A stretch of DNA of 64,000 nt from UHGV virus genome UHGV-1375844; one strand, given 5' to 3'. Positions within the stretch are counted from its first letter, which is position 1. Each line of letters opens with the position of its first letter. The notes beneath the pieces were generated by a model. It had not been told where the DNA came from, made no database searches, and was given only the letters and a program-made list of their open reading frames with translations. The position numbers and the translations under genes were made by a program. The DNA is from a virus. Of the stretch, positions 1 through 64,000 are shown one piece after another.

Positions 1-125
1 TTTTTACTGGCAAACTTTATCAGCAACCATTTCACAATAAATTGGCCTGCAGCGAATGCGCACGCAACGCCAGCTGCCGTAAAGTAGGCGACCAGCCACC
101 AGTCGAGTGAGGTCAGTTCCGTCAT
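1..125 (-). CDS. small hydrophobic protein, truncated by window edge
   Basis: ATG at 125-123 overlaps stop of upstream ORF (ATGA); translation MTELTSLDWWLVAYFTAAGVACAFAAGQFIVKWLL is one predicted TM helix; ORF runs off the window. Confidence 0.3.
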   Translation of the reverse strand, partial: MTELTSLDWWLVAYFTAAGVACAFAAGQFIVKWLLIKFASK

Positions 126-274
126 TTTGGCGCCCCTGTTTCATGAACTACACGATATACACGCTTGCCTATGCGCATAGATTTTGTTTTAAGCTGCTGC
201 TTAACCAGATGTCGATGTGCGATGAAGCCGAGGCTCGCGCCAACAATCAAAGCTAATGTGATGTATGGAATCAT
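122..274 (-). CDS. small membrane protein (50 aa)
   Basis: Hand-translated MIPYITLALIVGASLGFIAHRHLVKQQLKTKSMRIGKRVYRVVHETGAPK; start and stop both overlap neighbours by ATGA; below ORF-track size cutoff. Confidence 0.3.
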   Translation of the reverse strand: MIPYITLALIVGASLGFIAHRHLVKQQLKTKSMRIGKRVYRVVHETGAPK

Positions 275-480
275 GAGTAAGCACCTGTTTCCGTCAGTTG
301 TTTCAGTAATTCTCGGCCTTTTTTGGTCAACTGATAGTTCTCTGTTTTGCCCTCTGGCTCGACGTTGGCGACAAGGTTCATCCTCTCAAGTTTGGCACGC
401 GTTTTTGGCTGCCAGTGTGCGTAGAAACACGACCATTTGCTGATTTCTCGAAGGGTGTCTCGTTCCCGCTTACTAAGCAT
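271..480 (-). CDS. hypothetical protein (69 aa)
   Basis: ORF 271..519 trimmed to internal ATG at 480 that overlaps stop of upstream small ORF; charged hydrophilic sequence. Confidence 0.45.
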   Translation of the reverse strand: MLSKRERDTLREISKWSCFYAHWQPKTRAKLERMNLVANVEPEGKTENYQLTKKGRELLKQLTETGAYS

Positions 481-649
481 GATCATCATTAACCCCCTGC
501 AACTTATCAGTAATATCAATGATGCGATAAATGCGCCCTCTTCTCTGCATGATGCCCTCTTTCACGTAATCATTGAGACAACTACTCATCACCATGCTGC
601 CGATAACAATCCCCAACCCCAAAAAAGCAATCATCCAGCCAAGCATCAT
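473..649 (-). CDS. small membrane protein (58 aa)
   Basis: Hand-translated MMLGWMIAFLGLGIVIGSMVMSSCLNDYVKEG...; GGAGACAAGGA upstream; ATG overlaps ligase stop (ATGA). Confidence 0.35.
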   Translation of the reverse strand: MMLGWMIAFLGLGIVIGSMVMSSCLNDYVKEGIMQRRGRIYRIIDITDKLQGVNDDHA

Positions 650-1968
650 TCCTTGTCTCCTATGCGATCTTCCGTATCACGTAAGCAGCGCGGCCACTTC
701 AATCGAGGGTGACGCAAACTACCGTCTGGCGTTTTCTCGTGACAGTGAACCTCTACAATGCGCCCGCGATACTTCTCCTGATTGTTCCAAATTTCATCCA
801 GGTAACGGTGCTTTATGCCACTGGCTCGAACGACAACTCCATTCTCCAGCCGGATAACGATTTTCCCCAATGTATGTGCAAAACCAGAGTCCGGATCGCC
901 TGGCTCGAAGTCGATAATTTCCCCGTCTTCAGAGTCTTCGTCTTTTAGCTTCCACCAGCTGCGGGAGCGCTTAAACTCATAAACAGAATCCGGATCTTTG
1001 CCCATCTCCCCTTCTTCATTGTCATCGAGGCGTTTCATAAAGCGCTCAATGAAGTCTTCATGGCTATGGATTATGTAGAACGGGTGCAAATGGATGTCCG
1101 GTGCATAGTCTTCACCGCGGGTGTTTCTGAACCATGCCACCAGCGAGGACAGGCGTTCTTTCAGCTTCATGCCCGTCTTCGCATATTCTTTTGACTTAGC
1201 CAGAGAGCGCCATTCCGGCAAGAAGAAGTCAAAAATGTGATAGACCGCGCCGATCGCTTTTACGTTTTTCTTCCGCAGCGCGGAAACAGACTGATTGAAC
1301 GAACCTGCAGTTCCCTCTCCATCAAAGAAAATGTGTTTGTGGCCAGTGAGTCTCCCCAGCTCTAACATGGCCGGCTTTAAGTGATCGAGCGAAGTGATCG
1401 GGTTGCCTGTACGTGAAAGGAAATTAACCTCTTCCTCATCGACAATGACCTCACAAATGACGCGCAGCCCATCCAGCTTGAGGCTGCCGATCATTGGCCA
1501 TTTTGCCTTCGGATTTGGCTTGAACGGATATTTGTCGCCTTTCTCCTTATATGCTGTTGCCAGCTGCACCTCGAACTTGGGAATTGGGGTTTCAAATACC
1601 TTGTTGCATAAACTTATGCCAACGCCGGCTTTCGGATCTTTGAGCAGAAAGCGGCGAAAAACATCCTGCCCATCAGCGCACATCGAGGCCACAATAGACT
1701 CAACGGCAGTGATGGCCGCATTACCGGTTAGTTCGCGTGCTGCGAGTTTCTCCAGTAACTCAACTGCCTTTTCATCGCTTGGAACCGACTGTTCCAGCGG
1801 CATGGCCACTTTATATTTCTTTACCCCGAATCGAATAAACGGGTTGAGCATCAGCGAAACCATGCTCTGTTCGAAAGCATCCATGCTGGCCAATGCCTCT
1901 TTTTTGGCATTGGTTCCCATCGTTTTAATGGCATCCAGCTTATGCTTCAAGGCGATCAATTTTTCCAT
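646..1968 (-). CDS. ATP-dependent DNA ligase
   Basis: 440 aa; adenylation motif KLDG in SLKLDGLRV; GGAGG RBS upstream of ATG at 1968. Confidence 0.8.
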   Translation of the reverse strand: MEKLIALKHKLDAIKTMGTNAKKEALASMDAFEQSMVSLMLNPFIRFGVKKYKVAMPLEQSVPSDEKAVELLEKLAARELTGNAAITAVESIVASMCADGQDVFRRFLLKDPKAGVGISLCNKVFETPIPKFEVQLATAYKEKGDKYPFKPNPKAKWPMIGSLKLDGLRVICEVIVDEEEVNFLSRTGNPITSLDHLKPAMLELGRLTGHKHIFFDGEGTAGSFNQSVSALRKKNVKAIGAVYHIFDFFLPEWRSLAKSKEYAKTGMKLKERLSSLVAWFRNTRGEDYAPDIHLHPFYIIHSHEDFIERFMKRLDDNEEGEMGKDPDSVYEFKRSRSWWKLKDEDSEDGEIIDFEPGDPDSGFAHTLGKIVIRLENGVVVRASGIKHRYLDEIWNNQEKYRGRIVEVHCHEKTPDGSLRHPRLKWPRCLRDTEDRIGDKE

Positions 1969-2002
1969 AGCTATTCAACCTCCATCGGTCGCTCGGGAGT
2001 TC

Positions 2003-2470
2003 TCATGTGTTTTCTTTTGTTGCTTCTTCAACAAGTGCCGCGTACACGTCAGTGACGGGCGCCAGTGATTCTTTAGATGTGGTATCTGGGTTCGCTTTCT
2101 TAGTACGCTTGACCAGACTGTTTATGTTTGTGGAATTGCGTTTGCGGTGGTTGGTTGTGGCGTTCCTGTTGCGCTCTTCAACTTCCTTAATGAGAGCTGC
2201 CATATCGACGAAGTAGATGGGTTCCCCTTTGCGGATCTCCTCAACCATCATCTTTACCGCTTTGCATTTGCCAGCGGCAATAGCCGTGGCGCAGGATGTA
2301 AAGGACGTTGCCGGCAAACGCTTCTCTTTGTAAGCGAGTATGGTGTGCTGGCAGACGGTGTAGCTGCAATGCGCATCATCACCGCCTATCTTCACTTCGG
2401 GACAGCGAAGCGAATAGCCGTTGTTTCCGGAGATGGACGGGATTTTAGAAAAATCTGTTCTTGTGGACAT
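2003..2470 (-). CDS. hypothetical Cys/His-rich protein with basic C-terminus
   Basis: ORF 2003..2518 trimmed to MSTRTDFSK start; C..C..HC..C pattern suggests metal binding; motif A just upstream. Confidence 0.5.
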   Translation of the reverse strand: MSTRTDFSKIPSISGNNGYSLRCPEVKIGGDDAHCSYTVCQHTILAYKEKRLPATSFTSCATAIAAGKCKAVKMMVEEIRKGEPIYFVDMAALIKEVEERNRNATTNHRKRNSTNINSLVKRTKKANPDTTSKESLAPVTDVYAALVEEATKENT

Positions 2471-2490
2471 ATAACAAACCGTAGTCTTGT

Positions 2491-2506
2491 ACTTACTTAA
2501 TAAGTG
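2491..2506. promoter_or_regulatory. motif A palindrome copy (variant)
   Basis: ACTTACTTAATAAGTG between primase-side gene and 2003..2470. Confidence 0.4.
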
Positions 2507-2551
2507 GATTCTAAACAAGCCCCATCAGGGGGCTAAGTGTTTAAGTAAGGC

Positions 2552-3346
2552 TTACCAGGTCGCCCAGCCGGTCATCTTGCCTTGTGCGGCCTCGAATCTA
2601 AACGGCTCAAGTAGTTCATTGGCGTGGTGGACGGCATATGATTTGGCCTCCTGCTTAACCATTGGGAGATCATTAGCCAGACGGACAACCTGCCCCGCAA
2701 AGCTCGCGAGGACGCCATCGCAAGCCTGTCCTGCATCGACAATGATGCGCACCAGGTCAAGGTCGCTATGACACATATCGCAGATGGTGCCGTATTCAAC
2801 CTCACGAACACGCTCCACAGCCTTCTTGGTGTCAGCATTTACAACTAAATCCAGCAGACCAGGCGGGGTCTTCAGCTCAGAAGAACGTTCCATTACTTCA
2901 GGCAATTCGATGATGCTTAAGAATGCGGCGCAGGCTGTGTCCTCTTCCGTTTCCGCTCTGTTTTTGATCGCTCTTAGGGTGATGTCTACGACACTAAGAA
3001 GATCTTCACCATGCAGGCATTGGGCGTAATTTGTGAAGACGATACGGCCGTCGTACCAGGCACCGGTACGTATCTCCATCGCTCCATTCTCAGCCTTCTT
3101 CATGAAAGCCACCAACGCGGCACGCTTCGGTTTAATGCCCGGTAATTCAGGGGACTCTCCAAAGCGAACCCACACCCGCATGTAAGAAGAACCTTCAGCA
3201 AGCGATACGGTCTTTAGCACCTGTGCAATATGCTTCAACGCCGCATCGATGGCTTCACCAACAATTTTCTGGCGTTCGTCAGCGTCGATTTCCACGCCCG
3301 ATTTATCAATCATCTCTGTCACGGATTTTTGAATGTCTTCTTTCAT
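2552..3346 (-). CDS. hypothetical protein (264 aa)
   Basis: Long ORF in replication block; no recognisable motif. Confidence 0.55.
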   Translation of the reverse strand: MKEDIQKSVTEMIDKSGVEIDADERQKIVGEAIDAALKHIAQVLKTVSLAEGSSYMRVWVRFGESPELPGIKPKRAALVAFMKKAENGAMEIRTGAWYDGRIVFTNYAQCLHGEDLLSVVDITLRAIKNRAETEEDTACAAFLSIIELPEVMERSSELKTPPGLLDLVVNADTKKAVERVREVEYGTICDMCHSDLDLVRIIVDAGQACDGVLASFAGQVVRLANDLPMVKQEAKSYAVHHANELLEPFRFEAAQGKMTGWATW

Positions 3347-3387
3347 CGGTATTCCTCACTCAACAATGCGCTTATTCTTACAGAAAT

Positions 3388-3407
3388 ATAAGTAAGCATC
3401 TACTTAT
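3388..3407. promoter_or_regulatory. motif A palindrome copy
   Basis: ATAAGTAAGCATCTACTTAT in the primase / 2552..3346 intergenic gap. Confidence 0.45.
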
Positions 3408-3424
3408 CATAAAGGCTATAAAAC

Positions 3425-4540
3425 CTACACGAGAGCTTTGATGCCAAGCACCTTGCTTTGCAGTTCAAGCTGTCTTGTGTAGGGTTTCGCACGATAATAG
3501 GCTTTGAGGATTTGCTCTGGCGTCGCGTCGCCCGGGTCAAGTCCTTCCTCTCCTAAGCAGGCGACTTTAACGTTGATGCCCAGACTGGCGAGTCGTCTGG
3601 CCGCCGACATCGTGTTGCGGATCGCTTGCTTCTCGCTATCCCACATCATAATGACGTTTCGCAGACCACGGGCCTTCAGTGTCAGGAACGCGCCCAGCTG
3701 GTCTTCTGCATCTTCCGTTGTATTTCCGGATAAGTGCATCCCGAACGTACCTATTGGCTCGACGTACTCTCGCAACGTCTCTTCTTCGAATATGGCGCGC
3801 TTAACCCCCATGACATCAAACGCACCTTCACACACGACGACCGTCTGCTTTCCGACCGCGTTATGGCCGTTGTAGAGAAACTTTCCGGAGGCTGGCAGCT
3901 GCATGGGGAAAAGGTAGCGACGTTCTGCTGTGCCGGTGACATCACGCCCCTGGAATGTCTTCATGACACCATCCAGATCGTAAACCGGTATGAGAATGCG
4001 CATGTCAAACACCTGCCCCTTCACCTGGTCGGTGTAGGGATCGACATACGCGTGCTTGCCTTCCACGCAATAACGAAGGTCAAAGTATCTGGCCATTTCC
4101 GGCGTTATGAGACGCTTAACGAGATAATCAGGAAGTCGCCCATCGATAGGCAGTTCATAGTGGCGCGGAAGAGCAACTGGCCCCTCAAGCTCAACACCAC
4201 TGGATAACACCACTTCTTCTTTCTTCGGCGCCCACCCCTGCGAGATTAAGGCATTCTGAACGTATGCCTCGAAATCCCGGCGTGATTTGCCACTGTAGTG
4301 CTTGAGAAAAACCAGCTTGTTAAACTGAATCTCTTCGGGGTGATCGCCCGCAAAACATTTACCTACGCCATGAGAGAGGTTGAAATACACTTTCCAGTTT
4401 GAGCTGCCGCATACCGGACACTCTTTGATGTTAATTTCTCGTCCGCGCGTACTCACTCCGCCGCGACGATAGATAACGCCTTCAGTATCGAGCCATTGTT
4501 CAAAATCCAGCTCGGTCAGTAACTCTTTCAGGTCGCTCAC
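3425..4540 (-). CDS. DNA primase (zinc-ribbon + TOPRIM)
   Basis: CPVCGSSNW...GKCFAGDH zinc ribbon; TOPRIM-like VVVCEGAFDVMG and MMWDSEKQ. Confidence 0.75.
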   Translation of the reverse strand: MSDLKELLTELDFEQWLDTEGVIYRRGGVSTRGREINIKECPVCGSSNWKVYFNLSHGVGKCFAGDHPEEIQFNKLVFLKHYSGKSRRDFEAYVQNALISQGWAPKKEEVVLSSGVELEGPVALPRHYELPIDGRLPDYLVKRLITPEMARYFDLRYCVEGKHAYVDPYTDQVKGQVFDMRILIPVYDLDGVMKTFQGRDVTGTAERRYLFPMQLPASGKFLYNGHNAVGKQTVVVCEGAFDVMGVKRAIFEEETLREYVEPIGTFGMHLSGNTTEDAEDQLGAFLTLKARGLRNVIMMWDSEKQAIRNTMSAARRLASLGINVKVACLGEEGLDPGDATPEQILKAYYRAKPYTRQLELQSKVLGIKALV

Positions 4541-4690
4541 GTTTAAACCTACTTTTTTCAGGCAATATTTTGATTACTCTCGGTTTTTAGTTACCATAGA
4601 GGCTCATGTGTTTTTCTTTTGTGGTTTTGGCAAAAGAAAACTTAAATCTCTGATGGATTAAGGCGTGGAGAGACTTTCCACGCCTGTTTT

Positions 4691-6031
4691 TTATAAAACA
4701 TCCATGATTCTTTCGATAAACCGCATTTGTTCCAGGTTCTGTTTGACACGGATGCTCACCCCGCCCTTCTGGTTACGTGAACCAGCAAAGTAGAGTCTTG
4801 CCTCGCCTTTTGCTTCTTCCTCTTCCGTTTTGTTGATAGTGATGACCAGGTCAGCGATACGCACCTTCTCGATGTTGTCTGCTGCGTGCATCATGGTCGC
4901 CACTTCCGATGCCCCACCTTCCCTGTTTGTTTGGGATGCGGTGATGCCGGCAACGTTGTGCTTGTCGTACAGCGCACGAAGATCGGTGTAAATGCTTCGT
5001 ATGTTTGCCCGGTCATCACGGAGGTCGTAGCTCGGCCGCATCAGATCGGCATAATCGACAACCACCATATCCGGGATCATGCCATTTGCCTTCATGCCAC
5101 CCAGCATACGGTCAAGATCTGCAGGCGATACGCTTCCGGATGGCCGCTCAACAATCCACAAGCTCCCAACCCCTTTCGTCGCCCCCAGCTCCGCCAGTTT
5201 GCGGTGGACGTCGTCGCGGCGCTCCACCAGCTTGGACATTTCCGTCTCGGACAGACGGGCGTCGAAACGGTCTGACAGAATAGAGGTGTGTACTTCCAGC
5301 GACAGATACAGGACGTTGTAACCGGCAAGCGTGGCGTTGACAGAGAACTCACCCATCGCCGTCGATTTACCAGACTTCGCGAAGCCCATGAACAGCACCA
5401 TTTCACGCTTGGCCCAGCCTTTCTGGTAAAGCAGTTTATCGAGCAGGGGGAGACCCGTTGTGATGCTGTTTGGCACGTAATCGTCAGATGCCTCGTACTC
5501 ACGCGTCTTGTAACGCTCTGCTGACTCAGAGAAGTAATCGTAGATGCCGGTCGCTTCGTTAGAGCCGATTTGCTGGACTTTGGCCATGATTGCCATCGCG
5601 CCCTGGAAATCGCCCTTCTCCTTCATCTCAGCCGCTTTGATTAGCGCGTCGTCGAACGCCACGCTTTTGGCGAACGTCGCGACCTGGTCGACCATGTACG
5701 CCGTGTCTGACAGCTTCTCAGCGAGAATCCGCTTAAACGCCTCAACAACATCGGGGAACAGCTCTTCGCGGATCGTCTTATCGCGTTTGGCGCGTTTGAG
5801 CATGTCGAGGATGGCCGACGACGAAGGTGCGCTTTTGTACATTCTGTAATAGCCAGACACCATATTCACCAGCAGGGCATTGGCCGCGTTGGAGAACTGG
5901 TTAGGTGCAACCAAATCGCCTGCACGAGTCAGAAACTCATGGTCGCGACAGAAATAGGCTGCGAGCCGGTTCTGGAAGTCGTCATCGAACTCTTCTGACA
6001 ACCCTCGTCCTGTGTGGCAAAGTTCGGTCAT
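4691..6031 (-). CDS. DnaB-like replicative DNA helicase
   Basis: Walker A GFAKSGKST, Walker B-like VVVDYADLM, RecA-type C-terminal domain, 446 aa. Confidence 0.75.
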   Translation of the reverse strand: MTELCHTGRGLSEEFDDDFQNRLAAYFCRDHEFLTRAGDLVAPNQFSNAANALLVNMVSGYYRMYKSAPSSSAILDMLKRAKRDKTIREELFPDVVEAFKRILAEKLSDTAYMVDQVATFAKSVAFDDALIKAAEMKEKGDFQGAMAIMAKVQQIGSNEATGIYDYFSESAERYKTREYEASDDYVPNSITTGLPLLDKLLYQKGWAKREMVLFMGFAKSGKSTAMGEFSVNATLAGYNVLYLSLEVHTSILSDRFDARLSETEMSKLVERRDDVHRKLAELGATKGVGSLWIVERPSGSVSPADLDRMLGGMKANGMIPDMVVVDYADLMRPSYDLRDDRANIRSIYTDLRALYDKHNVAGITASQTNREGGASEVATMMHAADNIEKVRIADLVITINKTEEEEAKGEARLYFAGSRNQKGGVSIRVKQNLEQMRFIERIMDVL

Positions 6032-6050
6032 GTGCTTTCCTTTAGTTCTT

Positions 6051-6066
6051 AAACAAATTGTTTTCT
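6051..6066. promoter_or_regulatory. motif B core copy
   Basis: AAACAAATTGTTTTCT about 20 nt upstream of helicase ATG. Confidence 0.45.
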
Positions 6067-6091
6067 AATGCTAAAAAAGCCAGATAGGGGA

Positions 6092-6817
6092 TCAACAGAA
6101 ACGCCGCGCTTCTTCCAGCTCTTCCGGAAAGTGGGCGTAGATAACTCGCTCAGGCACAACTTCCATGAGCCAGATGGCAGAAAAAATTATGCGTATGCGC
6201 TTATCCCGGGTGATGCCACGTAAACGCTCCAGAACCCACTCAAAATAGCTTTCCTGAATCGGGTCGTGCTGCATGTCTCCCATATGCTTAAAACTCACCA
6301 GAGAGTCATCCAGACGGGTTACAGCGCGTTTAGCTAACTTCTCTTCGAATATCTCGATTAGCTCTGGCTGCCAGAGATGTTGTGGGCGAGGTAATTTGTC
6401 CCACAACCGGCGTGCAGCTGCGGAGAGAACGGTGGAGATGAAGTAGTCATAAGAGCAGCAATAACGATCTGCGAACTGCCTGGCTTTCCAGAGAGAAGTC
6501 TTATTGGCTGTGGATAGCTCCTGATATGGCAAACGCTTCAGGCCAGTTGTAAACGGTGCTGTCTCGAAGTGTTCACGTCCATGCGACAGCATGATGTAGG
6601 AGTACTGCCGCTTGTATGCTTCGGTGAACAGACATGTCGCCATTAGCGGGTGCATATCGCGGTAGTCGAACCACTTGGAGTCATACAACTCGGCCTCATC
6701 CTTACAGCGCGAAAGACCGATGTTTTCGGCCACCCACTTGTCCATGACAGCGGTGTCCCACTCCTTCATGAAGGCGTACTGGTCGTTGTCGATAGTGTTG
6801 AAGAAAATCTGGCTCAT
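6092..6817 (-). CDS. hypothetical protein (241 aa)
   Basis: ORF adjacent to helicase; no recognisable motif. Confidence 0.55.
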   Translation of the reverse strand: MSQIFFNTIDNDQYAFMKEWDTAVMDKWVAENIGLSRCKDEAELYDSKWFDYRDMHPLMATCLFTEAYKRQYSYIMLSHGREHFETAPFTTGLKRLPYQELSTANKTSLWKARQFADRYCCSYDYFISTVLSAAARRLWDKLPRPQHLWQPELIEIFEEKLAKRAVTRLDDSLVSFKHMGDMQHDPIQESYFEWVLERLRGITRDKRIRIIFSAIWLMEVVPERVIYAHFPEELEEARRFC

Positions 6818-6831
6818 GTGATCCGCTATGG

Positions 6832-6850
6832 TAGGTAGTTACTTACTTAT
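6832..6850. promoter_or_regulatory. motif A palindrome copy
   Basis: TAGGTAGTTACTTACTTAT immediately upstream of ATG at 6817. Confidence 0.45.
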
Positions 6851-6936
6851 CAAAGTGAGCGAATCATAACGACTGGAGACAGCTTTTGGAAGTGGCAACT
6901 GAAGGGAATGTGTCTGGGAAGCTCGTTGTGAAAAGA

Positions 6937-6990
6937 CCTGCTTCCGTATAAATAATAATAAGTAACTTAGTATTTATATACAGAAGCAGG
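6937..6990. repeat. long inverted repeat H1 (18-20 bp arms)
   Basis: CCTGCTTCCGTATAAATA ... TATTTATATACAGAAGCAGG; loop carries a motif-A-like palindrome; near-identical copy at 40995..41049. Confidence 0.7.
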
Positions 6991-7006
6991 TTATAAAATC
7001 CTTTAT

Positions 7007-7417
7007 CTATTTTTCGATAACTCTTTGTTCAACTTCTTGCATCTGCTTTTCAGTGAGACTAGAAATGTGTTGATTCAGCAACAGATTGCGGTAGAAACTT
7101 TTTTGAGCCTCCGATAAATCCTGTCGCTTATCAATGTTTCTCAAAGCATTGCCGTAACTCTCGCTGATCGCATCACCATTGAATGCCTCAATAATGGTTT
7201 TCACATTCATAGCCAAGACGCCAAAGATAAAACAACCAGTGTTGTATACCCAGTCTACAACAAACCCTTTGGCGTACAAGAAAGGGGTTAAAATGTGAAG
7301 AATAACCCAAAGCAAAGCGCCAATTATTATTCCAAAAGCAGTTCTAAGCGGATAGCCCAAAAACAGAATATCTATTGCCCGATTTAAATTCCGACTAAAG
7401 AAATCATGATCTGGCAT
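7007..7417 (-). CDS. membrane protein (136 aa), AT-rich gene
   Basis: Hydrophobic helices (ILFLGYPLRTAFGIIIGALLWVILHILTPFLY); visibly AT-rich coding sequence. Confidence 0.5.
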   Translation of the reverse strand: MPDHDFFSRNLNRAIDILFLGYPLRTAFGIIIGALLWVILHILTPFLYAKGFVVDWVYNTGCFIFGVLAMNVKTIIEAFNGDAISESYGNALRNIDKRQDLSEAQKSFYRNLLLNQHISSLTEKQMQEVEQRVIEK

Positions 7418-8048
7418 CTAAAACCCCCTTTCCCAATTCTTCCCCTGGAATTTCTTCCGAGGCAGGGGTATTAAATATTTTACGCCTTCTGCCGCTTCCA
7501 CCATCATCGATCTTGTCGATATTATTTTCGATGAACTTTAAAAGCTGTATAGCCTCTGTACTATTGTTGCCGTAAAACCCTTTGGAAATACGATATGTCA
7601 GAACGCGCTCTTTCAGCTCAAGTAAAACAAAGACAACAATCCCGATAATAGTTACAATGGGGCTAAAGCCCCAAAAGTAACCCATTGAAGCACCAAGAAA
7701 AATCATCAGCACCGATAAAAACTTAACCTTAAGGAAGGTTTTTTTCTCATATAAAAGATAAAGCTCGGAAATAGTTTTCCTTTTCAAAAACTCTTGCTCT
7801 TTCTTTAAATTGTCCTCATGTTTTGCTTTTATCTCTTGTAATTTTATTCTGTACTCTTCTGATTTTATATAACTCAATGTATTACGATACAAGAAACTAC
7901 ATACCATACCTATCATTGAGCCAATAACAGAAATGACACCTTGGTTTGAAATTCCCAACAACCCCATAACCTTTCCAAAGATCACGGCGGCTATAATGGC
8001 TAACATTAGACCTACGAACCATCCGAAATGTCTATTCAGGAATTTCAT
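7404..8048 (-). CDS. membrane protein (214 aa), AT-rich gene
   Basis: N-terminal TM helices, lysine-rich coiled middle, second TM block; AT-rich; overlaps next gene by 14 nt. Confidence 0.5.
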   Translation of the reverse strand: MKFLNRHFGWFVGLMLAIIAAVIFGKVMGLLGISNQGVISVIGSMIGMVCSFLYRNTLSYIKSEEYRIKLQEIKAKHEDNLKKEQEFLKRKTISELYLLYEKKTFLKVKFLSVLMIFLGASMGYFWGFSPIVTIIGIVVFVLLELKERVLTYRISKGFYGNNSTEAIQLLKFIENNIDKIDDGGSGRRRKIFNTPASEEIPGEELGKGVLDARS

Positions 8049-8052
8049 TATA

Positions 8053-8412
8053 TTAGCCTTTCTTCATCAGCTCGCGCTTGATCTCGTCTGTGCGCATCGT
8101 GACGTCAGCAGCGGTGATCGCCTCGTTCAGTTTCACAATGTCCTCGATTTCCTGCGGCGACTTCTCTGCCAGATGGTAAATGGCTGCACGAATCACGTCA
8201 GAACGGGTGAACTTCTCAAAGCGAGGGATGAATTTCATCATCTCCAGCAGATCGAAGTATTCGTCCTCCAGCGACATGGTACGGCTCTTTATTTTCTCTT
8301 TCCCACGAGTCGGGCGGCCCTGTGGTCTGACTGGCTGGCGCAACGGCGTGCTGTTTTTGGCCGGAGCATCCGGTTCTTTGCGCTTGGCAAGGTCTCCCAT
8401 CTTCATGGACAT
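8053..8412 (-). CDS. ParG-like ribbon-helix-helix partition protein (putative centromere-binding)
   Basis: Basic disordered N-terminus then RHH-like segment (KSRTMSL / EDEYFDLLEMM / RSDVIRAAIYHLAE); immediately downstream of ParA-like gene. Confidence 0.5.
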   Translation of the reverse strand: MSMKMGDLAKRKEPDAPAKNSTPLRQPVRPQGRPTRGKEKIKSRTMSLEDEYFDLLEMMKFIPRFEKFTRSDVIRAAIYHLAEKSPQEIEDIVKLNEAITAADVTMRTDEIKRELMKKG

Positions 8413-9077
8413 TACTCTTCCTCCAGACTCAAGATATAATCAACAAACTGTTCAAACTCGGCTTCTGCCTTCTTGTCGCGTTCGGCGCCAGTCATTTCAA
8501 AGATAGAGCGACCAGCCTCTTCTGCATCATCGTAAACGTTACGGTTGTACAAATTGACCGGTGCAGCTTCGATACCAAACGTCTCAACGATTTCTTTGGC
8601 GGCCAGAATACGCGACACCTGGGAAGGTAGTGACGGGCACTGGTTGATAACGGCACGTATTTTCACCTTCTCGTTCACATTGCGTACATTGTCGATAATC
8701 GGGTCGATGTCGCGCAGCGATTTCAGGTCACGACGTTTAGGGCGCAGCGGTATGACGATAACATCAGCCATCAGCATAGCTTGTCGCTGGATTTCGGAGT
8801 CGAAGCCCCCTGCGTCTACAACCACGTAATCGAAGCGCCCCTGAAGCGATTTGAGATGCTTAACGACGTCTTCCTGAACGTAAGCGAAAGGAATGAGATC
8901 GAGATCTTCATTCTGTCGACGGTCTTCGCACCAGCTGGTAGTGGTGCGCTGGATGTCGATGTCGGTAACTTGGATTTTCTTTTTCTTTTTGACTTTCAGG
9001 CAAACCGCTATTTGCTGGGCAACGGTCGATTTACCCGGGCCACCCTTCGTGCCGCCAACCACAATGATCCTAGTCAT
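8412..9077 (-). CDS. ParA/ParF-family partition ATPase
   Basis: Deviant Walker A GGTKGGPGKST, 221 aa. Confidence 0.8.
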   Translation of the reverse strand: MTRIIVVGGTKGGPGKSTVAQQIAVCLKVKKKKKIQVTDIDIQRTTTSWCEDRRQNEDLDLIPFAYVQEDVVKHLKSLQGRFDYVVVDAGGFDSEIQRQAMLMADVIVIPLRPKRRDLKSLRDIDPIIDNVRNVNEKVKIRAVINQCPSLPSQVSRILAAKEIVETFGIEAAPVNLYNRNVYDDAEEAGRSIFEMTGAERDKKAEAEFEQFVDYILSLEEE

Positions 9078-9111
9078 TGAATAGTTCCCTTTGCGTGAAT
9101 TATTGTCGTAT

Positions 9112-9130
9112 GAAACAACTTGTTTTCTTA
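9112..9130. promoter_or_regulatory. motif B copy upstream of ParA-like gene
   Basis: GAAACAACTTGTTTTCTTA followed by TATGCGATAT. Confidence 0.45.
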
Positions 9131-9272
9131 TATGCGATATAGCCTAAATGCCTACGGCTGCGGTGTAAAGGTGAAATGGTAGGTATTATCGAGATAGAGA
9201 GGGTCTTGAGATTAAGAATGAGAAGAGGTAAACAACTTTTGGCGAGAAGGCGGCACATAGCCGCCAGACTGT

Positions 9273-10022
9273 TTATTTAGTGTATAGGCCGACAGGTGCT
9301 CTTGAGCAACGAGAGATGATTAGAACAATGAACTTCTGTACATTGACCTGAACTTTGTTAGGCAGCCATGAACTGAGTTCGGGATCGAGCAGTAACCCAC
9401 GATTCCAAGGTAAAAAACCCGTGTTCTTGCCCATGCCGTATTCACCCAGCACGTCCTCGAACGTTTCTGTTTTGGCATTGTATATACGCACATCGCCGGT
9501 ACGCATGAGAGGGCCAGCCCAGATCTTAGCGCCAGGAATGGTTTGTTTATCGTCGCAGACTAAATGCTCGTACCAATGAAGAAGGAAAAGATAGGTACGG
9601 TGACACAATCCTCGCTGACGAAGCGCTCTGACGGTTTCGACCCCTGCTACCTGGTAACAGTCAATCTCGTTGCCGTCTTCAATAAAACTATATCCACGCA
9701 GAGCTATCCTGCCGGCGATCGTGTTTTTGCTTTCGTCCAGCAGTCCGGACTGGAGCGCCTCTTTGATGATCTCTTCTTCAGGGGCATCTTCATCAGCTCG
9801 ATCTAAGATAAATTCACTCAGGTCGCCCTGGTCGTGCGCGCCGACTCGCTCCATAGAGACATACAGGCAAATGTCATCTTCTGGCTCGATGATTTCAATT
9901 TCTGAGATTTTATAGAGGGAGGCTTCGTTGATGAGAAAGCCAAAACGAGCAACACGAGTCTCCCCTTGATGAGGAAACTCGCTTAGATCTTTTGAATATG
10001 CGGTATCTAGTGTAGGAGCCAT
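9273..10022 (-). CDS. hypothetical protein (249 aa)
   Basis: Long ORF; no recognisable motif. Confidence 0.5.
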   Translation of the reverse strand: MAPTLDTAYSKDLSEFPHQGETRVARFGFLINEASLYKISEIEIIEPEDDICLYVSMERVGAHDQGDLSEFILDRADEDAPEEEIIKEALQSGLLDESKNTIAGRIALRGYSFIEDGNEIDCYQVAGVETVRALRQRGLCHRTYLFLLHWYEHLVCDDKQTIPGAKIWAGPLMRTGDVRIYNAKTETFEDVLGEYGMGKNTGFLPWNRGLLLDPELSSWLPNKVQVNVQKFIVLIISRCSRAPVGLYTK

Positions 10023-10390
10023 CTTGTAGCAGAGTCATCAGCCTTAACCGTACTGACAATGCTACCATGATTACGTAAGAAGCGGCGAATAGAATGTTCA
10101 ATAACCTCCGAAAAAGCCTCGATAAAACGAGACAGCTCAGGGTACTGTTTGGCTGGCTTCACTACAAAACGAACACGACCATTCAGGTAAATTGCTTCAG
10201 CCAACGGTTTCACGCTTGCACCGGCGCGCTCGACATCGTCTTTAAAGGTAACGATGAAGCGTGAGTCTTCAGGTTCAATAGCGTCGTTATTGAGCTTACG
10301 TACTTCGAGCTTGTGCTGATGCAGCACATGAGTCTCGATAATACTCGTGCAATCGCGAATAGTTTGTATAGAACGTTTCTCGTTCAGCAT
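10007..10390 (-). CDS. hypothetical protein (127 aa)
   Basis: ORF overlapping downstream gene by 16 nt. Confidence 0.45.
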   Translation of the reverse strand: MLNEKRSIQTIRDCTSIIETHVLHQHKLEVRKLNNDAIEPEDSRFIVTFKDDVERAGASVKPLAEAIYLNGRVRFVVKPAKQYPELSRFIEAFSEVIEHSIRRFLRNHGSIVSTVKADDSATRWLLH

Positions 10391-10576
10391 GTGTCCACCT
10401 TAGCCGTTAACACAAGTGTCATTGCGGCACCCCTTCCGGGGTTAAAGGCTACGAGTATGCGTAGCTTGTATGTGTCCCACTTACGTGGATGCCTAATAAA
10501 TCTACATCAAATTGCTAAATGGTTCAACATGAGGTTGCGTGAACAGGCGTGTATACGGGTGAAGATGCCATCTTTA

Positions 10577-10618
10577 GGATAAAAGGTAAATTGGAGGCGC
10601 CACATAATTTCTGGCGCC
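10577..10618 (-). terminator. intrinsic terminator after lysis cassette
   Basis: GGCGCC-loop-GGCGCC stem followed on the minus strand by CCTTTTAT. Confidence 0.45.
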
Positions 10619-10632
10619 CATAAATCACCAAC

Positions 10633-10860
10633 TCAGCTCCGGTGCTCCCACTTACACAACCTTTCACCTATCGTATTGTGGATAAGCAGCTGTCGCTCTG
10701 TTTCCTCGGTCATAAAATCCTCTCTACTCACATAGATAGGATTTGCGGCATCGCAGAATTGTACGCCCAAGGTCTGGGGTTTAATCACGCATCCACTTAT
10801 CGCGAAGCTCGCGATGAATGGCAGAAGCATCCTTAGCCCTGACTTCATTAATCGTTTCAT
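10633..10860 (-). CDS. outer-membrane lipoprotein, o-spanin-like
   Basis: Signal peptide with lipobox (FAISGC); 5' end embedded out of frame in the i-spanin gene. Confidence 0.55.
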   Translation of the reverse strand: MKRLMKSGLRMLLPFIASFAISGCVIKPQTLGVQFCDAANPIYVSREDFMTEETERQLLIHNTIGERLCKWEHRS

Positions 10861-11032
10861 TTTTCACATCCACTGTGTTCTGAAGCCGTTTCCTGTCGTC
10901 TTGCCGCGCCTTTTCTTCCATTGCTTGCCGCGCCGCACGACCACCCATCGTATAGGCGCCTGCAAGCACTAAAAGAACGGCAGCCGCGGTAATCAGAGCA
11001 ATCTTTAGCTTCGAAAATAGGCTGCCGAACAT
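10781..11032 (-). CDS. i-spanin-like protein
   Basis: ORF trimmed to MFGSLFSKLKIALITAAAVLLVLAGAY (N-terminal TM) then charged coiled region. Confidence 0.5.
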   Translation of the reverse strand: MFGSLFSKLKIALITAAAVLLVLAGAYTMGGRAARQAMEEKARQDDRKRLQNTVDVKNETINEVRAKDASAIHRELRDKWMRD

Positions 11033-11033
11033 A

Positions 11034-11726
11034 TCAGACGATTCCTTTCTGATGCTTTCTGACCTGCGACCAGGCAATGAAGCCGGCCACGACGATAGTT
11101 GCGATCCCGAAGACGATGCGGATCGTGTCACCGCTGGTAATGTGGCCCTGTGCCTTGTCCATTGCCACCGATACCTGTGGCATGACATCGGCCAGCTGCG
11201 CCAGGCCAATACCTGCCGTAACGGTCGCACCGGCAGTCTCTTTGGTAACGGGAACAGCTTTTACAGTCTTTACCGGTTTGACAATGCCGGCACGTCGCAG
11301 ACCTTCTTCGATAAGCTCGGATGCATACCAGGTATTTGGTGTTTTCAGCGGACCTCGACCATTTTCGTGTCTGATGATCGCCTCTACCAGCGGTCTTAGG
11401 GTCTCGTAGTCATGTAAATCGATCACCATGTCCGGCGTGACACCAACAGCTTTGGCCACCTCATTCACGTAAGCCACAGTGTTGTTCTCATGTGGAGGCG
11501 CCCAGCGCTCAATAACTTCGCGGATCGTGTCGATGCTTGAGCCGTCTTTGGCTCGACGTTTGTCATGGTAGGTGATGAGCGTAACTGCCAATGCGCGAAT
11601 CCCCCATACGGGATCTTTGAAAGTGCAGAAGCGCGGTTCTGAAGGGTTGTCGACTAAGCCCTGCCACGGCGAACCTTTATCAAGATTGCCAGGGTTGTTG
11701 TTGCGAATACCTCTTGGAGTTTTCAT
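11034..11726 (-). CDS. putative cell-wall hydrolase / endolysin (by position), C-terminal TM helix
   Basis: 230 aa between holin-like gene and spanins; RNNNPGN motif near N-terminus; catalytic family not identified. Confidence 0.4.
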   Translation of the reverse strand: MKTPRGIRNNNPGNLDKGSPWQGLVDNPSEPRFCTFKDPVWGIRALAVTLITYHDKRRAKDGSSIDTIREVIERWAPPHENNTVAYVNEVAKAVGVTPDMVIDLHDYETLRPLVEAIIRHENGRGPLKTPNTWYASELIEEGLRRAGIVKPVKTVKAVPVTKETAGATVTAGIGLAQLADVMPQVSVAMDKAQGHITSGDTIRIVFGIATIVVAGFIAWSQVRKHQKGIV

Positions 11727-11737
11727 CCTTGATCTCC

Positions 11738-12073
11738 TTATTGCAGTCCATTTTTAACGCCGTAAGCGGCCAGCCCCAACAGCAGTACGGTAATCAGGAA
11801 CGACGTAATCTTTGAGACAATGCCGCCAAAAAACCCGCTGGAGATGGAGTCGAGCCGATTAAGAAGTTTGTCCAGATTTGAATGCTGGATGCTGTGTTGT
11901 GCCGGGGTCATATCGCCAAAGTAGGTCTTGAGCTGATCGTTAACTTCCTGACCAATCTCCTCGCGCAGTTCTTTGCCCAATTTGCCGACTACCTCGCGGG
12001 CAACAATCGCGGCAATGCGCTCTACCTGCTCTGGCGTTACGCCTGCCATCTCGTTCGACATTATTTCCTCCAT
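11738..12073 (-). CDS. putative holin / membrane protein
   Basis: 111 aa with C-terminal TM helix (ITSFLITVLLLGLAAYGV); first gene of presumed lysis cassette. Confidence 0.4.
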   Translation of the reverse strand: MEEIMSNEMAGVTPEQVERIAAIVAREVVGKLGKELREEIGQEVNDQLKTYFGDMTPAQHSIQHSNLDKLLNRLDSISSGFFGGIVSKITSFLITVLLLGLAAYGVKNGLQ

Positions 12074-12124
12074 GAAAAGTCAAATCGGGATGGCAGGGTT
12101 ATAACACATTAGCAAACAATTTTG

Positions 12125-12143
12125 TAGGTAAGCACTTACTTAT
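12125..12143. promoter_or_regulatory. motif A palindrome copy
   Basis: TAGGTAAGCACTTACTTAT between Gly-rich gene stop and holin-like gene. Confidence 0.45.
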
Positions 12144-12151
12144 TAATGCAT

Positions 12152-12976
12152 TTAAACACGGGTGCCATGAATTGTGCCAACCGTCACCCACGTTGGGGCA
12201 TTACCATTAACAGCAGCGCCACCAGCCCCACCTGCATACGGGGTGATATTCTTCCCCCCTCCAGACTGCGAAGCAGCTGCACCAGCGGAACCCAAGTCAC
12301 CACCTTTCCCGCCAACAGATGTTCCAAGGCTTGTGGAGGTATTCCCTGCACCTGGAGCCGTAAGCGAAGCATTGCTGCCGTTGCCACCGCCGCCGCTGGG
12401 GTAGGTTTTTGTACCACCGACGCCAAATGGTCGCCCGCCGCCGCCGCCTGAATAAGTTGGTTTATTATTACCAGCCCCAACAGCGCCGCCGCCTCCACCA
12501 CCGCCTCCAATAATGCCGTTATTTTGGATGCGCAGTTTGCTTCCGATGGCATTGGTGATCGCAGGACCGCCCGGCTTACCTTTGTTGGCATCGCCGTTTC
12601 CTCCACCGCCGCCATTTCCCCCACGGCCAAGCACCATTTGTCCCGAGTTAATCACAAGCAAGATATAAGCGCAGCTGGCAAGCTCGCTTGTAAAATTGAG
12701 ACAGGGCGCACTGGCAGAACTCGACACAATGGTACCGGTGATGTTGACTCTGATGGCGTTGTCCTTCACGCCTAAAGACTTAATCTGATTGACTAGAGTA
12801 GACCAGGAATAGTTGTTGTTCGCTGAAACATTGATGACCTGCTCTCTGGACTTGCCTACCAGGGTTTTCATCCAGAAAGGGGCGCCAACCCGTACAGATC
12901 TGCCGGCAGCTGACATCCATCGTTGCCCAGTCTCACTTACTGCGGAGGAGCCAACCCATCCGGAGTTGATGGTCAT
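12152..12976 (-). CDS. glycine-rich putative tail fibre / receptor-binding protein
   Basis: Start trimmed to MTINSGWVGSSAVS; N-terminal ~45 aa paralogous to 14410..14967; C-terminus is poly-Gly rich. Confidence 0.5.
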   Translation of the reverse strand: MTINSGWVGSSAVSETGQRWMSAAGRSVRVGAPFWMKTLVGKSREQVINVSANNNYSWSTLVNQIKSLGVKDNAIRVNITGTIVSSSASAPCLNFTSELASCAYILLVINSGQMVLGRGGNGGGGGNGDANKGKPGGPAITNAIGSKLRIQNNGIIGGGGGGGGAVGAGNNKPTYSGGGGGRPFGVGGTKTYPSGGGGNGSNASLTAPGAGNTSTSLGTSVGGKGGDLGSAGAAASQSGGGKNITPYAGGAGGAAVNGNAPTWVTVGTIHGTRV

Positions 12977-13227
12977 TTTCTCATCTCCTTGAGTTCCATA
13001 ACCTCTTTTTCGACGCTTTAACAGCTTCGACCATAATCCCAATGATACCGTTACATTTCAGACGAAGGCGTTCTTCTCCTGAATGGTCGTTTTTATCGGC
13101 TGTAACCAGCTCTGGTTGCAACTTTTACATCTCGGGCGGTCAAGCTACCCGCCATCTTGCCCGACATCATTTCCTTAATGAAAGTCAGTTCAGATGGCAG
13201 GTAATACTATACTTTTTTTACCGGTCT

Positions 13228-13247
13228 ATAGGTAAGCACTTACCTAT
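13228..13247. promoter_or_regulatory. motif A palindrome copy
   Basis: ATAGGTAAGCACTTACCTAT just downstream of lipoprotein gene stop. Confidence 0.45.
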
Positions 13248-13261
13248 ATAACAAGCTAATT

Positions 13262-13507
13262 TTAGGATTTTGGGCAGTTGATGGAGGTGAACGCCCCTTG
13301 CCCCACCCAACGCCAGTTAAAAATACTCCCGGCCCGATAAAGCGTATACTTACCTTCTTTCTTGATCGCATAAATTGGCACACTCGTTGACGAACCGCCA
13401 ACCATTGCCTTCCCATAGCAAACAGGCTCTGGTAATTTTTGACAGGCGCTCAATGTAAGTGTTACGCCTAGTAATAAAACTAATTTCTTCATTTTATATT
13501 CCATCAT
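13262..13507 (-). CDS. lipoprotein (candidate superinfection-exclusion / receptor-masking protein)
   Basis: Signal peptide plus lipobox LSAC; located inside the RBP-like cluster; AT-rich; start overlaps upstream stop. Confidence 0.5.
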   Translation of the reverse strand: MMEYKMKKLVLLLGVTLTLSACQKLPEPVCYGKAMVGGSSTSVPIYAIKKEGKYTLYRAGSIFNWRWVGQGAFTSINCPKS

Positions 13508-14112
13508 CCGTAGAGATTTCTGTTTAAGACTGGAACTCGGTTGTTGATAGCAAGGCTCGCCCCTCCATTAATTTCATTAACAAGGATAGAACTCACGGTA
13601 TTTCCGTAGCATGTGTAGCCGTAAACCAGCGTCTTAGCGCCACCCGGCATTGGAATAGCAAAGGCGTTAGCGTAAGTTGGCACAACCGCTACCGGATAAT
13701 TGAATACGTGCTTATCATTACTGTTCCAGCTATTATTATCAAGAAATGTGAAAGACAGTGGGATATTTGCCGTGTTATAGATCTCAACCCCTGAAGAATT
13801 GAAAAAACTCATTCCCCATTTTTCTTTTCTGGTTATGCCCGTAGCGAAAACATACACAGTTACGTTTGAATCACTCCCACGTCCACCGAAGCTGTAAATA
13901 ACCTGGTTATTGCGAACTATACGATTCGCAAGCAGTGAAACAGCTTTTGTATACGCCACGAAGACCATAGGGGACCGATCAGGAGATAGTCCCGTATTGA
14001 ACTCGCTCCCCCCTTTCAGTGAGACAACATGTTTGCTCTGGAAAACCAGAGGCGTAAGGCTTGGAGACATCCAGACCTTTCCATCAGATCGAACGATTTT
14101 GCTTCCGTACAT
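13504..14112 (-). CDS. hypothetical tail-fibre-associated protein (202 aa)
   Basis: AT-rich ORF coupled to neighbours by overlapping stop/start. Confidence 0.45.
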   Translation of the reverse strand: MYGSKIVRSDGKVWMSPSLTPLVFQSKHVVSLKGGSEFNTGLSPDRSPMVFVAYTKAVSLLANRIVRNNQVIYSFGGRGSDSNVTVYVFATGITRKEKWGMSFFNSSGVEIYNTANIPLSFTFLDNNSWNSNDKHVFNYPVAVVPTYANAFAIPMPGGAKTLVYGYTCYGNTVSSILVNEINGGASLAINNRVPVLNRNLYG

Positions 14113-14366
14113 TATTTCTGAAACACCATTAGGTAGATGGTTCCGTATGCATTTGTCCAGTTAATCTGGTTTCCTGAAATGGTTACACTGCCAATGTTGC
14201 CATTCAGTGTTTCCATAATGTAGTAATCAAGAGACATCCCCGACTCGACAGCATACCTTCTGCTGCCGCTACCGGTTGGCTGAAAATAATCCAGATAATA
14301 AATTGGCGCTAAGGCGTCGACCATTTCCTGTCTGCTCGGCGACCAAATTTTTGCTCCATAACTCAT
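14112..14366 (-). CDS. hypothetical protein (84 aa)
   Basis: Small ORF, TAATG overlap with next gene. Confidence 0.4.
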   Translation of the reverse strand: MSYGAKIWSPSRQEMVDALAPIYYLDYFQPTGSGSRRYAVESGMSLDYYIMETLNGNIGSVTISGNQINWTNAYGTIYLMVFQK

Positions 14367-14409
14367 ATATCATCCTTGATTATGTAAGGCGCTTGTGGGC
14401 GCCTTCTAA

Positions 14410-14967
14410 TTAAATTTTAGTTACGGCAATCGTTTTGCCATTTTGATTGTAAAGCCAGCCTCCTGCTGTACTCGCTCTATAATGCCTGGTGTTATATGCA
14501 AAGTGGCTCGGAGTGAAGGTAAAATTAGTTCCACCAAAAGAAAGCGTGAAATTTTGGTTCGGCCCATTAGTTAAACCTATATACATGGTTGTCGCATTTT
14601 GAACCTGGGAAACATGCGTAATAGCACACCCCAATAATGTTCCACTAACAGAGCCTGTTGCGTTAATCGAGAGCGGTTGTTGCGCACCGCTTACGACTGT
14701 TGCAGCAATGGCTCCTGTTTGAACGGAGTTATTTGAAAAACCACCATACGAGGATGTCCCTTGAATGAATTGACCGTTCGAAATCTGCGCTCTGAAAGCG
14801 TATGTGTTCCGGCCAACCACCACCGTGAAGTCCTGCATCGCTTTTCCAACCAGAGAACTCATCCAAAACGGAGTGCCAACCTTAACTTTGGAGCCAGCGG
14901 CAGACATCCACCGCTGGCCAGTAGTTGATACGGCTGACGACCCGACCCATCCTGAGCCAATCGCCAT
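14410..14967 (-). CDS. putative receptor-binding / tail fibre protein sharing N-terminal domain with 12152..12976
   Basis: MAIGSGWVGSSAVSTTGQRWMSAAG...VGTPFWM closely matches N-terminus of the Gly-rich protein. Confidence 0.5.
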   Translation of the reverse strand: MAIGSGWVGSSAVSTTGQRWMSAAGSKVKVGTPFWMSSLVGKAMQDFTVVVGRNTYAFRAQISNGQFIQGTSSYGGFSNNSVQTGAIAATVVSGAQQPLSINATGSVSGTLLGCAITHVSQVQNATTMYIGLTNGPNQNFTLSFGGTNFTFTPSHFAYNTRHYRASTAGGWLYNQNGKTIAVTKI

Positions 14968-17900
14968 TATCTGTTCTCCTTGATTTCACGGATTTCGTCA
15001 CGCAGCTCTTTCACCGCTTCGACCAGCAGTCCAATGACGCCGTTATAGTTCAGACGCAGACGCTCTTCCCCGGATTGGTCATTTTTATCAACCGTTACCA
15101 GTTCTGGCTGTACCTTCTGAACATCCTGAGCGATCAGGCCACCAGACTGCTCGTATCGATCATGTACCTGAATCTCATACAGAACCCCTTCAATCTGCCC
15201 CAGCTTGTCGAGTGCGCTCTCGATTTTGCGGATATTCCGCTTACTTCTACGGTCAGAACGGATATATACGTCGTTGAAGCTACCATTACCGCCACATACC
15301 CAAGTGCCATCGTTTTGCAGATATGCCTGGGCATCCGTACCGTTGGCCGTCCGTGAGTTGTTGATCATGTAAAAACCAAACTGGCTGTTACCCAGACCGC
15401 CGACGAAAAACTTACGATCGGCATGATCTTGTCTCAACAACGCTTGGGCCGAGCTGGTTGACACGGCATTCCGTCCAAAAATAACGTTCTGATCACGCAT
15501 GTTAATCCACGAGCCAGAGCCGCTATTGATGGCGAAGCGACCTGCGTAGACCCACGCACTTGAAGTAATGTCTCCTGACACAGAAAGGGGCTTATTGCTT
15601 TGCAACGTCCCGTTGACGAATCGGAACACATGAGCGCTATTGGCGTAGACATCCAGTACGCCATCCCCATTTTGCTTAAACCCGGTATCGTTATCTCCCA
15701 GAACAATAGAGTTCCCACCTAATCCATTCGTTACGCCTAAACCGAGGCTGCCGGCAATAGTTGCGCCACCAGCGATATCAAGGCCGTTAGCCATCGACGC
15801 ACGACCAGAAGTGTTGTTAATGGTCAGCGGTCGAAGGCCGTTCCATCCACCAAACTTGTCGCCTGATGCCGTTAAAAGGAAATAGGTGCTGCTGCCATCG
15901 TTTCGGATGAAGAAGCCAAAGTTACCGTAAGCAGCTCGCAGAGCATTGGCGCTTAATGAGGTGATCTCATTTCTTGCACGAACACCATATCCAGTGTTGA
16001 TAATGAGTTCCTCTTGCGCGTCAGTATTCCCTGTCGCCCAACGGATAGTTCCACCCTGAACCGTCTCGTGCCAGATTGTGTCGCTACTTCCCCCGCGGTA
16101 TTTGCGGAGATATTTCTTACCCCCTGTCGTGCCTCCACATAAAGCGGTGGCCATGTACGTGCCCTGGGCGCCGCCATCCTGATTAATGGTTCCGGTAACT
16201 GCTCCACCGCCTGTAGGGAGTGCCCCAACCTCAGCGGCGCTCGGTTTGTTAGCCGTGGTGTAGATCTGCGCCCAACCAGACCAATTGGCGTCAGTGGTAT
16301 CACGACGAGAGCGGATGTAAGCTGGGGCATGGCCACCGCTGGTGCCACTCCAGCCGAGTAACAACTCGCCTTCGCCTGCAGCAGACCCTCCTTTAAAATG
16401 AAGAACGTTGCCGTAAGTTGTTGGATAGCCGTTGTTGTAGGCTTCATACATCTGGATACCCGGCATGGCCCCCTGCGTACTTCCGGCCAGCGCGGTAACG
16501 CGACCGCGAGATACCAGAGTAGGGATGCTGATATTCGCGGTACCATCAAAAGCGACATTGTTGATCGATCTTGCCGTCTGCAATTTGCTCGCTGAGACCG
16601 CATTAGCACCTGAAGCAAGAGCGCCAATATCGGCAGGCGTTGGCTTATTACGGGTGTTATATAAGCGACGCCAGCCTGGTCCATAGCCGTCACCATTATT
16701 TACGTAAATAAACTCGGCGTTAGTTACCCCACCATGACCTGTCGTCGTTGGTGTGGTAATGCGGATCGTGTAGTTACCTGAGTTTCCATTGCTGAAAACT
16801 TCAATAACTGAACCAGAGAGATCAATCCTGCCGCATCCAGTGTCGTCAATGTAGTTATTGCTGGCGTAAGACCATGAGCAACGCGCGATCCAACATTTAT
16901 ACCCAAAAGCACCTTGTTCATTAAGCCAGGTAACAAACTGAGCTGTGGTAAAGGCCGCACCACTGCCACTATTCAGCCAACCACTAACTGCTGCCGCAGC
17001 ATTGATGTTTGCCGGGCTAATGTTAATGTCAGAAGAACCGTCGAAGTTTACACCTGCGATTTTACGTGCGGTTTGTAGCTTAGTTGCAGTCGCTGCGTTG
17101 CCTGTCGTGCTTTGATTTCCCTGGGTGTTAACACCAGGCAAGTTGATATCGGCGGAACCGTCAAAATTCACCCCACCAATTTTTCGGGGCGTCCTGAGCT
17201 TGCTGGCCGTACCCGCATTCCCTGATGTTGACTGGTTCCCCTCGGCATTCACACCCGGAAGATTGATGTCCTGGCTGCCATCGAACAGCACCCCACCAAT
17301 ACGACGTCCCGTCTGGAGTACCGTCGCAGTACTCGCATTGCCCACCAGTGAGCCTGTAATAGCACCATTGATGTCTGAAAGTACTCGATGATATACCGTT
17401 CCCTCTACGGCGCCTTCAGGCAACGAGTCAACCGATTCGATCACTTCCAGCGATTCAACCGCGGCGCCGGAGAATTGCAGGTTCACAATTAACTTTTGAG
17501 CGCCCGCGCCCACGCGAAGGTAGATGTCGTAATTTTCTTCGTCGGTATTAACGGTGGCCACGCTATTTACAGCGGAGTCCTGCGTTAAATAGGCAACAGC
17601 ATTGAGACCTTTGGGATCGCCCCCCGCTGTGCGAAGAACAATGTCAGCCATCGCAGCCTGGCCTGGGCTATCGGTATCATAGCCAGCGCCACCGATCACT
17701 TCGATGTAGACAGTGCTGGTCGCTTGCGGCATACGCGCACGCGAGACTTTTACCCACTTGGGCGTATCAGAGGTCAAGTCCAGTTCGGCGGACGTACCTT
17801 TCCATTTCACGCTGGCGATACTGGACTGCGCATTCTGCGCATATTCGTATGCCTTGTCCTCAGACGCTTTCGCTTTCGTCTGGGATGCTTTGGCCTCAGC

Positions 17901-19166
17901 TGCCGAAGTCGAGGCCTCGGACGCTTTTGCTGTCGCGAGTGTGGCCGACTCAGCGGCTTCTGTTGCCTTTGCTTCAATACCTGCCAGCGCGTCAGTTGCG
18001 GTGGTCGCAGATGCGGCTGCGCTTGCCTCAGACTTCTTCGCTTCGCCAGCACTTGATGCAGCTGCATCTTTGCTGGCCTCTGCCGCATCAGCATATTCGC
18101 CAGCTGTAGTGGCGCTCCCCGCCGCCGCGTCAGCGCTTAAACCGGCAGCCACTTTACTCGCGGCGGCGGCTGTTTCCGAGGCGGCAGCGTTGGTTTCAGA
18201 CACTTTAGCCGCGGCAGCGCTGGCGGCCGACCCGTCGGCGCTCTGCGCCGCGTTTGTTTCAGATGTTTTGGCTGCGTTCTGAGATGCAAGTGCGGCAGCT
18301 GCACTACCCGCTGCTGCGTTTTCCGATGCGGCGGCATTGCTCTCAGAAACTTCAGCAGCCGCAGCGGAATTAGATGCTGCGGTCGCAGAATCCGCAGCAG
18401 AGACAGCGCTGCCAGCAGCGTTAGTTTCTGAGGCTTTCGCGGCATTTTTGGACGCTGCGGCACTCGAAGCAGATGCCCCTGCTTCGGCGGCTTTCTCCGT
18501 TGCGGTGGCAGCTGAAGCTACAGCAGTCTCTTTATAGCTTTCTGCATTCGTTTCGGAGGTCTTTGCACCCTTAGCGGCTTCGCTGGCAACGCTTTCGGAT
18601 GCAGCAGCTGCGGCAGCACTTTTACTGGCCTCAGTCGCCTTTGTTCCGGCAGTGCTTGCGCTATTGGCAGCTGCTGCTGCGCTGGCGGCTGCCTGTTTAG
18701 CTTTGTCACCCGCGGCATCGATTGCATCCGTATTGTCTCTGTACCATTGCTGGTTGGCATTGTGCTCATTGACGATTTGGGTGAGCGATTTGACTGTCAC
18801 CTCAGTGCCGTCCTCGCGTTCGAGTGTCACTTCATCAATGGCAGTTAACCAGCTTCGCATTGTCTTCGAGTCGGCTGACATTCGAGTCATCAATGCCGTG
18901 AAGCGAGCACTGAACTGTGTCAGATCGCCTTCATAGGTAGTGATGATGCGGCATGGGACATCATTCTGGGTCTCACCCGAGTACTGCTCCATAAGTGTCA
19001 GGCGGGTGTCATTTAGCACACGCTTAATTTCGTACAGCTTGTTATCGGGGCCGATGACAATCATGCCCGGCAACACGCCATTGGCAGTGACGTTCCAAAA
19101 CGTGCCAGTGCCCTCAAGCGTGTCACTTCCCTGTGTAAATGTGATAGTACCTTCCCTGTACCACAT
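14967..19166 (-). CDS. lateral (L-shaped-type) tail fibre with C-terminal intramolecular chaperone domain
   Basis: 1399 aa; C-terminal DVYIRSDRRSKRNIRKIE matches the self-cleaving chaperone signature of tail fibres/endosialidases; Ala-rich region; repeated FDGS.DIN units. Confidence 0.75.
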   Translation of the reverse strand: MWYREGTITFTQGSDTLEGTGTFWNVTANGVLPGMIVIGPDNKLYEIKRVLNDTRLTLMEQYSGETQNDVPCRIITTYEGDLTQFSARFTALMTRMSADSKTMRSWLTAIDEVTLEREDGTEVTVKSLTQIVNEHNANQQWYRDNTDAIDAAGDKAKQAAASAAAAANSASTAGTKATEASKSAAAAAASESVASEAAKGAKTSETNAESYKETAVASAATATEKAAEAGASASSAAASKNAAKASETNAAGSAVSAADSATAASNSAAAAEVSESNAAASENAAAGSAAAALASQNAAKTSETNAAQSADGSAASAAAAKVSETNAAASETAAAASKVAAGLSADAAAGSATTAGEYADAAEASKDAAASSAGEAKKSEASAAASATTATDALAGIEAKATEAAESATLATAKASEASTSAAEAKASQTKAKASEDKAYEYAQNAQSSIASVKWKGTSAELDLTSDTPKWVKVSRARMPQATSTVYIEVIGGAGYDTDSPGQAAMADIVLRTAGGDPKGLNAVAYLTQDSAVNSVATVNTDEENYDIYLRVGAGAQKLIVNLQFSGAAVESLEVIESVDSLPEGAVEGTVYHRVLSDINGAITGSLVGNASTATVLQTGRRIGGVLFDGSQDINLPGVNAEGNQSTSGNAGTASKLRTPRKIGGVNFDGSADINLPGVNTQGNQSTTGNAATATKLQTARKIAGVNFDGSSDINISPANINAAAAVSGWLNSGSGAAFTTAQFVTWLNEQGAFGYKCWIARCSWSYASNNYIDDTGCGRIDLSGSVIEVFSNGNSGNYTIRITTPTTTGHGGVTNAEFIYVNNGDGYGPGWRRLYNTRNKPTPADIGALASGANAVSASKLQTARSINNVAFDGTANISIPTLVSRGRVTALAGSTQGAMPGIQMYEAYNNGYPTTYGNVLHFKGGSAAGEGELLLGWSGTSGGHAPAYIRSRRDTTDANWSGWAQIYTTANKPSAAEVGALPTGGGAVTGTINQDGGAQGTYMATALCGGTTGGKKYLRKYRGGSSDTIWHETVQGGTIRWATGNTDAQEELIINTGYGVRARNEITSLSANALRAAYGNFGFFIRNDGSSTYFLLTASGDKFGGWNGLRPLTINNTSGRASMANGLDIAGGATIAGSLGLGVTNGLGGNSIVLGDNDTGFKQNGDGVLDVYANSAHVFRFVNGTLQSNKPLSVSGDITSSAWVYAGRFAINSGSGSWINMRDQNVIFGRNAVSTSSAQALLRQDHADRKFFVGGLGNSQFGFYMINNSRTANGTDAQAYLQNDGTWVCGGNGSFNDVYIRSDRRSKRNIRKIESALDKLGQIEGVLYEIQVHDRYEQSGGLIAQDVQKVQPELVTVDKNDQSGEERLRLNYNGVIGLLVEAVKELRDEIREIKENR

Positions 19167-19203
19167 ATTCGCTCCTTGAAAGGACGGGCATCCTTGCCCG
19201 TCA

Positions 19204-19223
19204 TTAAGTAAGTACCTACTTAT
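19204..19223. promoter_or_regulatory. motif A palindrome copy
   Basis: TTAAGTAAGTACCTACTTAT between J-like stop and fibre start. Confidence 0.45.
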
Positions 19224-19253
19224 TTTTACCGATATAAAGAAATATTTCTACTA

Positions 19254-22200
19254 TCAAAGCAAGCCAATGCGCACCCGGAGAACATTGTTGTCATCATAAA
19301 CATCAATGCGCTGACCATTAATGACCAAACGACCGTTGCCACCGCTGTTGCCGTTAATCTCCAGAACTCCGTTTTTGCCAAACCGCCACCCAGAGCGCCC
19401 GGAAACAAAATTCGTAGACTGGAGATCGCCCACTTTGGCATTGGTAATCGTGCCATCCTTGATATAGGCGCCATTCATGTAAGCAATGCTGTTTTCAACC
19501 ACGAACGGCGTTGTAACCTTCCCGTTCACTGAGTTCACCAATCCAAAACGGTCGGCTTGAACAAGGAATTGAGACAGGCCAGTGCTGTCGATCCCCAGCG
19601 CGATGCCGGCAACATACTTCTGCCCGCCGCTGGTGGATGTCTCCATCTTAAGTGTCCAAGCTGTAGAGACCTTTTTATTGGTATCTGCAATAGCTGTCGC
19701 CTGTTGCCTAATCGTTGCAGAGTTACCGTCAACAGAGGCTTTTAGCGTGTCGATACGTGACCCCAACGCCCCATCAGCATTAGCCCTGGCGTTCGCCTCG
19801 GACGTAATCGCTGCATTAATGTCCTTGCCAGTCTGGGCTTTCAGGCTTGTGATCTGCCCGGCCAGCGCCGAATCGGCATCAGTACGAGCTTTAGTCTCAG
19901 TAGCAACCGCTGCTTTGATGTCCTGTGCAGTCTGGGCCTTTAACGTGCTGATCTGGGTTGCCAGTGCGCTATCCGCGTCAGTACGCGCTTTCGTTTCACT
20001 GGCAACTGCCGCCTTAATATCCTCCCCCGTCTGAGCCTTGAGGCTGGTAATTTGTTTGGATAATGCCTCATCCCCTGAAGCTCGTGCGGTCTGCTCTTCC
20101 GTAAGAGCCGCACTAATGTCACCTTCTACCTTCGCCTGCAGTGACGTAATCTGCCTGGAAAGCGATTCATCCGCAGTCGCTCGGGCCTCCTGCTCAGAAA
20201 CAATGGCCGCAGAAATATCATCATTGATCTGGGCTTCCAGCTTGGTGATTTGTGTTGCGATCGCCTTATCAGCTTCAACACGAGCTGTCGTCTCTTCGGT
20301 AATAGATGCCCGGATGTCCTCACCAATCTCTGCGCGGATCTCTTCCACTTTGGAGGCCATCGCAGACATATCGTCAGCAAAGGTCTTTTGAGTGGTGGCG
20401 ATCTTCGCATTATTGACCATCTGCTTATGCTGGTCTTCGTCCTGTCGCAGTGCGAGGTCGATGTTGGTTTTGGCCAATGCCTCGATATTAGTCGTCACTT
20501 CCGCGCTGGCACGTTCGACTTCGGCAACGGTCTTTTTCATCTCTTCGACAGCGGCTACGCTATCATCGACAGAAGACTTAATCGCCTCGATCTGTTTGGC
20601 GTTCGCCTTGTCACCCTCTACTCTGGCCTCTCGCTCTTCAGCAATTAAGGCAGATGAATTGTCCAGGGCCGCTTGAGCCGCTTCAACCGCGCCGGCCACT
20701 GCTTTGCCCTGTTCAGACACAGTCTCCTGCAATTCAACCAGGGCGGCGTTTGAGTCTTCGACTTGACTCAGCGCCTCGTTAACCTTATCGAGCGTGCCAG
20801 ACACCTCTGTTTTCAGGTCATTCTGGGCCTGCTCAAGTCTGTCGCTGGTCTCTGACAGCTTCCCGTCCAGATCGGAAACAGACTGGTCGAGTTCTTTGAG
20901 GCTTTCCTCCATCTGCTTATTGATAGCGTCAACGGCTTCTTGAGAGGCTTTGGTGTCAATTTCCTCCAACAGTTCCTGCCCCAGCTCAGAAGACGTGATC
21001 TTACCTGTCAGGAAAGAAAGCACGTCTTTCGTCATAGCCTCTGTACCCAGATTAGAGTTAGGCGGACTTAACATGCCTCGTTTATTGGCTGCACGTACCC
21101 AATAGAACCAGGTCTCGCTATCCCCTAAACCCGCATGGGTAAAGGTCGTGCTGGCCGACTCAGCGATCAGCTTGGCTGTGTCCAGATTGTTAGTCTGGGA
21201 TGCATATACGTTGATATGGTCGAGGTCGATTGAGTCTGGGTTTACCCAATTCAAAATCACATTTCGGTAGTCGCCAACGGCCGTCAAAGCAGTCGGGGCG
21301 TCAGGCGGAGTCATCGTTCCCTGCACTTTGTATACGGTGCTGATAATCTCCGTCTTCTTACCGCTAAACGACACTGCGTACAGCTGGATGTCGTACTGCC
21401 CGTTTTCAGCAATATTGATGATCTCATATTGCTCTTCCGTTACGCGTGCCGACTGCCAGTTAGAAACGTTGTTAGCATCAGAACGTCGCCAGCTGATCCA
21501 GTATTCAGCAGATTTACCTTCCCACGTAGCAATGAGCTTGATTGAAAGGTTGCCCGGGCTGGAAATATACGTCCCTTCCGTAACCTGCAAATTTGTCGGC
21601 TTCGAGAAAGTCGGGTCAAGAACAGTATTGTTTTCCGGAATCAACGTCGCCCCGTTGTCGATGGCTTCGTATTTCGATGGGTTGTTCTGGACAACCGTAA
21701 CATCGAAAGATCCCTGGGCATCACCTTGCGCAACGTTAATAACACGCACACGCATTGGCTCCAGATCTGGCTCGGTGATAGTCCAGACGCCGTTCAACAC
21801 AGGCATATCGCCTGACGACAGCGATTTTGAGAAGGTAACTTTGGTAAGGTTCTCACCGGTCTCAAGAATGTCTCTCTCGACGATTTTACCTTCCTGATTC
21901 ATGACACGGATGTAGCTGCCGCCTTTCTTCAGCGTTACCGGCGCATCGAGCGTGATGCTGTTCTTGTTGAACGCCATAATGCGCCCGGAATTGCGTTTGC
22001 CGGCGCGATATTTGTTCTGAATCAGAACAGTCTCGCCAGGCATTAAGAAAGAGGCATCCAGACCTGCAGTAAAGGTGATTACGTCAGATTCCATGCGAGC
22101 GGTATACAGGAGCCACAGCCCGACTCGATGCGCCTGGCCACGACTGGTGCAGCCAAACGCCACGACTTCAGTTTTGCGCTCGCCATAGCGACGCATCGCC

Positions 22201-23537
22201 TCCTGGTCTTCAACGTATTCGATGTTCTGCTTATAGCCATCTTCCTTGTTGTTGTAGGTTACAAGTGCAACGGAAGGACGGTCTTTGCGAGCAGATCCTT
22301 TGTAGCTGAATAAACCATCTTTGACGTTGGCATTAGTGAACATCATTACCGGATCAGATGGGCTATCCTGCATGACATTAACCATACCACCAGCCCAGAA
22401 AACCATACCGCGGAACGCTCCAGCGATGTCCTGAATCAGTCGGTAAGCGTCCTGTCGGCTCGTGATCTGAGTGTTGATAGCGAAGCGTTTTTCTTTACCG
22501 CCGAAACCATCGTCGATCTCTTCATCGCAATAGCGGCCAATTTGGTAGAGCTGCCCCAGGTCGATCATGGATTCGGAAACGAACTGCCCGAGGCCGTAAC
22601 GTGCGTTTGTCAGTACGTCGAAAAGAATCCACGCCGGGTTCGAAGATGACAACAGCTTAAAGGTGCCATCCCAGATGCCTTCATAGGTGTTAGTTTTTTC
22701 GTTGTAGTTTGACGGCACACGAATTTTTAAACCGCGAACCAGATACGAACGAGAAGGCATAGAACTACCAAACTGCTCGGAGTTAACCTTAAGCCCCACC
22801 AGAGCGGAGTTCGGGTAGTTCATTGGCGTATCAACGATCTCACCGATCGAGTCAACCCAGGTGTCGTTATACAGATACTGAGTTTTACTGTCGTCAGTAA
22901 GCCGGATGACGCGAACCTTATATGCCCGGCCAGGTTTCGGCAGCTTCAGCTCATAGCTGCGGTAGTAAACGCCTGTTTTCTTCGCTGTCAGCGCGATCTC
23001 AACGTTTTTCTCTCCTTCGGCAACCACGTCAGAGAATGTTCCGTCGCCGTTGGCGATCTGAAACTTGTACTGGACGGTCGTACCATTGGTATCCCCGGAT
23101 TTTTTATCCACGCTACGCAATGAAGGAAACTTGAGGATGACGCGAACGCGATCGGCTTCGTCGTTGTCGATGGAGACCGTAACGTCATGCGTTTTTTTCA
23201 ACTGAATGTTGATGGACTTCGGCGTCTCGACGAAATCAAAACCGGCCATAGGCGTCTGGTCTTGCGAGCCATCGCGAAAATCCCATGTAATGCCGCTGTA
23301 GTTTGCAGAGCCGTCTTCGTTGAGGATCGGCAGATCGTCGATAAAAATCGACTTCGCGCCATCTACCAAGCCACCAATAACACCTTCCCCGAGCAGATCG
23401 AGGATGGATGCCATAGCACGCGAGTTAACGGTATCATCCGCTTCAACCGGTGTGCGGCTTGAGCCACTGCTTTTCTTACCGCCTGCACCTGCGATCAGGA
23501 GAGGAAGTCTTTTCTTCTTGAACTGTTCCATGTTCAA
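19254..23537 (-). CDS. J: tail tip / host-specificity protein, lambda J-like
   Basis: 1427 aa; N-terminus aligns by eye with lambda gpJ (LLGEGVIGGLVDGAKSIFIDD vs gpJ ISEGPIEGPVDG); follows I/K/L/M-like genes. Confidence 0.85.
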   Translation of the reverse strand: MNMEQFKKKRLPLLIAGAGGKKSSGSSRTPVEADDTVNSRAMASILDLLGEGVIGGLVDGAKSIFIDDLPILNEDGSANYSGITWDFRDGSQDQTPMAGFDFVETPKSINIQLKKTHDVTVSIDNDEADRVRVILKFPSLRSVDKKSGDTNGTTVQYKFQIANGDGTFSDVVAEGEKNVEIALTAKKTGVYYRSYELKLPKPGRAYKVRVIRLTDDSKTQYLYNDTWVDSIGEIVDTPMNYPNSALVGLKVNSEQFGSSMPSRSYLVRGLKIRVPSNYNEKTNTYEGIWDGTFKLLSSSNPAWILFDVLTNARYGLGQFVSESMIDLGQLYQIGRYCDEEIDDGFGGKEKRFAINTQITSRQDAYRLIQDIAGAFRGMVFWAGGMVNVMQDSPSDPVMMFTNANVKDGLFSYKGSARKDRPSVALVTYNNKEDGYKQNIEYVEDQEAMRRYGERKTEVVAFGCTSRGQAHRVGLWLLYTARMESDVITFTAGLDASFLMPGETVLIQNKYRAGKRNSGRIMAFNKNSITLDAPVTLKKGGSYIRVMNQEGKIVERDILETGENLTKVTFSKSLSSGDMPVLNGVWTITEPDLEPMRVRVINVAQGDAQGSFDVTVVQNNPSKYEAIDNGATLIPENNTVLDPTFSKPTNLQVTEGTYISSPGNLSIKLIATWEGKSAEYWISWRRSDANNVSNWQSARVTEEQYEIINIAENGQYDIQLYAVSFSGKKTEIISTVYKVQGTMTPPDAPTALTAVGDYRNVILNWVNPDSIDLDHINVYASQTNNLDTAKLIAESASTTFTHAGLGDSETWFYWVRAANKRGMLSPPNSNLGTEAMTKDVLSFLTGKITSSELGQELLEEIDTKASQEAVDAINKQMEESLKELDQSVSDLDGKLSETSDRLEQAQNDLKTEVSGTLDKVNEALSQVEDSNAALVELQETVSEQGKAVAGAVEAAQAALDNSSALIAEEREARVEGDKANAKQIEAIKSSVDDSVAAVEEMKKTVAEVERASAEVTTNIEALAKTNIDLALRQDEDQHKQMVNNAKIATTQKTFADDMSAMASKVEEIRAEIGEDIRASITEETTARVEADKAIATQITKLEAQINDDISAAIVSEQEARATADESLSRQITSLQAKVEGDISAALTEEQTARASGDEALSKQITSLKAQTGEDIKAAVASETKARTDADSALATQISTLKAQTAQDIKAAVATETKARTDADSALAGQITSLKAQTGKDINAAITSEANARANADGALGSRIDTLKASVDGNSATIRQQATAIADTNKKVSTAWTLKMETSTSGGQKYVAGIALGIDSTGLSQFLVQADRFGLVNSVNGKVTTPFVVENSIAYMNGAYIKDGTITNAKVGDLQSTNFVSGRSGWRFGKNGVLEINGNSGGNGRLVINGQRIDVYDDNNVLRVRIGLL
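19700..20350 (-). repeat. tandem ~81-bp (27-aa) coding repeats inside J-like gene
   Basis: About 7 units of E.ARTDADSAL..QITSLKAQTG.DIKAAV; boundaries approximate. Confidence 0.6.
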
Positions 23538-23547
23538 AAATCCCTTA

Positions 23548-24138
23548 TTACATAAGCTGGTCGATAGTGATTGAAGAACTCACAACCTGCGAACCAACCA
23601 AAATTTCTTCTCCGTAGATGAGCTGCACCGGATTGCCCTGATTGGTGGTGTTTTGCGGCCCATCGAAATAAAACGAGTTGGAATTGTCTGCCTGCCGAAC
23701 GCTATCGTTCGTAGCCTGTGGGGAGATCAGCTGCGCCACCCCCCCCATCATCAGAGACAATCCCAACGGTGCTAGGGCGGGAACCCAGATTGAGGCAACT
23801 AGCAGGACTGCGCCGACAACGGTCTGAAACCACCCAAATGCAGAGCCGCCGCTACCGCGAGGAACTGGCGTGATGCGGATCTTCGCGATGTTTTCAGACT
23901 GCCCCATCATCTGGTACTCACCTTCGTCGACAGACCATTTGTGGCCTTGTTTGTTGGTGATCTGGATGTGGTAACTGTCATATCGTTTAATGTTGCGCTT
24001 CATCCAGGCTTTAAATCCCGGTCGGTTTGCGTCGATTAAATCCAGCGCCTGCTTGGTATTACGCACCTTCAAATGCCAGTGGCGGCCAAAGTGTTTGGCC
24101 ATCGGGCCGCCAAGTTGAACATGAACTAACTCAGACAC
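23548..24138 (-). CDS. I: tail assembly protein, lambda I-like
   Basis: 196 aa, position between K-like and J-like genes. Confidence 0.65.
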   Translation of the reverse strand: MSELVHVQLGGPMAKHFGRHWHLKVRNTKQALDLIDANRPGFKAWMKRNIKRYDSYHIQITNKQGHKWSVDEGEYQMMGQSENIAKIRITPVPRGSGGSAFGWFQTVVGAVLLVASIWVPALAPLGLSLMMGGVAQLISPQATNDSVRQADNSNSFYFDGPQNTTNQGNPVQLIYGEEILVGSQVVSSSITIDQLM

Positions 24139-24923
24139 GTCTCATCTCCCTTGAGTAAGTCTCTATGACGCAGGTGATGCGTCGTATGTTTCTGGTACAT
24201 TCCTCCGTAATAAGCCCGGCAGCTAAGACGGTCGATTTGGTGATGGAGAATCATTCCCTCTCCGATATAGACCGCGCAGTGATCAGGCATCTTCCCGTAC
24301 TGGATGAAGAAGATGTCTCCTGGCTGTGGTTCCGTCCCTGGTGCCAGGCGCACTAACCCTTCTTTGCGATAGTTCTGATCAAGAATGTCGTTGTCGCCCG
24401 TGTACCACGATGGAATGTGCAAATGAGCATTGGGGTTAAGGTCGACGCCGAACTCGCGCTTAAGGTAGTCGCGGCACAACATCCAGCAATCGAAAACGCC
24501 AAACACATACGGCCGGCCTACATAGGGCATTTCGAAGCCATCCGGGGTGATCACGTTCATCTCGCTAAAGTGGAAAGAAGCATCCCCCTCAACATTCTTG
24601 CGAACAGCCAGAATCATCCACGGTACCTCCGTGGCTTCGCAGCCTGCACGATCGGCATCTGACGCTTCCGCAGACTCATCAGTATGTGAATGCCAGATAG
24701 CAATCACCTCGCCTGCATCTTCTGCGGCCATGATGTCGTCGACGTGCATAACGAAAGTGTTTTGCGGGTTTTCCGACACGTTCCGAGCTTCCATAAAGCG
24801 ATATTTATCGCCATGAGTACGCACCAGAAAGCCACACGCTTCGTTAGGGTAGCGATTGATGGCGCAGAGATAGATTTGCTGCATAACGTCCGAACCAAGT
24901 TCAGGGAGCGCTTTATTACCCAT
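24126..24923 (-). CDS. K: tail protein, lambda K-like (MPN/JAMM + NlpC/P60)
   Basis: JAMM motif HSH-x7-S-x2-D (HSHTDESAEASDAD); C-terminal Cys/His hydrolase-like region. Confidence 0.75.
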   Translation of the reverse strand: MGNKALPELGSDVMQQIYLCAINRYPNEACGFLVRTHGDKYRFMEARNVSENPQNTFVMHVDDIMAAEDAGEVIAIWHSHTDESAEASDADRAGCEATEVPWMILAVRKNVEGDASFHFSEMNVITPDGFEMPYVGRPYVFGVFDCWMLCRDYLKREFGVDLNPNAHLHIPSWYTGDNDILDQNYRKEGLVRLAPGTEPQPGDIFFIQYGKMPDHCAVYIGEGMILHHQIDRLSCRAYYGGMYQKHTTHHLRHRDLLKGDETCLS

Positions 24924-25647
24924 AACGCGTTGCTCCTATAAACCCGCCAAAATGGATAACGCCATTGGCGAAGAAATTTCGACGAGCGTTGCATGAGTCG
25001 TAGCGTTTCGTGCAGTAATCCGCGCCTGACATCGTGGTTTGCTGGTTGTTCTTGTCGAAGTACGGACCGGTGTAGCCGCATTCGGGGCCACGGTACTTCC
25101 ACGGACAGGTATTTTTGATAATCTGGCGATACGGCAGCTGCACGCCCATTAGATCGAACACACTGGACAACTCGAACTCGACAACCTCATGTGTTTCGAG
25201 AGTTTTTTGTTCGATAAACCACATTTCATCCGGGAAATGCTGGTTTGGATCGGCGGTGGGATTGCCGTCTTTGAAGTTGGCCGCATCGAGGAAACGGGCC
25301 AGCGTCATCTTGCGAATTACACGACACCCAACCAGATCATCATTGGCCTGGACTTCAGCCGAGACGGTTCCTGCAAAGTTGGAAACCTGAATTTTTGGAC
25401 GCGGCAAAGTACCCTGACCAGTCTTATCAAAGCCTGATGCTTTGATTGGCCACGGTTCATAGGTCACCCCCTGCCAAACGACTGGCTCCATCAGTTCGTT
25501 CGTGCCGGCGTGAAAATACAGCTTGCCCCCAGAAGTGGTGTTCGACATATCCAGCTCGAACAGCTCAATGAGCGCGGAGGGTGACAAGCTTTGAATATCA
25601 GCTTTAATACCCATTGTTTCATCCTTGAAATTAACAGGCGCCAACAT
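24916..25647 (-). CDS. L: tail tip protein, lambda L-like
   Basis: 243 aa with C-terminal conserved Cys cluster; synteny. Confidence 0.7.
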   Translation of the reverse strand: MLAPVNFKDETMGIKADIQSLSPSALIELFELDMSNTTSGGKLYFHAGTNELMEPVVWQGVTYEPWPIKASGFDKTGQGTLPRPKIQVSNFAGTVSAEVQANDDLVGCRVIRKMTLARFLDAANFKDGNPTADPNQHFPDEMWFIEQKTLETHEVVEFELSSVFDLMGVQLPYRQIIKNTCPWKYRGPECGYTGPYFDKNNQQTTMSGADYCTKRYDSCNARRNFFANGVIHFGGFIGATRYG

Positions 25648-25671
25648 CCTGTCAGCGCCTACAAATAATAG

Positions 25672-25690
25672 TAAATAAGCACTTACTTAT
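25672..25690. promoter_or_regulatory. motif A palindrome copy
   Basis: TAAATAAGCACTTACTTAT between M-like and L-like genes. Confidence 0.45.
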
Positions 25691-25703
25691 CCAGTAGGAT
25701 AAA

Positions 25704-26075
25704 TCAACCCTCAAACACTTGTCTGAACGTAGCTGTGAGTAAGAGATGCCCCTGATAGCGTTTCACCGTGTGGCTGTCGCACACCACAATGATTTTCTTG
25801 CCTCTCGGGTTCGTCCAATAAAATGACTCGACCGCGGCCCGCTCTGTCAGGAAATCGTCAATGGCGTTAATCACATCATGTGTTCTTGTGAAGGTTAGAG
25901 ACCACTCTTCTTTAATGCGATTAAGCCCTTTGCTCTGGCGCTGCTCATAATCGTCGCCAAAATTTAAAACTGTCACATTCGGTTTGACGGTTTTTTCAGA
26001 CTCGTAATCCGGGTACCAAGTGAAGGTTTTTCTTTCCATTTCACGTCCTTGTGATGCTGCCCGCCAGGGCAGCAA
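25704..26075 (-). CDS. M: minor tail protein, lambda M-like
   Basis: 123 aa; immediately downstream of tape measure. Confidence 0.6.
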   Translation of the reverse strand: MLPWRAASQGREMERKTFTWYPDYESEKTVKPNVTVLNFGDDYEQRQSKGLNRIKEEWSLTFTRTHDVINAIDDFLTERAAVESFYWTNPRGKKIIVVCDSHTVKRYQGHLLLTATFRQVFEG

Positions 26076-26079
26076 TTGG

Positions 26080-29000
26080 TTAGTTACGTTTCGAGTTCGG
26101 GTTAAGTGATCCGCCAGGTCTCTTTTCCTGAGCGATGGTTTCGAGTGCGATCGCTTTCATTCGCTGTGCGGCATTGTTCCATGCACTCTCTGTGTTAGCG
26201 CTCTCTGTTGTGCTTCCATCGCTGTTGACGTTGATCGCAATGGAAACCGGGGACACAACGCTTCCACCACCTTTAAACCCATCGGTGTTAAGCGTAACCG
26301 GAATGGTTCGTCCATCAGGCAGAGGTACGTATGCTTCGTTCATATCCCCTTCGCCAAACAGCGCAAGCTGCGGTGAATTGGCAATCCCGCCGTTCCGATA
26401 TGCGCGAAGCGGAACAACGCCGTCCTTGCCGAAAATGCCACCGTTAGCGAACTTAGGAATATCAGGAATACCACTCGTTCCATCCGCGGCTGAACCGGTC
26501 AGGTTGTTAAAACCTGATGTTGAGCTGGATGAGCCAGAAGATGTGCTGTCAAACCCACCTCCTGCCCAGGCAGACGCCAGCCCAGAGGCGATGGTCATAC
26601 CAAAGCCCAACCACTTGTTACCTGAACCCGATGCATTCGCGCCCAGCATGGCAAATGCGGCAGAAAGAGCGCCGGTTACAGAACTGAGGTTTTGCATAGA
26701 GAAGATGGAAGTCTTCACCGCTTTGGTTTCGGCATCTTTGGCCTCAGTACTGGTGAACAATCCATTTACCCAGCTGCCGATCGCGTTCGTTGCCGAGCCG
26801 ATCGCATTTGCTGTCTCCTGGGTCGTCTGCCCCAGACCGGACACAGAGCTGGAGGTCTCCTTCGTTGCTTCACCTACAGATTTGTCACCATTGACAGCGT
26901 TCATACGGACGCCCTGGTTCGCGACGGCTGAAGATACGCCTGTCAGCAGGTTTCCGCTTTGAGAGCTGCCGGGCGCCGTCGTCCCCATGCCCAGCATGTT
27001 CATAAGCGGCAGAGTGATCTGCGTCTTAATAACCATGTTGGTGATGTCACGGAGAATGGATTCGGCCAGGCTGGAGAAATCCATTTTCCCCTTCATGACA
27101 AAGTCGGTGAGCGTGTCTGTCAGGCTACTGAAGAGATTGCTCCAGCTGCTTTCCAGCTGCTCGGCCAGGTTCTCATATTCAAGCGCCAGCTTTTGTGTAG
27201 CAGTCCCGGTCTCTTTAATGAGCGCGGTATTACCAGCGGCAACAAGCTGGTTGATCTGCTTCGTATACAGGGCCACGATTTTCGGGTCGGAAGCCTGTTC
27301 GCGCAGATCCATCAGAGCTTTCAGATTACGATTGTAGGTGTCGTTGAAATCAGCCACCTTCTCTTCACGAGACTTCGTATACCCTGCGCTAATGATGGAG
27401 TCGGACTCCGGCGCCCAGGTAGAGATCATCTGCTCGACGTTGCGGCGATTGAACATCTCACGATAGTCGTCGCTCGCATTCGCCAGATCAGCCAGGCGAG
27501 ATTTTGCCTTGTCGATCATCTCCTGAGTGATGAACTCGTTCGGAACAGCGTTAGCAAGGTCAGTCAGTGATTTTGTGGTATTTCGAAGAGACTGATCAAA
27601 CGACACGGTCGCTTTAGAGCTTTCACCCATTTGCCCCATCAGCTGATCGGCTTTATCCAATGCTTTCTGGTAGCCGGCCGCCAGTTTACGCTGCGCACTC
27701 TCTTCTTTCTTCGCTGCACGCTGGGCAGCGTTTGCTGTACGCTGGCCCGCTTTTTCTGCTGCTGCTGCGTCCTGCTCACGCGCTTTGGTAAGAGCGGCAA
27801 TAGCTGCGGTTCGCTCCTCATCGCTCATTTTCTCCAGAGAACTGGCACTTGAGGCTTTTTGCAGGTTCAGCTGAGTCTTGAGCTGCTTAGGCCCAATAAT
27901 CGGCTTACCCTCAAAGTCCATCATCGGTGTGCCGTCTGGCAAGGTTCGCTGGTACGTTCCAGAATCCATCTGGTTGCGCATAAACTGAGCCACAGCTTTC
28001 TGAGCAGCTTTATCGGTCGTCCCCAGGCCCAGAACCGTCCCCTGGTTGGAAAGGACGCCCTTACCAGTTTTGGCCGCATTATCACGCTCAAACTCTGCCT
28101 GAGTCAGTTCCTGAGCAACCGCCTCCAGATGCTCCTGATAGCCGCGAATACTCCCTTGCAGCTTCTGTACCTGCTCGGTATTACCCTCCTTTTTGGCTTT
28201 CTCCAGCAGGTCGCTAAAATGTGCAATCTGCTTTTCGGTAGCAGTCTTACGTGATGACAAAGAGTCGACCAGCTTTTGTGCTGGTTCCAGATAGGACTTG
28301 TTTACCGTTTCGCGAAGCGGTTTGAGCAGGTTGTTCTTCTCTTCGTCAGAGAGAGATTTGTCGTCATTGATTTTCTGGATCTGTTCCAGTGCATCCTGAC
28401 GCGCCTTCACGAATGTCGCGGAAAATACCTGGTTATCCGCACGGATTTTTTCAATCTGGGATTCGGCAGCCTCTTTTGCCAGACGCTTCGCTACAGCGCC
28501 ATCCCCAAGCGCGATCGTGCCGGTGAGCGTTTTGTACTCTTCCTGATTCTTTTTCAGGCGAGCCTCAATATCAGCCTTCGACTCAGTAACGGTCACAGCA
28601 CCGACAGTGCGAGAGACATAGTTCAGCCCTTGCCCTGTTTTCAGGGCTTGCTGGTCTGCCTGAATTTCTTTTTCAAGTTTGCCTGCACGTTCTGCCATCT
28701 GCGCACGTTTGGCCGCCGTCATCGCTTCCGGGATCTTGCGAATCTCGTCCACAACTTTTGACGTTTCGCTGCGGAGCATGGTCATATACGTGATCAGCCC
28801 GGCAACAGCTACGGTAGCAACGGTAAAAGCTGCACCAATGGGGTTGGCTGCGATGAACGCAGTCAGTCCGGCGAAAGCTCCCTGCAGACCCGTAATCGCA
28901 CCACGAATGGCAAAAATGAGTGATGGGATCGGGGCCAGGCCCAACCGAGCTGCGCGGTTGAATCGGGTAATGGCCGTCGCGCCAAGATTGAACGGCGCCT

Positions 29001-30681
29001 GGAGAACAGTCGACATCGTCGCGAACGTATTCACCATCTGTCCGGCTGTGCCGATCACGCCCATGATGCCGGCTCGCATCAGTTTGAAAGCCACCATCGC
29101 GGCCACAACCTTACCGAGATTGATGATCAGTTCCTGATTCTTCGCCAACCACTGAGCCAGCTCTCTCAGGGCGTCAATAGCAGTGGAAAGACCAGCTCCC
29201 AGAGAATTAGCAAAGGAAATGCCTTCTGCGCTGTTCATGATGGAAGCCAGCTCTTTCATCCCCTTGGAAAGAGAATCCAGATAGCCCGCCTGACCGATGC
29301 GATCAGCAAACAACGTGAAGGAGGTTTGCAGCTGCGCCAGCGCACCGGTGTAGGTTTGCATCATGTCTTTGGCCGCGTTTTCGTTTTCAGCACGCAGCCC
29401 AACAAACATCAGCGATAGCGCCTGTTTCGCTTCCACTGTACCGGTGGAAACTGCTTTGGTCAGTTCCCCCATAGTGATACCGGCAGCGTCTGCCATCGCT
29501 TTCATCGCGTTAGGAACGGCTTCACCCAATTGCTGACGCAGTTCTTCCATCGACACGACGCCCTTACCGGACATCTGCTGGACAGCTACGGCTGCACGTT
29601 TAAGTAGTTCACTGTCCCCGCCAAAACGTGCGACCGAGTCCACCAGCGCTTTCAAAGAGCCGTCAGTAGGATCAAGACCAGCCGAACGGAATTTGACGAA
29701 GGAGTCGGTCAGCGCCTGCATAGCGAACGGGGCATTTTGTGCCATATTGACGATGTACTGCATATCGTCAGCGGCCGCCTGGCCAGGGTTGGCCTTGTCC
29801 TTATTCAGACCGCGCAGCATGACGCGCATACGCTCCATCTCGGCAGCGGCTTCAATAATCGGCTTCTGCCAACCGAAAAGAATGTCGGTTACTGTTCGGG
29901 CCGCATCACCGATCTCACCCAACAGAAAAATGTTACCGCGCAGCCCGGAGAACATGCCTCCTTCATAGCTTCTGCCGCCATGACCGGAAGACCAGCCGCG
30001 GCGACCATTTCCGCCATAACCAGAGCCATTCCCATCGCCCGTCGCCCGGACACGTACCGGTTTGCTAATGAGCTGCTGGCGACTGATAACCGCATCCATC
30101 TGATCGCGGACCTTTTTAAGCCCTTCGGCAGCCTGGTTGGTCGTGACGCCCCAATTACTTAATCGCTTAGTTGTGGTGTTAAGGCGTGTATTCATGCCGC
30201 TGACGGATGCAGAGGCTTCCTTTACCTCCGTACCAAAGCGGCCAGCGCTTTTGCTCGCAAACGTTGCCCAATCTGAAAACTCATTGAGTTCAGACTGAAC
30301 CTTTCGCAGCGAGGAAGTCAGTTTGTTGACGGATGAGATTGTGTGGTCGACTCTTTCAACCAGGGTTTTTAAGCCTGAGTTGAGACTGGTGATGTTGCTA
30401 CGCGTTTTACGAGAAGCATCAGAAACAAGCTCGAAGCCGGCAGCTACGTCCTGTAGTTTGTCTGCCGTGGCATCGAGCTTAGATTCAAGAACGCCGATGA
30501 TGCGGGAGACCGAACCCAGCGAGCGTTCCAGACTATTAATTTTTTGAGCTGGCTTAGTGGCCTGCTCTCCGAATCTGGTAAGTAGCTTACCCGCCCGGTC
30601 AATTGACGCTGTAAACTGTTTGTCTTCCAGCGACAGGATAAACTCTACGTTTTGTGACATTCCCTTGTCATCCTCTGCCAA
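26080..30681 (-). CDS. H: tail tape measure protein
   Basis: 1533 aa, coiled-coil rich with hydrophobic segment and Gly-rich C-terminal region; follows G/GT chaperone. Confidence 0.85.
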   Translation of the reverse strand: MAEDDKGMSQNVEFILSLEDKQFTASIDRAGKLLTRFGEQATKPAQKINSLERSLGSVSRIIGVLESKLDATADKLQDVAAGFELVSDASRKTRSNITSLNSGLKTLVERVDHTISSVNKLTSSLRKVQSELNEFSDWATFASKSAGRFGTEVKEASASVSGMNTRLNTTTKRLSNWGVTTNQAAEGLKKVRDQMDAVISRQQLISKPVRVRATGDGNGSGYGGNGRRGWSSGHGGRSYEGGMFSGLRGNIFLLGEIGDAARTVTDILFGWQKPIIEAAAEMERMRVMLRGLNKDKANPGQAAADDMQYIVNMAQNAPFAMQALTDSFVKFRSAGLDPTDGSLKALVDSVARFGGDSELLKRAAVAVQQMSGKGVVSMEELRQQLGEAVPNAMKAMADAAGITMGELTKAVSTGTVEAKQALSLMFVGLRAENENAAKDMMQTYTGALAQLQTSFTLFADRIGQAGYLDSLSKGMKELASIMNSAEGISFANSLGAGLSTAIDALRELAQWLAKNQELIINLGKVVAAMVAFKLMRAGIMGVIGTAGQMVNTFATMSTVLQAPFNLGATAITRFNRAARLGLAPIPSLIFAIRGAITGLQGAFAGLTAFIAANPIGAAFTVATVAVAGLITYMTMLRSETSKVVDEIRKIPEAMTAAKRAQMAERAGKLEKEIQADQQALKTGQGLNYVSRTVGAVTVTESKADIEARLKKNQEEYKTLTGTIALGDGAVAKRLAKEAAESQIEKIRADNQVFSATFVKARQDALEQIQKINDDKSLSDEEKNNLLKPLRETVNKSYLEPAQKLVDSLSSRKTATEKQIAHFSDLLEKAKKEGNTEQVQKLQGSIRGYQEHLEAVAQELTQAEFERDNAAKTGKGVLSNQGTVLGLGTTDKAAQKAVAQFMRNQMDSGTYQRTLPDGTPMMDFEGKPIIGPKQLKTQLNLQKASSASSLEKMSDEERTAAIAALTKAREQDAAAAEKAGQRTANAAQRAAKKEESAQRKLAAGYQKALDKADQLMGQMGESSKATVSFDQSLRNTTKSLTDLANAVPNEFITQEMIDKAKSRLADLANASDDYREMFNRRNVEQMISTWAPESDSIISAGYTKSREEKVADFNDTYNRNLKALMDLREQASDPKIVALYTKQINQLVAAGNTALIKETGTATQKLALEYENLAEQLESSWSNLFSSLTDTLTDFVMKGKMDFSSLAESILRDITNMVIKTQITLPLMNMLGMGTTAPGSSQSGNLLTGVSSAVANQGVRMNAVNGDKSVGEATKETSSSVSGLGQTTQETANAIGSATNAIGSWVNGLFTSTEAKDAETKAVKTSIFSMQNLSSVTGALSAAFAMLGANASGSGNKWLGFGMTIASGLASAWAGGGFDSTSSGSSSSTSGFNNLTGSAADGTSGIPDIPKFANGGIFGKDGVVPLRAYRNGGIANSPQLALFGEGDMNEAYVPLPDGRTIPVTLNTDGFKGGGSVVSPVSIAINVNSDGSTTESANTESAWNNAAQRMKAIALETIAQEKRPGGSLNPNSKRN

Positions 30682-31030
30682 AAATTTGCATCAGTTGCTC
30701 TTTGGCGTCAGGGTCTGCCTTATCCTTACGTGGATCGTAGACTTTATCGGTAACGACTGGTCTTCCAATCCTGAGTTGCAAACCCTCCATGAACGCCTTC
30801 ACGCCCTCGCCATCTGCCTGGGCAGCGCGAGCGACTTGTAGGTTGCGGACATCCTCTTCCGCACGTAGACGGTCGATGTTGCGACTGAGCATCCAGAACA
30901 TCGTGAGAGGGACGCCCAGCAGCTCTATTGGCGACACGGCGTAGTGAGCAACTACACGACTGAAATAGAACCCGAGATCTATCGAGACGGTCTTTATCCC
31001 GGATTCATCGCGGGAAACTACTTTGCCCCT
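30668..31030 (-). CDS. T-frame extension of tail assembly chaperone (putative -1 frameshift product G-T)
   Basis: -1 frame relative to G-like ORF opens right after a TGA at 31033..31031 and runs to 30668; overlaps the last codons GGG GCA AAG TAG of G. Confidence 0.4.
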   Translation of the reverse strand, partial: RGKVVSRDESGIKTVSIDLGFYFSRVVAHYAVSPIELLGVPLTMFWMLSRNIDRLRAEEDVRNLQVARAAQADGEGVKAFMEGLQLRIGRPVVTDKVYDPRKDKADPDAKEQLMQIFGRG

Positions 31031-31335
31031 TCACCAGCCGCTTTTTCGTTCTCTTCATCAATCACTTCCATAGCGAAGGTGAAGATCTGCTGAAGCTGCG
31101 GAACAGTTAGTTTTTCCAGCACTGCATCAGGTACGGATGGGATGACCTTGCGCACAAGATCGGCATAGGCAGTAACCTGCTCTACCGGGGACATGTTCTG
31201 AAGGTCTTTCCCTTCCATTTGTTTGATGGAAACGAACAGGCCAACAGTCATTTCAACGATGGGGTATTCCTGACCGCCGAATTTGATGCTTTTCTTCGGA
31301 GGCAGAATGGAGTCGAGATCGAGTAATTTGGTCAT
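31018..31335 (-). CDS. tail assembly chaperone, lambda G-like
   Basis: 105 aa acidic protein between major tail and tape measure genes. Confidence 0.6.
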   Translation of the reverse strand: MTKLLDLDSILPPKKSIKFGGQEYPIVEMTVGLFVSIKQMEGKDLQNMSPVEQVTAYADLVRKVIPSVPDAVLEKLTVPQLQQIFTFAMEVIDEENEKAAGEGAK

Positions 31336-31395
31336 TGGTTAAAATCCTTTTTGAAGAGAGGCTCTTCCTGAGCCTCTGCTTAATTAACACCACGA

Positions 31396-32181
31396 TTAAC
31401 TGGCAGCAGTCACCGTTACAGATTTGGTGGCCTTCTTGCCGCCGCTATTAGCAGTAAACGAAATGTTGACTGCGCCTTCTGCAACACCGCGAACCAGTCC
31501 GGACTGGTCTACGGTTGCTTTTTGTGGATCTTCTGATGCCCAGACACCGGTTTTGTCTGCAACATCATCTGGTTGAACTTGCGCCGAAAGTTGAACCGTA
31601 GCCCCTACTTTGCAGGTCGGTGAACCCGGAGAGATGGTTACGGTTTTAACCGGCTTTGGGCCGCTCATTTTCCCCAGAACGCCGTTGTCATCCGGATATG
31701 CGGTGAACTGAACGGAGAAAACGCGAACATCATCAGACTGGTAGGTCATGGTGAAGTTGCCTGCGGTTGCGGCTTTCGGGATTGTCAGAACGTAGTCGGT
31801 CGTATCCTGCGGGGTCAGAATCAACTCTTTAGCAACGTCGATCAGGTTGACGCCCTGGGCAGAGGTAATGGTCACAGAATTGTCTTCTTCGCTCATGGTT
31901 GAACCAGGCATAAGATCGACCATGTTCTGCAACACGGACTCGGCCAGCGGCGCAGTGATGGTAATGTTACGACCCTGTACCAATTCTGAGATGGTGGTCT
32001 GCCCCAACTGGTCGACGGTCACTTTGAGGGTCTCTGTCGCAACTTCGACCTGAACGCCGCCTTTGGTGTAACCCAGATCCACGCCACCAAACGACACTTT
32101 ACAAGCGCCAAGTTTGATGTTTTTTACATGGGTATTGGACATTGTTGGAAAACTCCTTTTTCCGTTAATCGGCACCGTCAT
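31396..32181 (-). CDS. V: major tail protein with C-terminal Ig-like domain, lambda V-like
   Basis: 261 aa; C-terminal Big_2-like segment (TVTISPGSPTCKVGATVQLSAQVQP...). Confidence 0.75.
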   Translation of the reverse strand: MTVPINGKRSFPTMSNTHVKNIKLGACKVSFGGVDLGYTKGGVQVEVATETLKVTVDQLGQTTISELVQGRNITITAPLAESVLQNMVDLMPGSTMSEEDNSVTITSAQGVNLIDVAKELILTPQDTTDYVLTIPKAATAGNFTMTYQSDDVRVFSVQFTAYPDDNGVLGKMSGPKPVKTVTISPGSPTCKVGATVQLSAQVQPDDVADKTGVWASEDPQKATVDQSGLVRGVAEGAVNISFTANSGGKKATKSVTVTAAS

Positions 32182-32191
32182 CGTGCCAATG

Positions 32192-32211
32192 ATAAGTATA
32201 TACTTACTTAT
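32192..32211. promoter_or_regulatory. motif A palindrome copy
   Basis: ATAAGTATATACTTACTTAT immediately upstream of major tail gene. Confidence 0.45.
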
Positions 32212-32215
32212 TTTA

Positions 32216-32665
32216 TTAATTCAACAAATAGCCAGCAAATTCAACGGGGATGCCGGCTTCAATTAGCGCCCCATCGTTTTTGGGATAGGTTATTGGCATC
32301 GTCATTGGGCGCACCAACCGAAAATGAACGCCTTCCGACTCAGTTTCCTCTACGGGCAGCATGGCCATAATTTTATTGGCCTTTTCCATAGTCTTTGTGA
32401 TCGTCGCGTTTCTCACAATGATGGTAAAAGACTCATAGAAGAAACCCTGTAACTCGTGGTCAATACCAATGCCGCTGTTGGGGTTGATCAGCAGAACGCC
32501 TGACTTCACATTGGCCGGCATAAAATGACAAAAAATGTCTGTTCCTACTTTCCCGATCTTCGCCTTTTGCATCAGGCTCGCAAATGCTTCAATAAACACA
32601 TTAACCTCTCGTAAAACCGGCTTTCCTTGCCGCGTCTGCAATTGTCTGCGAGAAACGCTTCTCAC
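32216..32665 (-). CDS. putative tail terminator protein (U-like by position)
   Basis: 149-aa ORF preceding major tail gene; true start may be an internal ATG. Confidence 0.4.
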   Translation of the reverse strand: MRSVSRRQLQTRQGKPVLREVNVFIEAFASLMQKAKIGKVGTDIFCHFMPANVKSGVLLINPNSGIGIDHELQGFFYESFTIIVRNATITKTMEKANKIMAMLPVEETESEGVHFRLVRPMTMPITYPKNDGALIEAGIPVEFAGYLLN

Positions 32666-33074
32666 TAATCAACGCTGCCCTTTCGAGGAAGAAAGGCCCA
32701 ACACGAGGCTGCACGCCAGCTACGGGCGGGTTGGTAACACTTTTCATGCGGGAAAGGTACCCGAGACGATATTTACCCAGCTCCATATATTCTGCGTAGT
32801 CGCCCACTTCCACGCCCGGGTGCCCCTCACGCGACTTTGCCCCTGAAACAGACAGCTCGATCCGCAACCCTGAATATCCCTCTTTAACAACGCGAGCAAA
32901 TATGGCGCTTTCCAACGAACCGGTCTCGATCGGTGCCATAGCACGCGCCAGACGCTCGACAAGCCTGGCCAGTTTCTCCATATCGCGGATCAAATAGCGT
33001 TTGAAGGCTTTTTGACTGTTGTTAAGTCGCTCACCAGCGCGTTTAAACTGGTGTGCGTCATAGCTTAAACCCAT
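32601..33074 (-). CDS. putative tail completion protein (Z-like by position)
   Basis: 157 aa; synteny only. Confidence 0.4.
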   Translation of the reverse strand: MGLSYDAHQFKRAGERLNNSQKAFKRYLIRDMEKLARLVERLARAMAPIETGSLESAIFARVVKEGYSGLRIELSVSGAKSREGHPGVEVGDYAEYMELGKYRLGYLSRMKSVTNPPVAGVQPRVGPFFLERAALISEKRFSQTIADAARKAGFTRG

Positions 33075-33523
33075 ACGTTTGCCCCCACTTCAAAATGCCC
33101 TGGGCGCTCACGGAGTCCCCAGCGGCGATGCACGCTTGATACTTTCAACTTTTGCCCTTCAAGTATCAGTACATCATCCAGCTGAACAGTGGCTTCAAGA
33201 GGTAGTACCAAGACCGCATCGAACAATTCCAGATTCGCTTTGCCGCGGCTGCCTGAGCTATCGGCACGCACTGATGACTTCTCGTTGCTCTGCTCAAACT
33301 TAACAATACCGGCGCTCGTCTTTCTGACGAACTGCAACTGTGCCTCGCCGTAGACGTTTTTTGCACCGAAACGGTAGATTGCTAATTCAGCTTGCCATGA
33401 AATATTCATCCACTCTCCCTCGTGATGATCGCCACACTCAAAACCAGGCGAAGGCGCGATTCCTCGTCTTAAGCCTTTCGACCAGAAGTAGATCATGCGG
33501 CGAGCGTTACGCACGGCGTACAA
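33065..33523 (-). CDS. putative head-tail joining protein
   Basis: 152 aa; synteny only. Confidence 0.35.
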   Translation of the reverse strand: MYAVRNARRMIYFWSKGLRRGIAPSPGFECGDHHEGEWMNISWQAELAIYRFGAKNVYGEAQLQFVRKTSAGIVKFEQSNEKSSVRADSSGSRGKANLELFDAVLVLPLEATVQLDDVLILEGQKLKVSSVHRRWGLRERPGHFEVGANVWV

Positions 33524-34340
33524 TCATTCGATTGTTAATGTAACTGGTCAGCAGCCGCCAGGTACTGCGTGCCACTCGTACATTTGCCGCTTTACCGGTT
33601 CGATACATATTGGTGGTTTCACCAATAGACTCAGACAAGATGCCGTCCTCGCGGGCTGCCGCCACGTCATTACCGTTAGCGATCTCGCAGGCTTCATTTA
33701 CCACGGCCAGCATCAGTGCCTCTTTGAAGTAGTCCGGTAACTCATCAAATTTTTCCTGTGTCATTCGCTCCCAATCGACAATATCGTGACGGTATACACC
33801 GTCAGCGCCCCACGGAATGTCATAGACGTTCAGCATATTCTGGGGTCGATCGTAACGGTCAAAGTCGATGCGCAGAATCTTGCGAATGGAGAACGGGAGC
33901 GTTTTGACTCGCCTGGTGGCCTCGATGAGCCGTTTGCGCATTAGTCCTTCGCCATCGGCCAGCAAAGTGTCGCCATTCAGCATATCAATGGCTTGCATCT
34001 GAGCATCAGCCACTGTTGCGAATGACTGATCGGGAATAGCCAGCTCGAAACTGTTCAGGAGAACGTACATCTGTCGCTCTTCATGCGTCAGCCCTGCAGC
34101 AGTAGCTTTGACGATGACATAGCGCAAATCTCGCTCTTTATCGATCAGCTGGTTGTGCTCGGCCGACACGACAACCGGAATGGACATCTGGCCTTCACTA
34201 ATTTCGATTGGCTCGCCATCAACGAGGGTAGTCCCAGAGCTGTCTTTGACGGTGAAAGTGGCCGACTGAATATCGAGCACATTAAACGCAAACGACAGTG
34301 AAACAGGTTCACCACTACGGTACGTGTCGATCTGAGCCAT
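33507..34340 (-). CDS. hypothetical head/connector protein (277 aa)
   Basis: ORF in head-to-tail junction block. Confidence 0.4.
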   Translation of the reverse strand: MAQIDTYRSGEPVSLSFAFNVLDIQSATFTVKDSSGTTLVDGEPIEISEGQMSIPVVVSAEHNQLIDKERDLRYVIVKATAAGLTHEERQMYVLLNSFELAIPDQSFATVADAQMQAIDMLNGDTLLADGEGLMRKRLIEATRRVKTLPFSIRKILRIDFDRYDRPQNMLNVYDIPWGADGVYRHDIVDWERMTQEKFDELPDYFKEALMLAVVNEACEIANGNDVAAAREDGILSESIGETTNMYRTGKAANVRVARSTWRLLTSYINNRMIVRRA

Positions 34341-34771
34341 TATTCACCGCCTTGCGCTTTAAGAATGCCTTCGATCATTTCGACAATGCCTTTGGCTTTC
34401 ACACCAATGGAGTTCCCAATCTGGCGAAGACCGGCGATACCTTCGCAGTCTGCAATGGACTCCAGCTCTTCCCGGGTAAACCGTTGCATTGGCTTGGCAA
34501 CCTCTTCAGAGCCGCGTTTCAACGGGACAATATCAGGGGCAGTCTGCTCGACAATCTGATCGGCCACCAATTCATTACGGCGACTGTATGCGGCAGAGGG
34601 GGAAACGTTCGTCCCTTCTACGGTAGAGGCGCGCATAGACGCACAAATTCGTTGCTGATCTACGAATGGCAGTTCAGACACCGATACGCCCTCCACGAAC
34701 TGAACGCCGCATAAAATGCCCGTATAGCCTACGAATTGGGGTTCTAATAAACGAATTTTTGCTGGTTTCAT
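34340..34771 (-). CDS. hypothetical head protein (143 aa)
   Basis: ORF coupled to downstream gene. Confidence 0.4.
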   Translation of the reverse strand: MKPAKIRLLEPQFVGYTGILCGVQFVEGVSVSELPFVDQQRICASMRASTVEGTNVSPSAAYSRRNELVADQIVEQTAPDIVPLKRGSEEVAKPMQRFTREELESIADCEGIAGLRQIGNSIGVKAKGIVEMIEGILKAQGGE

Positions 34772-34810
34772 AATTTCTCACTTATGGGCGGCCTGGCCGC
34801 CCATGTGTTG

Positions 34811-35473
34811 TTACGCGTCTGGAGATTCGGTCACTTGCAAAGATGCAGTGGCCTTATGGCTTCCGTCTTCTGAGACGATTTCAATGGTTGCAACACCAGC
34901 TGCGACACCCGTTGCCAAGCCTGACTGATCGATGGTTGCGAACTCTGGATTCTTCGAAGCCCAGGTCACTTTTTTATTCGATGCATTGGCTGGCAGGACA
35001 TTAGCGGCCAGTCTTACGGTCGCGCCTTTCTCCACTGTGGCGGAATCCGGTTTAATGGATACCGACTCAACGGAAACAGGTTTCACGGTTAACTCAACTG
35101 TCGCTGATAGATTCGTTTCCGAATCCGTCGCGGTGATCTGCACTTTCCCTGCCGCTACGCCTGTCACCAAGCCAGCGGTATTAACGGTAGCAATCGCGTT
35201 GTCGGCGCTTTTCCATGTAAATGAACCCGCACCTTCGCTCATAGTGATAGCTGCACGTAGCTGTACAGTTTTCCCTACCAAAACAGAGGGCGAAGCCGGT
35301 GTGATTGACACGGTCTGACTGAATGGAACGGCCTGGAGACAAGCGGCAAGATGGCCCTGCTGACGCTCACTTAAAGGCTCGTTGGAAATGGAGTTAGTGA
35401 ATCCGGCTCGGCACATATGGCCAGTAAAATCCGAAAACGCCTCTTCCATAATTTTCATCTTTTGCTCTGGCAT
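34811..35473 (-). CDS. Ig-like (Big_2-type) domain protein, candidate capsid decoration
   Basis: Two tandem Ig-like segments (VSITPASPSVLVGKTVQL..., VSIKPDSATVEKGATVRL...); directly after major capsid gene. Confidence 0.5.
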   Translation of the reverse strand: MPEQKMKIMEEAFSDFTGHMCRAGFTNSISNEPLSERQQGHLAACLQAVPFSQTVSITPASPSVLVGKTVQLRAAITMSEGAGSFTWKSADNAIATVNTAGLVTGVAAGKVQITATDSETNLSATVELTVKPVSVESVSIKPDSATVEKGATVRLAANVLPANASNKKVTWASKNPEFATIDQSGLATGVAAGVATIEIVSEDGSHKATASLQVTESPDA

Positions 35474-35483
35474 TCTTCTGCTC

Positions 35484-35515
35484 CTACAAAAAGGGTGGGC
35501 GTATAGCCCACCCTT
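35484..35515 (-). terminator. intrinsic terminator downstream of major capsid gene
   Basis: AAGGGTGGGC-loop-GCCCACCCTT stem followed on minus strand by TTTTTG. Confidence 0.6.
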
Positions 35516-35520
35516 AACAG

Positions 35521-35539
35521 TAGATAACTACTTACCTAC
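35521..35539. promoter_or_regulatory. motif A palindrome copy (variant)
   Basis: TAGATAACTACTTACCTAC adjacent to the capsid terminator. Confidence 0.4.
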
Positions 35540-35547
35540 TACACTGA

Positions 35548-36429
35548 TCAAATTTTGACGTTTTTCAGTGCCGCGATAGCTTTATCGTGCTTATTCGCCA
35601 GCGAGCAGTACCATTTAACACGGGTACGAACTGCGTCTTTGTTCTGAACAGTGCCGATATTTTCCACAACGATACCGGCATTCTCGCCACCGTACAGGCC
35701 AGTCACACCGTTTTCTTCAGACAGATGCAGACAGTAAATGTCAGCCGCATCATTCTCTTCAGTTTTAGGAATGAAGTCGTTGATGATGAACGGAATACCG
35801 TTGTGGCACAGCATCGGGCGACCGAAGTTTTCCAGCATAATTTCGGACGGACCGACATTTACGGTACGCAGCAGTGCTCGGTATGCACGCAGGTGCTCAG
35901 AACGCATCATGATGCAGTCAGCGCCCAGATCCTTCACTGCGTCGACCAGCTCATCGAACATAGAGAAGGTCATGGAAGCCTTCGCAATGTCAATTTTCTG
36001 ATCGTCGTGCATCAGCTTAGGAATGCCGTCGAACGCTTTGGTGTTCTCGGTAGAGTTACCAAGAATCAGGTTACGACGGAAAGCACGCGCCAGGCCTTTT
36101 ACCTTCTGACGAACCTGAATTGCGAGCTGGCTGTTGGTGTCAGACATAGTGGTCGCCAGGAATTTGTCGACGTCTACGTCGCCTGCCAGAATACGCAGCT
36201 TCGCCACATGCTCGGTGAAGGTTGCCGCGCCTTCGGAGATGGTGTCGTTCACATCAATGAAGGTCGCTTCGCTCAGGGTAGCTTCACGGTTGTAAAGGTA
36301 CGCTTTGGAGTCGATCTTCATGAACGGCAGAATGGCGAACAGATCATCGCGGTCAATAATAGTTTCGATCACGCCCTGTTCGAGTTCGTTGTTAGACAGC
36401 TTTTCAGCTTCTTCACGCAGTAATGGCAT
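35548..36429 (-). CDS. major capsid protein
   Basis: 293 aa; position after scaffold and before strong terminator. Confidence 0.65.
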   Translation of the reverse strand: MPLLREEAEKLSNNELEQGVIETIIDRDDLFAILPFMKIDSKAYLYNREATLSEATFIDVNDTISEGAATFTEHVAKLRILAGDVDVDKFLATTMSDTNSQLAIQVRQKVKGLARAFRRNLILGNSTENTKAFDGIPKLMHDDQKIDIAKASMTFSMFDELVDAVKDLGADCIMMRSEHLRAYRALLRTVNVGPSEIMLENFGRPMLCHNGIPFIINDFIPKTEENDAADIYCLHLSEENGVTGLYGGENAGIVVENIGTVQNKDAVRTRVKWYCSLANKHDKAIAALKNVKI

Positions 36430-36454
36430 CTTTCATTTCCCTATGATTAAGATG

Positions 36455-37351
36455 TTACTTGAGTCCGATTTTCCCCAGACCGGAAGTCAACTTATCCATT
36501 GTCGACCTGTTCTTCGGCTGGTTAACTTTATGGGTCGGTTTGCTGTTTGAACCGGCACCCTGCTTGGCTTCGCTGCGCATCAATGCGTCAGCCTCCGGAT
36601 CAGCACGCAGAATGCGCTCAATCGCGGATTCGAACGGTAACGGCTTACCTTCGCCGTCAACCAGAACTGCACGTTCCTTCTGACCGGCCGGCTTGTCATA
36701 GCCAACAACGCTACCGTCTTCACCCACTTCAAAATGAGAGCCGTAGATAACGCGTGCTTTTGCCGGTGTCATCAGAACCTTTTCACGCAGGAAGGTAGAG
36801 CCGCTGAATGACGCGCCGACAGTCATTTCGACCAGCTGGGCTTTTAAGGCGGCGTTTTCACTCTCCAAAGCGGAGAATCGTTCGTCACGCTGTGCCAGCT
36901 CATGCTGATGCGCTTCGATCATCTGCTTTTTGACAGCGTCGAACTCGCCTCGGCGTTCCAGTTCAGCTTGCTCCGCCTCACGGCGTGCATTTTCTGCGGC
37001 TTGTTCAGCTTCCAGAAGCTGACGAGCACGCGCCGGGTCAATGTCACCGTACTGAGCAAGCTGATCGGATAAAGAGCGCTCTTTTTCCTTGCGCTTCATA
37101 TTCTCTTTCAGCAGGTCAGCGCCAGCTTTCTTAGACTTACGCAGTTCGGCCAGCAACTCTTCAGGAGTCAAACCAGCTAAATCGTCGTCTTCACCCTTCG
37201 GCTGCTCTTTTTGCTCACCCTGTTTGCCTGGGTCTTGAGTACCCTGCTCGTTATCACCAGCAGGAGCACCAGCACCTGCGCCGCCACGCTCATGCGATTC
37301 GGCTACATCCATCAGGCCACGACGGGCCATAAGCATTTGCCACAGATTCAT
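36455..37351 (-). CDS. scaffolding protein
   Basis: 298 aa, highly charged coiled-coil-like, between portal and capsid genes. Confidence 0.55.
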   Translation of the reverse strand: MNLWQMLMARRGLMDVAESHERGGAGAGAPAGDNEQGTQDPGKQGEQKEQPKGEDDDLAGLTPEELLAELRKSKKAGADLLKENMKRKEKERSLSDQLAQYGDIDPARARQLLEAEQAAENARREAEQAELERRGEFDAVKKQMIEAHQHELAQRDERFSALESENAALKAQLVEMTVGASFSGSTFLREKVLMTPAKARVIYGSHFEVGEDGSVVGYDKPAGQKERAVLVDGEGKPLPFESAIERILRADPEADALMRSEAKQGAGSNSKPTHKVNQPKNRSTMDKLTSGLGKIGLK

Positions 37352-37372
37352 AGAAATTCCTTTTGTTACTTA

Positions 37373-38947
37373 TCACTCGGTCTCTTGAGTAGATGAGTCC
37401 CCATTCCCTCGGGGTTGATCTTGCCCGCTCTCTTGGGCTGCATCTCGATCATAAGTAAGTACTGACTTATTTTCAAGGGTGTTTAGATCATTTTTTAGAG
37501 GAAATTTCAAGAGGTCTTTATCAAATTCCTTTTTCATCGCTTCGGAAATGTTAGGGAAGACTTTCTCGATAAGCATTTCCATCTGGTGCCGACGAACAGA
37601 ATCTGGCGCCTGCAGCAATGCGAGTTTCTCAGCAACAGCAAATTCGTCAGTCAGCCCGCGAATATCGAAACTCTCCGGGTAAGCAATTAAAGAGTGGTCT
37701 TCGTCCAGTTCGACACCCATCCACTTCGCGGCCAGCATCATCATTTGGCGCTCGGCTCTTTCGAGACGTTCAGCCTTTGTCACCAGCAGACTGTTAACTC
37801 TCTGGAAGTCGTACATTTTGGCTGCGCCTGATGAGTTATCGATACCCTGCGCGTTATCCTGCTTGGTTCGCTCTCCTGCAACACCAACGGAGTGGTAGAT
37901 CTCATTAATCACGGTCTTAATCGTGGTAATGATCATCTGCGCTTGTTTTGGGTCAGGCGAAAGGTAAAACGGCTGGTTCCCGCCCTCGGAATCGTAGGTG
38001 AAAACACGCTTCGTCCCCATCTCCAGCACCTTGTCGTGATTTTCATCGCCCGGCAGTAGAGACTGAACAGGGATAGCAAGCTGGCTAAATGTCTGATCCT
38101 GAATGATGGCGTCCAGGTTCGAGAGATAGTTAGCGACGGCCCGATCGAGATAGGCAATATCATCAATGAGTGACGGGCTGAAATAAGGTGATTCACTTTC
38201 CCCGATGCAATCTACCGGGAATACCGGTACCGCGCCCAACTTGTGCTCACCGTAGTCCTCCAGCACGACTTTTGCCTGCCTGCGACCTGCGCCACCGGAA
38301 CTCTTTTTCACCTCTTCACGGAAGAGATACCATTCATTTTGTGTCCATAGACGATAACGCTGGTATTCCTGACCAGTTGAGGTGAAAGGGTCCGTATCGT
38401 CACGCGCAATTTCTACGATCAGCGCCCACAGCATATTGCCATCTTCGTCCCAGGCCACATCAAGCAGCTGCTGCGGCGAAATCCAGTAGGCATAGGCTCG
38501 CGCCCCCTTCTGTTTCTCGTCAGCAACGGACTCAACGTCACCGTTCATTGTGCTATCGACCACAACCCAGATGCGGCCGTAAATAGACGACTGAAGATCG
38601 ATTGCCGCCATGAACGCATCAATGGAAGCATTCTGCCGTGTGGCTCGTTTCCAGAAATTGCGGATCTGCTCGGGCGCCTCTTCGATATTGCGATGAATAT
38701 CCTCTTTGAAGAGATATTTGTTGATCAGGTTTACCACTTCGCGAGTGTGGTTAAAGCGATACGCTCGCTCAAGGCGCTCCTTGAACTCCTGATCACCCTC
38801 TTTGAAGTAACGAAAGATATTTTCGCTGAACCAGGCTCGCCCGCCAGCGTAAGTGCTGGCGAGAAAATCCCAATGTTCTTTTTTCTTCTCATATTCGGGG
38901 TGGCGCCGGGCCACCAGATCTTTGATTTGCTTATCAGTCAATTCCAT
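37373..38947 (-). CDS. portal protein
   Basis: 524 aa directly downstream of terminase large subunit. Confidence 0.7.
   Translation of the reverse strand: MELTDKQIKDLVARRHPEYEKKKEHWDFLASTYAGGRAWFSENIFRYFKEGDQEFKERLERAYRFNHTREVVNLINKYLFKEDIHRNIEEAPEQIRNFWKRATRQNASIDAFMAAIDLQSSIYGRIWVVVDSTMNGDVESVADEKQKGARAYAYWISPQQLLDVAWDEDGNMLWALIVEIARDDTDPFTSTGQEYQRYRLWTQNEWYLFREEVKKSSGGAGRRQAKVVLEDYGEHKLGAVPVFPVDCIGESESPYFSPSLIDDIAYLDRAVANYLSNLDAIIQDQTFSQLAIPVQSLLPGDENHDKVLEMGTKRVFTYDSEGGNQPFYLSPDPKQAQMIITTIKTVINEIYHSVGVAGERTKQDNAQGIDNSSGAAKMYDFQRVNSLLVTKAERLERAERQMMMLAAKWMGVELDEDHSLIAYPESFDIRGLTDEFAVAEKLALLQAPDSVRRHQMEMLIEKVFPNISEAMKKEFDKDLLKFPLKNDLNTLENKSVLTYDRDAAQESGQDQPRGNGDSSTQETE
37451..37470. promoter_or_regulatory. 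motif A palindrome copy inside portal 3' coding region
   Basis: ATAAGTAAGTACTGACTTAT about 100 nt upstream of scaffold start. Confidence 0.4.
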
Positions 38948-38963
38948 TTGCTTTACTCTCCTG

Positions 38964-38983
38964 ATAGGTAAGCACTTACTTAT
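38964..38983. promoter_or_regulatory. motif A palindrome copy
   Basis: ATAGGTAAGCACTTACTTAT spans terminase large subunit stop; AGGAGA RBS and portal ATG follow. Confidence 0.5.
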
Positions 38984-40242
38984 CTTGATCCGCCAAGAAT
39001 AACACGATTTTTAACCGGATACCTACGATGAACTGGATAACCTAATGCATCCGCGCTGTGCTCAATGCCACCACTCTTATCCATATCCCGTGAGCCAGGT
39101 TTATAAATTACTTTTTCAAGCGAATCGATAAGGTGTTTGCATTTCGGGTCGATATAAAGCCGCGTTTCGCCAGATGCGCTTAACAGCATACGGTTTACGG
39201 CATTCACACGATCCGCTATTGGCGGGTGCTTCTTCGGAAAATCAACCCGTAGAAAACCCTTTTCCTTAAAAATGTCTACGTCTGACTCACCACGAGCGTG
39301 CTGACGATACGCGCCGGCAGGGTCGGGGAAAATGGTCACATGTGATTTCCATCGCCAGTAACGGCGCTCCAGCTCATCACACACTTCTGCCGTGTTGGAT
39401 GAGAAAAGCACCAACTCGTCAACCGCCCACAACTCGCCATTTGGCTGTGGCTGGAGAATGACAGAAGACATCGGATCGATGTTGAAGTCCTGACCAACCC
39501 AGATCGGCAGCTTTGGATTGAACTGCAACGGCTTCACATGCACGCTTCGGTCGAAAGGATAGTAAACACGACCGGACATGTTTTCGAAGCTGGCCAGGTA
39601 CTCCTGAGCGAACGACTTAGGGTCCATATCATTCTTCGCGGCTTCGATTTCAGCGGTCGGAACAAACGGAGAGTCAGCAGTAACAAACTGCCAGCTCTTC
39701 CACTGGCCTTTACGCTGTAGCTCTTTGTTCTGGCCGATCGTCCACAGCTTATGGAACTCAGAGAAGCCTTTCGGCGTACCGATGATCAGCGCCCCGCCCC
39801 GGGTGGATGACAACGTCGGTCGAAGAACCTTATACCAGGTGTCCGGCTTCATATCCTGAAACTCGTCGAGTACCACGAAGTGAAGCGCAACACCACGGAG
39901 CGTATCGGGCTTATCGGCGCCTTTGAGCGCGATCTCAGAGCCGTTCTTCAGCACGATTGTCATCGTGGTATCGTTTTTCTTACGAATCCATTTCCGGGGT
40001 AAAACTTCCTGCAGGTCATCCCACAAAATCTGGCGTGCCATCTGATAAGTCGGCGCGACATACCAGACACGTTGTTTTTTCTCTTTGGCCGCGGCTCGGA
40101 TAATGGTGGAAATCGACAACCGGGATTTACCCCAGCGTCGACCCGCACATACCACCTTGAATCGATGTGGCGACTGGAAGACTTTCATCTGTCCAGAATG
40201 CAGCTGTACGAGACTCAGAGACGACGGGATGCTCATAATCAA
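38980..40242 (-). CDS. terminase large subunit
   Basis: Walker A CAGRRWGKS, Walker B VVLDEFQ, 420 aa. Confidence 0.85.
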   Translation of the reverse strand: MIMSIPSSLSLVQLHSGQMKVFQSPHRFKVVCAGRRWGKSRLSISTIIRAAAKEKKQRVWYVAPTYQMARQILWDDLQEVLPRKWIRKKNDTTMTIVLKNGSEIALKGADKPDTLRGVALHFVVLDEFQDMKPDTWYKVLRPTLSSTRGGALIIGTPKGFSEFHKLWTIGQNKELQRKGQWKSWQFVTADSPFVPTAEIEAAKNDMDPKSFAQEYLASFENMSGRVYYPFDRSVHVKPLQFNPKLPIWVGQDFNIDPMSSVILQPQPNGELWAVDELVLFSSNTAEVCDELERRYWRWKSHVTIFPDPAGAYRQHARGESDVDIFKEKGFLRVDFPKKHPPIADRVNAVNRMLLSASGETRLYIDPKCKHLIDSLEKVIYKPGSRDMDKSGGIEHSADALGYPVHRRYPVKNRVILGGSR

Positions 40243-40880
40243 ACACTCCCATCACTTTCATCGTCCGACGCGTCAGAATCGATTTCAGCTTCGCTCAGCG
40301 CTTCCTCTTCCAGCGACTCAAGCAGTTCATCATCGATCAACTCAGGCTCATCGTCTTCCTTACGCAGCTGCGCAACCTGTGAAGGTGTAAGTTCGCCAAA
40401 CACCAGGTTCGGAATTTCATCTTCCTCATTTTCGGCGCGATCCATGCCGAGCGCTTTCGAAGAGATTTCGAAGCACTTGGCCAGTGTGCCGCTGGCTCGC
40501 TGGAGACTTTTAAGGTCATCTTCTATAGCTGCGAGAGGTCTGCCATCCTTTTTGGCAGTGGCAACTTCGTGCATGACCATGCGCCCGAGTGCAAACGCCC
40601 AATCGTCGTAGCGAGTACGCCGCTCTTCAATTTTGTCTGCTCTCGCTTTGGCACGAAGCTCCGCATCGGATTTGAGCGATTCGCGAACCATCTTTCCAAC
40701 AGAGTCAGCGCCCTTCTCTAATCCACGCTTTTTGAAATGTCTGGAGAGCGTTTCACGACGAATGCCGTACTCTTCCTCCAGTTTTGAGAGCGTATACTCG
40801 CCTGAAGTCCACTTCGCTTCGGCTTCTGCCCACTCAGCTGGCGTCAGGCGAGTTTTGGTCTCGTCTTTTTCTACCGTCAT
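40239..40880 (-). CDS. terminase small subunit
   Basis: 213 aa with N-terminal HTH-like segment and acidic C-terminus; overlaps large-subunit start by 4 nt. Confidence 0.6.
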   Translation of the reverse strand: MTVEKDETKTRLTPAEWAEAEAKWTSGEYTLSKLEEEYGIRRETLSRHFKKRGLEKGADSVGKMVRESLKSDAELRAKARADKIEERRTRYDDWAFALGRMVMHEVATAKKDGRPLAAIEDDLKSLQRASGTLAKCFEISSKALGMDRAENEEDEIPNLVFGELTPSQVAQLRKEDDEPELIDDELLESLEEEALSEAEIDSDASDDESDGSV

Positions 40881-40920
40881 AGATCCCTCTAAAACACGCA
40901 GAGCGCATCCTTGCGCCCTC

Positions 40921-40965
40921 TAAACAATTTGTTTAAATCTCTGTCTAACCAATTTGTTTTCTGGG
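40921..40965. promoter_or_regulatory. motif B copies (two half-elements) upstream of terminase small subunit
   Basis: TAAACAATTTGTTTAAA and AACCAATTTGTTTTCTGG. Confidence 0.45.
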
Positions 40966-40994
40966 TGGTTTATCAAAACTTGAGAGTTGCAGAA

Positions 40995-41049
40995 CCTGCT
41001 TCCGTATATAATTAATAAGTGACTTAATATTTATTTATACGGAAGCAGG
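40995..41049. repeat. long inverted repeat H2 (about 20 bp arms)
   Basis: CCTGCTTCCGTATATAA ... TTATACGGAAGCAGG; arms nearly identical to H1 at 6937..6990. Confidence 0.7.
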
Positions 41050-41074
41050 CTCCACATCTGACTCCCAGACCTGC

Positions 41075-41341
41075 TTACATCACCAGTAACTTGGCCCTTG
41101 CTCGACCCAATGCAGTCAGCCCCAGCGTGCGGCGGTGATAGCCTGAATCCCCGCGCTGCCGACACATTCCCTTCTCCACCAGCCCCTTTTTCACCAGTGC
41201 GCGGATAGAGAACTGCATACTCTGCTTGGTCGTTTTGTACGGCAGGACTTCAAGCAGCTCGTCCAGATCAAGCAGATTCCCTCGCTCGTGCCCTAAATTG
41301 ATGGTTTTAATGATGTCTTTCTGTTTGTCGGTCAAAGTCAT
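41075..41341 (-). CDS. small winged-helix-like DNA-binding protein
   Basis: 88 aa basic protein; last gene of the coupled operon. Confidence 0.4.
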   Translation of the reverse strand: MTLTDKQKDIIKTINLGHERGNLLDLDELLEVLPYKTTKQSMQFSIRALVKKGLVEKGMCRQRGDSGYHRRTLGLTALGRARAKLLVM

Positions 41342-41350
41342 GGCAAATCC

Positions 41351-42250
41351 TTATGCCGGTAAAGCAATTTCAAGTGGTTTATCCAAAGGCTGTTTGTCGA
41401 ACGCCAGCAGCGGCAGAGTTTCTGGCAACGAGCGACCAAAATCCGGGTTGCGGTACACCCCATATAACGGTGAGGTGAAGCTCAGGTTATGAATATCTTT
41501 GAGTAGCTTCACGATGCTGGCTTCATCCACCAGGCTGTCGGCAATATCCTGAATGGTAGTGCCTCGGTTACGCCCGGCTTTGGCCAGTGAACTGTTCTTG
41601 TGGTAGTCGGCAACCAGATCACGCAGCGCACGACGACGGCGAGATTCGCTCATGGCGAACAGCTCTTTGACGATCGCTTCGTTGTCGCCAGGGTCGGAAC
41701 GAAAATGACGCTGGAAGACGCGCAGCGCACTCTCATAGCTCTTCGGACGCTCCGGACGGATGAACTGGAACCCTGCTTTCATGGCGAACGGGTTGTATTT
41801 GCTCATCGATGACTGGATCTCGATGATTGGCCGGTCATGCATCCTGCTAACCAGGTTAATCATTCGATAGGAGACGCCGACACCGCGATACTGCGTATCC
41901 ACTACAGAACGGCTGATCACTGCAAAGTTATTGTTCACGTACCGGCCCCAATACTGGTTGGCCACAGTGGTATTGGTCGTTGGCTTCAGCTTAGGAAACA
42001 TGCGATGGCGAGGTGCCAGTAGAAGTTTCGGATAGGCCATGACCACGACGCCCACCAGCCGGCCGTCCAGCTCGCAGCGATAATACGTGGGCGCGAACGG
42101 TTTACCGTCCGTCTTGTAGTGCAGCGACTTCAGCGCGTGCCAGTCTTCAACAGTGCCTTTGGATACGGTCATTCGTTCCAGAAAGTCCAGATGCCGCGGG
42201 AACTCTTCCGGACGGTAGCGTTTGATGATGATGTCTGCCATGTCGATCAC
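41351..42250 (-). CDS. GNAT-like fold protein (tentative)
   Basis: 299 aa; segment AVISRSVVDTQYRGVGVSYRMINLV resembles GNAT motif A. Confidence 0.35.
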   Translation of the reverse strand: MIDMADIIIKRYRPEEFPRHLDFLERMTVSKGTVEDWHALKSLHYKTDGKPFAPTYYRCELDGRLVGVVVMAYPKLLLAPRHRMFPKLKPTTNTTVANQYWGRYVNNNFAVISRSVVDTQYRGVGVSYRMINLVSRMHDRPIIEIQSSMSKYNPFAMKAGFQFIRPERPKSYESALRVFQRHFRSDPGDNEAIVKELFAMSESRRRRALRDLVADYHKNSSLAKAGRNRGTTIQDIADSLVDEASIVKLLKDIHNLSFTSPLYGVYRNPDFGRSLPETLPLLAFDKQPLDKPLEIALPA

Positions 42251-42501
42251 CTGCGCTCGATATTGGCATTAATGAAATCCAGGCGAAGAGATTCCATCGC
42301 TCCCACCATGACATACGGGCGCCCGCCGTTATGCCAGCAATCAAGAACACTGCCGTCATTGTTGATCATCAGCAGCGCCAGGCTCTGGCTTTTGCCTTCT
42401 CTGGCGTACTGAAGTGCTTCTTCCAGCAGGCGGATGACTTCAACGTTATTGTTGTCAGCCTCTTTCGATGGCTTCAGCTCTACGATCTTCAAATCAGGCA
42501 T
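42247..42501 (-). CDS. hypothetical protein (84 aa)
   Basis: Coupled by overlaps to both neighbours. Confidence 0.4.
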   Translation of the reverse strand: MPDLKIVELKPSKEADNNNVEVIRLLEEALQYAREGKSQSLALLMINNDGSVLDCWHNGGRPYVMVGAMESLRLDFINANIERR

Positions 42502-43132
42502 ATTCCACCTTCACGCGTTCTTTGTAGTGCTTGGTGATCTGCATATCCGGCCGCAGGGCGTTCTTCAGATCTTCGTGTGTCGTCGCCACCATTACCGTCG
42601 CGCCAACCTTACGAGCGGCACGCTGGAGGTTCGACGCAACAACCTGAGCGGTTACACGGTCGAGTACGGCACCAAATTCGTCGGCCGCCCACACTTTCGC
42701 GCCGGACTCGATTAGCTTGGCGATTTTGAGACGGTATTTCTGGCCGTCAGACATTTCGGATGGCTTGCGCACAAAGAGATAGGCGTCATTCAATCCGGCC
42801 ATAGACAACAGCCCCAGCGCTTCGCTGGTGGTTTTGCCCAGCTGGTCGATGACGTTAACCTCATTGTCGAAAGCAAAATCATCGATTGAGGCCACAGAAA
42901 GACCTTCATCCTTCATCTGGCGTTGCAGCTCGCGCAGCACAACGGATTTGCCTGAACCGGATTGTCCGGTGATGTACACAACATCACCCTGCTTCACTTC
43001 CAGCTCCAGATTGTCGTAAAGCGTCCACTCTTTTTCGTCCAGACCAAGACCGAACGATTCGGCAATTTCCAGCGTTCGCGTGGTTTTGTTCACGCGGGTC
43101 TGGAACGACACGTTGATGGTGTACTTACTCAT
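42494..43132 (-). CDS. ABC-type ATPase, nucleotide-binding domain only
   Basis: Walker A GQSGSGKS, signature-like MSDGQKYRL, Walker B VWAADEFG, H-loop ATTHED; 212 aa, no membrane domain. Confidence 0.65.
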   Translation of the reverse strand: MSKYTINVSFQTRVNKTTRTLEIAESFGLGLDEKEWTLYDNLELEVKQGDVVYITGQSGSGKSVVLRELQRQMKDEGLSVASIDDFAFDNEVNVIDQLGKTTSEALGLLSMAGLNDAYLFVRKPSEMSDGQKYRLKIAKLIESGAKVWAADEFGAVLDRVTAQVVASNLQRAARKVGATVMVATTHEDLKNALRPDMQITKHYKERVKVEYA

Positions 43133-43830
43133 GCAGCCAGCTCCCCGGAGGACACTTTCTCCGCATACGCCACGAAAGCGTTCACCCCGCGCTCTCCCGT
43201 GATTTCTTCCATGTGGGCGAGCAAATCCCCAACCACAATGGCAGAGCCAGCAGGAAGCGTTTTAAAGCCCAATACGTCGATGACACGGACTTCTTCAGCG
43301 GCCACTTCGCGACTGATCTCGGTGTGCTCTTCTTTCTGGCGTTCCGTCTCTTCGCCCAGATCGAGCACCAGAGAGCCGGTTTCCATCTCTTCGGTCATGC
43401 TGCCGACAAGCACATTCAGTTCACGCTCTTCAAAACCGAAGACCTCGACGTCGCCCAGCACCAGGGATTCCAGTTCCTGCTGCAATTTGATGGCGTCGTA
43501 ATCGATACTGGCAAGGCGGTTGTCTTCCAGACGCTTCGCCTTCACCTCTTCTTCATTCAGATCGTCGCGAACAATGACCGGCACACGCTCCAGACCAGCC
43601 AGAAGCGCCGCCTCGCGACGACCATGACCAGTAATGATGACGCCGTTCTTGTCGATCGTGATCGGCTGGTCAAAACCGCGCTTTTTGATGGCGGCAGCCA
43701 GATCGCGGATCTGCTGTTCATCATGTTTTTTGGCGTTCATCTCATACGGGATGAGTTCAGCCGGGTTTCGATAGACGATTTCAAAGTTCTTGGTCATTAC
43801 ATACGCTCCTTGTAGTAGTCGACCAGCCAC
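43129..43830 (-). CDS. ParB-like nuclease-domain protein
   Basis: ParB/Srx-like N-terminal region (ITGHGRREAALLAGLERVPVIV), acidic C-terminus. Confidence 0.55.
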   Translation of the reverse strand: MAGRLLQGAYVMTKNFEIVYRNPAELIPYEMNAKKHDEQQIRDLAAAIKKRGFDQPITIDKNGVIITGHGRREAALLAGLERVPVIVRDDLNEEEVKAKRLEDNRLASIDYDAIKLQQELESLVLGDVEVFGFEERELNVLVGSMTEEMETGSLVLDLGEETERQKEEHTEISREVAAEEVRVIDVLGFKTLPAGSAIVVGDLLAHMEEITGERGVNAFVAYAEKVSSGELAA

Positions 43831-44495
43831 ACCAGGGCTTCCCCGGCGTTCTCCATTTCGTTACCGGTGTTGATCCCCTGCTCTTTGATGATGGTTTTGA
43901 TGGTGTCGGCGACGCGATCTGACGCATCAAACGTCACTTTGAAGCGCATCGTCTGGTGTTCTGCGCCAACACGCTCCGTTTTCTCGCGGCGATCGTCGTC
44001 AGCTGGCTCATCATCGCCGCGGGAAAGCGCTTCCAGCGCTTCGAGATCAATGGCAGAGGCTTTGGCAAGGGTGGCCGCCATTTCATCGTCATAGGGGGCA
44101 ATATCGGAAAGCCGGTAGTCGATTTCAGACTGGATTTCTTCGATCAGTCGCTGCAAAGCGATCTGATCGTCTTCGCCGTAACGTTCGTTATCGACAAGTG
44201 ACATCTGCTTGGCCACCAGGTCGTTGATTTTGCCAACCGAGATGACAGGAACAGTCGAAATTCCCTGCTCTATCGCAGCCCGCCAGCGATGTTCGCCGCC
44301 GAGGATCTGGAAAGTGCCACCGTCCAGCTCACGGGCCAAAATTGGCTTAAAAAAGCCCAGCTTCTCGATAGAACCTTTCAGTTTTTCGAAGTTTTGCGCC
44401 CCCACCGAGTTGGTGTTCCAGGGATTCGGACACAGTTTCGCAACTTCAACCTGCAAAATCGTAATTTTCACATCCATTTTCTTGATACAATCCAT
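43797..44495 (-). CDS. ParB-like nuclease-domain protein
   Basis: Classic ParB box GGEHRWRAA; first gene of operon. Confidence 0.65.
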   Translation of the reverse strand: MDCIKKMDVKITILQVEVAKLCPNPWNTNSVGAQNFEKLKGSIEKLGFFKPILARELDGGTFQILGGEHRWRAAIEQGISTVPVISVGKINDLVAKQMSLVDNERYGEDDQIALQRLIEEIQSEIDYRLSDIAPYDDEMAATLAKASAIDLEALEALSRGDDEPADDDRREKTERVGAEHQTMRFKVTFDASDRVADTIKTIIKEQGINTGNEMENAGEALVWLVDYYKERM

Positions 44496-44497
44496 TG

Positions 44498-44514
44498 TAT
44501 AAGTACTTACTTAT
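44498..44514. promoter_or_regulatory. motif A palindrome copy in divergent control region
   Basis: TATAAGTACTTACTTAT between minus-strand operon start (44495) and plus-strand helicase (44560). Confidence 0.45.
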
Positions 44515-44559
44515 TATAATAGCCAATTAACACACAAAAGGCACGAAGGAAAGAGGTTT

Positions 44560-46119
44560 ATGACAGTTCGTATTGTATCGAATGCCGTCAATGCACTTAT
44601 TTCGGGTGCAGATGACAATGTAAAAAGGCTCGTTCAGGAAATGTTGAGCTACGAAGTAGAGGCTGGTGACTGGAAAGGCACCAGCACGATGTTCAACTGG
44701 AGCAAAAATGCGTTCCCGGCCGGCTTCGCCAAGCCAGTGGCAGCCAACCTTCTCAAAGCGGGCATCAAATGCGTCCACGTTCGTAAGGATAAAGCGACGC
44801 CGCTTGGCAAGCCTAATCCAGTCGTTAATCCGTTTCCGTACAACCCAGACTATGCCTATCAAGATCAGACTGTCGAAACGCTCGTTCGCGAGGGGATGAT
44901 GATCGCGCAAATTGCGACAGGGGGCGGGAAGTCTAACGTAGCGTGTAAAGCAGCAGCACGTATTGGGCGAATGACGTTGTTTTTAACCACGCGTTCTGTT
45001 TTGATGTTCCAGATGGCTGAAAATTTCCAAAAATCTATCGATTATCGAGCTGAAAACGGAGAACCGTGGCTTAAAGGCCAGAAGGTGGGCGTAATAGGAT
45101 CTGGTCAGTGTCAGGTTTCACGCCATATCAACGTCGCAACGGTGCAAACCCTGGCCAGCTTCCTTGAAGAACCGCCACGCGATGCTTCACCGGAAAAGAG
45201 GAATCACCACCTTAGACGTCAGGGGCTTGTTAAGCGGTTCCTTTCCAGCGTTTCCCTCCTGATTCTGGAAGAAGCCCACGAATCATCAGGCTCCAATTTC
45301 TACGATATAGCGCGGTTATGCATTAATGCTGATTATCGACTGGCTCTGACAGCTACACCGTTCATGAAGGATTCGACGGAAGCGAACATGCGTCTCATGG
45401 CAGTGGCCGGGCGAATTGAGATCAAAGTCACCGAAAAATACTTGATCGACCGAGGTATTTTAGCAAAGCCCTACTTTCTTTATCATAAGATCTCGTACAC
45501 TCCGGATGAGGTACGAATCCGGGCCGAACTAGCTTCAAAACATCTCAATTTCAGGGTCGGAATGAGCACTGCGTATCAGAAAGCCTATCAATTAGGTATT
45601 GTCTACAATCTGGCTCGCAACGAAGCCATTGTGCGTGAGGCGCTCATGTACAAAAGCCACGGCCTGAACTGTATGACACTGGTGCGTCTGAAAAGGCATG
45701 GACAGATCCTGATGGAAATGATGAGAGAGAGCGGCCTTAACGTCGACTTTATCTATGGGGAGTCAAATCAGTCTACCCGGCAAGCCAAACTGAGCAGCTT
45801 AGCGGCAGGCAAGATAGACGTTTTGATTGGCTCAACCATACTGGATGTAGGCGTCGACGTTCCTAGCGTCGGGGCGGTAATTCTGGGTGGTGGAGGAAAG
45901 GCCGAAGTTGAAATGCGTCAGCGCGTAGGACGTGGCCTTCGAGCCAAAAAAAATCAGGCGAATGTGTGTTTTGTTACCGACTTCATCGATGTGAGCAACA
46001 AATATCTCATGTCGCACTCATATGAACGGAAAAACATCATCGACACTACGCCTGGGTTTGCCGAGGGCGTATTGCCAGTGGGTAGCACCTTCGATTTTAC
46101 TGTTTTAAATAGAGAGTAA
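44560..46119 (+). CDS. superfamily 2 DNA/RNA helicase (DEAH-box)
   Basis: Walker A ATGGGKS, motif II LEEAHE, motif VI QRVGRGLR. Confidence 0.75.
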   Translation: MTVRIVSNAVNALISGADDNVKRLVQEMLSYEVEAGDWKGTSTMFNWSKNAFPAGFAKPVAANLLKAGIKCVHVRKDKATPLGKPNPVVNPFPYNPDYAYQDQTVETLVREGMMIAQIATGGGKSNVACKAAARIGRMTLFLTTRSVLMFQMAENFQKSIDYRAENGEPWLKGQKVGVIGSGQCQVSRHINVATVQTLASFLEEPPRDASPEKRNHHLRRQGLVKRFLSSVSLLILEEAHESSGSNFYDIARLCINADYRLALTATPFMKDSTEANMRLMAVAGRIEIKVTEKYLIDRGILAKPYFLYHKISYTPDEVRIRAELASKHLNFRVGMSTAYQKAYQLGIVYNLARNEAIVREALMYKSHGLNCMTLVRLKRHGQILMEMMRESGLNVDFIYGESNQSTRQAKLSSLAAGKIDVLIGSTILDVGVDVPSVGAVILGGGGKAEVEMRQRVGRGLRAKKNQANVCFVTDFIDVSNKYLMSHSYERKNIIDTTPGFAEGVLPVGSTFDFTVLNRE

Positions 46120-46121
46120 TA

Positions 46122-46400
46122 ATGAGCGATAAACGCGCTATACATTGCCAGGTGCAACTGACCGAGAAGGCCAACGACAAGCTGGAAAACTTTCAAAATC
46201 GTCTTCGTGAACGCAACATTAAGTTGTCAAAGGCAGACATCATCAATCTGGTGCTGGCCAACATGACAGTTGCCGATTTTGATAAGGCAGCGACATCTCT
46301 GGAGGCGTCAGCGAAAGCTCGTGAAAAAGTCATGAAAATTTACGAGAACTCGGGGATGACCAAAGAAGATTTGGCCGATATTCTAAAACGTCTCGACTGA
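46122..46400 (+). CDS. hypothetical protein (92 aa)
   Basis: ORF coupled to helicase stop. Confidence 0.5.
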   Translation: MSDKRAIHCQVQLTEKANDKLENFQNRLRERNIKLSKADIINLVLANMTVADFDKAATSLEASAKAREKVMKIYENSGMTKEDLADILKRLD

Positions 46401-46406
46401 ATCAAG

Positions 46407-46432
46407 ATGGCGCCTTTAGGCGCCATGTTTTA
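46407..46432 (+). terminator. intrinsic terminator
   Basis: ATGGCGCC-loop-GGCGCCAT followed by GTTTTA. Confidence 0.55.
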
Positions 46433-46462
46433 ATGAACTGATAAGGACTTTGTTCAGGTACG

Positions 46463-46885
46463 ATGAAATACGTAATAATTCCACTAATCACCACCTCTGC
46501 TTTACTTCTTTCCGCATGTCAGTCCCGTCCTGTTTCTGTTTCTGATGCAAAACCCGCGCCGCAGGCCAGAGTATTCAAATATCAGACTCCAGAAGCCTCC
46601 ACCCTGGTGGTCTTACGTGATAAAGGCATGGTCGGCTCTGGATGTGACGCTTCCATCTTCATCAATGGGGAAACCGTCGCAAAACTGGAGACAGGTGAAA
46701 AAGCCACTTTCCATCTTGCAGCTGGAGAATGGATCGTCGGAGCCTCGCTTGAAGGTTCCGGACTGTGCGCACTTAACCCGGCACGACAGGAGCGTGAAAC
46801 AATTACCAAAGCCGGTGACACGAAAGTGTTCAGGGTGTTTACCAGCAATGCTGGTGACATAGATATTCTTCCAACGACGCTGTAA
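46463..46885 (+). CDS. lipoprotein (140 aa)
   Basis: Signal peptide with lipobox LSAC. Confidence 0.55.
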   Translation: MKYVIIPLITTSALLLSACQSRPVSVSDAKPAPQARVFKYQTPEASTLVVLRDKGMVGSGCDASIFINGETVAKLETGEKATFHLAAGEWIVGASLEGSGLCALNPARQERETITKAGDTKVFRVFTSNAGDIDILPTTL

Positions 46886-46889
46886 TGAC

Positions 46890-47417
46890 ATGACGAACAT
46901 AACTGACATCACCTACGGTATACCTGCAGAAGTCTGGCCGCGGGATTATTCTAACGTCGAGAAGGCACTCATGTTCTGGCGTAAATCCCTCATTCCTGTA
47001 AGGGTCACGATGGAGGATGGTCAGGTGTTCTGCATGTATGTGCAGGGTCTCATGTCATCCCGCAATAAGGTTGATCTTTGCTCTGCCCCGTTCGACAAAG
47101 AAAATCGTATAAGGCTCCCACTTGAGCGGATCAGCACGATTGAGTCGGGTGTGACAGAAAGTATTGGACACGACTTCAAGGGGCGAATCACGATTAACCC
47201 CGAATATGTTGATAATCGGCCATCTCGCCGGGACTTCTTCAAAATCTGTCGGCAGGCTCATGCGTCTCAGAAGTCTATAAGGGTGTACATGGCGGATGGC
47301 CGTGAAATTGAAGGTGTGTCATTAGGCGTTGACGCTTGCCAGGTCACGATCGGCATTGGTGAAGGTCGCAAGATGGTGGTCTTGTTCGATTGGGTCGAAA
47401 GGATTATACCGTTTTAA
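46890..47417 (+). CDS. hypothetical protein (175 aa)
   Basis: ORF directly after lipoprotein gene. Confidence 0.5.
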   Translation: MTNITDITYGIPAEVWPRDYSNVEKALMFWRKSLIPVRVTMEDGQVFCMYVQGLMSSRNKVDLCSAPFDKENRIRLPLERISTIESGVTESIGHDFKGRITINPEYVDNRPSRRDFFKICRQAHASQKSIRVYMADGREIEGVSLGVDACQVTIGIGEGRKMVVLFDWVERIIPF

Positions 47418-47430
47418 ATCTATAAGGGTA

Positions 47431-47460
47431 ATAACCGGCTAAGTCCGGTTATTATTTTAT
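47431..47460 (+). terminator. intrinsic terminator
   Basis: AATAACCGG-loop-CCGGTTATT followed by ATTTTATGG. Confidence 0.55.
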
Positions 47461-47632
47461 GGGTCACTTCTTCACTATATATTCCTTACAGCCAATTCCC
47501 GCCAATAATATATAAGGGCAATCTCACAATTGCGTTATTTATTTAGGGAACACCTTCAAGAAAAACGGATTTATTTCTAAGACTTTGATTTTTATTGAAT
47601 AAAATTTTTTCCTGCTACCTTACAAAAAATAC

Positions 47633-47660
47633 TTGCTTTTAAAATTCATATAGCGATAAT
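47633..47660 (+). promoter_or_regulatory. sigma70-like promoter
   Basis: TTGCTT, 16-nt spacer, GATAAT; in AT-rich UP-like region about 80 nt upstream of ATG 47739. Confidence 0.5.
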
Positions 47661-47738
47661 TACACACATCGAAAGCGAACACGCTAACGATAAATAAAAA
47701 ACAAATTAATTTTCAATATTACATAAGGATTAAATATT

Positions 47739-48386
47739 ATGTCTAACGTTATCTCTAAAAAAGCTATCATCGACGCTGCTGTAGTTATCACTGAAGAGCT
47801 TCAGATCAAAGCAAATGAAGCAAGCCAGACACGCGAACAACGCGCTAAAAATGGAACTGCTACCAAAGCAGATAAAGCTAACGAGCTTGCAGCCACTACT
47901 AAACTTGCATACTTCACTAACAACGTATTAAACGCGCTTAAAGATGAAAAATTAGCTGGTGTCTTTTACTACGCGATTAAAGCCAGCAAGCAAGATCCAG
48001 AAGTATTTTTCCGTGAAGCGATGACTAATAGCTACTCTCTCGAAAAGCTGGTTTATCTGGTGAAGTCTATTAAGTCTGGCAAATGTGTTTATTCAGTCGC
48101 TGATATGTCAGGATCTCGCGTATTCGCATTAATCGAAATGATTAATGATGAAATGGAAACTTTTACTAATGGCGCTGTATTCGATTTAATGAATGAAGCT
48201 AAAAAAGCATGTGAGATTAAATTAGACGCTGGCTACACTCAAGCCAATCAGCTTATCAATTTGTGTGAACGTCTGGGACTGGTCGAGAAGATCAAAGGAA
48301 TGGGCGCTGCTAAAAACGGATCTCAGCAATATCGCTTTATCAAGAATGATTTTTATAACTATCTGGCTGAAGCGTTCAAAGCGTAA
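47739..48386 (+). CDS. hypothetical protein (215 aa), AT-rich cassette gene
   Basis: Own promoter and terminator; AT-rich codon usage. Confidence 0.55.
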   Translation: MSNVISKKAIIDAAVVITEELQIKANEASQTREQRAKNGTATKADKANELAATTKLAYFTNNVLNALKDEKLAGVFYYAIKASKQDPEVFFREAMTNSYSLEKLVYLVKSIKSGKCVYSVADMSGSRVFALIEMINDEMETFTNGAVFDLMNEAKKACEIKLDAGYTQANQLINLCERLGLVEKIKGMGAAKNGSQQYRFIKNDFYNYLAEAFKA

Positions 48387-48397
48387 TTAGATGGATA

Positions 48398-48424
48398 TAG
48401 CGCCCACTATGGGCGCTAGTTTTA
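48398..48424 (+). terminator. intrinsic terminator
   Basis: AGCGCCCACTATGGGCGCT hairpin plus GTTTTA. Confidence 0.5.
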
Positions 48425-48436
48425 AGGATAAAAATC

Positions 48437-48640
48437 ATGACAAGCTATGACCAGATCCTCGCGGAGTATCGCGCAAAATATCGCGCTTATAAACTTGAAT
48501 TAATCGACGATCTAAAAGCGCAACGCGATAAACTAAATTTTACTTTTGCTGATTTGCTTAACAGTAAAAGAGACTGTAAACGCAAGCGTGAATATTTGCG
48601 CTTGTCTGAAATGATCGGAAAACTGCAAAACAGCATTTAA
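48437..48640 (+). CDS. hypothetical small protein (67 aa)
   Basis: ORF between two copies of the same terminator hairpin. Confidence 0.45.
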   Translation: MTSYDQILAEYRAKYRAYKLELIDDLKAQRDKLNFTFADLLNSKRDCKRKREYLRLSEMIGKLQNSI

Positions 48641-48643
48641 ACA

Positions 48644-48670
48644 AAAGCGCCCACTATGGGCGCTTTTTTC
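48644..48670 (+). terminator. intrinsic terminator (second copy of GCGCCCACTATGGGCGC hairpin)
   Basis: Hairpin followed by TTTTTTCG. Confidence 0.65.
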
Positions 48671-49149
48671 GTTTCAGGATCTCCACCATAACGCGCCAAC
48701 AATGGCGCGTTTTCTTTTGTCTGGCGTTCACTCATTCACAACAAAAATAAGCTCCATAAAAACGCCACTGCGACGCGTTTTAACGTGTGGCAATACGTAC
48801 CCATAGCTAAAACAAAAAAGCGCTCAGAATGCGAGGTGTGGCGTTTTAGTGTATGGCTTATTTTATGCTGTCGTGGGCGTGATCGTCTGGCGTTATCTGG
48901 CGACGTGATCCGCGCCATCCTTCGGGACGTGTCGGCAATAATGGCGTGATCCGTGGGCGCTCGCGTATAGTCTCCACGTTGGCGCAACGTGTACGCGCTT
49001 ACAGTCTCGTTTATTCAGTGATTCATAATCACATAGCGAAAGCTATCCGGATGGCTCAGGGGCTGAAAAGCCCACCAGCACCACCCCAGCGCCTCTGTGC
49101 ATTTTCTGGTGTGATTCTGAGCGTCTCCCGCTCGGTTTCTACATAGAGG

Positions 49150-49262
49150 CAAACCCAGCCGTTTCCCGAAAATTCCCTGGCCGTTTCCCTACGGCTGCCC
49201 GAATCGCTCTCTGGCCGTTCCTGAAGTTTTCCCCTGCGGCAGCGGGCGTCCAAAAAGAAAGG
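49150..49262. repeat. iteron-like direct repeats (GCCGTTTCCC family), 4 copies
   Basis: CCAGCCGTTTCCC, CTGGCCGTTTCCC, CTGGCCGTTCC, GGGCCGTTTCC at roughly 25-35 bp spacing. Confidence 0.6.
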
Positions 49263-49284
49263 GCCGTTTCCAGCCCCTCCCCTC

Positions 49285-49767
49285 TCACACGCCAGGCAGG
49301 ATATGAATGCGGTTGCTGACATACATCTCTTTCACGAAGTCCCCGCATGTGACTTTCCATTCACTGACACCGGCTTCATAAACCACGTTTTTGCATTTAA
49401 GTGCATTGTCAGCGATACGCACACCCTGCGCTGTTGCTTCCTGGTCGGTGAAGTCGAACCCGGATTCAGTTTTGACCCACACGGCAATTTGTGTTGCCAG
49501 CTCGATGAGTTTTGACTGGCAGAAGCGACCGCGTCGTACCGGGAAGATAAATACCCCGAACCCCGCGGTGGTAACGTAGGCTTTTTCGAATACGCGTTTA
49601 TGTCGACGGTTACAGATAATGTTGCTGGCGATCTGCTGCTTCTCTTTCCCTGACAACTCAATGGTCTCATTGCCACGCCAGGCGCCCAGCACGCTTTTTT
49701 CAATGTCAGAGTAAGTCACGGAGATCGTGCCATGCTCGGGAGTGTTCACAGTAGCGATATAGTTCAT
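49285..49767 (-). CDS. hypothetical protein (160 aa)
   Basis: ORF with motif B immediately upstream. Confidence 0.5.
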   Translation of the reverse strand: MNYIATVNTPEHGTISVTYSDIEKSVLGAWRGNETIELSGKEKQQIASNIICNRRHKRVFEKAYVTTAGFGVFIFPVRRGRFCQSKLIELATQIAVWVKTESGFDFTDQEATAQGVRIADNALKCKNVVYEAGVSEWKVTCGDFVKEMYVSNRIHILPGV

Positions 49768-49780
49768 CGAGATAATCCTT

Positions 49781-49816
49781 TAAACAATTTGTTTTCTTGA
49801 TGGTTTAATTATCGCT
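49781..49816 (-). promoter_or_regulatory. motif B promoter/operator copy
   Basis: Minus strand reads GCGATAATTAAACCATCAAGAAAACAAATTGTTTAAAGGA then ATG. Confidence 0.5.
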
Positions 49817-49990
49817 ACGCGTATCAGGCGTCCAAGCGCTCTATTCCGGCATCTGTTTGCCTGAAGGGAGTCAGAGGGTCGTTCGGTAGCCTGGCGGTAA
49901 GAGGTGGGTGTTTTGCCTGATGTGATGAGGTTGGTATATCTGGCGGGCAAGCGGTGCTATCTTGGCCGCAGGTAACTCAGGAGACTCAAG

Positions 49991-50179
49991 ATGTTAGATA
50001 AACTGGATAATCTGCAATTAAGCGAAGAAGAGGCAACGGCTCTGGCCCAGCTCGTCAAACGACTCACCTGGACTGATATGCGAGGCTGTGCCGTTGACGA
50101 TGATGAGGCGTATACCATCAGTGATGCGGTCGCCAAATTGCAGAAGAGTCTCGCTGAAGCAGGCTTCGCTCCGCGATAG
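49991..50179 (+). CDS. hypothetical small protein (62 aa)
   Basis: AGGAG RBS 6 nt before ATG. Confidence 0.4.
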   Translation: MLDKLDNLQLSEEEATALAQLVKRLTWTDMRGCAVDDDEAYTISDAVAKLQKSLAEAGFAPR

Positions 50180-50206
50180 GCCACCAGCAAGGGTGGCCCC
50201 GTTCTC

Positions 50207-50488
50207 TTAGTGGAGCAGACCGACGTCGATGGTGTCGCCGGAGTCTGTGATGCGGATCATCAGCATGGCGAAGGCATTTAACGGATAGCCTGCGTGCCAC
50301 TCCGGGAAACGATCGTCTCGCATGAAATCGGCAATGTCATACACGCTGTCCTGAAAACGGAAGAAGCGGGTGGCGCTCTGCTCGTCGTATTCAACATGAT
50401 CCATCTCCTGCTGTTCTGCCGGCGACAGGTCCAGCCAGGACTCCAGGTAAACATTTTCAGCTTTAGGGGTAATTGTAAAATCGGTCAT
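50207..50488 (-). CDS. hypothetical acidic protein (93 aa)
   Basis: ORF with motif B upstream and GAGGA RBS. Confidence 0.5.
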   Translation of the reverse strand: MTDFTITPKAENVYLESWLDLSPAEQQEMDHVEYDEQSATRFFRFQDSVYDIADFMRDDRFPEWHAGYPLNAFAMLMIRITDSGDTIDVGLLH

Positions 50489-50506
50489 GTGCTTAATCCT
50501 CAGTGC

Positions 50507-50542
50507 GTAAACAATTTGTTTTCTTGTTGGTGTAATTATCGC
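50507..50542 (-). promoter_or_regulatory. motif B promoter/operator copy
   Basis: Minus strand TGCGATAATTACACCAACAAGAAAACAAATTGTTTAC. Confidence 0.5.
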
Positions 50543-50615
50543 AGTGTGAATAAGGCAGAAAACATTTTGTTATCGGGGGCAAGTAAGTGGCGCGGGATTC
50601 GCGCCACTGGCGGGA

Positions 50616-51008
50616 TTAGGCGAACACGCTTTCAGGGATGTAATCATCAATGAGTGCGCCGGAGTTAATGCGCAAACCGTACTGACCCATCCAGGTGCTG
50701 TTAGGGTTAAGATCTGAGGTGAACAGCGCGTTCACTTTCGTCATAAGCGATTCGAACATCGTACTATCGACGGTGCGGAAGTAGGCTTCCAGTTTGAGCA
50801 GTAGCGGATCTGATGCGTCGCTAATGTTCTGGTAGCCAATGGCGTATGTGCTCTTATCAGTACCCTTACGCACTAAGGTGCTGGTATGTACCTCAGTTCC
50901 GGTGGTGTTATCACGCACAACAACGGTCAGTTTGGCAGTGGCTTCGCCGGAGGTGGTCTCAGATGCATAATGCAGATCGAGTACCAGATTTTCACGTAAA
51001 ACAGTCAT
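50616..51008 (-). CDS. hypothetical protein (130 aa)
   Basis: ORF preceded by motif A copy. Confidence 0.5.
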   Translation of the reverse strand: MTVLRENLVLDLHYASETTSGEATAKLTVVVRDNTTGTEVHTSTLVRKGTDKSTYAIGYQNISDASDPLLLKLEAYFRTVDSTMFESLMTKVNALFTSDLNPNSTWMGQYGLRINSGALIDDYIPESVFA

Positions 51009-51047
51009 TATCTTCTCCCTGTGTTAGACCCCTTTTATATTATTGTC

Positions 51048-51063
51048 ATAAGTAACTACTTAC
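51048..51063. promoter_or_regulatory. motif A palindrome copy (variant)
   Basis: ATAAGTAACTACTTAC upstream of 50616..51008. Confidence 0.4.
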
Positions 51064-51138
51064 AATACAGAGTAGCCAAAAAAGCCCCGAAGGATGGACG
51101 GGGCTGTCGTAAATTCGACTAAACGCTTTTGCACATGG

Positions 51139-51450
51139 TCAGGCTGTGGCTTGAAGAGAGACGCGCTGTATTTCCTGCTGGGCTGCTTTATTGGCTTCAA
51201 GTAATGCCAGCTCAAGCTCCCCTTCTGGCCATATCATTTGTTTGGACACCCATCCTGTTTTCCCCTGGCGTCTGACACTCATCACATAGCGCGAGCGGGC
51301 GCCATTTTCGAACGTGACAAGTGTCTCCTTGAAGAGCCTGATGGATGTACCGTTTGCGATAACATCAAGGAGAGTCAGTTGCTTCAGTATTGTTGGCTTG
51401 GCCTTTTTTGGCTGCCCAACACTCAGTCTGGAAATCATCCCGATATTCAT
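51139..51450 (-). CDS. hypothetical protein (104 aa)
   Basis: ORF 51139..51516 trimmed to MNIGMISRL; the upstream 22 codons are the motif B element read in frame. Confidence 0.45.
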   Translation of the reverse strand: MNIGMISRLSVGQPKKAKPTILKQLTLLDVIANGTSIRLFKETLVTFENGARSRYVMSVRRQGKTGWVSKQMIWPEGELELALLEANKAAQQEIQRVSLQATA

Positions 51451-51460
51451 ACACAACTCC

Positions 51461-51497
51461 GTAAACAATTTGTTTTCTTGATGGCGTAAATAATACC
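51461..51497 (-). promoter_or_regulatory. motif B promoter/operator copy
   Basis: GTAAACAATTTGTTTTCTTGATGGCGTAAATAATACC on plus strand. Confidence 0.5.
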
Positions 51498-51590
51498 AGT
51501 GTGAAAACGGTGACAAAGCGTGTCGTTACGGCGCTGCGCTGCCCCGGAGGTGGCAAACAACAAAAAGCCACCGTGCTGGTGGCCTCACTC

Positions 51591-51809
51591 TTAATCTTCT
51601 TCGTCCGGGAACTCGCTGTGTACCGCGTCCACCAGCTGCCGCTTTTCATCTTCACTCAGCAGGTGCCAGATATCCTTCCCTTTGGGCGATTCCCCTTCTG
51701 CCGGGACGAACGACCATAGCTTGCGGTGCAGTTCCGGCCCTACAGCATCCAGACATTCGGCCAGCGAATCCACACTCCACACCTCAACCAGCACAGGCAT
51801 CTTAATCAT
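51591..51809 (-). CDS. hypothetical acidic protein (72 aa)
   Basis: ORF trimmed to MIKMPVLVEV start to avoid overlap with the next gene. Confidence 0.4.
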   Translation of the reverse strand: MIKMPVLVEVWSVDSLAECLDAVGPELHRKLWSFVPAEGESPKGKDIWHLLSEDEKRQLVDAVHSEFPDEED

Positions 51810-51819
51810 CTCTTCGCCC

Positions 51820-52038
51820 TCACTTCGTTTCTGACGTTGTGCAGTTCCACGCGACGGACATTGGGCTGTCCTCGATATGGAAATCAAACGTCCCTTCTCT
51901 GTACCCTTCAGAGATAAGCGTCGCTACGCGAGTAGTGACATCCTGGGAACGGATAACGTCATCGAGGGAGATCTGGAGTTCGTCAGTGCATGTCTCTTCT
52001 CCGCAAAGGGTGATGCTGATATTAAGATGCTTGTACAT
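51820..52038 (-). CDS. hypothetical protein (72 aa)
   Basis: ORF with motif B upstream. Confidence 0.45.
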   Translation of the reverse strand: MYKHLNISITLCGEETCTDELQISLDDVIRSQDVTTRVATLISEGYREGTFDFHIEDSPMSVAWNCTTSETK

Positions 52039-52053
52039 GTGTTTCTCCTTTGT

Positions 52054-52089
52054 CTAAACACGTTGTTTTCTTATTGGTGTTATTATCGC
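52054..52089 (-). promoter_or_regulatory. motif B copy in divergent region
   Basis: CTAAACACGTTGTTTTCTTATTGGTGTTATTATCGC between minus gene start 52038 and plus gene start 52181. Confidence 0.5.
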
Positions 52090-52180
52090 AATAAGAAAAC
52101 GGGGAAAAAGCATTCATTAAAGGCTGATGTGTTTGTGTCGATTTATTGCTATGTATGTATCTGGCTAACTCAGAGGGAAT

Positions 52181-52426
52181 GTGATGAGCACTAACAACTA
52201 CACAGACGGCTACTTCAGCATCGATGTCGAGAGAGGCGAACTGCTACATGGCGGCGCCTCTGTTGGACGCATTATTCTGGTCAACGGCCAGATTTACACA
52301 GAGCTGGACGATAGCAGTGCAGACACACCTGTCGTCTCCGGTCCCTTCGGGACAAGAGAGGAGGCGTTAGATGATTTGTGGGACAACAGGGATGATGCAA
52401 ATCAGGGCAGCGAGATTTTCGAATAA
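52181..52426 (+). CDS. hypothetical acidic protein (81 aa)
   Basis: GAGGGA RBS before ATG. Confidence 0.45.
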   Translation: MMSTNNYTDGYFSIDVERGELLHGGASVGRIILVNGQIYTELDDSSADTPVVSGPFGTREEALDDLWDNRDDANQGSEIFE

Positions 52427-52604
52427 ACGTCCTCGGCAATTTCGCCACCAAAACCCTTAACCCTTTACACTAGCTCTGGCTTCCCGACATGAGCGTGCGA
52501 AGCTAGTCTGGTCTCAACACTCAATTGCGGGACTCACAAGTTCCCGCAATATTCAGGTTAACGAGAAGCAAGACACACTCCCGCAGCGCTCCCTCGCTCT
52601 TTAC

Positions 52605-52750
52605 CGGGATGCATCCGTTTCCTGACCTGAAGCCAGCCTTTTCCCGGTTCGCATGACGGGATTCTCCCCGTTTCCCTGAAAAACCCAGCCGTTTCCCTGC
52701 GGCGATGCTCCCGTTTTCCAGTAGGGATGCAGCCTTTTCTCTGGATGGCC
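52605..52750. repeat. iteron-like direct repeats (GCCGTTTCCC family), about 6 copies
   Basis: CATCCGTTTCC, CAGCCTTTTCCC, CCCCGTTTCCC, CAGCCGTTTCCC, CCCGTTTTCC, CAGCCTTTTCTC at about 22-28 bp spacing. Confidence 0.6.
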
Positions 52751-52979
52751 CGCAGGTTGACCGTAGGGGTGGGGAGGGACGTTACGGGAGATAAAATCAT
52801 GGCTTGAATAAATACGGGAAAAGTAGCGATCCCCCTCTTCCCCTTCCCACTTATACCTCCAGTTAAATCTCTGCGTTCCTCTCTCCTTTAATCGAATCTG
52901 TCTTCCCTCCGATAAGGCTCAATACGATGACTACCTCTGTACGTGAAATGGGTGGTTCGTACTCTCTGCCGGCATATGT

Positions 52980-53470
52980 CTTTTTGCGCTTCTTGAGGCT
53001 GTTCTTCTATGCGTTTTCTTCTGGGTTGTTTTCGTCTCTTTGGGTGTTCTTCTTCTCTGGGTATTGAGTAATGGCAGGTGTGCTTTCCTCTTCGTTTACT
53101 TGCTGAGAAGGAAGTGTGGGGAATGGCAGTAGGGCGCTTTAGTTGTTCTCTGCATATCAAGTAATAGCGTTCCCTGCTTTTCAGGACTTTGCGCTCTCTT
53201 CAGGGGTAATGGTGGGTAAGTAAGATTGCAACGGCTCCTGTTCTGGTCTGGGTTTGCCCGGGGTTGCATTCTGAGCGCTGTTCTCTGTGTTTTGGGTAAT
53301 GGCATGTAGAGGATTGCGTGCGCGAGCTGCGTCTCGGTTGCCTGGTGGCATTAGGTGGGTGGTCGGTAGCCTGGGGTCAAGAGGTGGGTCTATTCCATAG
53401 CCTGGTGGTAAGAGGTGGGTAGTTTCCGGGGGTTGTGGGCAATGGCGCCTCTGGGTTTCCCGCGGGTGGG
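52980..53470. repeat. degenerate tandem direct repeats in ORF-free region
   Basis: Recurring TTCTCTGGGT...GGTAATGGC units (period roughly 75-80 bp) and 3 copies of TAGCCTGG.GGT.AAGAGGTGGGT; a fourth copy of the latter lies at about 49871. Confidence 0.55.
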
Positions 53471-53510
53471 ATTAATTTGTTTTCTTGCTGTAGAAAACAA
53501 CTTGTTTAAA
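53471..53510. promoter_or_regulatory. motif B copies in both orientations
   Basis: ATTAATTTGTTTTCTTGC and GAAAACAACTTGTTTAAA. Confidence 0.4.
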
Positions 53511-53706
53511 TGGGCAATTTAACGCAATCAGAGCGCTTTTGAGCGTGTCTGTTTTTGGGTGGTGTGTTGAGTCGTTAGAGATGCTTTCGTCGCGAGGTGA
53601 TTGATTCTGGTGGGCAGGATAGCGGGTATAAGAGATGGCATGTGAAAACGTCAACTTTTTAGACTAAATCGGGAGAATGCATTGACATTTCTTTGATGTG
53701 TTATTT

Positions 53707-53731
53707 ATTTGTTTTCTCATATGCGTAATTA
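53707..53731. promoter_or_regulatory. motif B-like copy
   Basis: ATTTGTTTTCTCATATGCGTAATTA (compare 9112..9130). Confidence 0.35.
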
Positions 53732-54075
53732 ACTGAAAGCCCTTGTCACGCCTGGTCTGGTGTAGGTTGGGAGAGTGGAGAAAGTGGCGATCAACGGACT
53801 CTTATAGAAATCCTCATTTTGTGACCGCCAATGTCAACGATTTGACTAAATCAGATGGTCGAGTTCATCGTTGATTTGCTCTCTCAGGGAGGAATCGTTT
53901 ACACCCCACGCGTCAATCCTTTGCCTCAACTCTGGACTGAATTGCATATAGATGCTGTGGATGATTTGTGGGGTAGGGGTTAAACCTCTCATCGCAATGC
54001 ACTGGTACAGGTATGACTTTTCACTGAACACTGTTAAATGCCCTCATTTGATTGAAAAGTGCATTTTAACCTTAG

Positions 54076-54393
54076 TCACCAGTCCCATGAGGTAAGTCCG
54101 TCCACCAGCTCGGCATCACGGTCGAAATGTACCGAATCGAAGCCAGCATCGAGTACTGCCTGAATATTCGTTATCGTCTCTTCGGAGATATTGTAGGCAC
54201 GCAGTTCTTCCTTCCAGTCATTCCCCCGTAATCCGGCCCGGACAATCCATCCGTACTTGCTACCGTGTACCCAATTCAGCCCGCGGTCTGTGATTGGGTC
54301 GAAACTTACGACAGGCAGACGTTCAGAGTCTTCGCCCGTTACGTGAGCGGTGCTGATCACCGCCGTCTTATAGGACTCGGTGATTTTCAGCAT
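54076..54393 (-). CDS. hypothetical protein (105 aa)
   Basis: ORF coupled to the upstream gene. Confidence 0.5.
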   Translation of the reverse strand: MLKITESYKTAVISTAHVTGEDSERLPVVSFDPITDRGLNWVHGSKYGWIVRAGLRGNDWKEELRAYNISEETITNIQAVLDAGFDSVHFDRDAELVDGLTSWDW

Positions 54394-54629
54394 GATGACT
54401 TCTCCTTCGGAAAGAGGGTTTCAGCCGTGTCAGAGATAACATCCCAATTCACGCCCACATTAGCATCATGGCAATCCTTGATTTTACGCATCACCTGTAC
54501 GCACTGCTCGTCTGTCAGATCCGGTCGAACCTGGCTTACGTCTTCCTTGTGCCACATGACCATCAGCAGCGGCTCATCTTCCGGGTAGTTCTCCAGTTTT
54601 TCGGTTATCTCTTTAGCGGTTCCGAACAT
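54387..54629 (-). CDS. hypothetical protein (80 aa)
   Basis: ORF trimmed to second ATG, which has AAGGAG RBS lying within motif B. Confidence 0.45.
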   Translation of the reverse strand: MFGTAKEITEKLENYPEDEPLLMVMWHKEDVSQVRPDLTDEQCVQVMRKIKDCHDANVGVNWDVISDTAETLFPKEKSSC

Positions 54630-54639
54630 TATTAACTCC

Positions 54640-54675
54640 TTAAACATCTTGTTTTCTTGTTGGTGTTATTATCTC
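54640..54675 (-). promoter_or_regulatory. motif B promoter/operator copy
   Basis: TTAAACATCTTGTTTTCTTGTTGGTGTTATTATCTC. Confidence 0.5.
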
Positions 54676-54713
54676 AATTTACAAGAGGCAGAAAACAAAA
54701 TGTTTAAGGGGAG

Positions 54714-54980
54714 TCAGGTCAGACTGAAGTCGTCCATATCATCCACAAACTCCATGAACCTTGCTTCAACATCAGCCAGTATAAGGAGATAGGCCAGACC
54801 TTCGCTCAGCGAAACAGGCTTTTCTATAACAAACTCAAAGCCGTCGATATGGGTTTTGCCCAACCAATACCCCCCGCCATATTTCTTTAGCCGTTGAAAG
54901 AAAACGTATCCTCCCGGAACGAAATTGTTTAGCGTCTCGCCTCTGTATACGATCTGGTAATTTGAATCTTTGCCGCCCAT
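54714..54980 (-). CDS. hypothetical protein (88 aa)
   Basis: GGGAGG RBS before ATG. Confidence 0.45.
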   Translation of the reverse strand: MGGKDSNYQIVYRGETLNNFVPGGYVFFQRLKKYGGGYWLGKTHIDGFEFVIEKPVSLSEGLAYLLILADVEARFMEFVDDMDDFSLT

Positions 54981-55050
54981 TTTTACCTCCCAAACAACTG
55001 TATATATTTACAGTAGTATTAAGGCAAAAATCAGTCAATTTAGAAGGGTG

Positions 55051-55087
55051 TGATAATAACTTATGTGTGAAAACAAATTGTTTAAGG
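55051..55087 (+). promoter_or_regulatory. motif B copy in plus orientation
   Basis: TGATAATAACTTATGTGTGAAAACAAATTGTTTAAGG, orientation opposite to flanking genes. Confidence 0.4.
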
Positions 55088-55103
55088 CCACAACAGTGGC
55101 CTT
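55068..55103 (-). terminator. intrinsic terminator
   Basis: AAGGCCAC-loop-GTGGCCTT; on minus strand followed by AAACAATTTGTTTTC, so the motif B core doubles as U-tract. Confidence 0.45.
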
Positions 55104-55110
55104 AATATGA

Positions 55111-55296
55111 TCATTCGCCGTGGTTGTTTTCGGTTTGTCTCAACTCTTCGTTAATCATGCGCTTACTCTGCTGTCGCGCTCGATGCTTACAGGCCCGAAG
55201 TTCCGAGTCGTAACCGTTCCCCTTTCTGTAACCACGAGAACGACATAACGAGCAGGTACACCCATCGGCTGAATAGAATTTACCAAAGGGCTGCAT
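55111..55296 (-). CDS. small Cys-rich basic protein (61 aa)
   Basis: C.C..C...C..H pattern suggests zinc binding. Confidence 0.4.
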   Translation of the reverse strand: MQPFGKFYSADGCTCSLCRSRGYRKGNGYDSELRACKHRARQQSKRMINEELRQTENNHGE

Positions 55297-55514
55297 TATT
55301 CTCCCCCTGTAAGCTGTTTTGTCTGCTTAGCCTCAAGAGCTGCCAAACGCTTCTCTAAGTCGTCCACCTCATCAAGCAAAGCGAGGACGATGACTGGAGT
55401 GGCCAGGGCATCGAACTTTAATCTCGCAGCCCGGCCCCGGAGATGATTTTCTACACCGCCGAGTTCATCTGCTCTTTCAGCTGCCTTACGCAGCGCCTTT
55501 TTGTCAACTTTCAT
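55296..55514 (-). CDS. hypothetical coiled-coil protein (72 aa)
   Basis: Small ORF in early-gene run; start overlaps stop of the upstream gene, stop abuts start of the next. Confidence 0.4.
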   Translation of the reverse strand: MKVDKKALRKAAERADELGGVENHLRGRAARLKFDALATPVIVLALLDEVDDLEKRLAALEAKQTKQLTGGE

Positions 55515-56068
55515 GCAGCTCGCTCCATCTCAACCAGCCCGGTGCGGACAACGTTTAAGATCCGCTCCAGGTATTCGTATTCGGGGTTTGGTACAGAAGG
55601 CCAGTTTGCATACCACGGCTCATCTCCGAACAGATCCATCAGCTCATTTCCAATACCGAAACCGCAACAGTTTTCTTTCACATCATCGGCGTTTTCAGGC
55701 TCGTCCCACATGTCCCGAGCCTTTGATGAGTCAATCTCACGTTCTCTGCGGAGCTTCAAAATCTCCGATTTAACAAAGCGAAGGTTGGCCTCATTGTCGT
55801 CGTCGACCGTTTTACGAAGATGTGCGTCCAGACAACCGATAAGATAGTCATTACTTACCCGCTTAATGAACTCCTGCACCGTATCGCCTCCCATTGCAGA
55901 CCACGCGCCAGTCCATACTTTCCCGAAACAAGTAATAGTGATGCGACCTTTGCCCGGCTCGTAGTTTTCAATCATGACGCGTACCGGGTCGAGACGTTCC
56001 AGGTCTGTCAGAACGAATGACAGAACATCTATCTTTTCGACTTTCACATGGCCTCCCATGCATTCCAT
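55511..56068 (-). CDS. hypothetical protein (185 aa)
   Basis: ORF overlapping the upstream gene by 25 nt. Confidence 0.5.
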   Translation of the reverse strand: MECMGGHVKVEKIDVLSFVLTDLERLDPVRVMIENYEPGKGRITITCFGKVWTGAWSAMGGDTVQEFIKRVSNDYLIGCLDAHLRKTVDDDNEANLRFVKSEILKLRREREIDSSKARDMWDEPENADDVKENCCGFGIGNELMDLFGDEPWYANWPSVPNPEYEYLERILNVVRTGLVEMERAA

Positions 56069-56697
56069 ATCAGCGCTTTATGCTTCTCGTAACGTTTAGC
56101 GTGTACCGGTTGCAGACTGGCAATGCCGGCCGTCACCATCGTCCGCGCATTTGTCAGCAGAGTGTGTTCCATGCCTTTCTTCTCCAGGTACTCGACAACA
56201 CCTGCATCTGCGCCGATCTCTTTACCCATAAAGAGTACGGCCAGCATTAATTCTTTCTCAGCGAGGTAGATAGCGGAAAACTCAGGATCGCGGCTAACAA
56301 TGGATGAGGTATTGTCCAGCAAATCCGCGAGCTTAATCACACGCGTCTGCATATCGAGGCTTTGCTCCAGCTCCCGAACGTTGATAATGAATCGCTGGAT
56401 GCGATTACCGTCTTCTGGCCTGGCGACGTTGGTCAGTGCCAGCACCATTTCAGCGACACGCTCACCGAAGTGTTCCCGTACCATTTCGATAGTGACTTTG
56501 GTGTCTTCAACTACGTCATGCAGTAACGCGGCGATCTGCATATCAATACTTCCACCATGCCACGCAACAATTTCGCGAACCGCGACTGGATGATTAATGT
56601 AATCCTCGCCGGTGTATTTGCGCTTCTGGCCTATACCTCCATGAGCACCAGCGGCAAACATATGAGCTTTGGTAATACTGGACATACTTAACTCCAT
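56044..56697 (-). CDS. HD-domain (p)ppGpp-hydrolase-like protein (small alarmone hydrolase candidate)
   Basis: SpoT/RelA-type HD signature: YINHPVAV, AALLHDVVEDT, KLADLLDN; true start may be ATG at 56685 which has a GGAG RBS. Confidence 0.65.
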   Translation of the reverse strand: MELSMSSITKAHMFAAGAHGGIGQKRKYTGEDYINHPVAVREIVAWHGGSIDMQIAALLHDVVEDTKVTIEMVREHFGERVAEMVLALTNVARPEDGNRIQRFIINVRELEQSLDMQTRVIKLADLLDNTSSIVSRDPEFSAIYLAEKELMLAVLFMGKEIGADAGVVEYLEKKGMEHTLLTNARTMVTAGIASLQPVHAKRYEKHKALIWNAWEAM

Positions 56698-56714
56698 TGT
56701 TTTCTCGATGTGGT

Positions 56715-56758
56715 TATTTTCACATACAAGAAAATGCAGAAAACAAATTGTTAAAGGC
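56715..56758. promoter_or_regulatory. motif B copy
   Basis: TTATTTTCACATACAAGAAAATGCAGAAAACAAATTGTTAAAGG; element readable in both orientations. Confidence 0.45.
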
Positions 56759-56772
56759 CACTACTGTGGCCC
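56738..56772 (-). terminator. intrinsic terminator
   Basis: GGCCAC-loop-GTGGCC hairpin then AACAATTTGTTTTCT on the minus strand. Confidence 0.4.
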
Positions 56773-56777
56773 TAAAT

Positions 56778-57149
56778 TTATTCAGCAAGCAGCGTCTTCA
56801 TCATTACTTGCATCTCGCTTTCCCGCTCTTTGGCGATACGTGCATTCTCTTCTTCCACAAGACGCTTCAATCTTTCCATCGTGGCAAAAGACGCTCGACG
56901 CCTGGCGCTCTCATCAATAGCGTGAGCATCCATTGAGATAAGGAAACCAAAGTGCTGGAAGCCCATGCCGACGAAAATCTCATAGAGCCTTGAGTCACAC
57001 TCGAACAAAGCGATGCCGTTCCGAACCTCAAGCAGCACTCCCTCTTCCATCAGCTTCGCCAACCCTCTGTCCCAGACAGGGCAGTAGCGATAATGGAAAC
57101 CGTCAAACAGTGCGGTACAAAACAGTGAAATGGCGTTTCCAAACTTCAT
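56778..57149 (-). CDS. hypothetical protein (123 aa)
   Basis: ORF, no recognisable motif. Confidence 0.45.
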   Translation of the reverse strand: MKFGNAISLFCTALFDGFHYRYCPVWDRGLAKLMEEGVLLEVRNGIALFECDSRLYEIFVGMGFQHFGFLISMDAHAIDESARRRASFATMERLKRLVEEENARIAKERESEMQVMMKTLLAE

Positions 57150-57151
57150 GA

Positions 57152-57433
57152 TTACTCTCCCTTACTACTTGCTCTGTTCGCCTGAACTTCCTTAGCCAGA
57201 TCGTAAGTAATTTTGCATGGCACAATCATCGCCCAGCCTTTTTCGTGGCTGTTAATCACCTGCTGGATATGACCATCTGTAATAGGGATATCCGGCAGTG
57301 CTTTGAACGTGGCGATCTGCTCCTGTATCTCCAAAAAGAACTGCGCCAGCTCCATCTGTTCGCCGCGGGTTAAGGGGTGTTCCAGTGGACATCGGACAAA
57401 ATCCGCGACACGTTTGATGCTGAGATCACTCAT
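57152..57433 (-). CDS. hypothetical protein (93 aa)
   Basis: ORF, coupled to the upstream gene. Confidence 0.45.
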   Translation of the reverse strand: MSDLSIKRVADFVRCPLEHPLTRGEQMELAQFFLEIQEQIATFKALPDIPITDGHIQQVINSHEKGWAMIVPCKITYDLAKEVQANRASSKGE

Positions 57434-58119
57434 GCCGAGGCCTCTTTAGCCTTTGCTTCCAAATCGCGAACATATTGCACAAGCGAGCCACCTGGTGGGA
57501 TCTGGCACTCTTCTACCAGCTGGAAGTAGATATCGGCTGCGGCTCGGGTGTTTGAACCTTTTGTCAGCTTTTCTTCGCGCAGTGCGGCGCATTCGTTAAT
57601 AAGACGATCACACTCGCCATTGCGCTGATCAATCACGGCTTCCAGTTCTGCAATTCGCTCGCCTGGCGTTTTGCCTTCCTTACGTTGAGTCGTCACGGTA
57701 AAGTCACCCAGCTCCGGCACGCTGTAAGTTAGCTCCAGGTAGTTACTGGCGCCGTGACGAACAAACTCGCCGGCGAACATGGTGCCGAACATTGCAGAGG
57801 CCAGCTCGCCATTAAAAAGCGACTCCAGATCTAACGGAGTACCGGCAGCCAGCGCCTCTTTAGCTGTTTCCATTGCGTCCATGAACCGATCGAACTCATT
57901 AGCGCGTTTTTCCAGGTTTCTCCATTGCTGACTCCAACGTTTTGCAACGTGTTCCACGAACACCTGGGCAGCGGAATCAAACTCGCCGGTGAACGTCACT
58001 TTGTCTTTGTCGATGGTAATCTTGCCGACCTGTTTGTTCGAGTTGCCCTGAAGCACCAAGTTGAATGGCGTGTCAGCTACACTCGCAGAGGCTATAAATG
58101 GCGCTACTGTATTTTTCAT
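57430..58119 (-). CDS. hypothetical protein (229 aa)
   Basis: ORF with motif A upstream. Confidence 0.5.
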   Translation of the reverse strand: MKNTVAPFIASASVADTPFNLVLQGNSNKQVGKITIDKDKVTFTGEFDSAAQVFVEHVAKRWSQQWRNLEKRANEFDRFMDAMETAKEALAAGTPLDLESLFNGELASAMFGTMFAGEFVRHGASNYLELTYSVPELGDFTVTTQRKEGKTPGERIAELEAVIDQRNGECDRLINECAALREEKLTKGSNTRAAADIYFQLVEECQIPPGGSLVQYVRDLEAKAKEASA

Positions 58120-58157
58120 TTTTCTCCCTCAGTCATCTGTTCCAATTCTTACACAAA

Positions 58158-58177
58158 ATAAGTAAGTATTTACCTAT
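58158..58177. promoter_or_regulatory. motif A palindrome copy
   Basis: ATAAGTAAGTATTTACCTAT abutting the methyltransferase stop codon. Confidence 0.45.
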
Positions 58178-59880
58178 CATTTAATGCGTTTGAAAACGTA
58201 CACGCTTACAGTGATCCCCGTGTCCTCAAACTCATCAGTGAATGACTTGCCTTTGGCGTAGACGTAATTGTCCAGCGTCATCCAGTTTAGAATTGATGAG
58301 TCTCCCGGTAATACTGCTACCAGGCGCCCACCGACTTTCAGATGCCCCAGCCCGGCCAGCGTGTGCTCTTTGTGGCGGCCGAGAGAGTAGGGTGGGTTCA
58401 TGACAATCTTGTCGAATTGATAACCTGCATTATCGGCAGACCATTTCATGAAGTCACAGCAGACCGTGTTTACGTAGCCTTTGCCAACAAGGATGTCAGC
58501 GAAGAGCGGGGCAATCTCAATACAGGTGACGTCTTCAGGATTGGTCTCGATATAAGCAAGCAGATCTCCGCGACCAGCTTCCGGCTCCAGCAATGTTTCA
58601 CCGGATTTCAAATCAACGGCTTTGGCTACGTACTCAGCGATTACGCGTGGGGTAGGGTAAAATTGATGTGATTTTGCATCTGGGATCAGACCCGTGGCCA
58701 CAATCGTATTGAGCGTATGACCGATCTCATACGGGAACTGCCAGTGCCCCTTCTCCTGCACGCCGCCAATGAAGCTCAGTGTGCGCACCAGCTCTTCCAC
58801 CTGCGACTTCTGAAGGCTCGAATCTGAGAAGTACCAGACACCTTTGTCTTTGCTGAATCGCCCGTCACGCAACGTGGTGCGAACAGGTTCAGAGATGGTC
58901 TTTTGGATGAGGCCAAACTCTTTAGGCGCTCGGGCTTTTGGCGCTGTTCTGCAAGGGGCAGGGATAGCAGCAGGCATACTGTACGCCAGCACTTCATTTA
59001 GTTTCCAGGCCACATCCGGATGGATCTCAAAATGTACGTTGCCGTTCTTGAACATCTTCACACGCATCAGGTTTCCGTCGACATTCATCCAGTCACCGGT
59101 CTGGCAGTCGTTCGCCCGGTACGCAGCTGATAGCATCTCCGTTGTGCGGTTGATGGTGATGAACTCTTTGTGCGCAAAAAAATGAAGCATAACGCGCAGG
59201 TCGTCGATGTAGTCTTCCTTCCGATAGTTCACGCTGACGCTGTCCCTCCAGAACTCGGAAATGCAGCTGGCGATGATCAGACGCTCGCTGAAGCCGTTCG
59301 TCTTATTGGTCTTGTGCGCAGGACTCAGCGCCTTAAACAAGCCATACACGCGCTCGGAAAGATATTTATGCCTGTCATTCAGCAAATTAAGCATCGTTGG
59401 GATGACCGTCTCTGCCTTGAACTCCGGCACACCAACGAACTCCTTAACCTTCATCTGGTAACCGGTTCTGTCTGTCTTGATAGTTTCCTGTTTGCCTTCT
59501 ATGAACTGTTCGCGCCACTCGTCACGGCGTGAAGCTGGCATGATCAGCAGAACGTTGGTCATATCCGTAACCTTCTTCCAGTACTCGGCCCAGATATTCT
59601 GTTTCACCCATTCCAGGTCGACTTTATCCAGCCAGGCTCTGTTAAAACGCGTGCGCTCATCATCCGGCCGGTGGTTGAGTCGCAGCAGACGGTTGATCAT
59701 GTTGTGGCGTTCGTCGCCATAAACGAAGTCGTGAACCTGATACATGAAGGCGATCTCTTTCTCGCACTCGGCCACAATTTCGTGGATGACGTTCATTTCC
59801 TGGCGATAGTCGATTTCAGTATTGGGCGTTACGGAGTCAATGATAGAAAGGGCTGTACTCATAATTGCACCATTAAACAA
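58177..59880 (-). CDS. N6-adenine DNA methyltransferase with ~390-aa N-terminal domain of unknown function
   Basis: C-terminal FYPTP, motif I-like EPEAGRGDL, catalytic NPPY (IVMNPPYS). Confidence 0.75.
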   Translation of the reverse strand: MFNGAIMSTALSIIDSVTPNTEIDYRQEMNVIHEIVAECEKEIAFMYQVHDFVYGDERHNMINRLLRLNHRPDDERTRFNRAWLDKVDLEWVKQNIWAEYWKKVTDMTNVLLIMPASRRDEWREQFIEGKQETIKTDRTGYQMKVKEFVGVPEFKAETVIPTMLNLLNDRHKYLSERVYGLFKALSPAHKTNKTNGFSERLIIASCISEFWRDSVSVNYRKEDYIDDLRVMLHFFAHKEFITINRTTEMLSAAYRANDCQTGDWMNVDGNLMRVKMFKNGNVHFEIHPDVAWKLNEVLAYSMPAAIPAPCRTAPKARAPKEFGLIQKTISEPVRTTLRDGRFSKDKGVWYFSDSSLQKSQVEELVRTLSFIGGVQEKGHWQFPYEIGHTLNTIVATGLIPDAKSHQFYPTPRVIAEYVAKAVDLKSGETLLEPEAGRGDLLAYIETNPEDVTCIEIAPLFADILVGKGYVNTVCCDFMKWSADNAGYQFDKIVMNPPYSLGRHKEHTLAGLGHLKVGGRLVAVLPGDSSILNWMTLDNYVYAKGKSFTDEFEDTGITVSVYVFKRIK

Positions 59881-59908
59881 ATTGTTTTCTTATTGGTGTT
59901 ATTTTCGC
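59873..59908 (-). promoter_or_regulatory. motif B promoter/operator copy
   Basis: TTAAACAAATTGTTTTCTTATTGGTGTTATTTTCGC immediately upstream of methyltransferase ATG. Confidence 0.5.
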
Positions 59909-59961
59909 AAAGCTGAAAAGGCGTAAAAGCTGTATTTGCAGGCGTTGCAGCATAGTGAGGG

Positions 59962-59985
59962 CAAAAAAGGGGGCTTTCGCCCCCT
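59962..59985 (-). terminator. intrinsic terminator
   Basis: GGGGGC-loop-GCCCCC followed on the minus strand by TTTTTTG. Confidence 0.6.
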
Positions 59986-60001
59986 GAATGTTGATACTGA
60001 G

Positions 60002-60571
60002 TTAGTGGCTTGCACTTAAATCTTTCTGAGGCTGCTTATTCAGGTCATGGCGGTGGGTAAGCTCGCGCATCATGTCCTCAAGGCGACTTTTGGTGGAGTC
60101 TAACTGGTCGGCCATAGAGCCGAGCATTTGACGAACGGCCATTGGATCATCGCTCTGCAGATCAGGCATCTTGAAACCTGTCTGGGTGGTCATCAACTTA
60201 AAGGCAGAAATAAGTATGGCCATCGAGGATTTCAGGCCGGCAATTTCGCGGTCTTTACTGGCGACAGTTTCGTCAGCTTTGATGGCGCTCGGTGCGCATT
60301 TCTGCTCGCTGACCATATTCAGTGTGGATTGCATTTTATCAGCGCGATCTTTCTCTGCGAGATAGTGAACACCCAGGTGGTGCGCCAGGCCGATAATTTC
60401 CATTGGGTCATCAAAAATTGAAGCGAATTTAACGACAGTAATCAGTCTTTCAGGCGCTGAAGACTGTTCTGTGCCGCGCACTATACCAAGCATTTTTACC
60501 AGATCCGCGACTTCCATCTCTTCAAATTTTGCATTCATCTCTGCGGCTTTAGCTTTGCAATTCTGACACAT
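60002..60571 (-). CDS. hypothetical protein (189 aa)
   Basis: ORF with motif B upstream. Confidence 0.5.
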   Translation of the reverse strand: MCQNCKAKAAEMNAKFEEMEVADLVKMLGIVRGTEQSSAPERLITVVKFASIFDDPMEIIGLAHHLGVHYLAEKDRADKMQSTLNMVSEQKCAPSAIKADETVASKDREIAGLKSSMAILISAFKLMTTQTGFKMPDLQSDDPMAVRQMLGSMADQLDSTKSRLEDMMRELTHRHDLNKQPQKDLSASH

Positions 60572-60589
60572 GTGTTTTTCCTTATTGGT

Positions 60590-60626
60590 TTAAACAAATT
60601 GTTTTGTGGATGGCTGTATTGTTACG
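60590..60626 (-). promoter_or_regulatory. motif B promoter/operator copy
   Basis: TTAAACAAATTGTTTTGTGGATGGCTGTATTGTTACG; leader AATAAGGAAAAACAC-ATG shared with copy at 62141. Confidence 0.5.
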
Positions 60627-60678
60627 TGACAGAGAAGGTGAGCAAGCGCCATGACAAGGGAAATGTCTGCGCTCACGG

Positions 60679-61491
60679 TTAATGAAGACGTGTGGTCTCC
60701 TCCATCTCGCGCTCAACATGCACACGACACGGTTCGTATTCGATACCGCTTACGCTAATTTTCCCGGCAGCGATCAGCTTCACAGCAGCGAAGCAGAGTC
60801 CTTTGAAGGTGTACTTGGCCTGATTGTGGCCATTGCCGGATACAACGTTTTTGCCATATCCGCGGTCGATAAAGATCTTCAGAAATTGACGGTTAGTTGT
60901 TGTGTACTTACGTTTAACGTACACATCGCCCAACGAATCCATTAAAGCCCCCAGAACTGCACCCGAGGTTCCGAGTATGCGTCCGGCTTCATTTAGCCCG
61001 TAAAGCTCATCAGCAGCCCCGCAGATTGTGTCCATGAGAATGGCTTTTGGTTTAGCGTGAGAGAGCGCAACGCCCAGAGCTTCGTTCTCTTTTTCAAGTC
61101 GTTCATTTTCTTCGACCTGGCGGAGCAAGTGGACGAGCGCTTCTTTATAGGTATGCGGGATAGCGGGAGTTACCCGATCGGCATACAGGGTCTCCAGTTC
61201 CTTCCATCGATCGACAAGTCGTGCGGTAAACTCAGGGGATAGCTGCGCCACAACAATGATACTGTCACGTTTGCCCTGTTCGTTTTCAAACAGGTAGATC
61301 GTCACGGGGCGCCCGGCCGTGGGCTTTTCCACCGTTGGTGGAGAAGCTATAACGCCCGATTTCGCCAGTCTTTCAATGGTGCGCTTTACACTGTCGTGCC
61401 GACTACCAACCAACTCGGCGATCTCCAGGCTGGTCATGGATGGTTTCGCGTGTATGCCGGTGGTGGGGGTGAGGGAAGCTATTTCAAACAT
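60679..61491 (-). CDS. Rha-family regulatory protein / antirepressor
   Basis: Trimmed to MFEIASLTP start; N-terminal Rha-like HTH (MTSLEIAELVGSRHDSVKRTIERL). Confidence 0.6.
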   Translation of the reverse strand: MFEIASLTPTTGIHAKPSMTSLEIAELVGSRHDSVKRTIERLAKSGVIASPPTVEKPTAGRPVTIYLFENEQGKRDSIIVVAQLSPEFTARLVDRWKELETLYADRVTPAIPHTYKEALVHLLRQVEENERLEKENEALGVALSHAKPKAILMDTICGAADELYGLNEAGRILGTSGAVLGALMDSLGDVYVKRKYTTTNRQFLKIFIDRGYGKNVVSGNGHNQAKYTFKGLCFAAVKLIAAGKISVSGIEYEPCRVHVEREMEETTRLH

Positions 61492-61502
61492 ATTCGCTCC
61501 GT

Positions 61503-61529
61503 GAAAGAAAAGGGCCATCACTGGCCCTT
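61503..61529 (-). terminator. intrinsic terminator
   Basis: AAGGGCCA-loop-TGGCCCTT followed on minus strand by TTCTTTC. Confidence 0.45.
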
Positions 61530-61691
61530 GTTGTTGACTGATTTCTTCTTTAGCAATGGACTGGCGAAATAGAACGCCAGCCCAACCAACACGCCATCAG
61601 CCGCAACTGACATCAACTTGCCGGTGAAATCCACCAGAACGGTCAATACCAGCAGCGCGATAACTGCCGCAAATCTGAAGTTCTCTAACAT
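61518..61691 (-). CDS. small membrane protein (57 aa)
   Basis: Hand-translated MLENFRFAAVIALLVLTVLVDFTGKLMSVAADGVLVGLAFYFASPLLKKK...; ATG overlaps upstream stop (TAATG). Confidence 0.35.
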   Translation of the reverse strand: MLENFRFAAVIALLVLTVLVDFTGKLMSVAADGVLVGLAFYFASPLLKKKSVNNKGQ

Positions 61692-62116
61692 TACAGATAA
61701 GGGTCCAAAGACAGCTGAAGCGCCTGGGCAATTTTGCGAAGGGCTTTCTCTTCCTGCTCCCCGATGCCGTCCTGATCAGCAATATCGATGCAGAGGCACA
61801 GCACATCCACGGCATCACTGGTACCGGCAATGTCTTCCAGTTCACGAAGAGCCTGGGCAGCTGCTCGGCGTGCGCTGGCTTCAAACTGCTGGCGAACGTT
61901 GGTGCTCAGTTGAGCGATTTCGCTGGCGAAAGGTGTAAATGCAGGCGTGGCCTGAATAGCTTTTTCAAGAATGGAAACTTCTTCTGCGGTGCATTCACCA
62001 TCAAAGTAGGAAATGTAGTACCCGCCCCACACTGTTGCTTCAACGGCGTCACGGTTTTCCATTTTTTTCACTTCAACAACCGCTTTACGGGTCTTCTTTC
62101 TTAAAAAACCTAACAT
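61691..62116 (-). CDS. hypothetical protein (141 aa)
   Basis: ORF with motif B and AATAAGGAAAACAC leader upstream. Confidence 0.45.
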   Translation of the reverse strand: MLGFLRKKTRKAVVEVKKMENRDAVEATVWGGYYISYFDGECTAEEVSILEKAIQATPAFTPFASEIAQLSTNVRQQFEASARRAAAQALRELEDIAGTSDAVDVLCLCIDIADQDGIGEQEEKALRKIAQALQLSLDPYL

Positions 62117-62140
62117 GTGTTTTCCTTATTAGTTATTTGG

Positions 62141-62158
62141 CTTAACAAATTGTTTAAG
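62141..62158 (-). promoter_or_regulatory. motif B core copy
   Basis: CTTAACAAATTGTTTAAG. Confidence 0.45.
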
Positions 62159-62181
62159 TAGTGATGAAACCTAAATAAGCG

Positions 62182-62370
62182 TTAAAAAAATCCGAGTACG
62201 CTTCCGAGCGGTACGATGAAAATGCCCACCACTCGCGCCAGAGTCATGCCGGCGTTGAAATGGAGATCTCCGCTCGCAATGAGCTTCACCAGATTCATTA
62301 CCCACCCACCTAACAGAACGATGCACAGGCCGATCCAAATAGATGTGATTTTTTGGAAACTTAGCGTCAT
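62182..62370 (-). CDS. small membrane protein (62 aa)
   Basis: Two hydrophobic helices. Confidence 0.4.
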   Translation of the reverse strand: MTLSFQKITSIWIGLCIVLLGGWVMNLVKLIASGDLHFNAGMTLARVVGIFIVPLGSVLGFF

Positions 62371-62621
62371 GCCACTACCTCAATCACAGCAGGAGGAAGA
62401 TCCGGTATCGCAGGACGCGCCGGAATAGTGTCCAGAGACATCCCATCCAGAGAAACAGGTGCTCTTTCGGGCTGGGGTGTCGTCTGTGACGGTGTGATGG
62501 GAGAAATGGTTGATTCCGGCATCAGTATGCTCTGACCGGTGGGAATTGCTGCGGCTGCCAGAGAAGCCAATATCAGACCGTAGGCCATTGGTTTCAGTCG
62601 CGTTCTTTGAAAGTTTTCCAT
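62367..62621 (-). CDS. putative secreted Pro-rich protein (84 aa)
   Basis: ORF 62367..62678 trimmed to MENFQ start; signal-peptide-like MAYGLILASLAAAAIP. Confidence 0.3.
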   Translation of the reverse strand: MENFQRTRLKPMAYGLILASLAAAAIPTGQSILMPESTISPITPSQTTPQPERAPVSLDGMSLDTIPARPAIPDLPPAVIEVVA

Positions 62622-62889
62622 CCGAACTCTCCATGTGCTTCTGGGATTGACGCAGCACGCGAGAAACCGTGGATTCACTTTTCTTTTTAACGGCTACAGT
62701 CGCCCCCAGATGGGCAATGGCGTCAGCCTGGGCATTAGCTCGATGCTCCAGTTCAGCCACTCGCTCTTCAAGCTCCACGAGACGTGCAAAAATTCCGCCG
62801 CTTAACAAATTGGCGAAAGCCAGACGTAATGAACGAGGTCGTTTTTTGAAAGAGGTGAGGGGCGTATGACGTGCCATTGAGGATTCCAT
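62380..62889 (-). CDS. hypothetical protein; only N-terminal coiled-coil part looks coding
   Basis: First ~90 codons coiled-coil-like; remainder low-complexity and overlaps 62367..62621 in another frame. Confidence 0.3.
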   Translation of the reverse strand: MESSMARHTPLTSFKKRPRSLRLAFANLLSGGIFARLVELEERVAELEHRANAQADAIAHLGATVAVKKKSESTVSRVLRQSQKHMESSDGKLSKNATETNGLRSDIGFSGSRSNSHRSEHTDAGINHFSHHTVTDDTPARKSTCFSGWDVSGHYSGASCDTGSSSCCD

Positions 62890-63007
62890 TCATTGTCAGA
62901 AAGAGTTGCGGCTGGCATGGCCAGCCGCCGTTTGGCGTTCCATCCTGGAACAGTGCCTACCGGCACTTCGTCATCCTGACGAATGGTAAGATAACTGATT
63001 TAATATG

Positions 63008-63027
63008 ATAGGTAAATACTTACTTAT
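63008..63027. promoter_or_regulatory. motif A palindrome copy
   Basis: ATAGGTAAATACTTACTTAT spanning the RNase H stop codon. Confidence 0.45.
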
Positions 63028-63628
63028 CATTTTGTGACAAAAAACCAATGTCACGCTTGTGAGGCATATCCGCTGCGGTGTGAGCCGCGATCTTCGCCAG
63101 ACGGTCACACATTTCGTTTTCGCGATGACCCGCATGGCCTTTAACCCACTTCCAGCGAACGTTGTGGCGGCTGGCGGCCGCGTCGAGACGTTTCCAGAGA
63201 TCGACGTTTTTGACTGGCTTCTTCTCGGACGTGATCCATCCGTTACGCTTCCAGCCTTTCATCCAGAGCGTCATGCCGTTTTTGAGATACTGGCTGTCTG
63301 AATGCAGGATCACGTTGCAGGAGTACTTCAGACGCTCCAGCGCAATCAGGGCGCCCATCATCTCCATACGATTGTTGGTCGTACTGTGGAAGCCCTCAGA
63401 AAGTTCACGCTCTTCGCCTCGATACTGGAGAACGATGCCGTAACCGCCCGGCCCGCCCGGATTTTTGAGGCAAGAGCCATCACTGAACACTTTTACGGTT
63501 TTGAGCTGGGGATTGAACTCGACTACGGGGGTTTTGAAGCTGGTACGGGAATGGTGGTGGGTTTGCTGTCTGGCTTTGGACTTCGGCCGGCAGCCAGTTT
63601 GTTGTCGGGCTGGGGTTTTAGTTGTCAT
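63020..63628 (-). CDS. rnhA: ribonuclease HI with basic ~40-aa N-terminal extension
   Basis: Catalytic core closely matches E. coli RnhA by eye ([56 protein letters not shown]); ATG at 63628 has GGAG RBS; longer ORF to 63685 starts on GTG. Confidence 0.8.
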
Positions 63629-63670
63629 TTTGACTCCAGAATCGCGCGCCGCGACGATTTTTTTTTCCCT

Positions 63671-63692
63671 CGCGCGTGTGCGCACGCGTGTG
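63671..63692. other. alternating purine-pyrimidine (CG/TG) tract
   Basis: CGCGCGTGTGCGCACGCGTGTG followed by A/T-rich region and small inverted repeats. Confidence 0.5.
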
Positions 63693-64000
63693 TTTAAATT
63701 TTAAAAATTTTTATGAAAGAAAAACTTACTTCCCAGAACAGGTTTTAATAAAACCTGAACTGAACGAACGAAGTGAGTGAAGTTCACCTCGAACGAAGTG
63801 AGAGGTTGTCTTTTCAGGTAATATCTTCCCAGGGAGGTGAGTACAGATCCTCACCAGCCTGGTCGTTACATAACCTGAAAAGTTATGGCCTAAGTCTACT
63901 GCCAGCTTAGGCTTGGGAAGTTATGGATGACAGCACCCCAGAACCGAGATCTTCCCACATTCTATGAAGGGGAGCTGGGAACACAACCTCTCGAAATCCC

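What the first reader, a model, noticed from the sequence alone, without database searches (positions are those of the whole stretch)
48650..49285. Second iteron cluster of the same GCCGTTTCCC family, 3 kb from the first, at the convergence point of plus- and minus-strand transcription
Four GCCGTTTCC(C) repeats at 49150-49262 plus TGGCG/AATGGCG-type repeats at 48690-48960 echo the repeats at 52.6 and 53.0-53.4 kb. The two repeat regions flank the small-gene block 49285-52426, so the same DNA-binding protein could act at both sites (looping or handcuffing, inference).
Basis: seen in the sequence. Interest (0 to 1): 0.45.

Follow-up and report, generated by a model that had tools for sequence, protein, structure and literature searches.

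The report
Conserved paired DNA-box arrays, phage-plasmid
Two short arrays of the same 10-base box (GCCGTTTCCC) sit in two gene-free, terminator-bounded gaps of an SSU5-type phage-plasmid and are conserved from Salmonella to Moellerella; they are real protein-binding-type DNA sites but are not the plasmid's replication iterons, and their binding protein is still unknown.

Summary
The repeats are real. The exact core CCGTTTCCC occurs four times in 64 kb, as two pairs 22 and 21 bp apart, one pair in each cluster, all on the + strand (0.5 expected). With degenerate copies, cluster 1 (49158-49272) has 4-5 units and cluster 2 (52614-52741) has six.

The window is an SSU5/pHCM2/pMT1-type phage-plasmid. 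Both clusters lie in long, never-annotated gaps found in about 800 related plasmids. Units 1a and 1b are invariant in 17 non-redundant relatives. The box persists in both gaps even in a Moellerella relative whose gaps are otherwise unalignable.

The label "iteron" is not supported in the replication sense. The true RepA iterons (AACCACTGTAGAGAGC type) are unrelated and lie outside the window, and the arrays are unchanged across three replicon types. No ORF and no conserved RNA structure spans them. Gap 1 is bounded by convergent terminators, and unit "1d" is itself part of one.

The TGGCG/AATGGC "echo" is weak. Both motifs are locally enriched, but they are patchily conserved and belong to different repeat families.

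Best reading: double-stranded DNA binding arrays for one element-encoded protein acting at both sites (about 0.7). My leading specific guess is a remote, split centromere for an orphan ParA-partner system (about 0.3). Rivals are lytic-origin iterons, boundary or silencing sites, and an RNA-level motif.

The parts
48643..48667 (+). Intrinsic terminator 1 ending the + strand operon (helicase ... 67-aa gene 48437-48640). It is bidirectional in shape.
   Evidence: 11-bp stem plus U-run; -16.9 kcal/mol, z -4.6. Invariant in relatives.
48690..48711 (+). Intrinsic terminator 2. The stem is conserved and the loop is free to vary.
   Evidence: -14.8 kcal/mol, z -4.9. The stem is invariant; the loop reads ACAA/TTGT/TAGT/TCAT/ATGA in different relatives.
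48694..48985 (.). TGGCG-rich stretch with three GTGATC (GATC) boxes at 48879, 48905 and 48946. Function unknown; conservation is only patchy.
   Evidence: TGGCG occurs 7 times on + and 3 times on - in 311 nt, the window maximum. Only the middle GATC box is widely conserved (12 of 17 relatives).
49151..49189 (+). Core module of cluster 1: unit 1a (49158-49167) and unit 1b (49180-49189), 22 bp apart, with an A-tract spacer. 1b reads GCCGTTTCCCTACGGC (a GCCG-N8-CGGC frame).
   Evidence: Exact GCCGTTTCCC twice. 17/17 and 16/17 non-redundant relatives are identical here, against 79% mean conservation for the gap. Homologous to 52668-52697 (family D8).
49214..49240 (+). Degenerate units 1c (GCCGTT-CC, 49214) and 1c' (GTTTTCCCCTGCGGC, 49226-49240).
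   Evidence: Relatives read GCCGTTTCTG ... TTCCCTGCGGC at these positions.
49243..49285 (-). Intrinsic terminator of the minus-strand gene 49285-49767. It contains unit '1d' (49263-49272) in its upper stem and loop.
   Evidence: -25.3 kcal/mol hairpin with a GAAA loop and a U-run. In the divergent Klebsiella relative the terminator is a different hairpin without the box.
52614..52741 (+). Cluster 2: six units (52614, 52636, 52667, 52688, 52710, 52732). Unit 2d reads GCCGTTTCCCTGCGGC.
   Evidence: Conserved in SSU5, pHCM2, Cyrano, pECOH89, Klebsiella, L113 and Moellerella. Box columns 0.705 versus spacer columns 0.605.
52816..52835 (-). Conserved terminator-like hairpin on the minus strand, just upstream (in the minus direction) of cluster 2.
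   Evidence: -13.2 kcal/mol. Alifold z -12 for 52810-52898 on the minus strand.
49285..52426 (.). Block of small genes bracketed by the two clusters. It consists of 4-5 mini-operons, each with a repeated promoter plus an AAACAATTTGTTT operator (49782, 50509, 51463, 52056). Gene content varies between relatives.
   Evidence: (families D1/D2). Gene tables of relatives.
8053..9077 (-). Candidate cognate system (inference): a ParA-like ATPase (8412-9077) plus a 117-aa partner with a basic tail (8053-8406). No repeat array lies next to it.
   Evidence: ParA/MipZ/CbiA Pfam hits. No repeats in 9078-9272 or in any relative's par locus. The partner's segment IKSRTxSxEDE(Y/F) and helix RSDV(I/F)RAA are invariant at 31-55% overall identity. 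It is expressed in the Cyrano lysogen (CYRAN_29, 9x; PMC9928086).

Best explanation
The GCCGTTTCCC units are recognition boxes in double-stranded DNA for one sequence-specific protein encoded by the phage-plasmid. They are arranged as two short, same-orientation arrays: 2-5 boxes in gap 1 and 3-6 in gap 2, spaced about two helical turns apart in the core family. The arrays lie in transcriptionally insulated, gene-free zones on either side of a variable block of small, individually repressed genes.

Shown:
- The arrays exist and are far above chance.
- They are non-coding and not RNA-structured.
- They are restricted to these two places on the 106-kb element.
- They are under strong purifying selection across the superfamily.
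- They are unrelated to the RepA iterons.

Inferred:
- The same protein binds both arrays (about 0.7).
- The most likely function is a remote, split centromere-like site for the element's orphan ParA + small-partner partition system. The two arrays would nucleate, and possibly pair, partition complexes (about 0.3 for this specific function).
For: Statistics: exact CCGTTTCCC occurs four times, only in the two clusters, on one strand. K-mer sharing between the gaps is far above shuffles.

Conservation:
- Gap 1 is found in 772 plasmids and gap 2 in 857, essentially never annotated with a gene.
- Units 1a and 1b are invariant in 17 non-redundant relatives. Box columns are better conserved than spacers (0.935 vs 0.826 in gap 1; 0.705 vs 0.605 in gap 2).
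- The box and the two-gap layout persist in the divergent K. pneumoniae pKSB1_7G.2 and in Moellerella pW18-2-b, where the flanking sequence cannot be aligned.

DNA rather than RNA or protein:
- No consistent ORF spans the arrays.
- The arrays fold no better than shuffles (z -0.35 and +0.56).
- There is no conserved alifold signal over them and no Rfam hit.
- The Moellerella units contain the dyad GTTTC-CC-GAAAC, whose 2-nt spacer cannot form a hairpin loop but suits a protein dimer.

Centromere guess:
- The ParA-like ATPase + partner operon is a core gene pair of the family (797 plasmids) and is expressed in the plasmid state.
- No repeat array lies beside it in any lineage examined.
- Apart from the RepA iterons, the only short-range repeat arrays on the whole plasmid are those in gaps 1 and 2.
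- The partner's putative DNA-contact segment is invariant while the rest of the protein diverges, matching an invariant DNA box.
- Terminators on both sides shield gap 1 from transcription.
Against: - No binder has been identified.
- The partner's RHH/ParG fold is only my reading of the sequence. The AF2 model is poor (pLDDT 65), Foldseek finds nothing, and Pfam finds nothing.
- Type Ib centromere-binding proteins normally autoregulate at repeats in their own promoter. Here the par promoter carries only the dispersed palindrome AAACAAnTTGTTT. That palindrome could itself be the partner's target.
- The arrays lie about 40 kb from the par operon.
- pMT1 lacks this ParA/partner pair yet keeps cluster 1. 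pMT1 is a recent, degraded derivative, so this counts only weakly.
- The 22-bp phasing is not universal: spacings are 33-37 bp in the distant lineages.
- Gap 2 holds other deeply conserved arrays that are equally eligible as the centromere (a 29-31-nt unit in three copies, and the GGGTAATGGC boxes).
Confidence: 0.35

Rival explanations
1. Origin-type iterons for lytic (phage-mode) replication. The arrays would bind an unrecognised initiator, and the two clusters would cooperate as a bipartite origin, as in phage P4 ori/crr (own knowledge), or act as origin plus control locus.
For: A scan of 2.9 million viral contigs for GCCGTTTCC-N13-GCCGTTTCC returned only two large groups: 63 SSU5-like loci and 34 lambdoid-type phages.

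In the lambdoid phages, 4-6 units of 22 bp (ATTCGGCnnnnnnGCCGTTTCCA, sometimes GCCGTTTCCTTGCGGC) lie inside a lambda-O-like initiator gene next to GATC triplets. That is a canonical ori-within-O arrangement.

Window units 1b and 2d (GCCGTTTCCCT[A/G]CGGC) share the GCCG-N8-CGGC frame. The best nhmmer hit of the lambdoid ori profile in the window is cluster 2. The element encodes its own replisome (DnaB-like helicase, primase, DnaE, ligase, RNase H, UvsW-like helicase) but has no known lytic origin.
Against: No O-like or other initiator homolog was found in the window or the rest of the closest plasmid by tblastn, phmmer or hmmsearch --max (best E 0.4). The nhmmer hit is not significant (E 0.15).

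The symmetric half-site of the lambdoid units (ATTCGGC) is absent here. No AT-rich unwinding element adjoins either cluster. The GATC boxes in gap 1 lie about 200 bp away and are not conserved. The phasing is not kept in distant lineages.
Confidence: 0.2
2. Boundary, silencing or looping sites. A different element-encoded protein would bind both arrays to insulate, loop or silence the bracketed block of small genes. One candidate is the pair of ParB-N (CTPase-like) proteins encoded at 43129-44495. This would resemble KorB/ParB-type long-range repression (own knowledge).
For: - The arrays bracket a variable block whose genes each carry their own operator-controlled promoter.
- The box core GTTTCCC resembles ParB/Noc/P1-boxA half-sites (tGTTTCAC, tATTTCCC, ATTTCAC). 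Unit 1a, GTTTCCCGAAAAT, resembles the Noc site ATTTCCCGGGAAAT. These comparisons are from memory and are a lead only.
- Two ParB_N proteins, one carrying a GGEHRWRAA motif that resembles the GERRxRAA signature, are core genes 4-5 kb away.
Against: The ParB-N proteins show no recognisable ParB-type HTH beyond residue ~108 and are strongly acidic. Most units are isolated half-sites in direct repeat, not 16-bp palindromes. No expression data link the arrays to the block.
Confidence: 0.2
3. An RNA-level or termination-related motif. The C-rich + strand boxes would act as Rho-utilisation sequences or as single-stranded RNA protein-binding motifs downstream of leaky terminators. One possible binder is the FljA-like RNA-binding regulator at 46890-47417. 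On the minus strand the box would read GGGAAACGG.
For: Both clusters lie at the 3' ends of convergent transcription units. The + strand is C-rich there (GC skew -0.20 at 49000-49399 and -0.10 at 52400-52999). Unit 1d is part of a terminator. A Flag1_repress (PF03614) protein is encoded upstream.
Against: Rho-utilisation (rut) sites are not normally conserved base for base, yet 1a and 1b are invariant. Two strong intrinsic terminators precede cluster 1 on the + strand, and one precedes it on the minus strand, so little RNA should reach it. The dyad GTTTC-CC-GAAAC points to double-stranded DNA. A Y. pestis RNA-seq study reported no pMT1 sRNA in gap 1.
Confidence: 0.08
4. Chance or low-complexity similarity without function.
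For: With one mismatch allowed, the 9-mer is only mildly enriched window-wide (25 matches vs 16.6 +/- 3.8).
Against: Exact-match clustering, k-mer statistics and deep conservation.
Confidence: 0.02

Closest known systems
Iterons of iteron-controlled plasmids (RepFIB/P1 RepA type, with origin and inc clusters flanking rep)
   Same: Short direct repeats in one orientation. Spacing is about 22 bp in the core family. There are two clusters a few kb apart that could pair ('handcuff').
   Different: The sequence is unrelated to this element's own RepA iterons. The arrays are not next to repA, which lies about 30-45 kb away around the circle. They are unchanged across three replicon types, and no Rep-like gene lies between the clusters.
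Lambdoid phage origins lying inside the O gene (mEp390 / Providencia PSTRCR_117lys / Klebsiella ST405-OXA48phi1.2 type O proteins)
   Same: The same 9-mer, GCCGTTTCC, and the same 22-bp period. There is a GCCG-N8-CGGC frame in some units, with up to 15 of 16 bases identical (GCCGTTTCCTTGCGGC vs GCCGTTTCCCTGCGGC).
   Different: Here the arrays are intergenic. No O-like initiator is encoded, there is no adjacent AT-rich/GATC block, and the palindromic partner half-site ATTCGGC is missing. The profile similarity is not significant.
Centromeres made of repeat arrays for small centromere-binding proteins. Examples from own knowledge: TP228 parH/ParG, pSM19035 omega sites at three promoters, pB171 parC1/parC2, and the dispersed centromeres of phage-plasmid N15.
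   Same: Arrays of short phased repeats, more than one array per replicon, and a ParA-type ATPase plus a small partner with a basic tail. The N15 and pSM19035 precedents cover centromere sites placed away from the par operon, or several of them.
   Different: No array lies at the par promoter. The partner's fold is unconfirmed. The boxes are 10 bp long and spaced 22 bp apart rather than contiguous 4-7-bp repeats. Binding is untested.
ParB/Noc/P1-ParB recognition sites (parS, NBS, box A)
   Same: The core GTTTCCC is of the xTTTCxC half-site type. Some units carry a partial dyad (GTTTC-CC-GAAAC). ParB_N-domain proteins are encoded nearby.
   Different: The units are mostly isolated half-sites in direct repeat. 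The local ParB-N proteins lack a detectable HTH. The site comparison rests on remembered consensus sequences and was not tested here.

Membership tests
RepA (IncFIB) iterons of this plasmid family | Sequence matches the repeats flanking repA | tested here: not met
   The repA-flanking repeats are of the (A/T)AACCACTGTAGAGAGC type with 21-bp phase. They have no similarity to GCCGTTTCCC.
RepA (IncFIB) iterons of this plasmid family | Location at or adjacent to the rep gene or origin | tested here: not met
   repA lies at record positions 1-1056 of the closest plasmid, outside the window. The arrays lie at record positions about 74.2 and 77.6 kb.
RepA (IncFIB) iterons of this plasmid family | Repeats co-vary with the replicon/initiator type | tested here: not met
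   The same box is present in members typed IncFIB, rep_cluster_488 (pECOH89) and rep_cluster_2469 (pKSB1_7G.2).
Iteron-like arrays in general | Direct repeats in one orientation, phased by an integral number of helical turns | tested here: inconclusive
   Spacings are 22/21/22 bp (also 31 and 34) in the core family. In distant lineages they are 33-37 bp.
Lambdoid ori (iterons within the O gene) | Array embedded in an O-like initiator gene | tested here: not met
   No consistent ORF spans the arrays. The gaps are unannotated in about 800 records.
Lambdoid ori (iterons within the O gene) | A cognate O-type initiator encoded by the element | tested here: not met
   tblastn, phmmer and hmmsearch with an O N-terminal domain profile against the window and the whole closest plasmid gave a best E of 0.4.
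Lambdoid ori (iterons within the O gene) | Sequence similarity of the array to the lambdoid ori profile | tested here: inconclusive
   The best nhmmer hit in the window is cluster 2, but E = 0.15. Individual units match at 13-15 of 16 positions.
Lambdoid ori (iterons within the O gene) | Adjacent AT-rich region with GATC repeats | tested here: not met
   There is no AT-rich block beside either cluster. The gap 1 GATC boxes lie about 200 bp away and are mostly not conserved.
Plasmid centromere (type Ib/II repeat-array type) | A ParA-type ATPase and a small centromere-binding partner encoded by the element | tested here: inconclusive
   ParA is confirmed (Pfam AAA_31/MipZ/CbiA/ParA). The partner has a conserved basic tail and a beta-alpha-alpha-like pattern, but no Pfam or fold support.
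Plasmid centromere (type Ib/II repeat-array type) | Repeat array adjacent to, and autoregulating, the par operon | tested here: not met
   There are no arrays within +/-4 kb of the par operon in the window or in the 12 relatives' par loci examined. Only the dispersed palindrome lies upstream of parA.
Plasmid centromere (type Ib/II repeat-array type) | Partner protein binds the array, and the array stabilises a replicon in cis | not testable with these tools
   This needs EMSA or ChIP and plasmid-stability assays.
ParB parS / Noc NBS sites | A 14-16-bp palindrome bound by a ParB-family HTH dimer | tested here: not met
   Most units are lone half-sites in direct repeat, with partial dyads only in 1a, 2c and the Moellerella units. 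The local ParB_N proteins show no HTH.
Structured non-coding RNA / known RNA family | Rfam match or conserved secondary structure over the arrays | tested here: not met
   There are no Rfam hits above noise. Alifold signal is confined to the terminator hairpins. The arrays fold no better than shuffles.
Intrinsic terminator (applies to unit 1d only) | GC-rich hairpin followed by a U-run directly after a stop codon | tested here: met
   49243-49285 on the minus strand: -25.3 kcal/mol, with a UUUCUUUUU tail. Related lineages show compensating stem variants.

The most novel reading that the evidence does not exclude
The two arrays form a bipartite, initiator-bound origin for the phage-mode replication of SSU5-type phage-plasmids, comparable to P4 ori/crr. 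The recognition unit is shared with a subgroup of lambdoid O-type origins. This would imply one of two things: origin modules have moved between lambdoid phages and phage-plasmids and are read here by an unrecognised initiator, or the arrays can capture or titrate the O protein of co-resident lambdoid phages.
Probability: 0.12. Interest if true: 0.7.

Novelty: new variant of a known kind. Interest (0 to 1): 0.45.

Why it matters
SSU5-type phage-plasmids include pHCM2 of S. Typhi, pMT1 of Y. pestis and many carriers of resistance genes in Klebsiella, E. coli and Enterobacter. How they are partitioned, where phage-mode replication starts and how their accessory blocks are controlled is largely unknown.

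I found no description of these arrays in the literature I could search. The arrays are among the most conserved non-coding sequences of the family. Together with the RepA iterons and the other gap 2 repeats, they are the only short-range repeat arrays on the element.

Identifying their binder would probably reveal either the centromere of an orphan ParA system or the lytic origin. Either result would give a handle for curing, typing or engineering these elements.

Tried and rejected
1. RepA iterons: rejected by direct comparison and by independence from replicon type.
2. Known RNA family or large structured RNA: no Rfam hits. The alifold scan of both strands on 17-20 non-redundant relatives found only terminators. 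The minus-strand RNA of 52.9-53.4 kb would be unstructured.
3. Hidden protein-coding gene or O-gene remnant across the arrays: all three minus-strand frames are open because of base composition, and the longest frame changes between relatives.
4. Published sRNAs: the Y. pestis sRNAs sR082 and sR083 on pMT1 map elsewhere.
5. The adjacent 160-aa protein as binder: the AF2 model is acceptable (pLDDT 81) but matches no DNA-binding fold (best Foldseek E 0.24). The gene is also missing at that position in the Moellerella relative.
6. An O-like initiator in the element: none found.
7. Homology of the arrays to lambdoid origins at profile level: not significant.
8. Distant homologs of the ParA partner outside the superfamily, sought to look for linked arrays: all hits are SSU5-type elements, and none has arrays near par.
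9. Confirming the partner's RHH fold: failed.
10. Large Klebsiella plasmids matching part of gap 2: these hold a transferred fragment beside a DUF262 gene between IS elements, so they are uninformative.
11. L085 and L096 from the viral scan: unrelated sequences, consistent with the ~3 chance matches I estimate for this pattern.
12. GATC cluster as an origin hallmark: not conserved.
Full report
**What the window is.** The region 48-54 kb matches Salmonella phage SSU5 at 83% and a Salmonella plasmid (pSA20094620.2, IncFIB) at 98%. About 780 further plasmids of Klebsiella, Escherichia, Enterobacter, Yersinia (pMT1), Salmonella (pHCM2), Citrobacter and Cronobacter also match. The window is therefore part of an SSU5-type phage-plasmid.

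In annotated relatives the finding lies in a 644-bp gene-free gap (48641-49284). This gap sits between a + strand gene ending at 48640 and a minus-strand gene at 49285-49767. The second repeat region lies in a 1.65-kb gene-free gap (52427-54075), also between convergent genes.

**Checking the observation.** GCCGTTTCC is exact at 49158, 49180 and 49263. Degenerate copies lie at 49214 and 49226-49240. Cluster 2 has six units at 52614-52741. All units are on the + strand.

The exact core CCGTTTCCC occurs four times in 64 kb, as two pairs 22 and 21 bp apart, one pair in each cluster. The expectation is 0.5 +/- 0.7.

Convergent termination is confirmed. Two strong + strand terminators lie at 48643-48667 and 48690-48711, and a minus-strand terminator at about 49243-49285 contains unit "1d".

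The TGGCG/AATGGCG "echo" is weak. TGGCG is locally the densest in the window, but it is partly made of hairpin-stem halves and is conserved in only 4-8 of 17 relatives. The 53.0-53.45 kb boxes belong to a different 27-nt repeat family.

**Conservation.** Gap 1 is found in 772 plasmids and gap 2 in 857, essentially never annotated with a gene. In alignments of divergent members the boxes are among the best-conserved columns.
- In 17 non-redundant relatives, units 1a and 1b are 100% and 99% conserved. The gap as a whole averages 79%.
- Box columns beat spacer columns in both gaps.
- A divergent Klebsiella member (pKSB1_7G.2) keeps AAACCCAGCCGTTTCCCGAAA and CCCGTTTCCCTGCGGCG in gap 1 and three units in gap 2.
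- The Moellerella plasmid pW18-2-b, whose gaps are otherwise unalignable, keeps CCGTTTCCCGAAACC units in both gaps on the same strand.
- In these distant lineages the spacing is 33-37 bp, so the 22-bp phase is not universal.
- The minus-strand terminator in pKSB1_7G.2 is a different hairpin, so unit 1d is a lineage-specific overlap.

**What the arrays are not.**
- *RepA iterons.* The true iterons flank repA, outside the window, and read AACCACTGTAGAGAGC with 21-bp phase. The arrays are unchanged in members with three different replicon types.
- *Coding sequence.* No consistent ORF spans them.
- *A structured RNA.* There is no Rfam hit. Alifold signal is restricted to terminators. The arrays fold no better than shuffles on either strand.
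- *Published pMT1 sRNAs.* These map elsewhere.
- In addition, the Moellerella dyad GTTTC-CC-GAAAC cannot form a hairpin (2-nt spacer), which points to recognition of double-stranded DNA by a protein.

**An unexpected relative.** I scanned 2.9 million viral contigs for GCCGTTTCC-N13-GCCGTTTCC. The scan returned 63 SSU5-like loci, 34 lambdoid-type phages and two unrelated sequences (L085 and L096), in line with the ~3 chance matches I estimate for this pattern.

In the lambdoid phages the same 9-mer forms 4-6 units of 22 bp (ATTCGGCnnnnnnGCCGTTTCCA). The units lie inside a lambda-O-like initiator gene, next to three GATC-containing AT-rich repeats, which is a textbook origin. Some of these units (GCCGTTTCCTTGCGGC) differ from window unit 2d by one base in 16.

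However, no O-like protein is encoded by the element. A profile of the lambdoid origins finds cluster 2 as its best window hit, but at E = 0.15. The lambdoid palindromic partner half-site is also absent here. I therefore treat this as a resemblance and a lead, not as membership.

**Looking for the binder.**
- *The adjacent 160-aa protein.* It is restricted to the family. It models acceptably (pLDDT 81) but matches no DNA-binding fold, and its gene is missing at that position in the Moellerella relative.
- *The two ParB_N proteins at 43129-44495.* The 232-aa one (43797-44495) carries a ParB-like GGEHRWRAA motif; neither has a detectable HTH. The similarity of the core GTTTCCC to ParB/Noc/P1-boxA half-sites rests on my memory of those consensus sequences and remains a lead.
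- *The ParA-type ATPase (8412-9077) and its 117-aa partner.* This pair is a family-core operon (797 plasmids). It is expressed in the Cyrano lysogen (CYRAN_29; PMC9928086). No repeat array lies beside it in the window or in the 12 relatives' par loci examined.
- Apart from the RepA iterons, no other short-range arrays exist anywhere on the plasmid except in gaps 1 and 2.
- The partner's putative DNA-contact segment is invariant while the rest of the protein diverges to 31% identity.
- Against this, its RHH fold could not be confirmed. Every par promoter also carries the dispersed palindrome AAACAAnTTGTTT, which might be its real target.

**Conclusion.** The label "iteron cluster" should be replaced by "paired arrays of a conserved protein-recognition box".

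I estimate about 0.7 that these are double-stranded DNA binding arrays for a single element-encoded protein. Within that estimate:
- about 0.3 for a remote, split centromere of the orphan ParA system;
- about 0.2 for lytic-origin iterons;
- about 0.2 for boundary, silencing or looping sites.

Outside it, I give about 0.08 to an RNA or Rho-related motif and about 0.02 to chance.

I found no description of these arrays in the literature I could search.

Noticed in passing
window 6051, 9113, 40922, 40947, 47699, 49782, 50509, 50560, 51463, 52056, 53495, 54642, 54693, 55071, 56741, 59875, 60592, 62143: The 13-bp palindrome AAACAATTTGTTT (up to 2 mismatches) marks about 19 mostly intergenic promoter regions: 35 strand-matches against 2.4 expected. 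The sites include those upstream of the DnaB-like helicase, ParA, the terminase/late operon and each small gene of the block. It looks like the dispersed operator of one global regulator (P1 C1-like logic). It is also present upstream of parA in distant relatives.
   Followed up: partly
window 52870-53850 (gap 2): This is about 1 kb of strongly conserved non-coding DNA (65-82% identity across genera). It has an extreme strand bias, with the + strand G+T-rich (GC skew up to +0.38, AT skew down to -0.45). It carries three 27-nt repeats containing GGGTAATGGC (= GCCATTACCC on the minus strand, 2 mismatches from the finding's box but inverted). It also carries three tandem 29-31-nt units, TAGCCTGGnGnnAAGAGGTGGGT (53333-53425), with a fourth copy at 49882-49914. 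These tandem units are recognisable even in Moellerella. Minus-strand RNA from this region would be unstructured and C/A-rich. Its function is unknown; an origin, a centromere or a Rho-loading zone are all possible.
   Followed up: partly
loci L015-L108 (IMG/VR lambdoid-type contigs), e.g. L098 10774-10880 and L097 5741-5850: A subgroup of lambdoid phages has its origin inside the O gene. The O-like protein belongs to phrog_9773 and resembles those of mEp390, Providencia PSTRCR_117lys and Klebsiella ST405-OXA48phi1.2. The origin is built from 22-bp GCCGTTTCCA/ATTCGGC iterons next to three (A/T)GATCTGT repeats.
   Followed up: partly
window 8053-9272: A ParA-like ATPase and its small partner with a basic tail form an 'orphan' partition operon. 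No centromere-type repeats lie nearby, either here or in the 12 relatives' par loci examined. In phage Cyrano the partner is annotated as a RelE/ParE toxin, which looks like a mis-annotation.
   Followed up: partly
window 46890-47417: A 175-aa protein gives a full-length match to Pfam Flag1_repress (PF03614, the FljA family, E 3e-89). It is annotated only as 'transcriptional regulator/repressor' in relatives. FljA is known as an mRNA-binding repressor (own knowledge).
   Followed up: no
window 47418-47738: A 320-bp AT-rich intergenic region (GC about 0.30) with many short direct and inverted repeats lies upstream of the conserved 215-aa gene (47739-48386).
   Followed up: no
window 41351-44495: An operon of two ParB_N-domain proteins (the 232-aa one, 43797-44495, carries a GGEHRWRAA motif and an acidic tail ending in a beta-alpha-alpha segment), an ABC-type ATPase and further ORFs is conserved throughout the family. 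Its function is unknown, and it is probably not a classical partition locus.
   Followed up: partly
alignment A1 columns ~615-625 (window 49238-49250): Several relatives (pHCM2, Klebsiella, E. coli members) carry a perfect Chi octamer, GCTGGTGG, between units 1c' and 1d. The window reads GCGGGCGT at the same position.
   Followed up: no
window 49033-49075: Two adjacent small hairpins have GAAA loops on the + strand (AUAGC-GAAA-GCUAU and GGGCU-GAAA-AGCCC). Relatives show some compensating stem changes (GGGG/CCCC, GGAG/CUCC). They are not significant in the alifold scan.
   Followed up: partly

Follow-up and report, generated by a model that had tools for sequence, protein, structure and literature searches.

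The locus analyzed here shares traits with several described systems. P4, which has both a plasmid and a phage life, carries two non-coding clusters of one short iteron, ori and crr, about 4.5 kb apart. Its iterons (TGTTCACC) point both ways and are the binding sites of the alpha primase-helicase, the gene for which is close by. Rep-type origins such as R6K gamma (seven 22-bp iterons, with distant alpha and beta sites), P1 oriR, RK2 oriV, and pSC101 are built on direct repeats in two-turn phasing. P1 combines its plasmid-state replicon with a separate, repressor-controlled lytic one (C1-controlled Op53/P53, repL, and oriL), in which oriL lies inside the repL coding sequence. In lambda, OL and OR each consist of three tandem operators, lie 2.3 kb apart, and are looped by CI. 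The cluster A mycobacteriophages have RNA-based prophage origins, the RNAs of which are expressed in the prophage for plasmid-state replication (PMC7157519).

The window analyzed here, a stretch of 64,000 nucleotides from the virus genome UHGV-1375844, is a phage-plasmid of the SSU5/pHCM2 type with 97.5% identity to Enterobacter pAMS-38a. Phage-plasmids of this type are common in clinical Klebsiella, E. coli, Enterobacter, and Salmonella, and some of them carry resistance genes. An earlier note on this DNA had singled out a repeat-rich block (52427 to 54075) as a possible origin or incompatibility locus, centromere, or long structured non-coding RNA. Comparison with relatives tentatively suggests that the core of this block (52590 to 53845), a module of non-coding DNA, acts in cis in the phage (lytic) mode, most likely as a lytic replication origin or replication-control region.

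Conservation and coding status of the block

The conserved core (52590 to 53845, ~1.25 kb) is common to all clades and matches 857 plasmid records and 12 phage records at 65 to 97% identity. It is 66% identical in the E. coli relative, 68% in the Klebsiella relative, and 82% in pHCM2, and the three flanking genes range from 37 to 64%, 52 to 81%, and 65 to 88% in the E. coli, Klebsiella, and pHCM2 relatives, respectively. As judged from the identity values, purifying selection acts on the core as strongly as on the neighboring genes. The block is the largest conserved gene-free element of the SSU5/pHCM2 family. It is unannotated in all PGAP-annotated records inspected, including pAMS-38a and pHCM2, and two phage records contain only "hypothetical" ORF calls within it, which look spurious. 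Literature searches retrieved no published description of the block. A pattern scan of genome contigs (596 Gb) used a pattern so short that nearly all matches were due to chance, the real ones coming only from Kluyvera and Buttiauxella, and a scan of viral contigs for the iteron pair CCGTTTCC-N12-15-CCGTTTCC returned mostly coding repeats and chance matches.

The rightmost part of the block (53845 to 54075) is a lineage-specific extension that is not kept in the family and carries a 42-aa ORF fragment resembling the C terminus of an 81-aa ORF (52181 to 52426). The right flank of the block is a cargo hot spot.

No credible gene was found in 52427 to 54075, which bears out the earlier statement that the region has no convincing ORF. 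A 3-base periodicity of substitutions was looked for in the block and is absent, 157 of its 771 indels are multiples of 3, and its ORFs are inconsistent between relatives. Searching the block against all ORFs of the window by blastx gave no match at an E value of ≤1, and tblastn of the block with the 160-aa protein encoded next to the second module (see below) gave a best E value of 2.2. Degraded coding sequence is therefore rejected, as the periodicity, indel, ORF, blastx, and tblastn tests were all negative.

Repeats and composition of the core

The left part of the core is occupied by an array of iterons, gCC(G/T)TTTCCc, with six copies in one orientation on the + strand (52612 to 52743), which were detected by motif scan and as conserved islands. 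These GCCGTTTCCC-type copies (CCGTTTCCC) start at 52614, 52636, 52667, 52688, 52710, and 52732, with start-to-start spacings of 22, 31, 21, 22, and 22 bp, confirming the six or so direct repeats at helical-turn-like spacing that had been noticed before. The stricter pattern CC[GT]TTT[CT]C matches five of the six copies and is expected about 0.024 times per 130 bp, which corresponds to a Poisson P value (six or more copies) of ~3e-13; this value is approximate, since it assumes six copies. In 55 relatives, 3 to 6 copies are present, and across these genomes a spacing of 22 bp occurs 115 times, one of 23 bp 14 times, and one of 31 bp 31 times. Iterons that are significant and phased at 22 bp are kept in 53 of the 55; in the other two, an insertion sequence has replaced the iteron segment. 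The array has the at least three direct repeats of 17 to 22 bp at helical phasing that characterize iteron origins of the Rep type.

To the left of the core, a hairpin (TGCGGGA...TCCCGCA; 52524 to 52550, + strand), already reported in the earlier note, proved real, with a folding energy of −14.5 kcal/mol and a z score of −4.2. It is clade specific, being absent from the E. coli and Klebsiella clades, and lies outside the all-clade core; situated ~100 nt past the 81-aa ORF, it is probably the terminator of that ORF. A G-quadruplex-like G-run, GGGGTGGGGAGGGACGTTACGGG (52766 to 52788, + strand), is also lineage specific. SSU5 has GGGGTGAAAAGGGA at this place, the E. coli clade has a deletion there, and by this distribution the run is dispensable for the family. 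It adjoins conserved segment B (52786 to 52860; 1.45 to 1.56 bits per position), which contains TTGAAT, TACG, GCGA, a polypyrimidine/polypurine tract of 17 to 20 nt (52831 to 52848), and CACTTATAC. The G-rich and C-rich runs that had been described as a pair are thus present at 52766 to 52788 and 52831 to 52848, but they pair no better than shuffled sequence, the G-run/C-run hairpin having z scores of −0.2 on the + strand and +0.5 on the − strand.

The G+T-rich domain (52911 to 53470, + strand), recognized by its composition and repeat units, is part of a skewed stretch of 0.7 kb; over 52950 to 53640, the + strand consists of 33% G, 35% T, 17% C, and 15% A. Units of the GTAATGGC type are found at 53066, 53118, 53160, 53204, 53294, and 53437, and five of the eight GGGTAATGGC-like units of the window (2.6 expected) fall in the block. 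Three tandem repeats of 29 to 31 bp (53334 to 53423, + strand; TRF and motif scan) carry the bipartite motif TAGCCTGG-N4-AAGAGGTGGGT, with a variable N4 spacer, which occurs three times in the block and once at 49887, where 0.01 occurrences are expected. The degenerate array with a period of ~80 bp proposed earlier dissolves into these units: the GGGTAATGGC-like and TAGCCTGG-N4-AAGAGGTGGGT motifs are real, but there is no regular period, and TRF reports only a 19-bp array of 2.2 copies and a 29-bp array of three. Chi was considered as an explanation for the G+T strand and rejected: the core is free of Chi, and the strong enrichment of Chi in the element is on the other strand.

In all 55 relatives, the G+T domain has a GC skew of +0.24 to +0.48 and an AT skew of −0.31 to −0.49. 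Among its two-allele columns, 60 are G/T and 4 are A/C, where a ratio of ~2:1 is expected (binomial P = 3e-6). The strand bias of the 0.7-kb domain is itself conserved and, as these alignments indicate, selected, and the 15:1 preference for G/T over A/C interchange suggests that the domain functions as a single strand. It is unusual for strand composition, as opposed to sequence or RNA structure, to be the object of selection, and this constraint deserves an explanation.

The right part of the core begins with an operator-like dispersed palindrome, TAAACAAnTTGTTTT, present as a full copy (53494 to 53508) and a half copy within 53474 to 53510. This palindrome, which occurs at 21 sites in the window (2.7 expected), belongs to a cassette that precedes − strand operons and is present at many promoters of the element. 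The most conserved stretch of the alignment, GGGTATAAGAG..AAAACGTCAAC..TTGACA..TTGTTTTCT (53624 to 53733), is the least stable DNA locally; at 53704 to 53726 it contains a degenerate promoter/operator cassette that is oriented along the − strand. Scans of the block for sigma-70 promoters, with a prediction tool and with our own weight matrix, revealed no convincing promoter. At 53786 to 53840, GGCGATCAACG..TCTTATAG..TGTGACCGCC forms an invariant 8- to 9-bp inverted repeat with a conserved CTTATAGAAA center (z = −2.8, − strand). In most relatives, it directly follows the stop codon of the − strand gene upstream. In L310, a divergent relative, the arms of this inverted repeat differ and yet still pair.

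A second, smaller module

A smaller sister module lies 3.4 kb upstream of the block. Its iteron part (49154 to 49272, + strand), with GCCGTTTCCC at 49158 and 49180 (22 bp apart) and GCCGTTTCCA at 49263, is placed directly past the 3′ end of a 160-aa gene (49285 to 49767, − strand), and its repeat part (49883 to 49935, + strand) consists of TAGCCTGGCGGTAAGAGGTGGGT and a degenerate second copy. In 30 genomes, iterons and 30-bp repeats recur together in a second module, with the same ~700-bp spacing as in the main module. In the window lineage both modules occupy 3′-3′ intergenic spaces, so no flanking-gene promoter is needed there.

In L310, the repeat half-site GAGTGGTGT replaces AAGAGGTGGGT at both modules. 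That one repeat family has changed together at two sites suggests a single trans-acting factor common to both modules, and is likewise worth explaining. Antisense pairing between the 23-nt motifs of the two modules was considered and rejected, because the N4 spacer is mismatched between them.

Possible roles in lytic replication or transcription control

If the core is a lytic origin or replication-control region, a repressor bound to the dispersed palindrome would keep the module shut in the prophage state. After induction, a phage protein would bind the phased iterons at both modules, in the manner of P4 ori/crr or of R6K gamma with its distant sites, and would then recruit the DnaB-like helicase, the primase, and the DnaE that the phage itself encodes. 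The first candidates for a protein that binds the iterons or the 30-bp repeats would be the 160-aa protein (49285 to 49767) and a 241-aa protein encoded upstream of the helicase (6092 to 6817). The 0.7-kb G+T/C+A-skewed domain, one strand of which hardly pairs with itself, may be the single-stranded zone that is opened, transcribed, or primed. No initiator gene is recognizable next to either module, and no rep gene adjoins or overlaps the iterons: the neighboring proteins have no Pfam or PHROG function, and PDB sequence searches with three of them gave no match. Neither DnaA boxes (TTWTNCACA) nor the IHF consensus (WATCAANNNNTTR) were found in 52400 to 54100. No AT-rich unwinding element stands out, as the block's least stable 60-bp window (start at ~53680) does not rank among the 15 least stable of the 64 kb, and the cumulative GC skew of the whole element is monotonic, with no origin signal at the block. 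Should the block be a lytic origin or a switch region, induction and spread could be studied, or blocked, at a defined DNA target, and annotation pipelines would have a module to flag.

A looping device that acts on transcription alone would account for the three-plus-three tandem repeats and the operator just as well. The early-left operon (~50200 to 52090) lies between the two modules, and regulators bound to their repeat arrays could loop the DNA, as at lambda OL/OR, and silence or activate the early promoters; the − strand transcript of the block, which would be rich in C, poor in G, and unstructured, would also be a long Rho-loading site that stops read-through from the right-hand cargo genes into the early genes. 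Such a looping or insulator region is nearly as likely as a lytic origin, which makes it possible rather than probable. The looping part draws on the three tandem 30-bp repeats per module, ~3.5 kb apart, on the operator copy inside the block, on an inverted iteron-like copy at the −35 position of a leftward promoter cassette (52063 to 52111), and on the sister-module repeats, which in the two lineages examined lie upstream of the 160-aa gene's promoter cassette. The strict 22-bp phasing of five to seven copies, at least 0.5 kb from promoters and at gene 3′ ends, is however unusual for operators, and no sigma-70 promoter is predicted in the block. The Rho-loading part is consistent with the − strand RNA of 52950 to 53640, which would have the C-rich (33%), G-poor (17%), nearly structure-free character of untranslated rut regions downstream of genes; its mean MFE per 160 nt is −14 to −24 kcal/mol, versus −31 to −51 kcal/mol for the + strand. 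It also agrees with the cargo hot spot on the right and with a drop in published gene-level counts across the right edge of the block in the phage-plasmid Cyrano, from ~50 FPKM (CYRAN_102) to 0 (CYRAN_103) (PMC9928086). Against it, a rut site needs composition and not conserved motifs of 23 to 27 nt.

RNA structure and expression

The long structured non-coding RNA suggested in the earlier note is not supported. RNAalifold was run in sliding windows, with structure conservation index (SCI) and column shuffles, on 19 non-redundant relatives, and the SCI was 0.0 to 0.2 in most 160-nt windows of both strands, with a maximum of 0.41. The few conserved stems never vary, so they show no covariation, and the candidate hairpins at 53477 to 53500, 53533 to 53546, 52816 to 52843, and 53790 to 53830 are either invariant or lost between clades. 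Rfam gave no match at the gathering threshold in the whole window and, in E-value mode, one chance miRNA match in the region (E = 0.45); ARAGORN found no tRNA or tmRNA genes. In a lysogen of E. coli LF82 with Cyrano, CYRAN_103 (window ~53360 to 53730) has 0 FPKM in LB, CYRAN_104 (~52440 to 52860) has 6 to 12 FPKM, and CYRAN_102, the gene just upstream, has ~50 FPKM (PMC9928086, S1 Table). In the RNA-seq of this lysogen, which carries a relative, no annotated part of the homologous block exceeds background.

A non-coding RNA of the lytic phase would be either a C+A-rich, unstructured − strand transcript of ~0.7 to 0.9 kb starting from ~53704 to 53726 or a G+U-rich + strand transcript, the repeated single-stranded motifs of which bind or titrate a protein, or which primes DNA synthesis. 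We regard this as unlikely. The selected strand-specific composition (G/T over A/C, 15:1) would suit it, as would the degenerate − strand cassette at 53704 to 53726, of which L310 has a better copy at the equivalent place, and a terminator-like − strand hairpin with a U-rich tail (52816 to 52835) in two clades; moreover, the central 52860 to 53330 lies outside all features counted in the published RNA-seq, the table of which covers only mis-called ORFs here. It is opposed by the flanking counted features, which are at zero or background in lysogens, by the lack of conserved secondary structure, covariation, and Rfam matches, by the loss of terminator-like hairpins between clades, and by the mismatched N4 of the 23-nt motif, which argues against antisense pairing between modules.

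Improbable at present is a lytic origin primed by transcription, for which no precedent has been described in phage-plasmids. After de-repression, a transcript would cross the skewed domain and leave a persistent RNA-DNA hybrid at the polypurine/polypyrimidine tract (52831 to 52848) beside the iterons. The element's own RNase HI would trim this hybrid into a primer, the iteron-bound protein would load the phage helicase, and selection would keep the 0.7-kb G+T/C+A skew so that one single strand avoids self-pairing.

Plasmid replication and maintenance

RepA (IncFIB) is flanked by iterons of its own, ACTCACTACAGTGGATA, with at least 12 copies around repA, which in the near-identical pAMS-38a are ~29 kb away from the block; CCGTTTCCC is not enriched in pAMS-38a 1 to 38000. 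Yersinia pestis pMT1 keeps repA, the IncFIB replicon, and the sister module and is without the block, because homology ends near 50577 at IS1541. This shows that the block is dispensable for plasmid maintenance. An oriR of RepA/IncFIB(pHCM2) or an incA locus is ruled out, since the iterons are not those of repA and the block is missing from pMT1. Of the origin or incompatibility locus proposed earlier, the plasmid origin and the incompatibility function consequently fall away, and an origin-like cis site, for the lytic mode only, is still the best single reading.

The earlier suggestion of a centromere, or of another maintenance site with phased repeats bound by a ParB/ParG-type protein, is very unlikely, given that pMT1 keeps its replicon and is stably inherited without the block. 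Direct repeats in helical phase would suit such a site, the element has an operon of ParA and a small protein as well as a ParB/Srx gene pair, and dispersed centromere sites are known from the phage-plasmid N15. The region upstream of parA (9050 to 9300), where type Ib centromeres and operators usually lie, however contains only the dispersed palindrome and none of the block's repeats, and the repeat core is short, with variable 22-bp spacers, in contrast to contiguous repeats. A plasmid-mode origin or incA-like copy-control site of RepA, degraded coding sequence, or a structured RNA gene can be set aside almost entirely, as they share only superficial features with the block (iterons, no ORF, and hairpins), the RepA iterons differ, and the coding, SCI, and Rfam tests were negative.

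Comparison with known systems

In having one short iteron in two non-coding clusters kilobases apart (52612 to 52743 and 49154 to 49272, recurring in 30 genomes), the present element, which also has both a plasmid and a phage life, resembles P4, and its second, smaller cluster would be accessory. It differs from P4 in that the block's iterons all lie in one orientation and in the additional 0.7-kb skewed domain and second repeat family. With R6K gamma, P1 oriR, RK2 oriV, and pSC101, the block shares five to seven direct repeats in a two-turn phasing of 22 bp, and, as in R6K, distant smaller sites could be reached by looping. It differs from these Rep-type origins in that no rep gene adjoins it and neither a DnaA box, an IHF site, nor a marked AT-rich unwinding element was found, and the genuine Rep-type origin of the element, the RepA/IncFIB replicon, lies elsewhere.

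The logic of the P1 lytic replicon, in which a plasmid-state replicon is joined by a separate repressor-controlled lytic one, is similar, and so is the operator, a copy of the dispersed operator being present inside the block. In contrast to oriL within repL, the block is non-coding and there is no RepL homologue. Lambda OL/OR has its parallel in the three tandem repeats per site, ~3.5 kb apart, that bracket the early operon; these repeats are, however, 23-bp bipartite and non-palindromic, with ~30-bp spacing and iterons alongside, and the putative repressor gene (CYRAN_45 homologue) is far from the block and adjoins the integrase gene. As with the RNA-based origins of the mycobacteriophages (PMC7157519) and with ColE1 RNA II priming, a gene-free stretch of ~0.5 to 1 kb with no adjacent initiator gene would be the origin, here in an extrachromosomal prophage. 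Whereas the mycobacteriophage RNAs are expressed in the prophage, the lysogen shows no expression of the block's annotated parts, and replication in the plasmid state depends on RepA.

The block belongs to an SSU5/pHCM2-type phage-plasmid

The gene-free block around 52427 to 54075 matches, together with its flanks, Salmonella phage SSU5 at 84% identity and many non-mobilisable IncFIB plasmids of about 105 to 115 kb, with Enterobacter hormaechei pAMS-38a as the top match (97.5%) and S. Typhi pHCM2 at 83%. The annotation of pAMS-38a combines a siphovirus structural module with a DnaB-like helicase, primase, DnaE, ligase, RNase HI, RepA, and a ParA operon. These matches and this gene content show that the window is an SSU5/pHCM2-type phage-plasmid.

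The block is non-coding and under selection

PGAP records contain no annotated gene in 52427 to 54075. We aligned 55 distinct homologues, which came from annotated records and from viral contigs detected by a pattern scan. Their substitutions lack 3-base periodicity, only 157 of 771 indels are multiples of three, and open frames are inconsistent between genomes. Comparison of the block with every window ORF by blastx gave no match at E ≤ 1, and tblastn with the neighbouring 160-aa protein gave a best E of 2.2. The region is therefore non-coding, in agreement with the earlier note, which had seen no convincing ORF, and these searches, the missing periodicity, and the indel lengths rule out a decayed gene.

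The conserved core spans 52590 to 53845, and the final 230 bp (53845 to 54075) occur in this lineage only. This extension holds a 42-aa ORF (53855 to 53983, + strand, ending ..DAVDDLWGRG) that resembles the C terminus of the 81-aa ORF at 52181 to 52426 (..EALDDLWDNR) and is likely a duplicated fragment. Sensitive BLAST retrieved the core from 857 plasmid records and 12 phage records at 65 to 97% identity, with Klebsiella, Escherichia, Enterobacter, Salmonella, Citrobacter, Cronobacter, Shigella, Kluyvera, and Buttiauxella as hosts; the annotation beneath the matches is nearly always "none." Core identity is 66% in E. coli, 68% in Klebsiella, and 82% in pHCM2, compared with 37 to 64%, 52 to 81%, and 65 to 88%, respectively, for three adjacent protein genes. 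A block that has no genes but is preserved to the same degree as adjacent coding sequence is under selection.

The right edge of the block (53845) is a cargo hot spot in relatives, with cargo at 4010 to 6173 in L007, 3726 to 6227 in L006 and L008, and 10076 to 18181 in L189. The cargo comprises DUF5983 and DUF1380-type genes in this lineage, DUF262 and a type I restriction-modification system in Klebsiella, and metG in the E. coli clade. Klebsiella IncFIB/IncHI1B plasmids of roughly 180 to 270 kb have acquired 750 bp of the block along with this restriction-modification island. Elsewhere in the window, 46890 to 47417 (+ strand) encodes a 175-aa FljA family protein (PF03614, repressor of phase-1 flagellin, E = 3e-89) that is kept across the family, including the divergent phage-plasmid L310; Salmonella FljA acts on mRNA.

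Anatomy of the block

From left to right, an iteron array (segment A, 52612 to 52743) is followed by a conserved segment (B, 52786 to 52860) with TTGAAT, a polypyrimidine tract at 52831 to 52848, and CACTTATAC. A short variable stretch (C) leads to a G+T-rich domain (D, 52911 to 53470, with the skew running on to about 53700), which contains GTAATGGC-type units and, at 53334 to 53423, three 29- to 31-bp repeats of the form TAGCCTGG-N4-AAGAGGTGGGT. Beyond it lie 1.5 copies of the palindrome TAAACAAnTTGTTTT (E, 53474 to 53510), the stretch of highest conservation (G, 53624 to 53733), and an invariant 8- to 9-bp inverted repeat centred on CTTATAGAAA (I, 53786 to 53840).

Some features are not quite as the earlier note described them. 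The hairpin at 52524 to 52550 is real (z = −4.2) but goes with the 81-aa ORF, which is clade-specific. This genome has the G-quadruplex-like run, whereas SSU5 and pHCM2 have it in altered form and it is deleted in the E. coli clade; its pairing with the C-rich run is no better than in shuffled sequence. Tandem Repeats Finder returned only a 19-bp ×2.2 and a 29-bp ×3 array, and thus no array with a period of about 80 bp, although the motifs assigned to it are significantly over-represented.

Two modules share iterons and repeats

The six GCCGTTTCCC-type direct repeats noticed previously are real and far above chance (Poisson P ~3e-13), and 115 of 174 neighbouring pairs across the family are spaced by 22 bp. 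In two relatives, viral contigs L011 and L024, unrelated insertion sequence, resembling an IS end in L011, replaces or splits the iteron segment (aligned to window 52486 to 52900); these would be natural test cases for phage production.

Elsewhere in the window the iterons are found at one place only, with copies at 49158, 49180, and 49263, the first two 22 bp apart. They belong to a smaller sister module, whose parts lie at 49154 to 49272 and 49883 to 49935. Here the 23-bp bipartite motif of the repeats is found again at 49887 and, in degenerate form, at 49913. Both modules have a common layout in the 30 genomes with enough flank: iterons, about 700 bp, and two or three tandem 30-bp repeats. 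Between iterons and repeats, the sister module has a 160-aa gene (phrog_1641) and the main module the non-coding G+T domain. L310, with just 49% identity in the 160-aa protein, retains the complete layout and the CCGTTTCCC core; its repeat half-site is GAGTGGTGT in both modules, replacing AAGAGGTGGGT. This concerted change points to one trans-acting factor that would recognise both modules. The variable N4 spacer differs between main and sister modules, and this mismatch argues for the 23-bp motif as a candidate bipartite protein site rather than for RNA-RNA pairing.

A 650-bp gap without genes (48640 to 49300) lies between convergent genes and contains strong terminator hairpins at 48643 to 48667 and 48690 to 48711, the first also found at 48400 to 48417. 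Four GGCGTGATC-type units follow at 48876 to 48951, the first three 13 bp apart, and the sister iterons come next.

A skewed domain, and little prophage RNA at the block ends

The + strand at 52950 to 53640 consists of 33% G, 35% T, 17% C, and 15% A. Its GC skew (+0.24 to +0.48) and AT skew (−0.31 to −0.49) are found in all 55 of 55 relatives and run counter to the bias elsewhere in the element. Two-allele alignment columns comprise 60 G/T and 4 A/C, against the roughly 2:1 ratio expected for strand-symmetric mutation at this composition (P = 3e-6). The constant skew and the G/T excess show that the composition is itself maintained, which points to a putative single-stranded function of one strand, as DNA or RNA. 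The C+A-rich strand hardly self-pairs, with a mean MFE per 160 nt of −14 to −24 kcal/mol versus −31 to −51 kcal/mol for the + strand.

A long structured non-coding RNA, one of the earlier proposals, finds no backing: the block has no Rfam match, and the structure conservation index from RNAalifold (160-nt windows, both strands) is 0.0 to 0.2 in most windows and peaks at 0.41, on the − strand at the right edge. The few predicted stems are invariant or broken between clades. No tRNA or tmRNA genes were found.

Two ORFs, CYRAN_103 and CYRAN_104, were called inside the block of Cyrano, a related phage-plasmid with published RNA-seq as a lysogen in E. coli LF82, where S1 Table values are log2(5+FPKM) (PMC9928086). 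CYRAN_103 (about window 53360 to 53730) has a value of 2.32, or 0 FPKM, in LB and is near the floor in 10 of 10 samples, CYRAN_104 (about 52440 to 52860) reaches 6 to 12 FPKM, and CYRAN_102, just upstream, reaches about 50 FPKM (PMC9928086). These counts exclude abundant prophage-state RNA over the two ends of the block, the counted features omitting the centre at about 52860 to 53360. In the same lysogen data, CYRAN_43 (hypothetical; OV696614.1, 40268 to 40822), which adjoins the integrase and a putative repressor, is about 700-fold above prophage background.

Dispersed palindromes and Chi sites

The window has 21 copies of the segment E palindrome, where 2.7 are expected, and the palindrome is part of a repeated − strand cassette, GCGATAAT-N9-AAGAAAACAAnTTGTTTA. 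These promoter/operator cassettes (49789 to 49815, 50516 to 50542, 52063 to 52089, 54649 to 54675, and 59882 to 59908) lie 15 to 25 nt 5′ of the ribosome-binding site of − strand small-gene operons and also before parA. Further palindromes are at 6050, 9112, 40921, 51462, 55070, 56740, 60591, and 62142. All these sites probably serve the prophage repressor as operators, and the block would therefore contain a repressor-type site.

A second dispersed palindrome, TA(A/G)GTAAG-N3-4-CTTACTTA, is located in those intergenic spots that are richest in AT (3389, 6832, 12125, 13229, 19205, 25672, 32193, 37452, 38965, 44500, 51049, 58159, and 63009; 17 matches to a loose pattern versus 6.3 expected) and has zero copies in the block. 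It probably marks sites of another regulator or a promoter class. The window contains 16 Chi sites (GCTGGTGG), where 1.7 are expected, 13 of the 16 being on the − strand (952, 1137, 5224, 12219, 15766, 22387, 29640, 41176, 42052, 49072, 50181, 51629, and 54102), and the near-identical pAMS-38a shows a monotonic rise in cumulative GC skew round its circle. Both observations are compatible with replication or packaging in one direction and with protection from RecBCD.

Possible functions and relation to known systems

About 29 kb separate repA from the block in pAMS-38a. A different iteron, ACTCACTACAGTGGATA, surrounds repA with at least 12 copies over its two sides, and CCGTTTCCC is not enriched in the repA part. 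The stably inherited IncFIB plasmid pMT1 of Yersinia pestis has the left flank with the sister module in common, but its homology stops near window 50577 at IS1541, and the block is lost. At this end of the homology in pMT1 (L312, 4584 to 5042), IS1541 directly follows the 93-aa gene homologue, with the rest of the early-left operon and the block removed. The parA promoter region lacks the repeats of the block. Plasmid replication and partition can thus do without the block; it is not the plasmid origin, incompatibility, or copy-control locus, and the centromere suggested earlier is very unlikely.

We tentatively regard the block as a candidate lytic origin or replication-control region. This is favoured by the 22-bp phasing, by the same iteron in a second cluster kilobases away, by the position of both clusters at gene 3′ ends and not at promoters, by the repressor-type operator and the silence of the counted block ends in lysogens, and by a plasmid state that does without the block in an element encoding its own helicase, primase, and polymerase. 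Against it, there is no recognisable initiator gene, and the block has no DnaA or IHF sites and no strong unwinding element. Almost as good, if still doubtful, is a looping or insulator regulatory region: the early-left operon has a set of three tandem repeats on either side, the −35 position of the leftward cassette coincides with an iteron-like copy, and the − strand RNA resembles a Rho-loading site where expression falls to zero. An unstructured RNA of the lytic phase is unlikely, and all other readings combined are very improbable.

No published description of the block was found in the literature. The nearest known systems to the candidate origin or control region are the P4 ori/crr pair, the R6K gamma origin, the repressor-controlled lytic replicon of P1, and lambda OL/OR looping, together with the RNA-based prophage origins of mycobacteriophages (PMC7157519). 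The block has its logic in common with each of these, but at least one testable defining feature of each fails, and it is therefore filed as an iteron-bearing cis-acting control region outside any single known family.

What the first reader, a model, noticed from the sequence alone, without database searches (positions are those of the whole stretch)
56044..56697. Phage-encoded HD-domain alarmone hydrolase candidate
The protein has the SpoT/RelA hydrolase signature (HPVAV, AALLHDVVEDT, KLADLLDN) without a synthetase domain. A phage enzyme that degrades (p)ppGpp or related alarmones could reprogram the host stringent response or counter alarmone-based immunity. It sits in an operon of small unknown genes behind a motif B element.
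Basis: partly seen in the sequence, partly recalled or inferred. Interest (0 to 1): 0.55.

Follow-up and report, generated by a model that had tools for sequence, protein, structure and literature searches.

The report
Phage-plasmid small alarmone hydrolase (PaSpo)

Summary
A minus-strand ORF at 56044-56697 encodes a single-domain RelA/SpoT-type HD hydrolase. Its real start is most likely 56685, giving 213 aa. All catalytic motifs are intact and there is no synthetase domain.

The window is an SSU5-like phage-plasmid of Salmonella enterica, 99-99.7% identical and colinear with pSA20094620.2. The protein is 100% identical to RefSeq WP_046622254.1 and 92% identical to SSU5 gp099.

SSU5 gp099 is PaSpo, the small alarmone hydrolase (SAH) that Jimmy et al. 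2020 showed neutralises all five toxic small alarmone synthetases they tested. It has since been used routinely as a detoxifying tool.

- The AlphaFold model (pLDDT 96.9) matches only SAH and Rel/SpoT hydrolase structures.
- dN/dS against SSU5 is 0.04.
- At least 168 enterobacterial plasmids carry orthologues of 80% identity or more.
- No toxin synthetase lies next to the gene, so this is an orphan SAH.

The most likely action is Mn2+-dependent removal of 3'-pyrophosphate from (p)ppGpp, (pp)pApp and pyrophosphorylated tRNA CCA ends. That would blunt CapRel-type immunity or the stringent response.

The gene heads a four-gene, translationally coupled operon. The operon is bracketed by hairpins and preceded by a strongly over-represented 17-bp palindromic motif.

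Novelty: already known. Interest: low.

The parts
56044..56685 (-). CDS of the small alarmone hydrolase (213 aa; PaSpo-subfamily SAH). The maximal ORF extends to an upstream ATG at 56697.
   Evidence: ORF list. Pfam HD_4, TIGR00691 N-terminal part and PHROG 990. 100% identical to WP_046622254.1 and 92% to SSU5 gp099. AlphaFold pLDDT 96.9. Foldseek hits are SAH/Rel/SpoT only. GGAG lies 6 nt before the ATG at 56685.
56716..56724 (-). Extended -10-like promoter element TGTGAAAAT. The predicted transcription start is near 56709.
   Evidence: Read from the sequence. The same TGnGATAAT-like element sits at the same offset in about 10 other copies of the repeat. This is an inference: the generic two-hexamer sigma-70 scan found no promoter here.
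56738..56754 (.). It is operator-like and overlaps the -35 position of the putative SAH promoter.
   Evidence: AGAAAACAANTTGTTTA with up to 2 mismatches gives 14 hits in the window against 0.01 expected. The motif is also present in SSU5 and Klebsiella phage-plasmid loci. Repeat families D1-D5 and D7.
56751..56774 (-). GC-rich hairpin (AGGGCCAC-AGUA-GUGGCCUU) between the upstream gene's stop codon and the SAH promoter. It is terminator-like.
   Evidence: RNA fold gives -16.1 kcal/mol, z=-3.3. The sequence is shown. The terminator scan did not flag it, because the T-tract is interrupted.
55511..56047 (-). Second gene of the operon: 178 aa, unknown function (PHROG 3451; precomputed Pfam PF26211). 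Its GTG start overlaps the SAH stop codon by 4 nt (GTGA).
   Evidence: The SSU5 gp099/gp100 pair has the same 4-nt overlap.
55296..55514 (-). Third gene: 72 aa, weak Ead/Ea22-like match. It overlaps the previous gene by 4 nt.
   Evidence: Pfam PF13935 E=7.4e-5, below the gathering score. PHROG hits have unknown function.
55111..55296 (-). Fourth gene: 61 aa, Cys-rich, unknown function (PHROG 14783). TAATG stop/start overlap with the third gene.
55082..55105 (-). Intrinsic-terminator-like hairpin that ends the SAH operon. It is followed by another copy of the palindromic motif (55068-55084).
   Evidence: Terminator scan. RNA fold gives -16.3 kcal/mol, z=-4.3. Motif hit.

Best explanation
The gene encodes an orphan small alarmone hydrolase (SAH) of the RelA/SpoT-homologue superfamily. 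It is the orthologue of PaSpo from Salmonella phage SSU5 and is carried on an SSU5-like phage-plasmid of Salmonella.

Mechanism. A Mn2+ ion is held by H32, H56, D57 and D121. The E60-D61 pair activates water. R22, K23 and N125 position the nucleotide. The enzyme removes the 3'-pyrophosphate from (p)ppGpp, from (pp)pApp and, most likely, from tRNA whose 3'-CCA end has been pyrophosphorylated.

Consequence. In the cell this reverses the action of toxic small alarmone synthetases, such as CapRel-type abortive-infection systems and FaRel/Tas1/Apk-type (pp)pApp toxins. It may also lower the host's stringent-response alarmone, which would protect replication of the element.

What is shown and what is inferred:
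- Shown here: sequence identity, motifs, fold, purifying selection and orphan status.
- Shown in the literature for the 92% orthologue: in vivo neutralisation of five toxSAS.
- Inferred: the substrate range of this particular protein, the timing of its expression and its role during infection or lysogeny.
For: - Family matches: HD_4 E=9.5e-19, TIGR00691 N-terminal region only, PHROG 990.
- 92% amino-acid identity to SSU5 gp099 and 100% to WP_046622254.1.
- SSU5 SAH (PaSpo) neutralises CapRel, PhRel, PhRel2, FaRel2 and FaRel (PMC7229694 Table 1). It is used to detoxify CapRelSJ46 and FaRel2, and is described as removing the tRNA modification.
- SAHs MESH1 and ATfaRel restore aminoacylation of CCA-pyrophosphorylated tRNA in vitro.
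- Catalytic residues align with MESH1 R24/H35/H61-D62/E65-D66/D122/N126.
- R22, H32, H56, E60, D61, D121 and N125 are invariant in 65 homologues, and D57 is kept in at least 90%.
- AlphaFold pLDDT is 96.9. The top 50 PDB fold hits are all SAH, Rel, RelA or SpoT hydrolase structures.
- dN/dS is 0.04 against SSU5, with dS 1.24.
- No RelA/SpoT synthetase is found in the neighbours or in the annotation of the 99%-identical plasmid.
- CapRel systems occur in Salmonella, E. coli, Enterobacter and Klebsiella, the same hosts as these phage-plasmids.
Against: - No biochemical assay of this protein exists, and I found none for purified SSU5 PaSpo either. The in vitro tRNA work used MESH1 and ATfaRel.
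- Neutralisation was shown by over-expression in E. coli, not during phage infection.
- No deletion phenotype is known.
- Decayed or chimeric alleles occur in related phage-plasmids: a 139-aa truncation on 139 contigs, an HD-to-HG variant, and N-terminal replacement fusions. The gene is therefore dispensable in some lineages.
- MESH1-like enzymes can also act on NADPH, so other substrates are possible.
Confidence: 0.85

Rival explanations
1. The enzyme mainly reprograms host physiology. By degrading host (p)ppGpp it suppresses the stringent response, so that the element can replicate in starved cells. Countering a dedicated toxSAS immune system would be secondary.
For: - The guanine-side residues are of the (p)ppGpp-hydrolase type: R22/K23 and T25 align with the R-R/K-S positions of Rel, MESH1 and Lmo0812 (residue roles from PMC10083569).
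- The stringent response is reported to restrict phage, and phages are reported to counter it by other means.
- Jimmy et al. also discuss alarmone accumulation as a form of abortive infection.
Against: - No measurement of ppGpp hydrolysis by PaSpo was found.
- The only experimental data are toxSAS neutralisation.
- The two roles are not mutually exclusive.
Confidence: 0.35
2. The enzyme acts as a lysogenic-conversion or immunity factor. Expressed from the resident plasmid-prophage, it protects the host from (pp)pApp-synthetase toxins that competitors deliver, such as T6SS Tas1-type effectors and phage MuF-Apk toxins.
For: - Hydrolase-type immunity proteins are 'universal' against (p)ppApp toxins.
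- PaSpo neutralises the (pp)pApp producer FaRel.
- The element is maintained as a plasmid (RepA, ParB, IncFIB typing).
Against: - The protein lacks the Aph1-type (p)ppApp-specific signature. Aph1 has D24, whereas this protein has an invariant R22 with K23 in the corresponding guanine-stacking motif. This mapping is my inference from the Rel/MESH1/Lmo0812 alignments, not a direct alignment to Aph1.
- It sits among early, phage-type accessory genes.
- Whether it is expressed during lysogeny is unknown.
Confidence: 0.2
3. It is the type IV antitoxin of a toxSAS encoded on the same element.
For: C. marina ATfaRel is an SAH antitoxin encoded next to its toxin.
Against: - None of the 10 neighbouring ORFs has a RelA_SpoT synthetase domain.
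- No such gene is annotated anywhere on the colinear, 99%-identical plasmid.
- Jimmy et al. describe the SSU5 enzyme as 'stand-alone'.
Confidence: 0.03
4. It is a MESH1-like NADPH phosphatase or another non-alarmone phosphohydrolase.
For: The best fold matches include human MESH1 bound to NADPH or PAPS. MESH1 is reported to be an NADPH phosphatase.
Against: MESH1 also neutralises toxSAS and hydrolyses (p)ppGpp and (p)ppApp. Promiscuity does not displace the demonstrated toxSAS neutralisation by PaSpo.
Confidence: 0.1

Closest known systems
PaSpo SAH of Salmonella phage SSU5 (gp099, AFL47026)
   Same: - 92% amino-acid identity over the full 213 aa, with all motifs identical.
- Same position in the same kind of element, and the same 4-nt overlap with the downstream gene.
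- Strong purifying selection between the two.
   Different: Seventeen substitutions, none at a catalytic position. SSU5 was isolated as a virion, whereas the closest relative of this window is recorded as a resident plasmid.
PbcSpo SAHs: C. marina ATfaRel and Salmonella phage PVP-SE1 SAH
   Same: Single-domain RSH hydrolases that neutralise all tested toxSAS. ATfaRel's activity is abolished by an active-site D54A mutation.
   Different: They belong to a different SAH subfamily. ATfaRel is encoded beside its toxin as an antitoxin, whereas this gene is an orphan.
Metazoan MESH1 (HDDC3; PDB 3NR1, 5VXA)
   Same: Best structural match (Foldseek E=5.5e-7, TM about 0.74 normalised to the target), with aligned catalytic residues. 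MESH1 hydrolyses (p)ppGpp and (p)ppApp and removes pyrophosphate from tRNA CCA ends.
   Different: Only 28% identity. The phage-plasmid protein is about 35 residues longer at the C terminus. In the 213-residue model the last two helices (H175-189 and H193-212) lie at or beyond the full length of MESH1, which is about 179 residues.
Aph1 (p)ppApp-specific hydrolase (Bacteroides caccae prophage; PDB 7SMG)
   Same: A phage-borne HD-domain 3'-pyrophosphohydrolase that serves as universal immunity to (p)ppApp toxins. It gives a detectable sequence and fold match.
   Different: - Weaker match (E=3.2e-7).
- Aph1 is shorter (about 149 aa), tetrameric and lacks the C-terminal helices.
- Its specificity residue D24 corresponds here to a basic residue (R22/K23), as in the (p)ppGpp-hydrolysing enzymes. 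This correspondence is an inference.

Membership tests
RSH superfamily, hydrolase (HD) domain | Significant match to the RelA/SpoT-type HD domain model (Pfam HD_4) | tested here: met
   HD_4 scores 68.1 bits against a gathering score of 27.2, E=9.5e-19. TIGR00691 matches profile positions 1-123, E=1.5e-24.
RSH superfamily, hydrolase (HD) domain | Mn2+-binding H...HD...D tetrad, catalytic ED pair, and substrate-binding R and N | tested here: met
   H32, H56-D57, D121, E60-D61, R22 and N125 align with MESH1 H35, H61-D62, D122, E65-D66, R24 and N126. They are invariant or at least 90% conserved in 65 homologues.
RSH superfamily, hydrolase (HD) domain | All-helical RSH hydrolase fold | tested here: met
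   AlphaFold pLDDT 96.9, 12 helices. Foldseek probability is 1.00 to MESH1, PaSAH, RelH, Rel and SpoT.
Small alarmone hydrolase (SAH) | Single-domain protein with no synthetase, TGS or ACT domains | tested here: met
   213 aa. Only HD-type Pfam families match significantly (HD_4 and HD). The long-RSH models match only at their N-terminal end.
Small alarmone hydrolase (SAH) | Mn2+-dependent 3'-pyrophosphohydrolase activity on (p)ppGpp and/or (p)ppApp | not testable with these tools
   This needs an enzyme assay. Only in vivo toxSAS neutralisation by the 92% orthologue is published.
PaSpo subfamily (Atkinson 2011 / Jimmy 2020 classification) | Placement in the PaSpo clade by the authors' subfamily HMMs and phylogeny | tested here: inconclusive
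   The authors' HMMs are not available here. Membership is by proxy: 92% identity to the SSU5 protein that the authors assign to PaSpo.
Type IV toxSAS antitoxin (ATfaRel-like) | Encoded in an operon with a toxic small alarmone synthetase | tested here: not met
   The neighbours carry no RelA_SpoT synthetase domain, and none is annotated on the colinear plasmid.
Aph1 (p)ppApp-specific hydrolases | Signature residues D24, D116, R119, K133 and Y134, plus absence of the C-terminal helices | tested here: not met
   The position equivalent to D24 is basic (R22/K23), by alignment to Rel, MESH1 and Lmo0812 and the residue mapping in PMC10083569. The C-terminal helices are present. The other signature residues were not mapped directly.

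The most novel reading that the evidence does not exclude
The SSU5-type SAH may be a weapon in conflicts between mobile elements rather than a simple anti-host device. On this reading it lets SSU5-like phage-plasmids establish in, or be induced from, Salmonella and E. coli cells that already carry CapRel-encoding P1-like prophages such as SJ46. Its lineage-specific C-terminal helices would adapt it to pyrophosphorylated tRNA as the preferred substrate. Its expression would be wired into a regulon controlled through the 17-bp palindrome found in front of a dozen early operons.
Probability: 0.2. Interest if true: 0.45.

Novelty: already known. Interest (0 to 1): 0.15.

Why it matters
Phage-borne alarmone hydrolases show how mobile elements can undo RelA/SpoT-type toxin immunity and stringent-response restriction. 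That point has already been made with the SSU5 enzyme itself. This window adds only another intact, strongly conserved copy.

Its practical value is for annotation. The roughly 170 'HD domain-containing protein' entries on SSU5-like plasmids of Salmonella (including pHCM2 of S. Typhi), E. coli, Klebsiella, Enterobacter and Citrobacter can be named PaSpo-type SAHs.

What remains open is biological. When is the gene expressed, does it matter during infection of CapRel-bearing hosts, and what is its preferred substrate?

Tried and rejected
- **Cis-encoded toxin synthetase (TA module).** Rejected. No synthetase domain is present in the 10 neighbouring ORFs or in the annotation of the colinear plasmid.
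- **Dedicated partnership with the translationally coupled 178-aa downstream protein.** Rejected. In Klebsiella SSU5-like elements the 52%-identical SAH is followed by the DUF4942 methyltransferase instead. The 178-aa family (PF26211) is spread through enterobacterial prophages and chromosomes, far beyond the SAH lineage.
- **Pseudogene or decayed copy.** Rejected for this window: the protein is full length, the motifs are intact and dN/dS is 0.04. Decayed alleles do exist elsewhere.
- **Canonical sigma-70 promoter scan.** It found nothing in 54500-58300. The promoter proposal rests only on the conserved extended -10-like element in the repeat.
- **Rfam and tRNA scans of the whole window.** Both found nothing.
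- **Literature search for a demonstrated counter-defence role of a phage SAH during infection.** I found no such demonstration.
- **Published in vitro assays of purified PaSpo.** None found. The tRNA de-pyrophosphorylation experiments used MESH1 and ATfaRel.

Full report
**Observation**

The minus strand carries an ORF at 56044..56697 (217 aa). The ATG at 56685 is the more likely start, for two reasons. It has a GGAG 6 nt upstream. It also gives the 213-aa product annotated both in RefSeq and in phage SSU5.

The protein matches several independent models:
- Pfam HD_4: E=9.5e-19, 68.1 bits against a cut-off of 27.2.
- PHROG 990 'metal-dependent phosphohydrolase': E=1.8e-51.
- The first 123 positions only of the 687-position RelA/SpoT model TIGR00691: E=1.5e-24.

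Sequence searches of the PDB return only Rel, RelA, SpoT, MESH1 and small alarmone hydrolase chains. This is therefore a real single-domain RSH hydrolase with no synthetase domain.

**What the element is**

The 3.2 kb around the gene is 98.9% identical to Salmonella enterica plasmid pSA20094620.2. The whole 64-kb window is colinear with positions 25004-89000 of that plasmid at 98.9-99.75% identity.

That record carries RepA, ParB and IncFIB typing. It also carries terminase, portal, major capsid, tape-measure and tail-fibre genes. It is therefore an SSU5-like phage-plasmid. Phage SSU5 itself matches the region at 77.5% nucleotide identity.

**Identity of the protein**

The window protein is 100% identical to WP_046622254.1 and 92% identical to SSU5 gp099, with no gaps. 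SSU5 gp099 is the 'PaSpo' small alarmone hydrolase (SAH).

- Jimmy et al. 2020 (PMC7229694) tested it in toxicity-neutralisation assays. It counteracted all five toxic small alarmone synthetases tested: CapRel, PhRel, PhRel2, FaRel2 and FaRel (Table 1).
- It has since been used as a helper to express CapRelSJ46 (PMC9712102).
- Kurata et al. showed that four of those toxins pyrophosphorylate the tRNA 3'-CCA end. They also showed that the SAHs MESH1 and ATfaRel reverse this in vitro.
- I found no in vitro assay of purified PaSpo itself.

**Active site, fold and selection**

In the HMMER alignment to human MESH1 (PDB 3NR1), the residues pair as follows (213-aa numbering):

| Window protein | MESH1 |
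|---|---|
| R22 | R24 |
| H32 | H35 |
| H56-D57 | H61-D62 |
| E60-D61 | E65-D66 |
| D121 | D122 |
| N125 | N126 |

In an alignment of 65 homologues down to 43% identity, R22, H32, H56, E60, D61, D121 and N125 are invariant. D57 is conserved in at least 90%.

An AlphaFold2 model built on that alignment has mean pLDDT 96.9 and twelve helices. Its 50 best Foldseek matches in the PDB are all SAHs or Rel/SpoT/RelA hydrolase domains: MESH1, P. aeruginosa SAH, C. glutamicum RelH, the Leptospira SAH and Aph1 among them. The protein is about 35 residues longer than MESH1. The last two helices of the model (H175-189 and H193-212) lie at or beyond the full length of MESH1, about 179 residues. This C-terminal region is shared by the roughly 212-aa Klebsiella orthologues but not by the 165-183-aa relatives in other phages.

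Against SSU5 the gene shows 82% nucleotide and 92% amino-acid identity. dN is 0.053 and dS is 1.24, so dN/dS is 0.04, which indicates strong purifying selection.

The basic R22/K23 and T25 occupy the positions that stack on and hydrogen-bond the guanine in Rel enzymes. In the (p)ppApp-specific Aph1 these positions are D24/K25/A26. The active site therefore looks like that of the (p)ppGpp-capable, broad-specificity SAHs rather than Aph1. This mapping is my inference from the alignments, not a direct alignment to Aph1.

**Genomic context**

The SAH is the first gene of a four-gene block on the minus strand.

| Gene | Coordinates | Product | Junction with previous gene |
|---|---|---|---|
| 1 | 56685-56044 | SAH, 213 aa | - |
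| 2 | 56047-55511 | 178 aa, unknown (PHROG 3451, PF26211) | GTG start overlaps the SAH stop as GTGA |
| 3 | 55514-55296 | 72 aa, weak Ead/Ea22-like match | ATGA overlap |
| 4 | 55296-55111 | 61 aa, Cys-rich | TAATG overlap |

The block is bracketed by two similar GC-rich hairpins, at 56774-56751 and 55105-55082. Each folds at about -16 kcal/mol, with z=-3.3 and -4.3. Upstream lie three further unknown genes and a DUF4942 DNA methyltransferase.

None of the ten neighbouring ORFs has a RelA/SpoT synthetase domain. None is annotated on the whole related plasmid. The SAH is therefore an orphan, not an antitoxin of a linked toxin.

The translational coupling to the 178-aa gene is also seen in SSU5, but it does not mark a dedicated partnership. 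In Klebsiella SSU5-like elements the 52%-identical SAH is followed directly by the DUF4942 methyltransferase. The 178-aa family is also widespread in enterobacterial prophages and chromosomes.

**The 'motif B' element**

Directly upstream of the SAH is one copy of a repeated intergenic module (families D1-D5 and D7). Its core is the palindromic 17-mer AGAAAACAANTTGTTTA. With up to two mismatches this occurs 14 times in the window, against 0.01 expected. It recurs in SSU5 and in Klebsiella phage-plasmids.

In most copies, reading in the direction of the genes, the order is:
1. a TGnGATAAT-like extended -10 element;
2. about 12 nt of spacer;
3. the 17-mer;
4. a Shine-Dalgarno sequence and the start codon.

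The SAH copy keeps the extended -10-like TGTGAAAAT (56724-56716). It has a full palindrome upstream (56738-54) that overlaps the -35 position. The downstream half-site is degenerate.

The reading as a promoter flanked by operators for an unknown dimeric regulator is an inference. The generic sigma-70 scan found no canonical promoter.

**Distribution**

- tblastn finds orthologues of at least 80% identity on 168 PLSDB plasmids of 105-115 kb from Salmonella, Citrobacter, Enterobacter, E. coli and Klebsiella. A megablast hit to pHCM2 of S. Typhi CT18 also lies over an HD-domain gene.
- A 52-57% identical clade sits on further Klebsiella phage-plasmids.
- Relatives occur in 268 phage records.
- Several related elements carry damaged alleles: a 139-aa truncation seen on 139 contigs, an HD-to-HG variant, and two chimeras that replace the N-terminal catalytic half. 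The gene is therefore accessory rather than essential.

**Mechanism and rivals**

The best-supported explanation (confidence about 0.85 for molecular function) is a Mn2+-dependent 3'-pyrophosphohydrolase. It would reverse the products of RSH-type synthetases: (p)ppGpp, (pp)pApp and pyrophosphorylated tRNA CCA ends.

The likely biological use is to escape CapRel-type abortive infection. CapRel systems occur in prophages of Salmonella and E. coli, and in Enterobacter and Klebsiella, which are the same hosts. A second possible use is to lower the stringent-response alarmone. Jimmy et al. explicitly proposed this counter-defence logic.

The rival roles overlap with one another, and only experiments can separate them. 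They are pure suppression of the stringent response, lysogen immunity to delivered (pp)pApp toxins, and NADPH phosphatase activity. The 'antitoxin of a linked toxin' reading is rejected.

**Verdict**

However, the enzyme, its subfamily name and its ability to neutralise toxic alarmone synthetases are already published for the orthologue in the type phage of this very group. The identical protein is already in RefSeq. Novelty is 'already known' and interest is low (0.15).

The open questions are expression timing, infection phenotype, preferred substrate, the role of the C-terminal helices, and the regulator that binds the 17-bp palindrome.

Noticed in passing
window 6050-6066, 9112-9128, 40946-40962, 49781-49797, 50508-50524, 51462-51478, 52055-52071, 53492-53508, 54641-54657, 54690-54706, 55068-55084, 56738-56754, 59874-59890, 60591-60607: The palindromic 17-mer AGAAAACAANTTGTTTA occurs 14 times against 0.01 expected. 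Most copies lie between a TGnGATAAT-like extended -10 element and the Shine-Dalgarno sequence of minus-strand genes. The motif is conserved in SSU5 and in Klebsiella phage-plasmids. It looks like the operator of an early-gene regulon, and its binding protein is unknown.
   Followed up: partly
window about 52430-54076 (for example 53333-53425, 53051-53307, 49882-49914): A stretch of about 1.6 kb has no annotated gene in the 99%-identical plasmid. It holds three tandem copies, about 30 nt apart, of GGTAGCCTGGnGGTAAGAGGTGGGT, with a fourth copy at 49882, plus other short direct repeats. The arrangement is iteron-like and could be an origin or a partition/incompatibility site. There are no Rfam or tRNA hits.
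   Followed up: no
P0008, P0009, P0011, P0012 (homologues of window 56044-56685): Related phage-plasmids carry decayed SAH alleles. P0011 is a 139-aa truncation found on 139 contigs. P0008 has LLHG in place of LLHD. P0009 has the first roughly 60 residues replaced by the N terminus of an AAA ATPase. P0012 is fused to the N terminus of the upstream 229-aa gene. The last two have lost H32 and the HD motif.
   Followed up: partly
L008/L009 4001-7936: A shorter SAH (165 aa, 54% identical over the core) sits in an unrelated phage-like contig. It lies three to five genes upstream of a Metallophos_2 phosphoesterase, an AAA_33/KTI12-type kinase and a T4 Rnl1-type RNA ligase. That gene set resembles a tRNA-repair set, which fits SAHs acting on damaged tRNA ends.
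   Followed up: no
window 57430-58119 and 55511-56047: PHROG 3451 (287 positions) matches the N-terminal 100 residues of the 229-aa protein upstream of the SAH. It also matches the whole 178-aa protein downstream, over profile positions 105-281. In some phages these two pieces therefore form a single protein, whereas here they are split on either side of the SAH.
   Followed up: no
window 58177-59862: A 561-aa orphan DNA methyltransferase (DUF4942 plus an N6-methyltransferase C-terminal part; PHROG 6263) lies just upstream. The related plasmid also has a Dam-like methyltransferase a few kb further on. The SAH thus sits in an accessory region that is likely to serve counter-defence.
   Followed up: no
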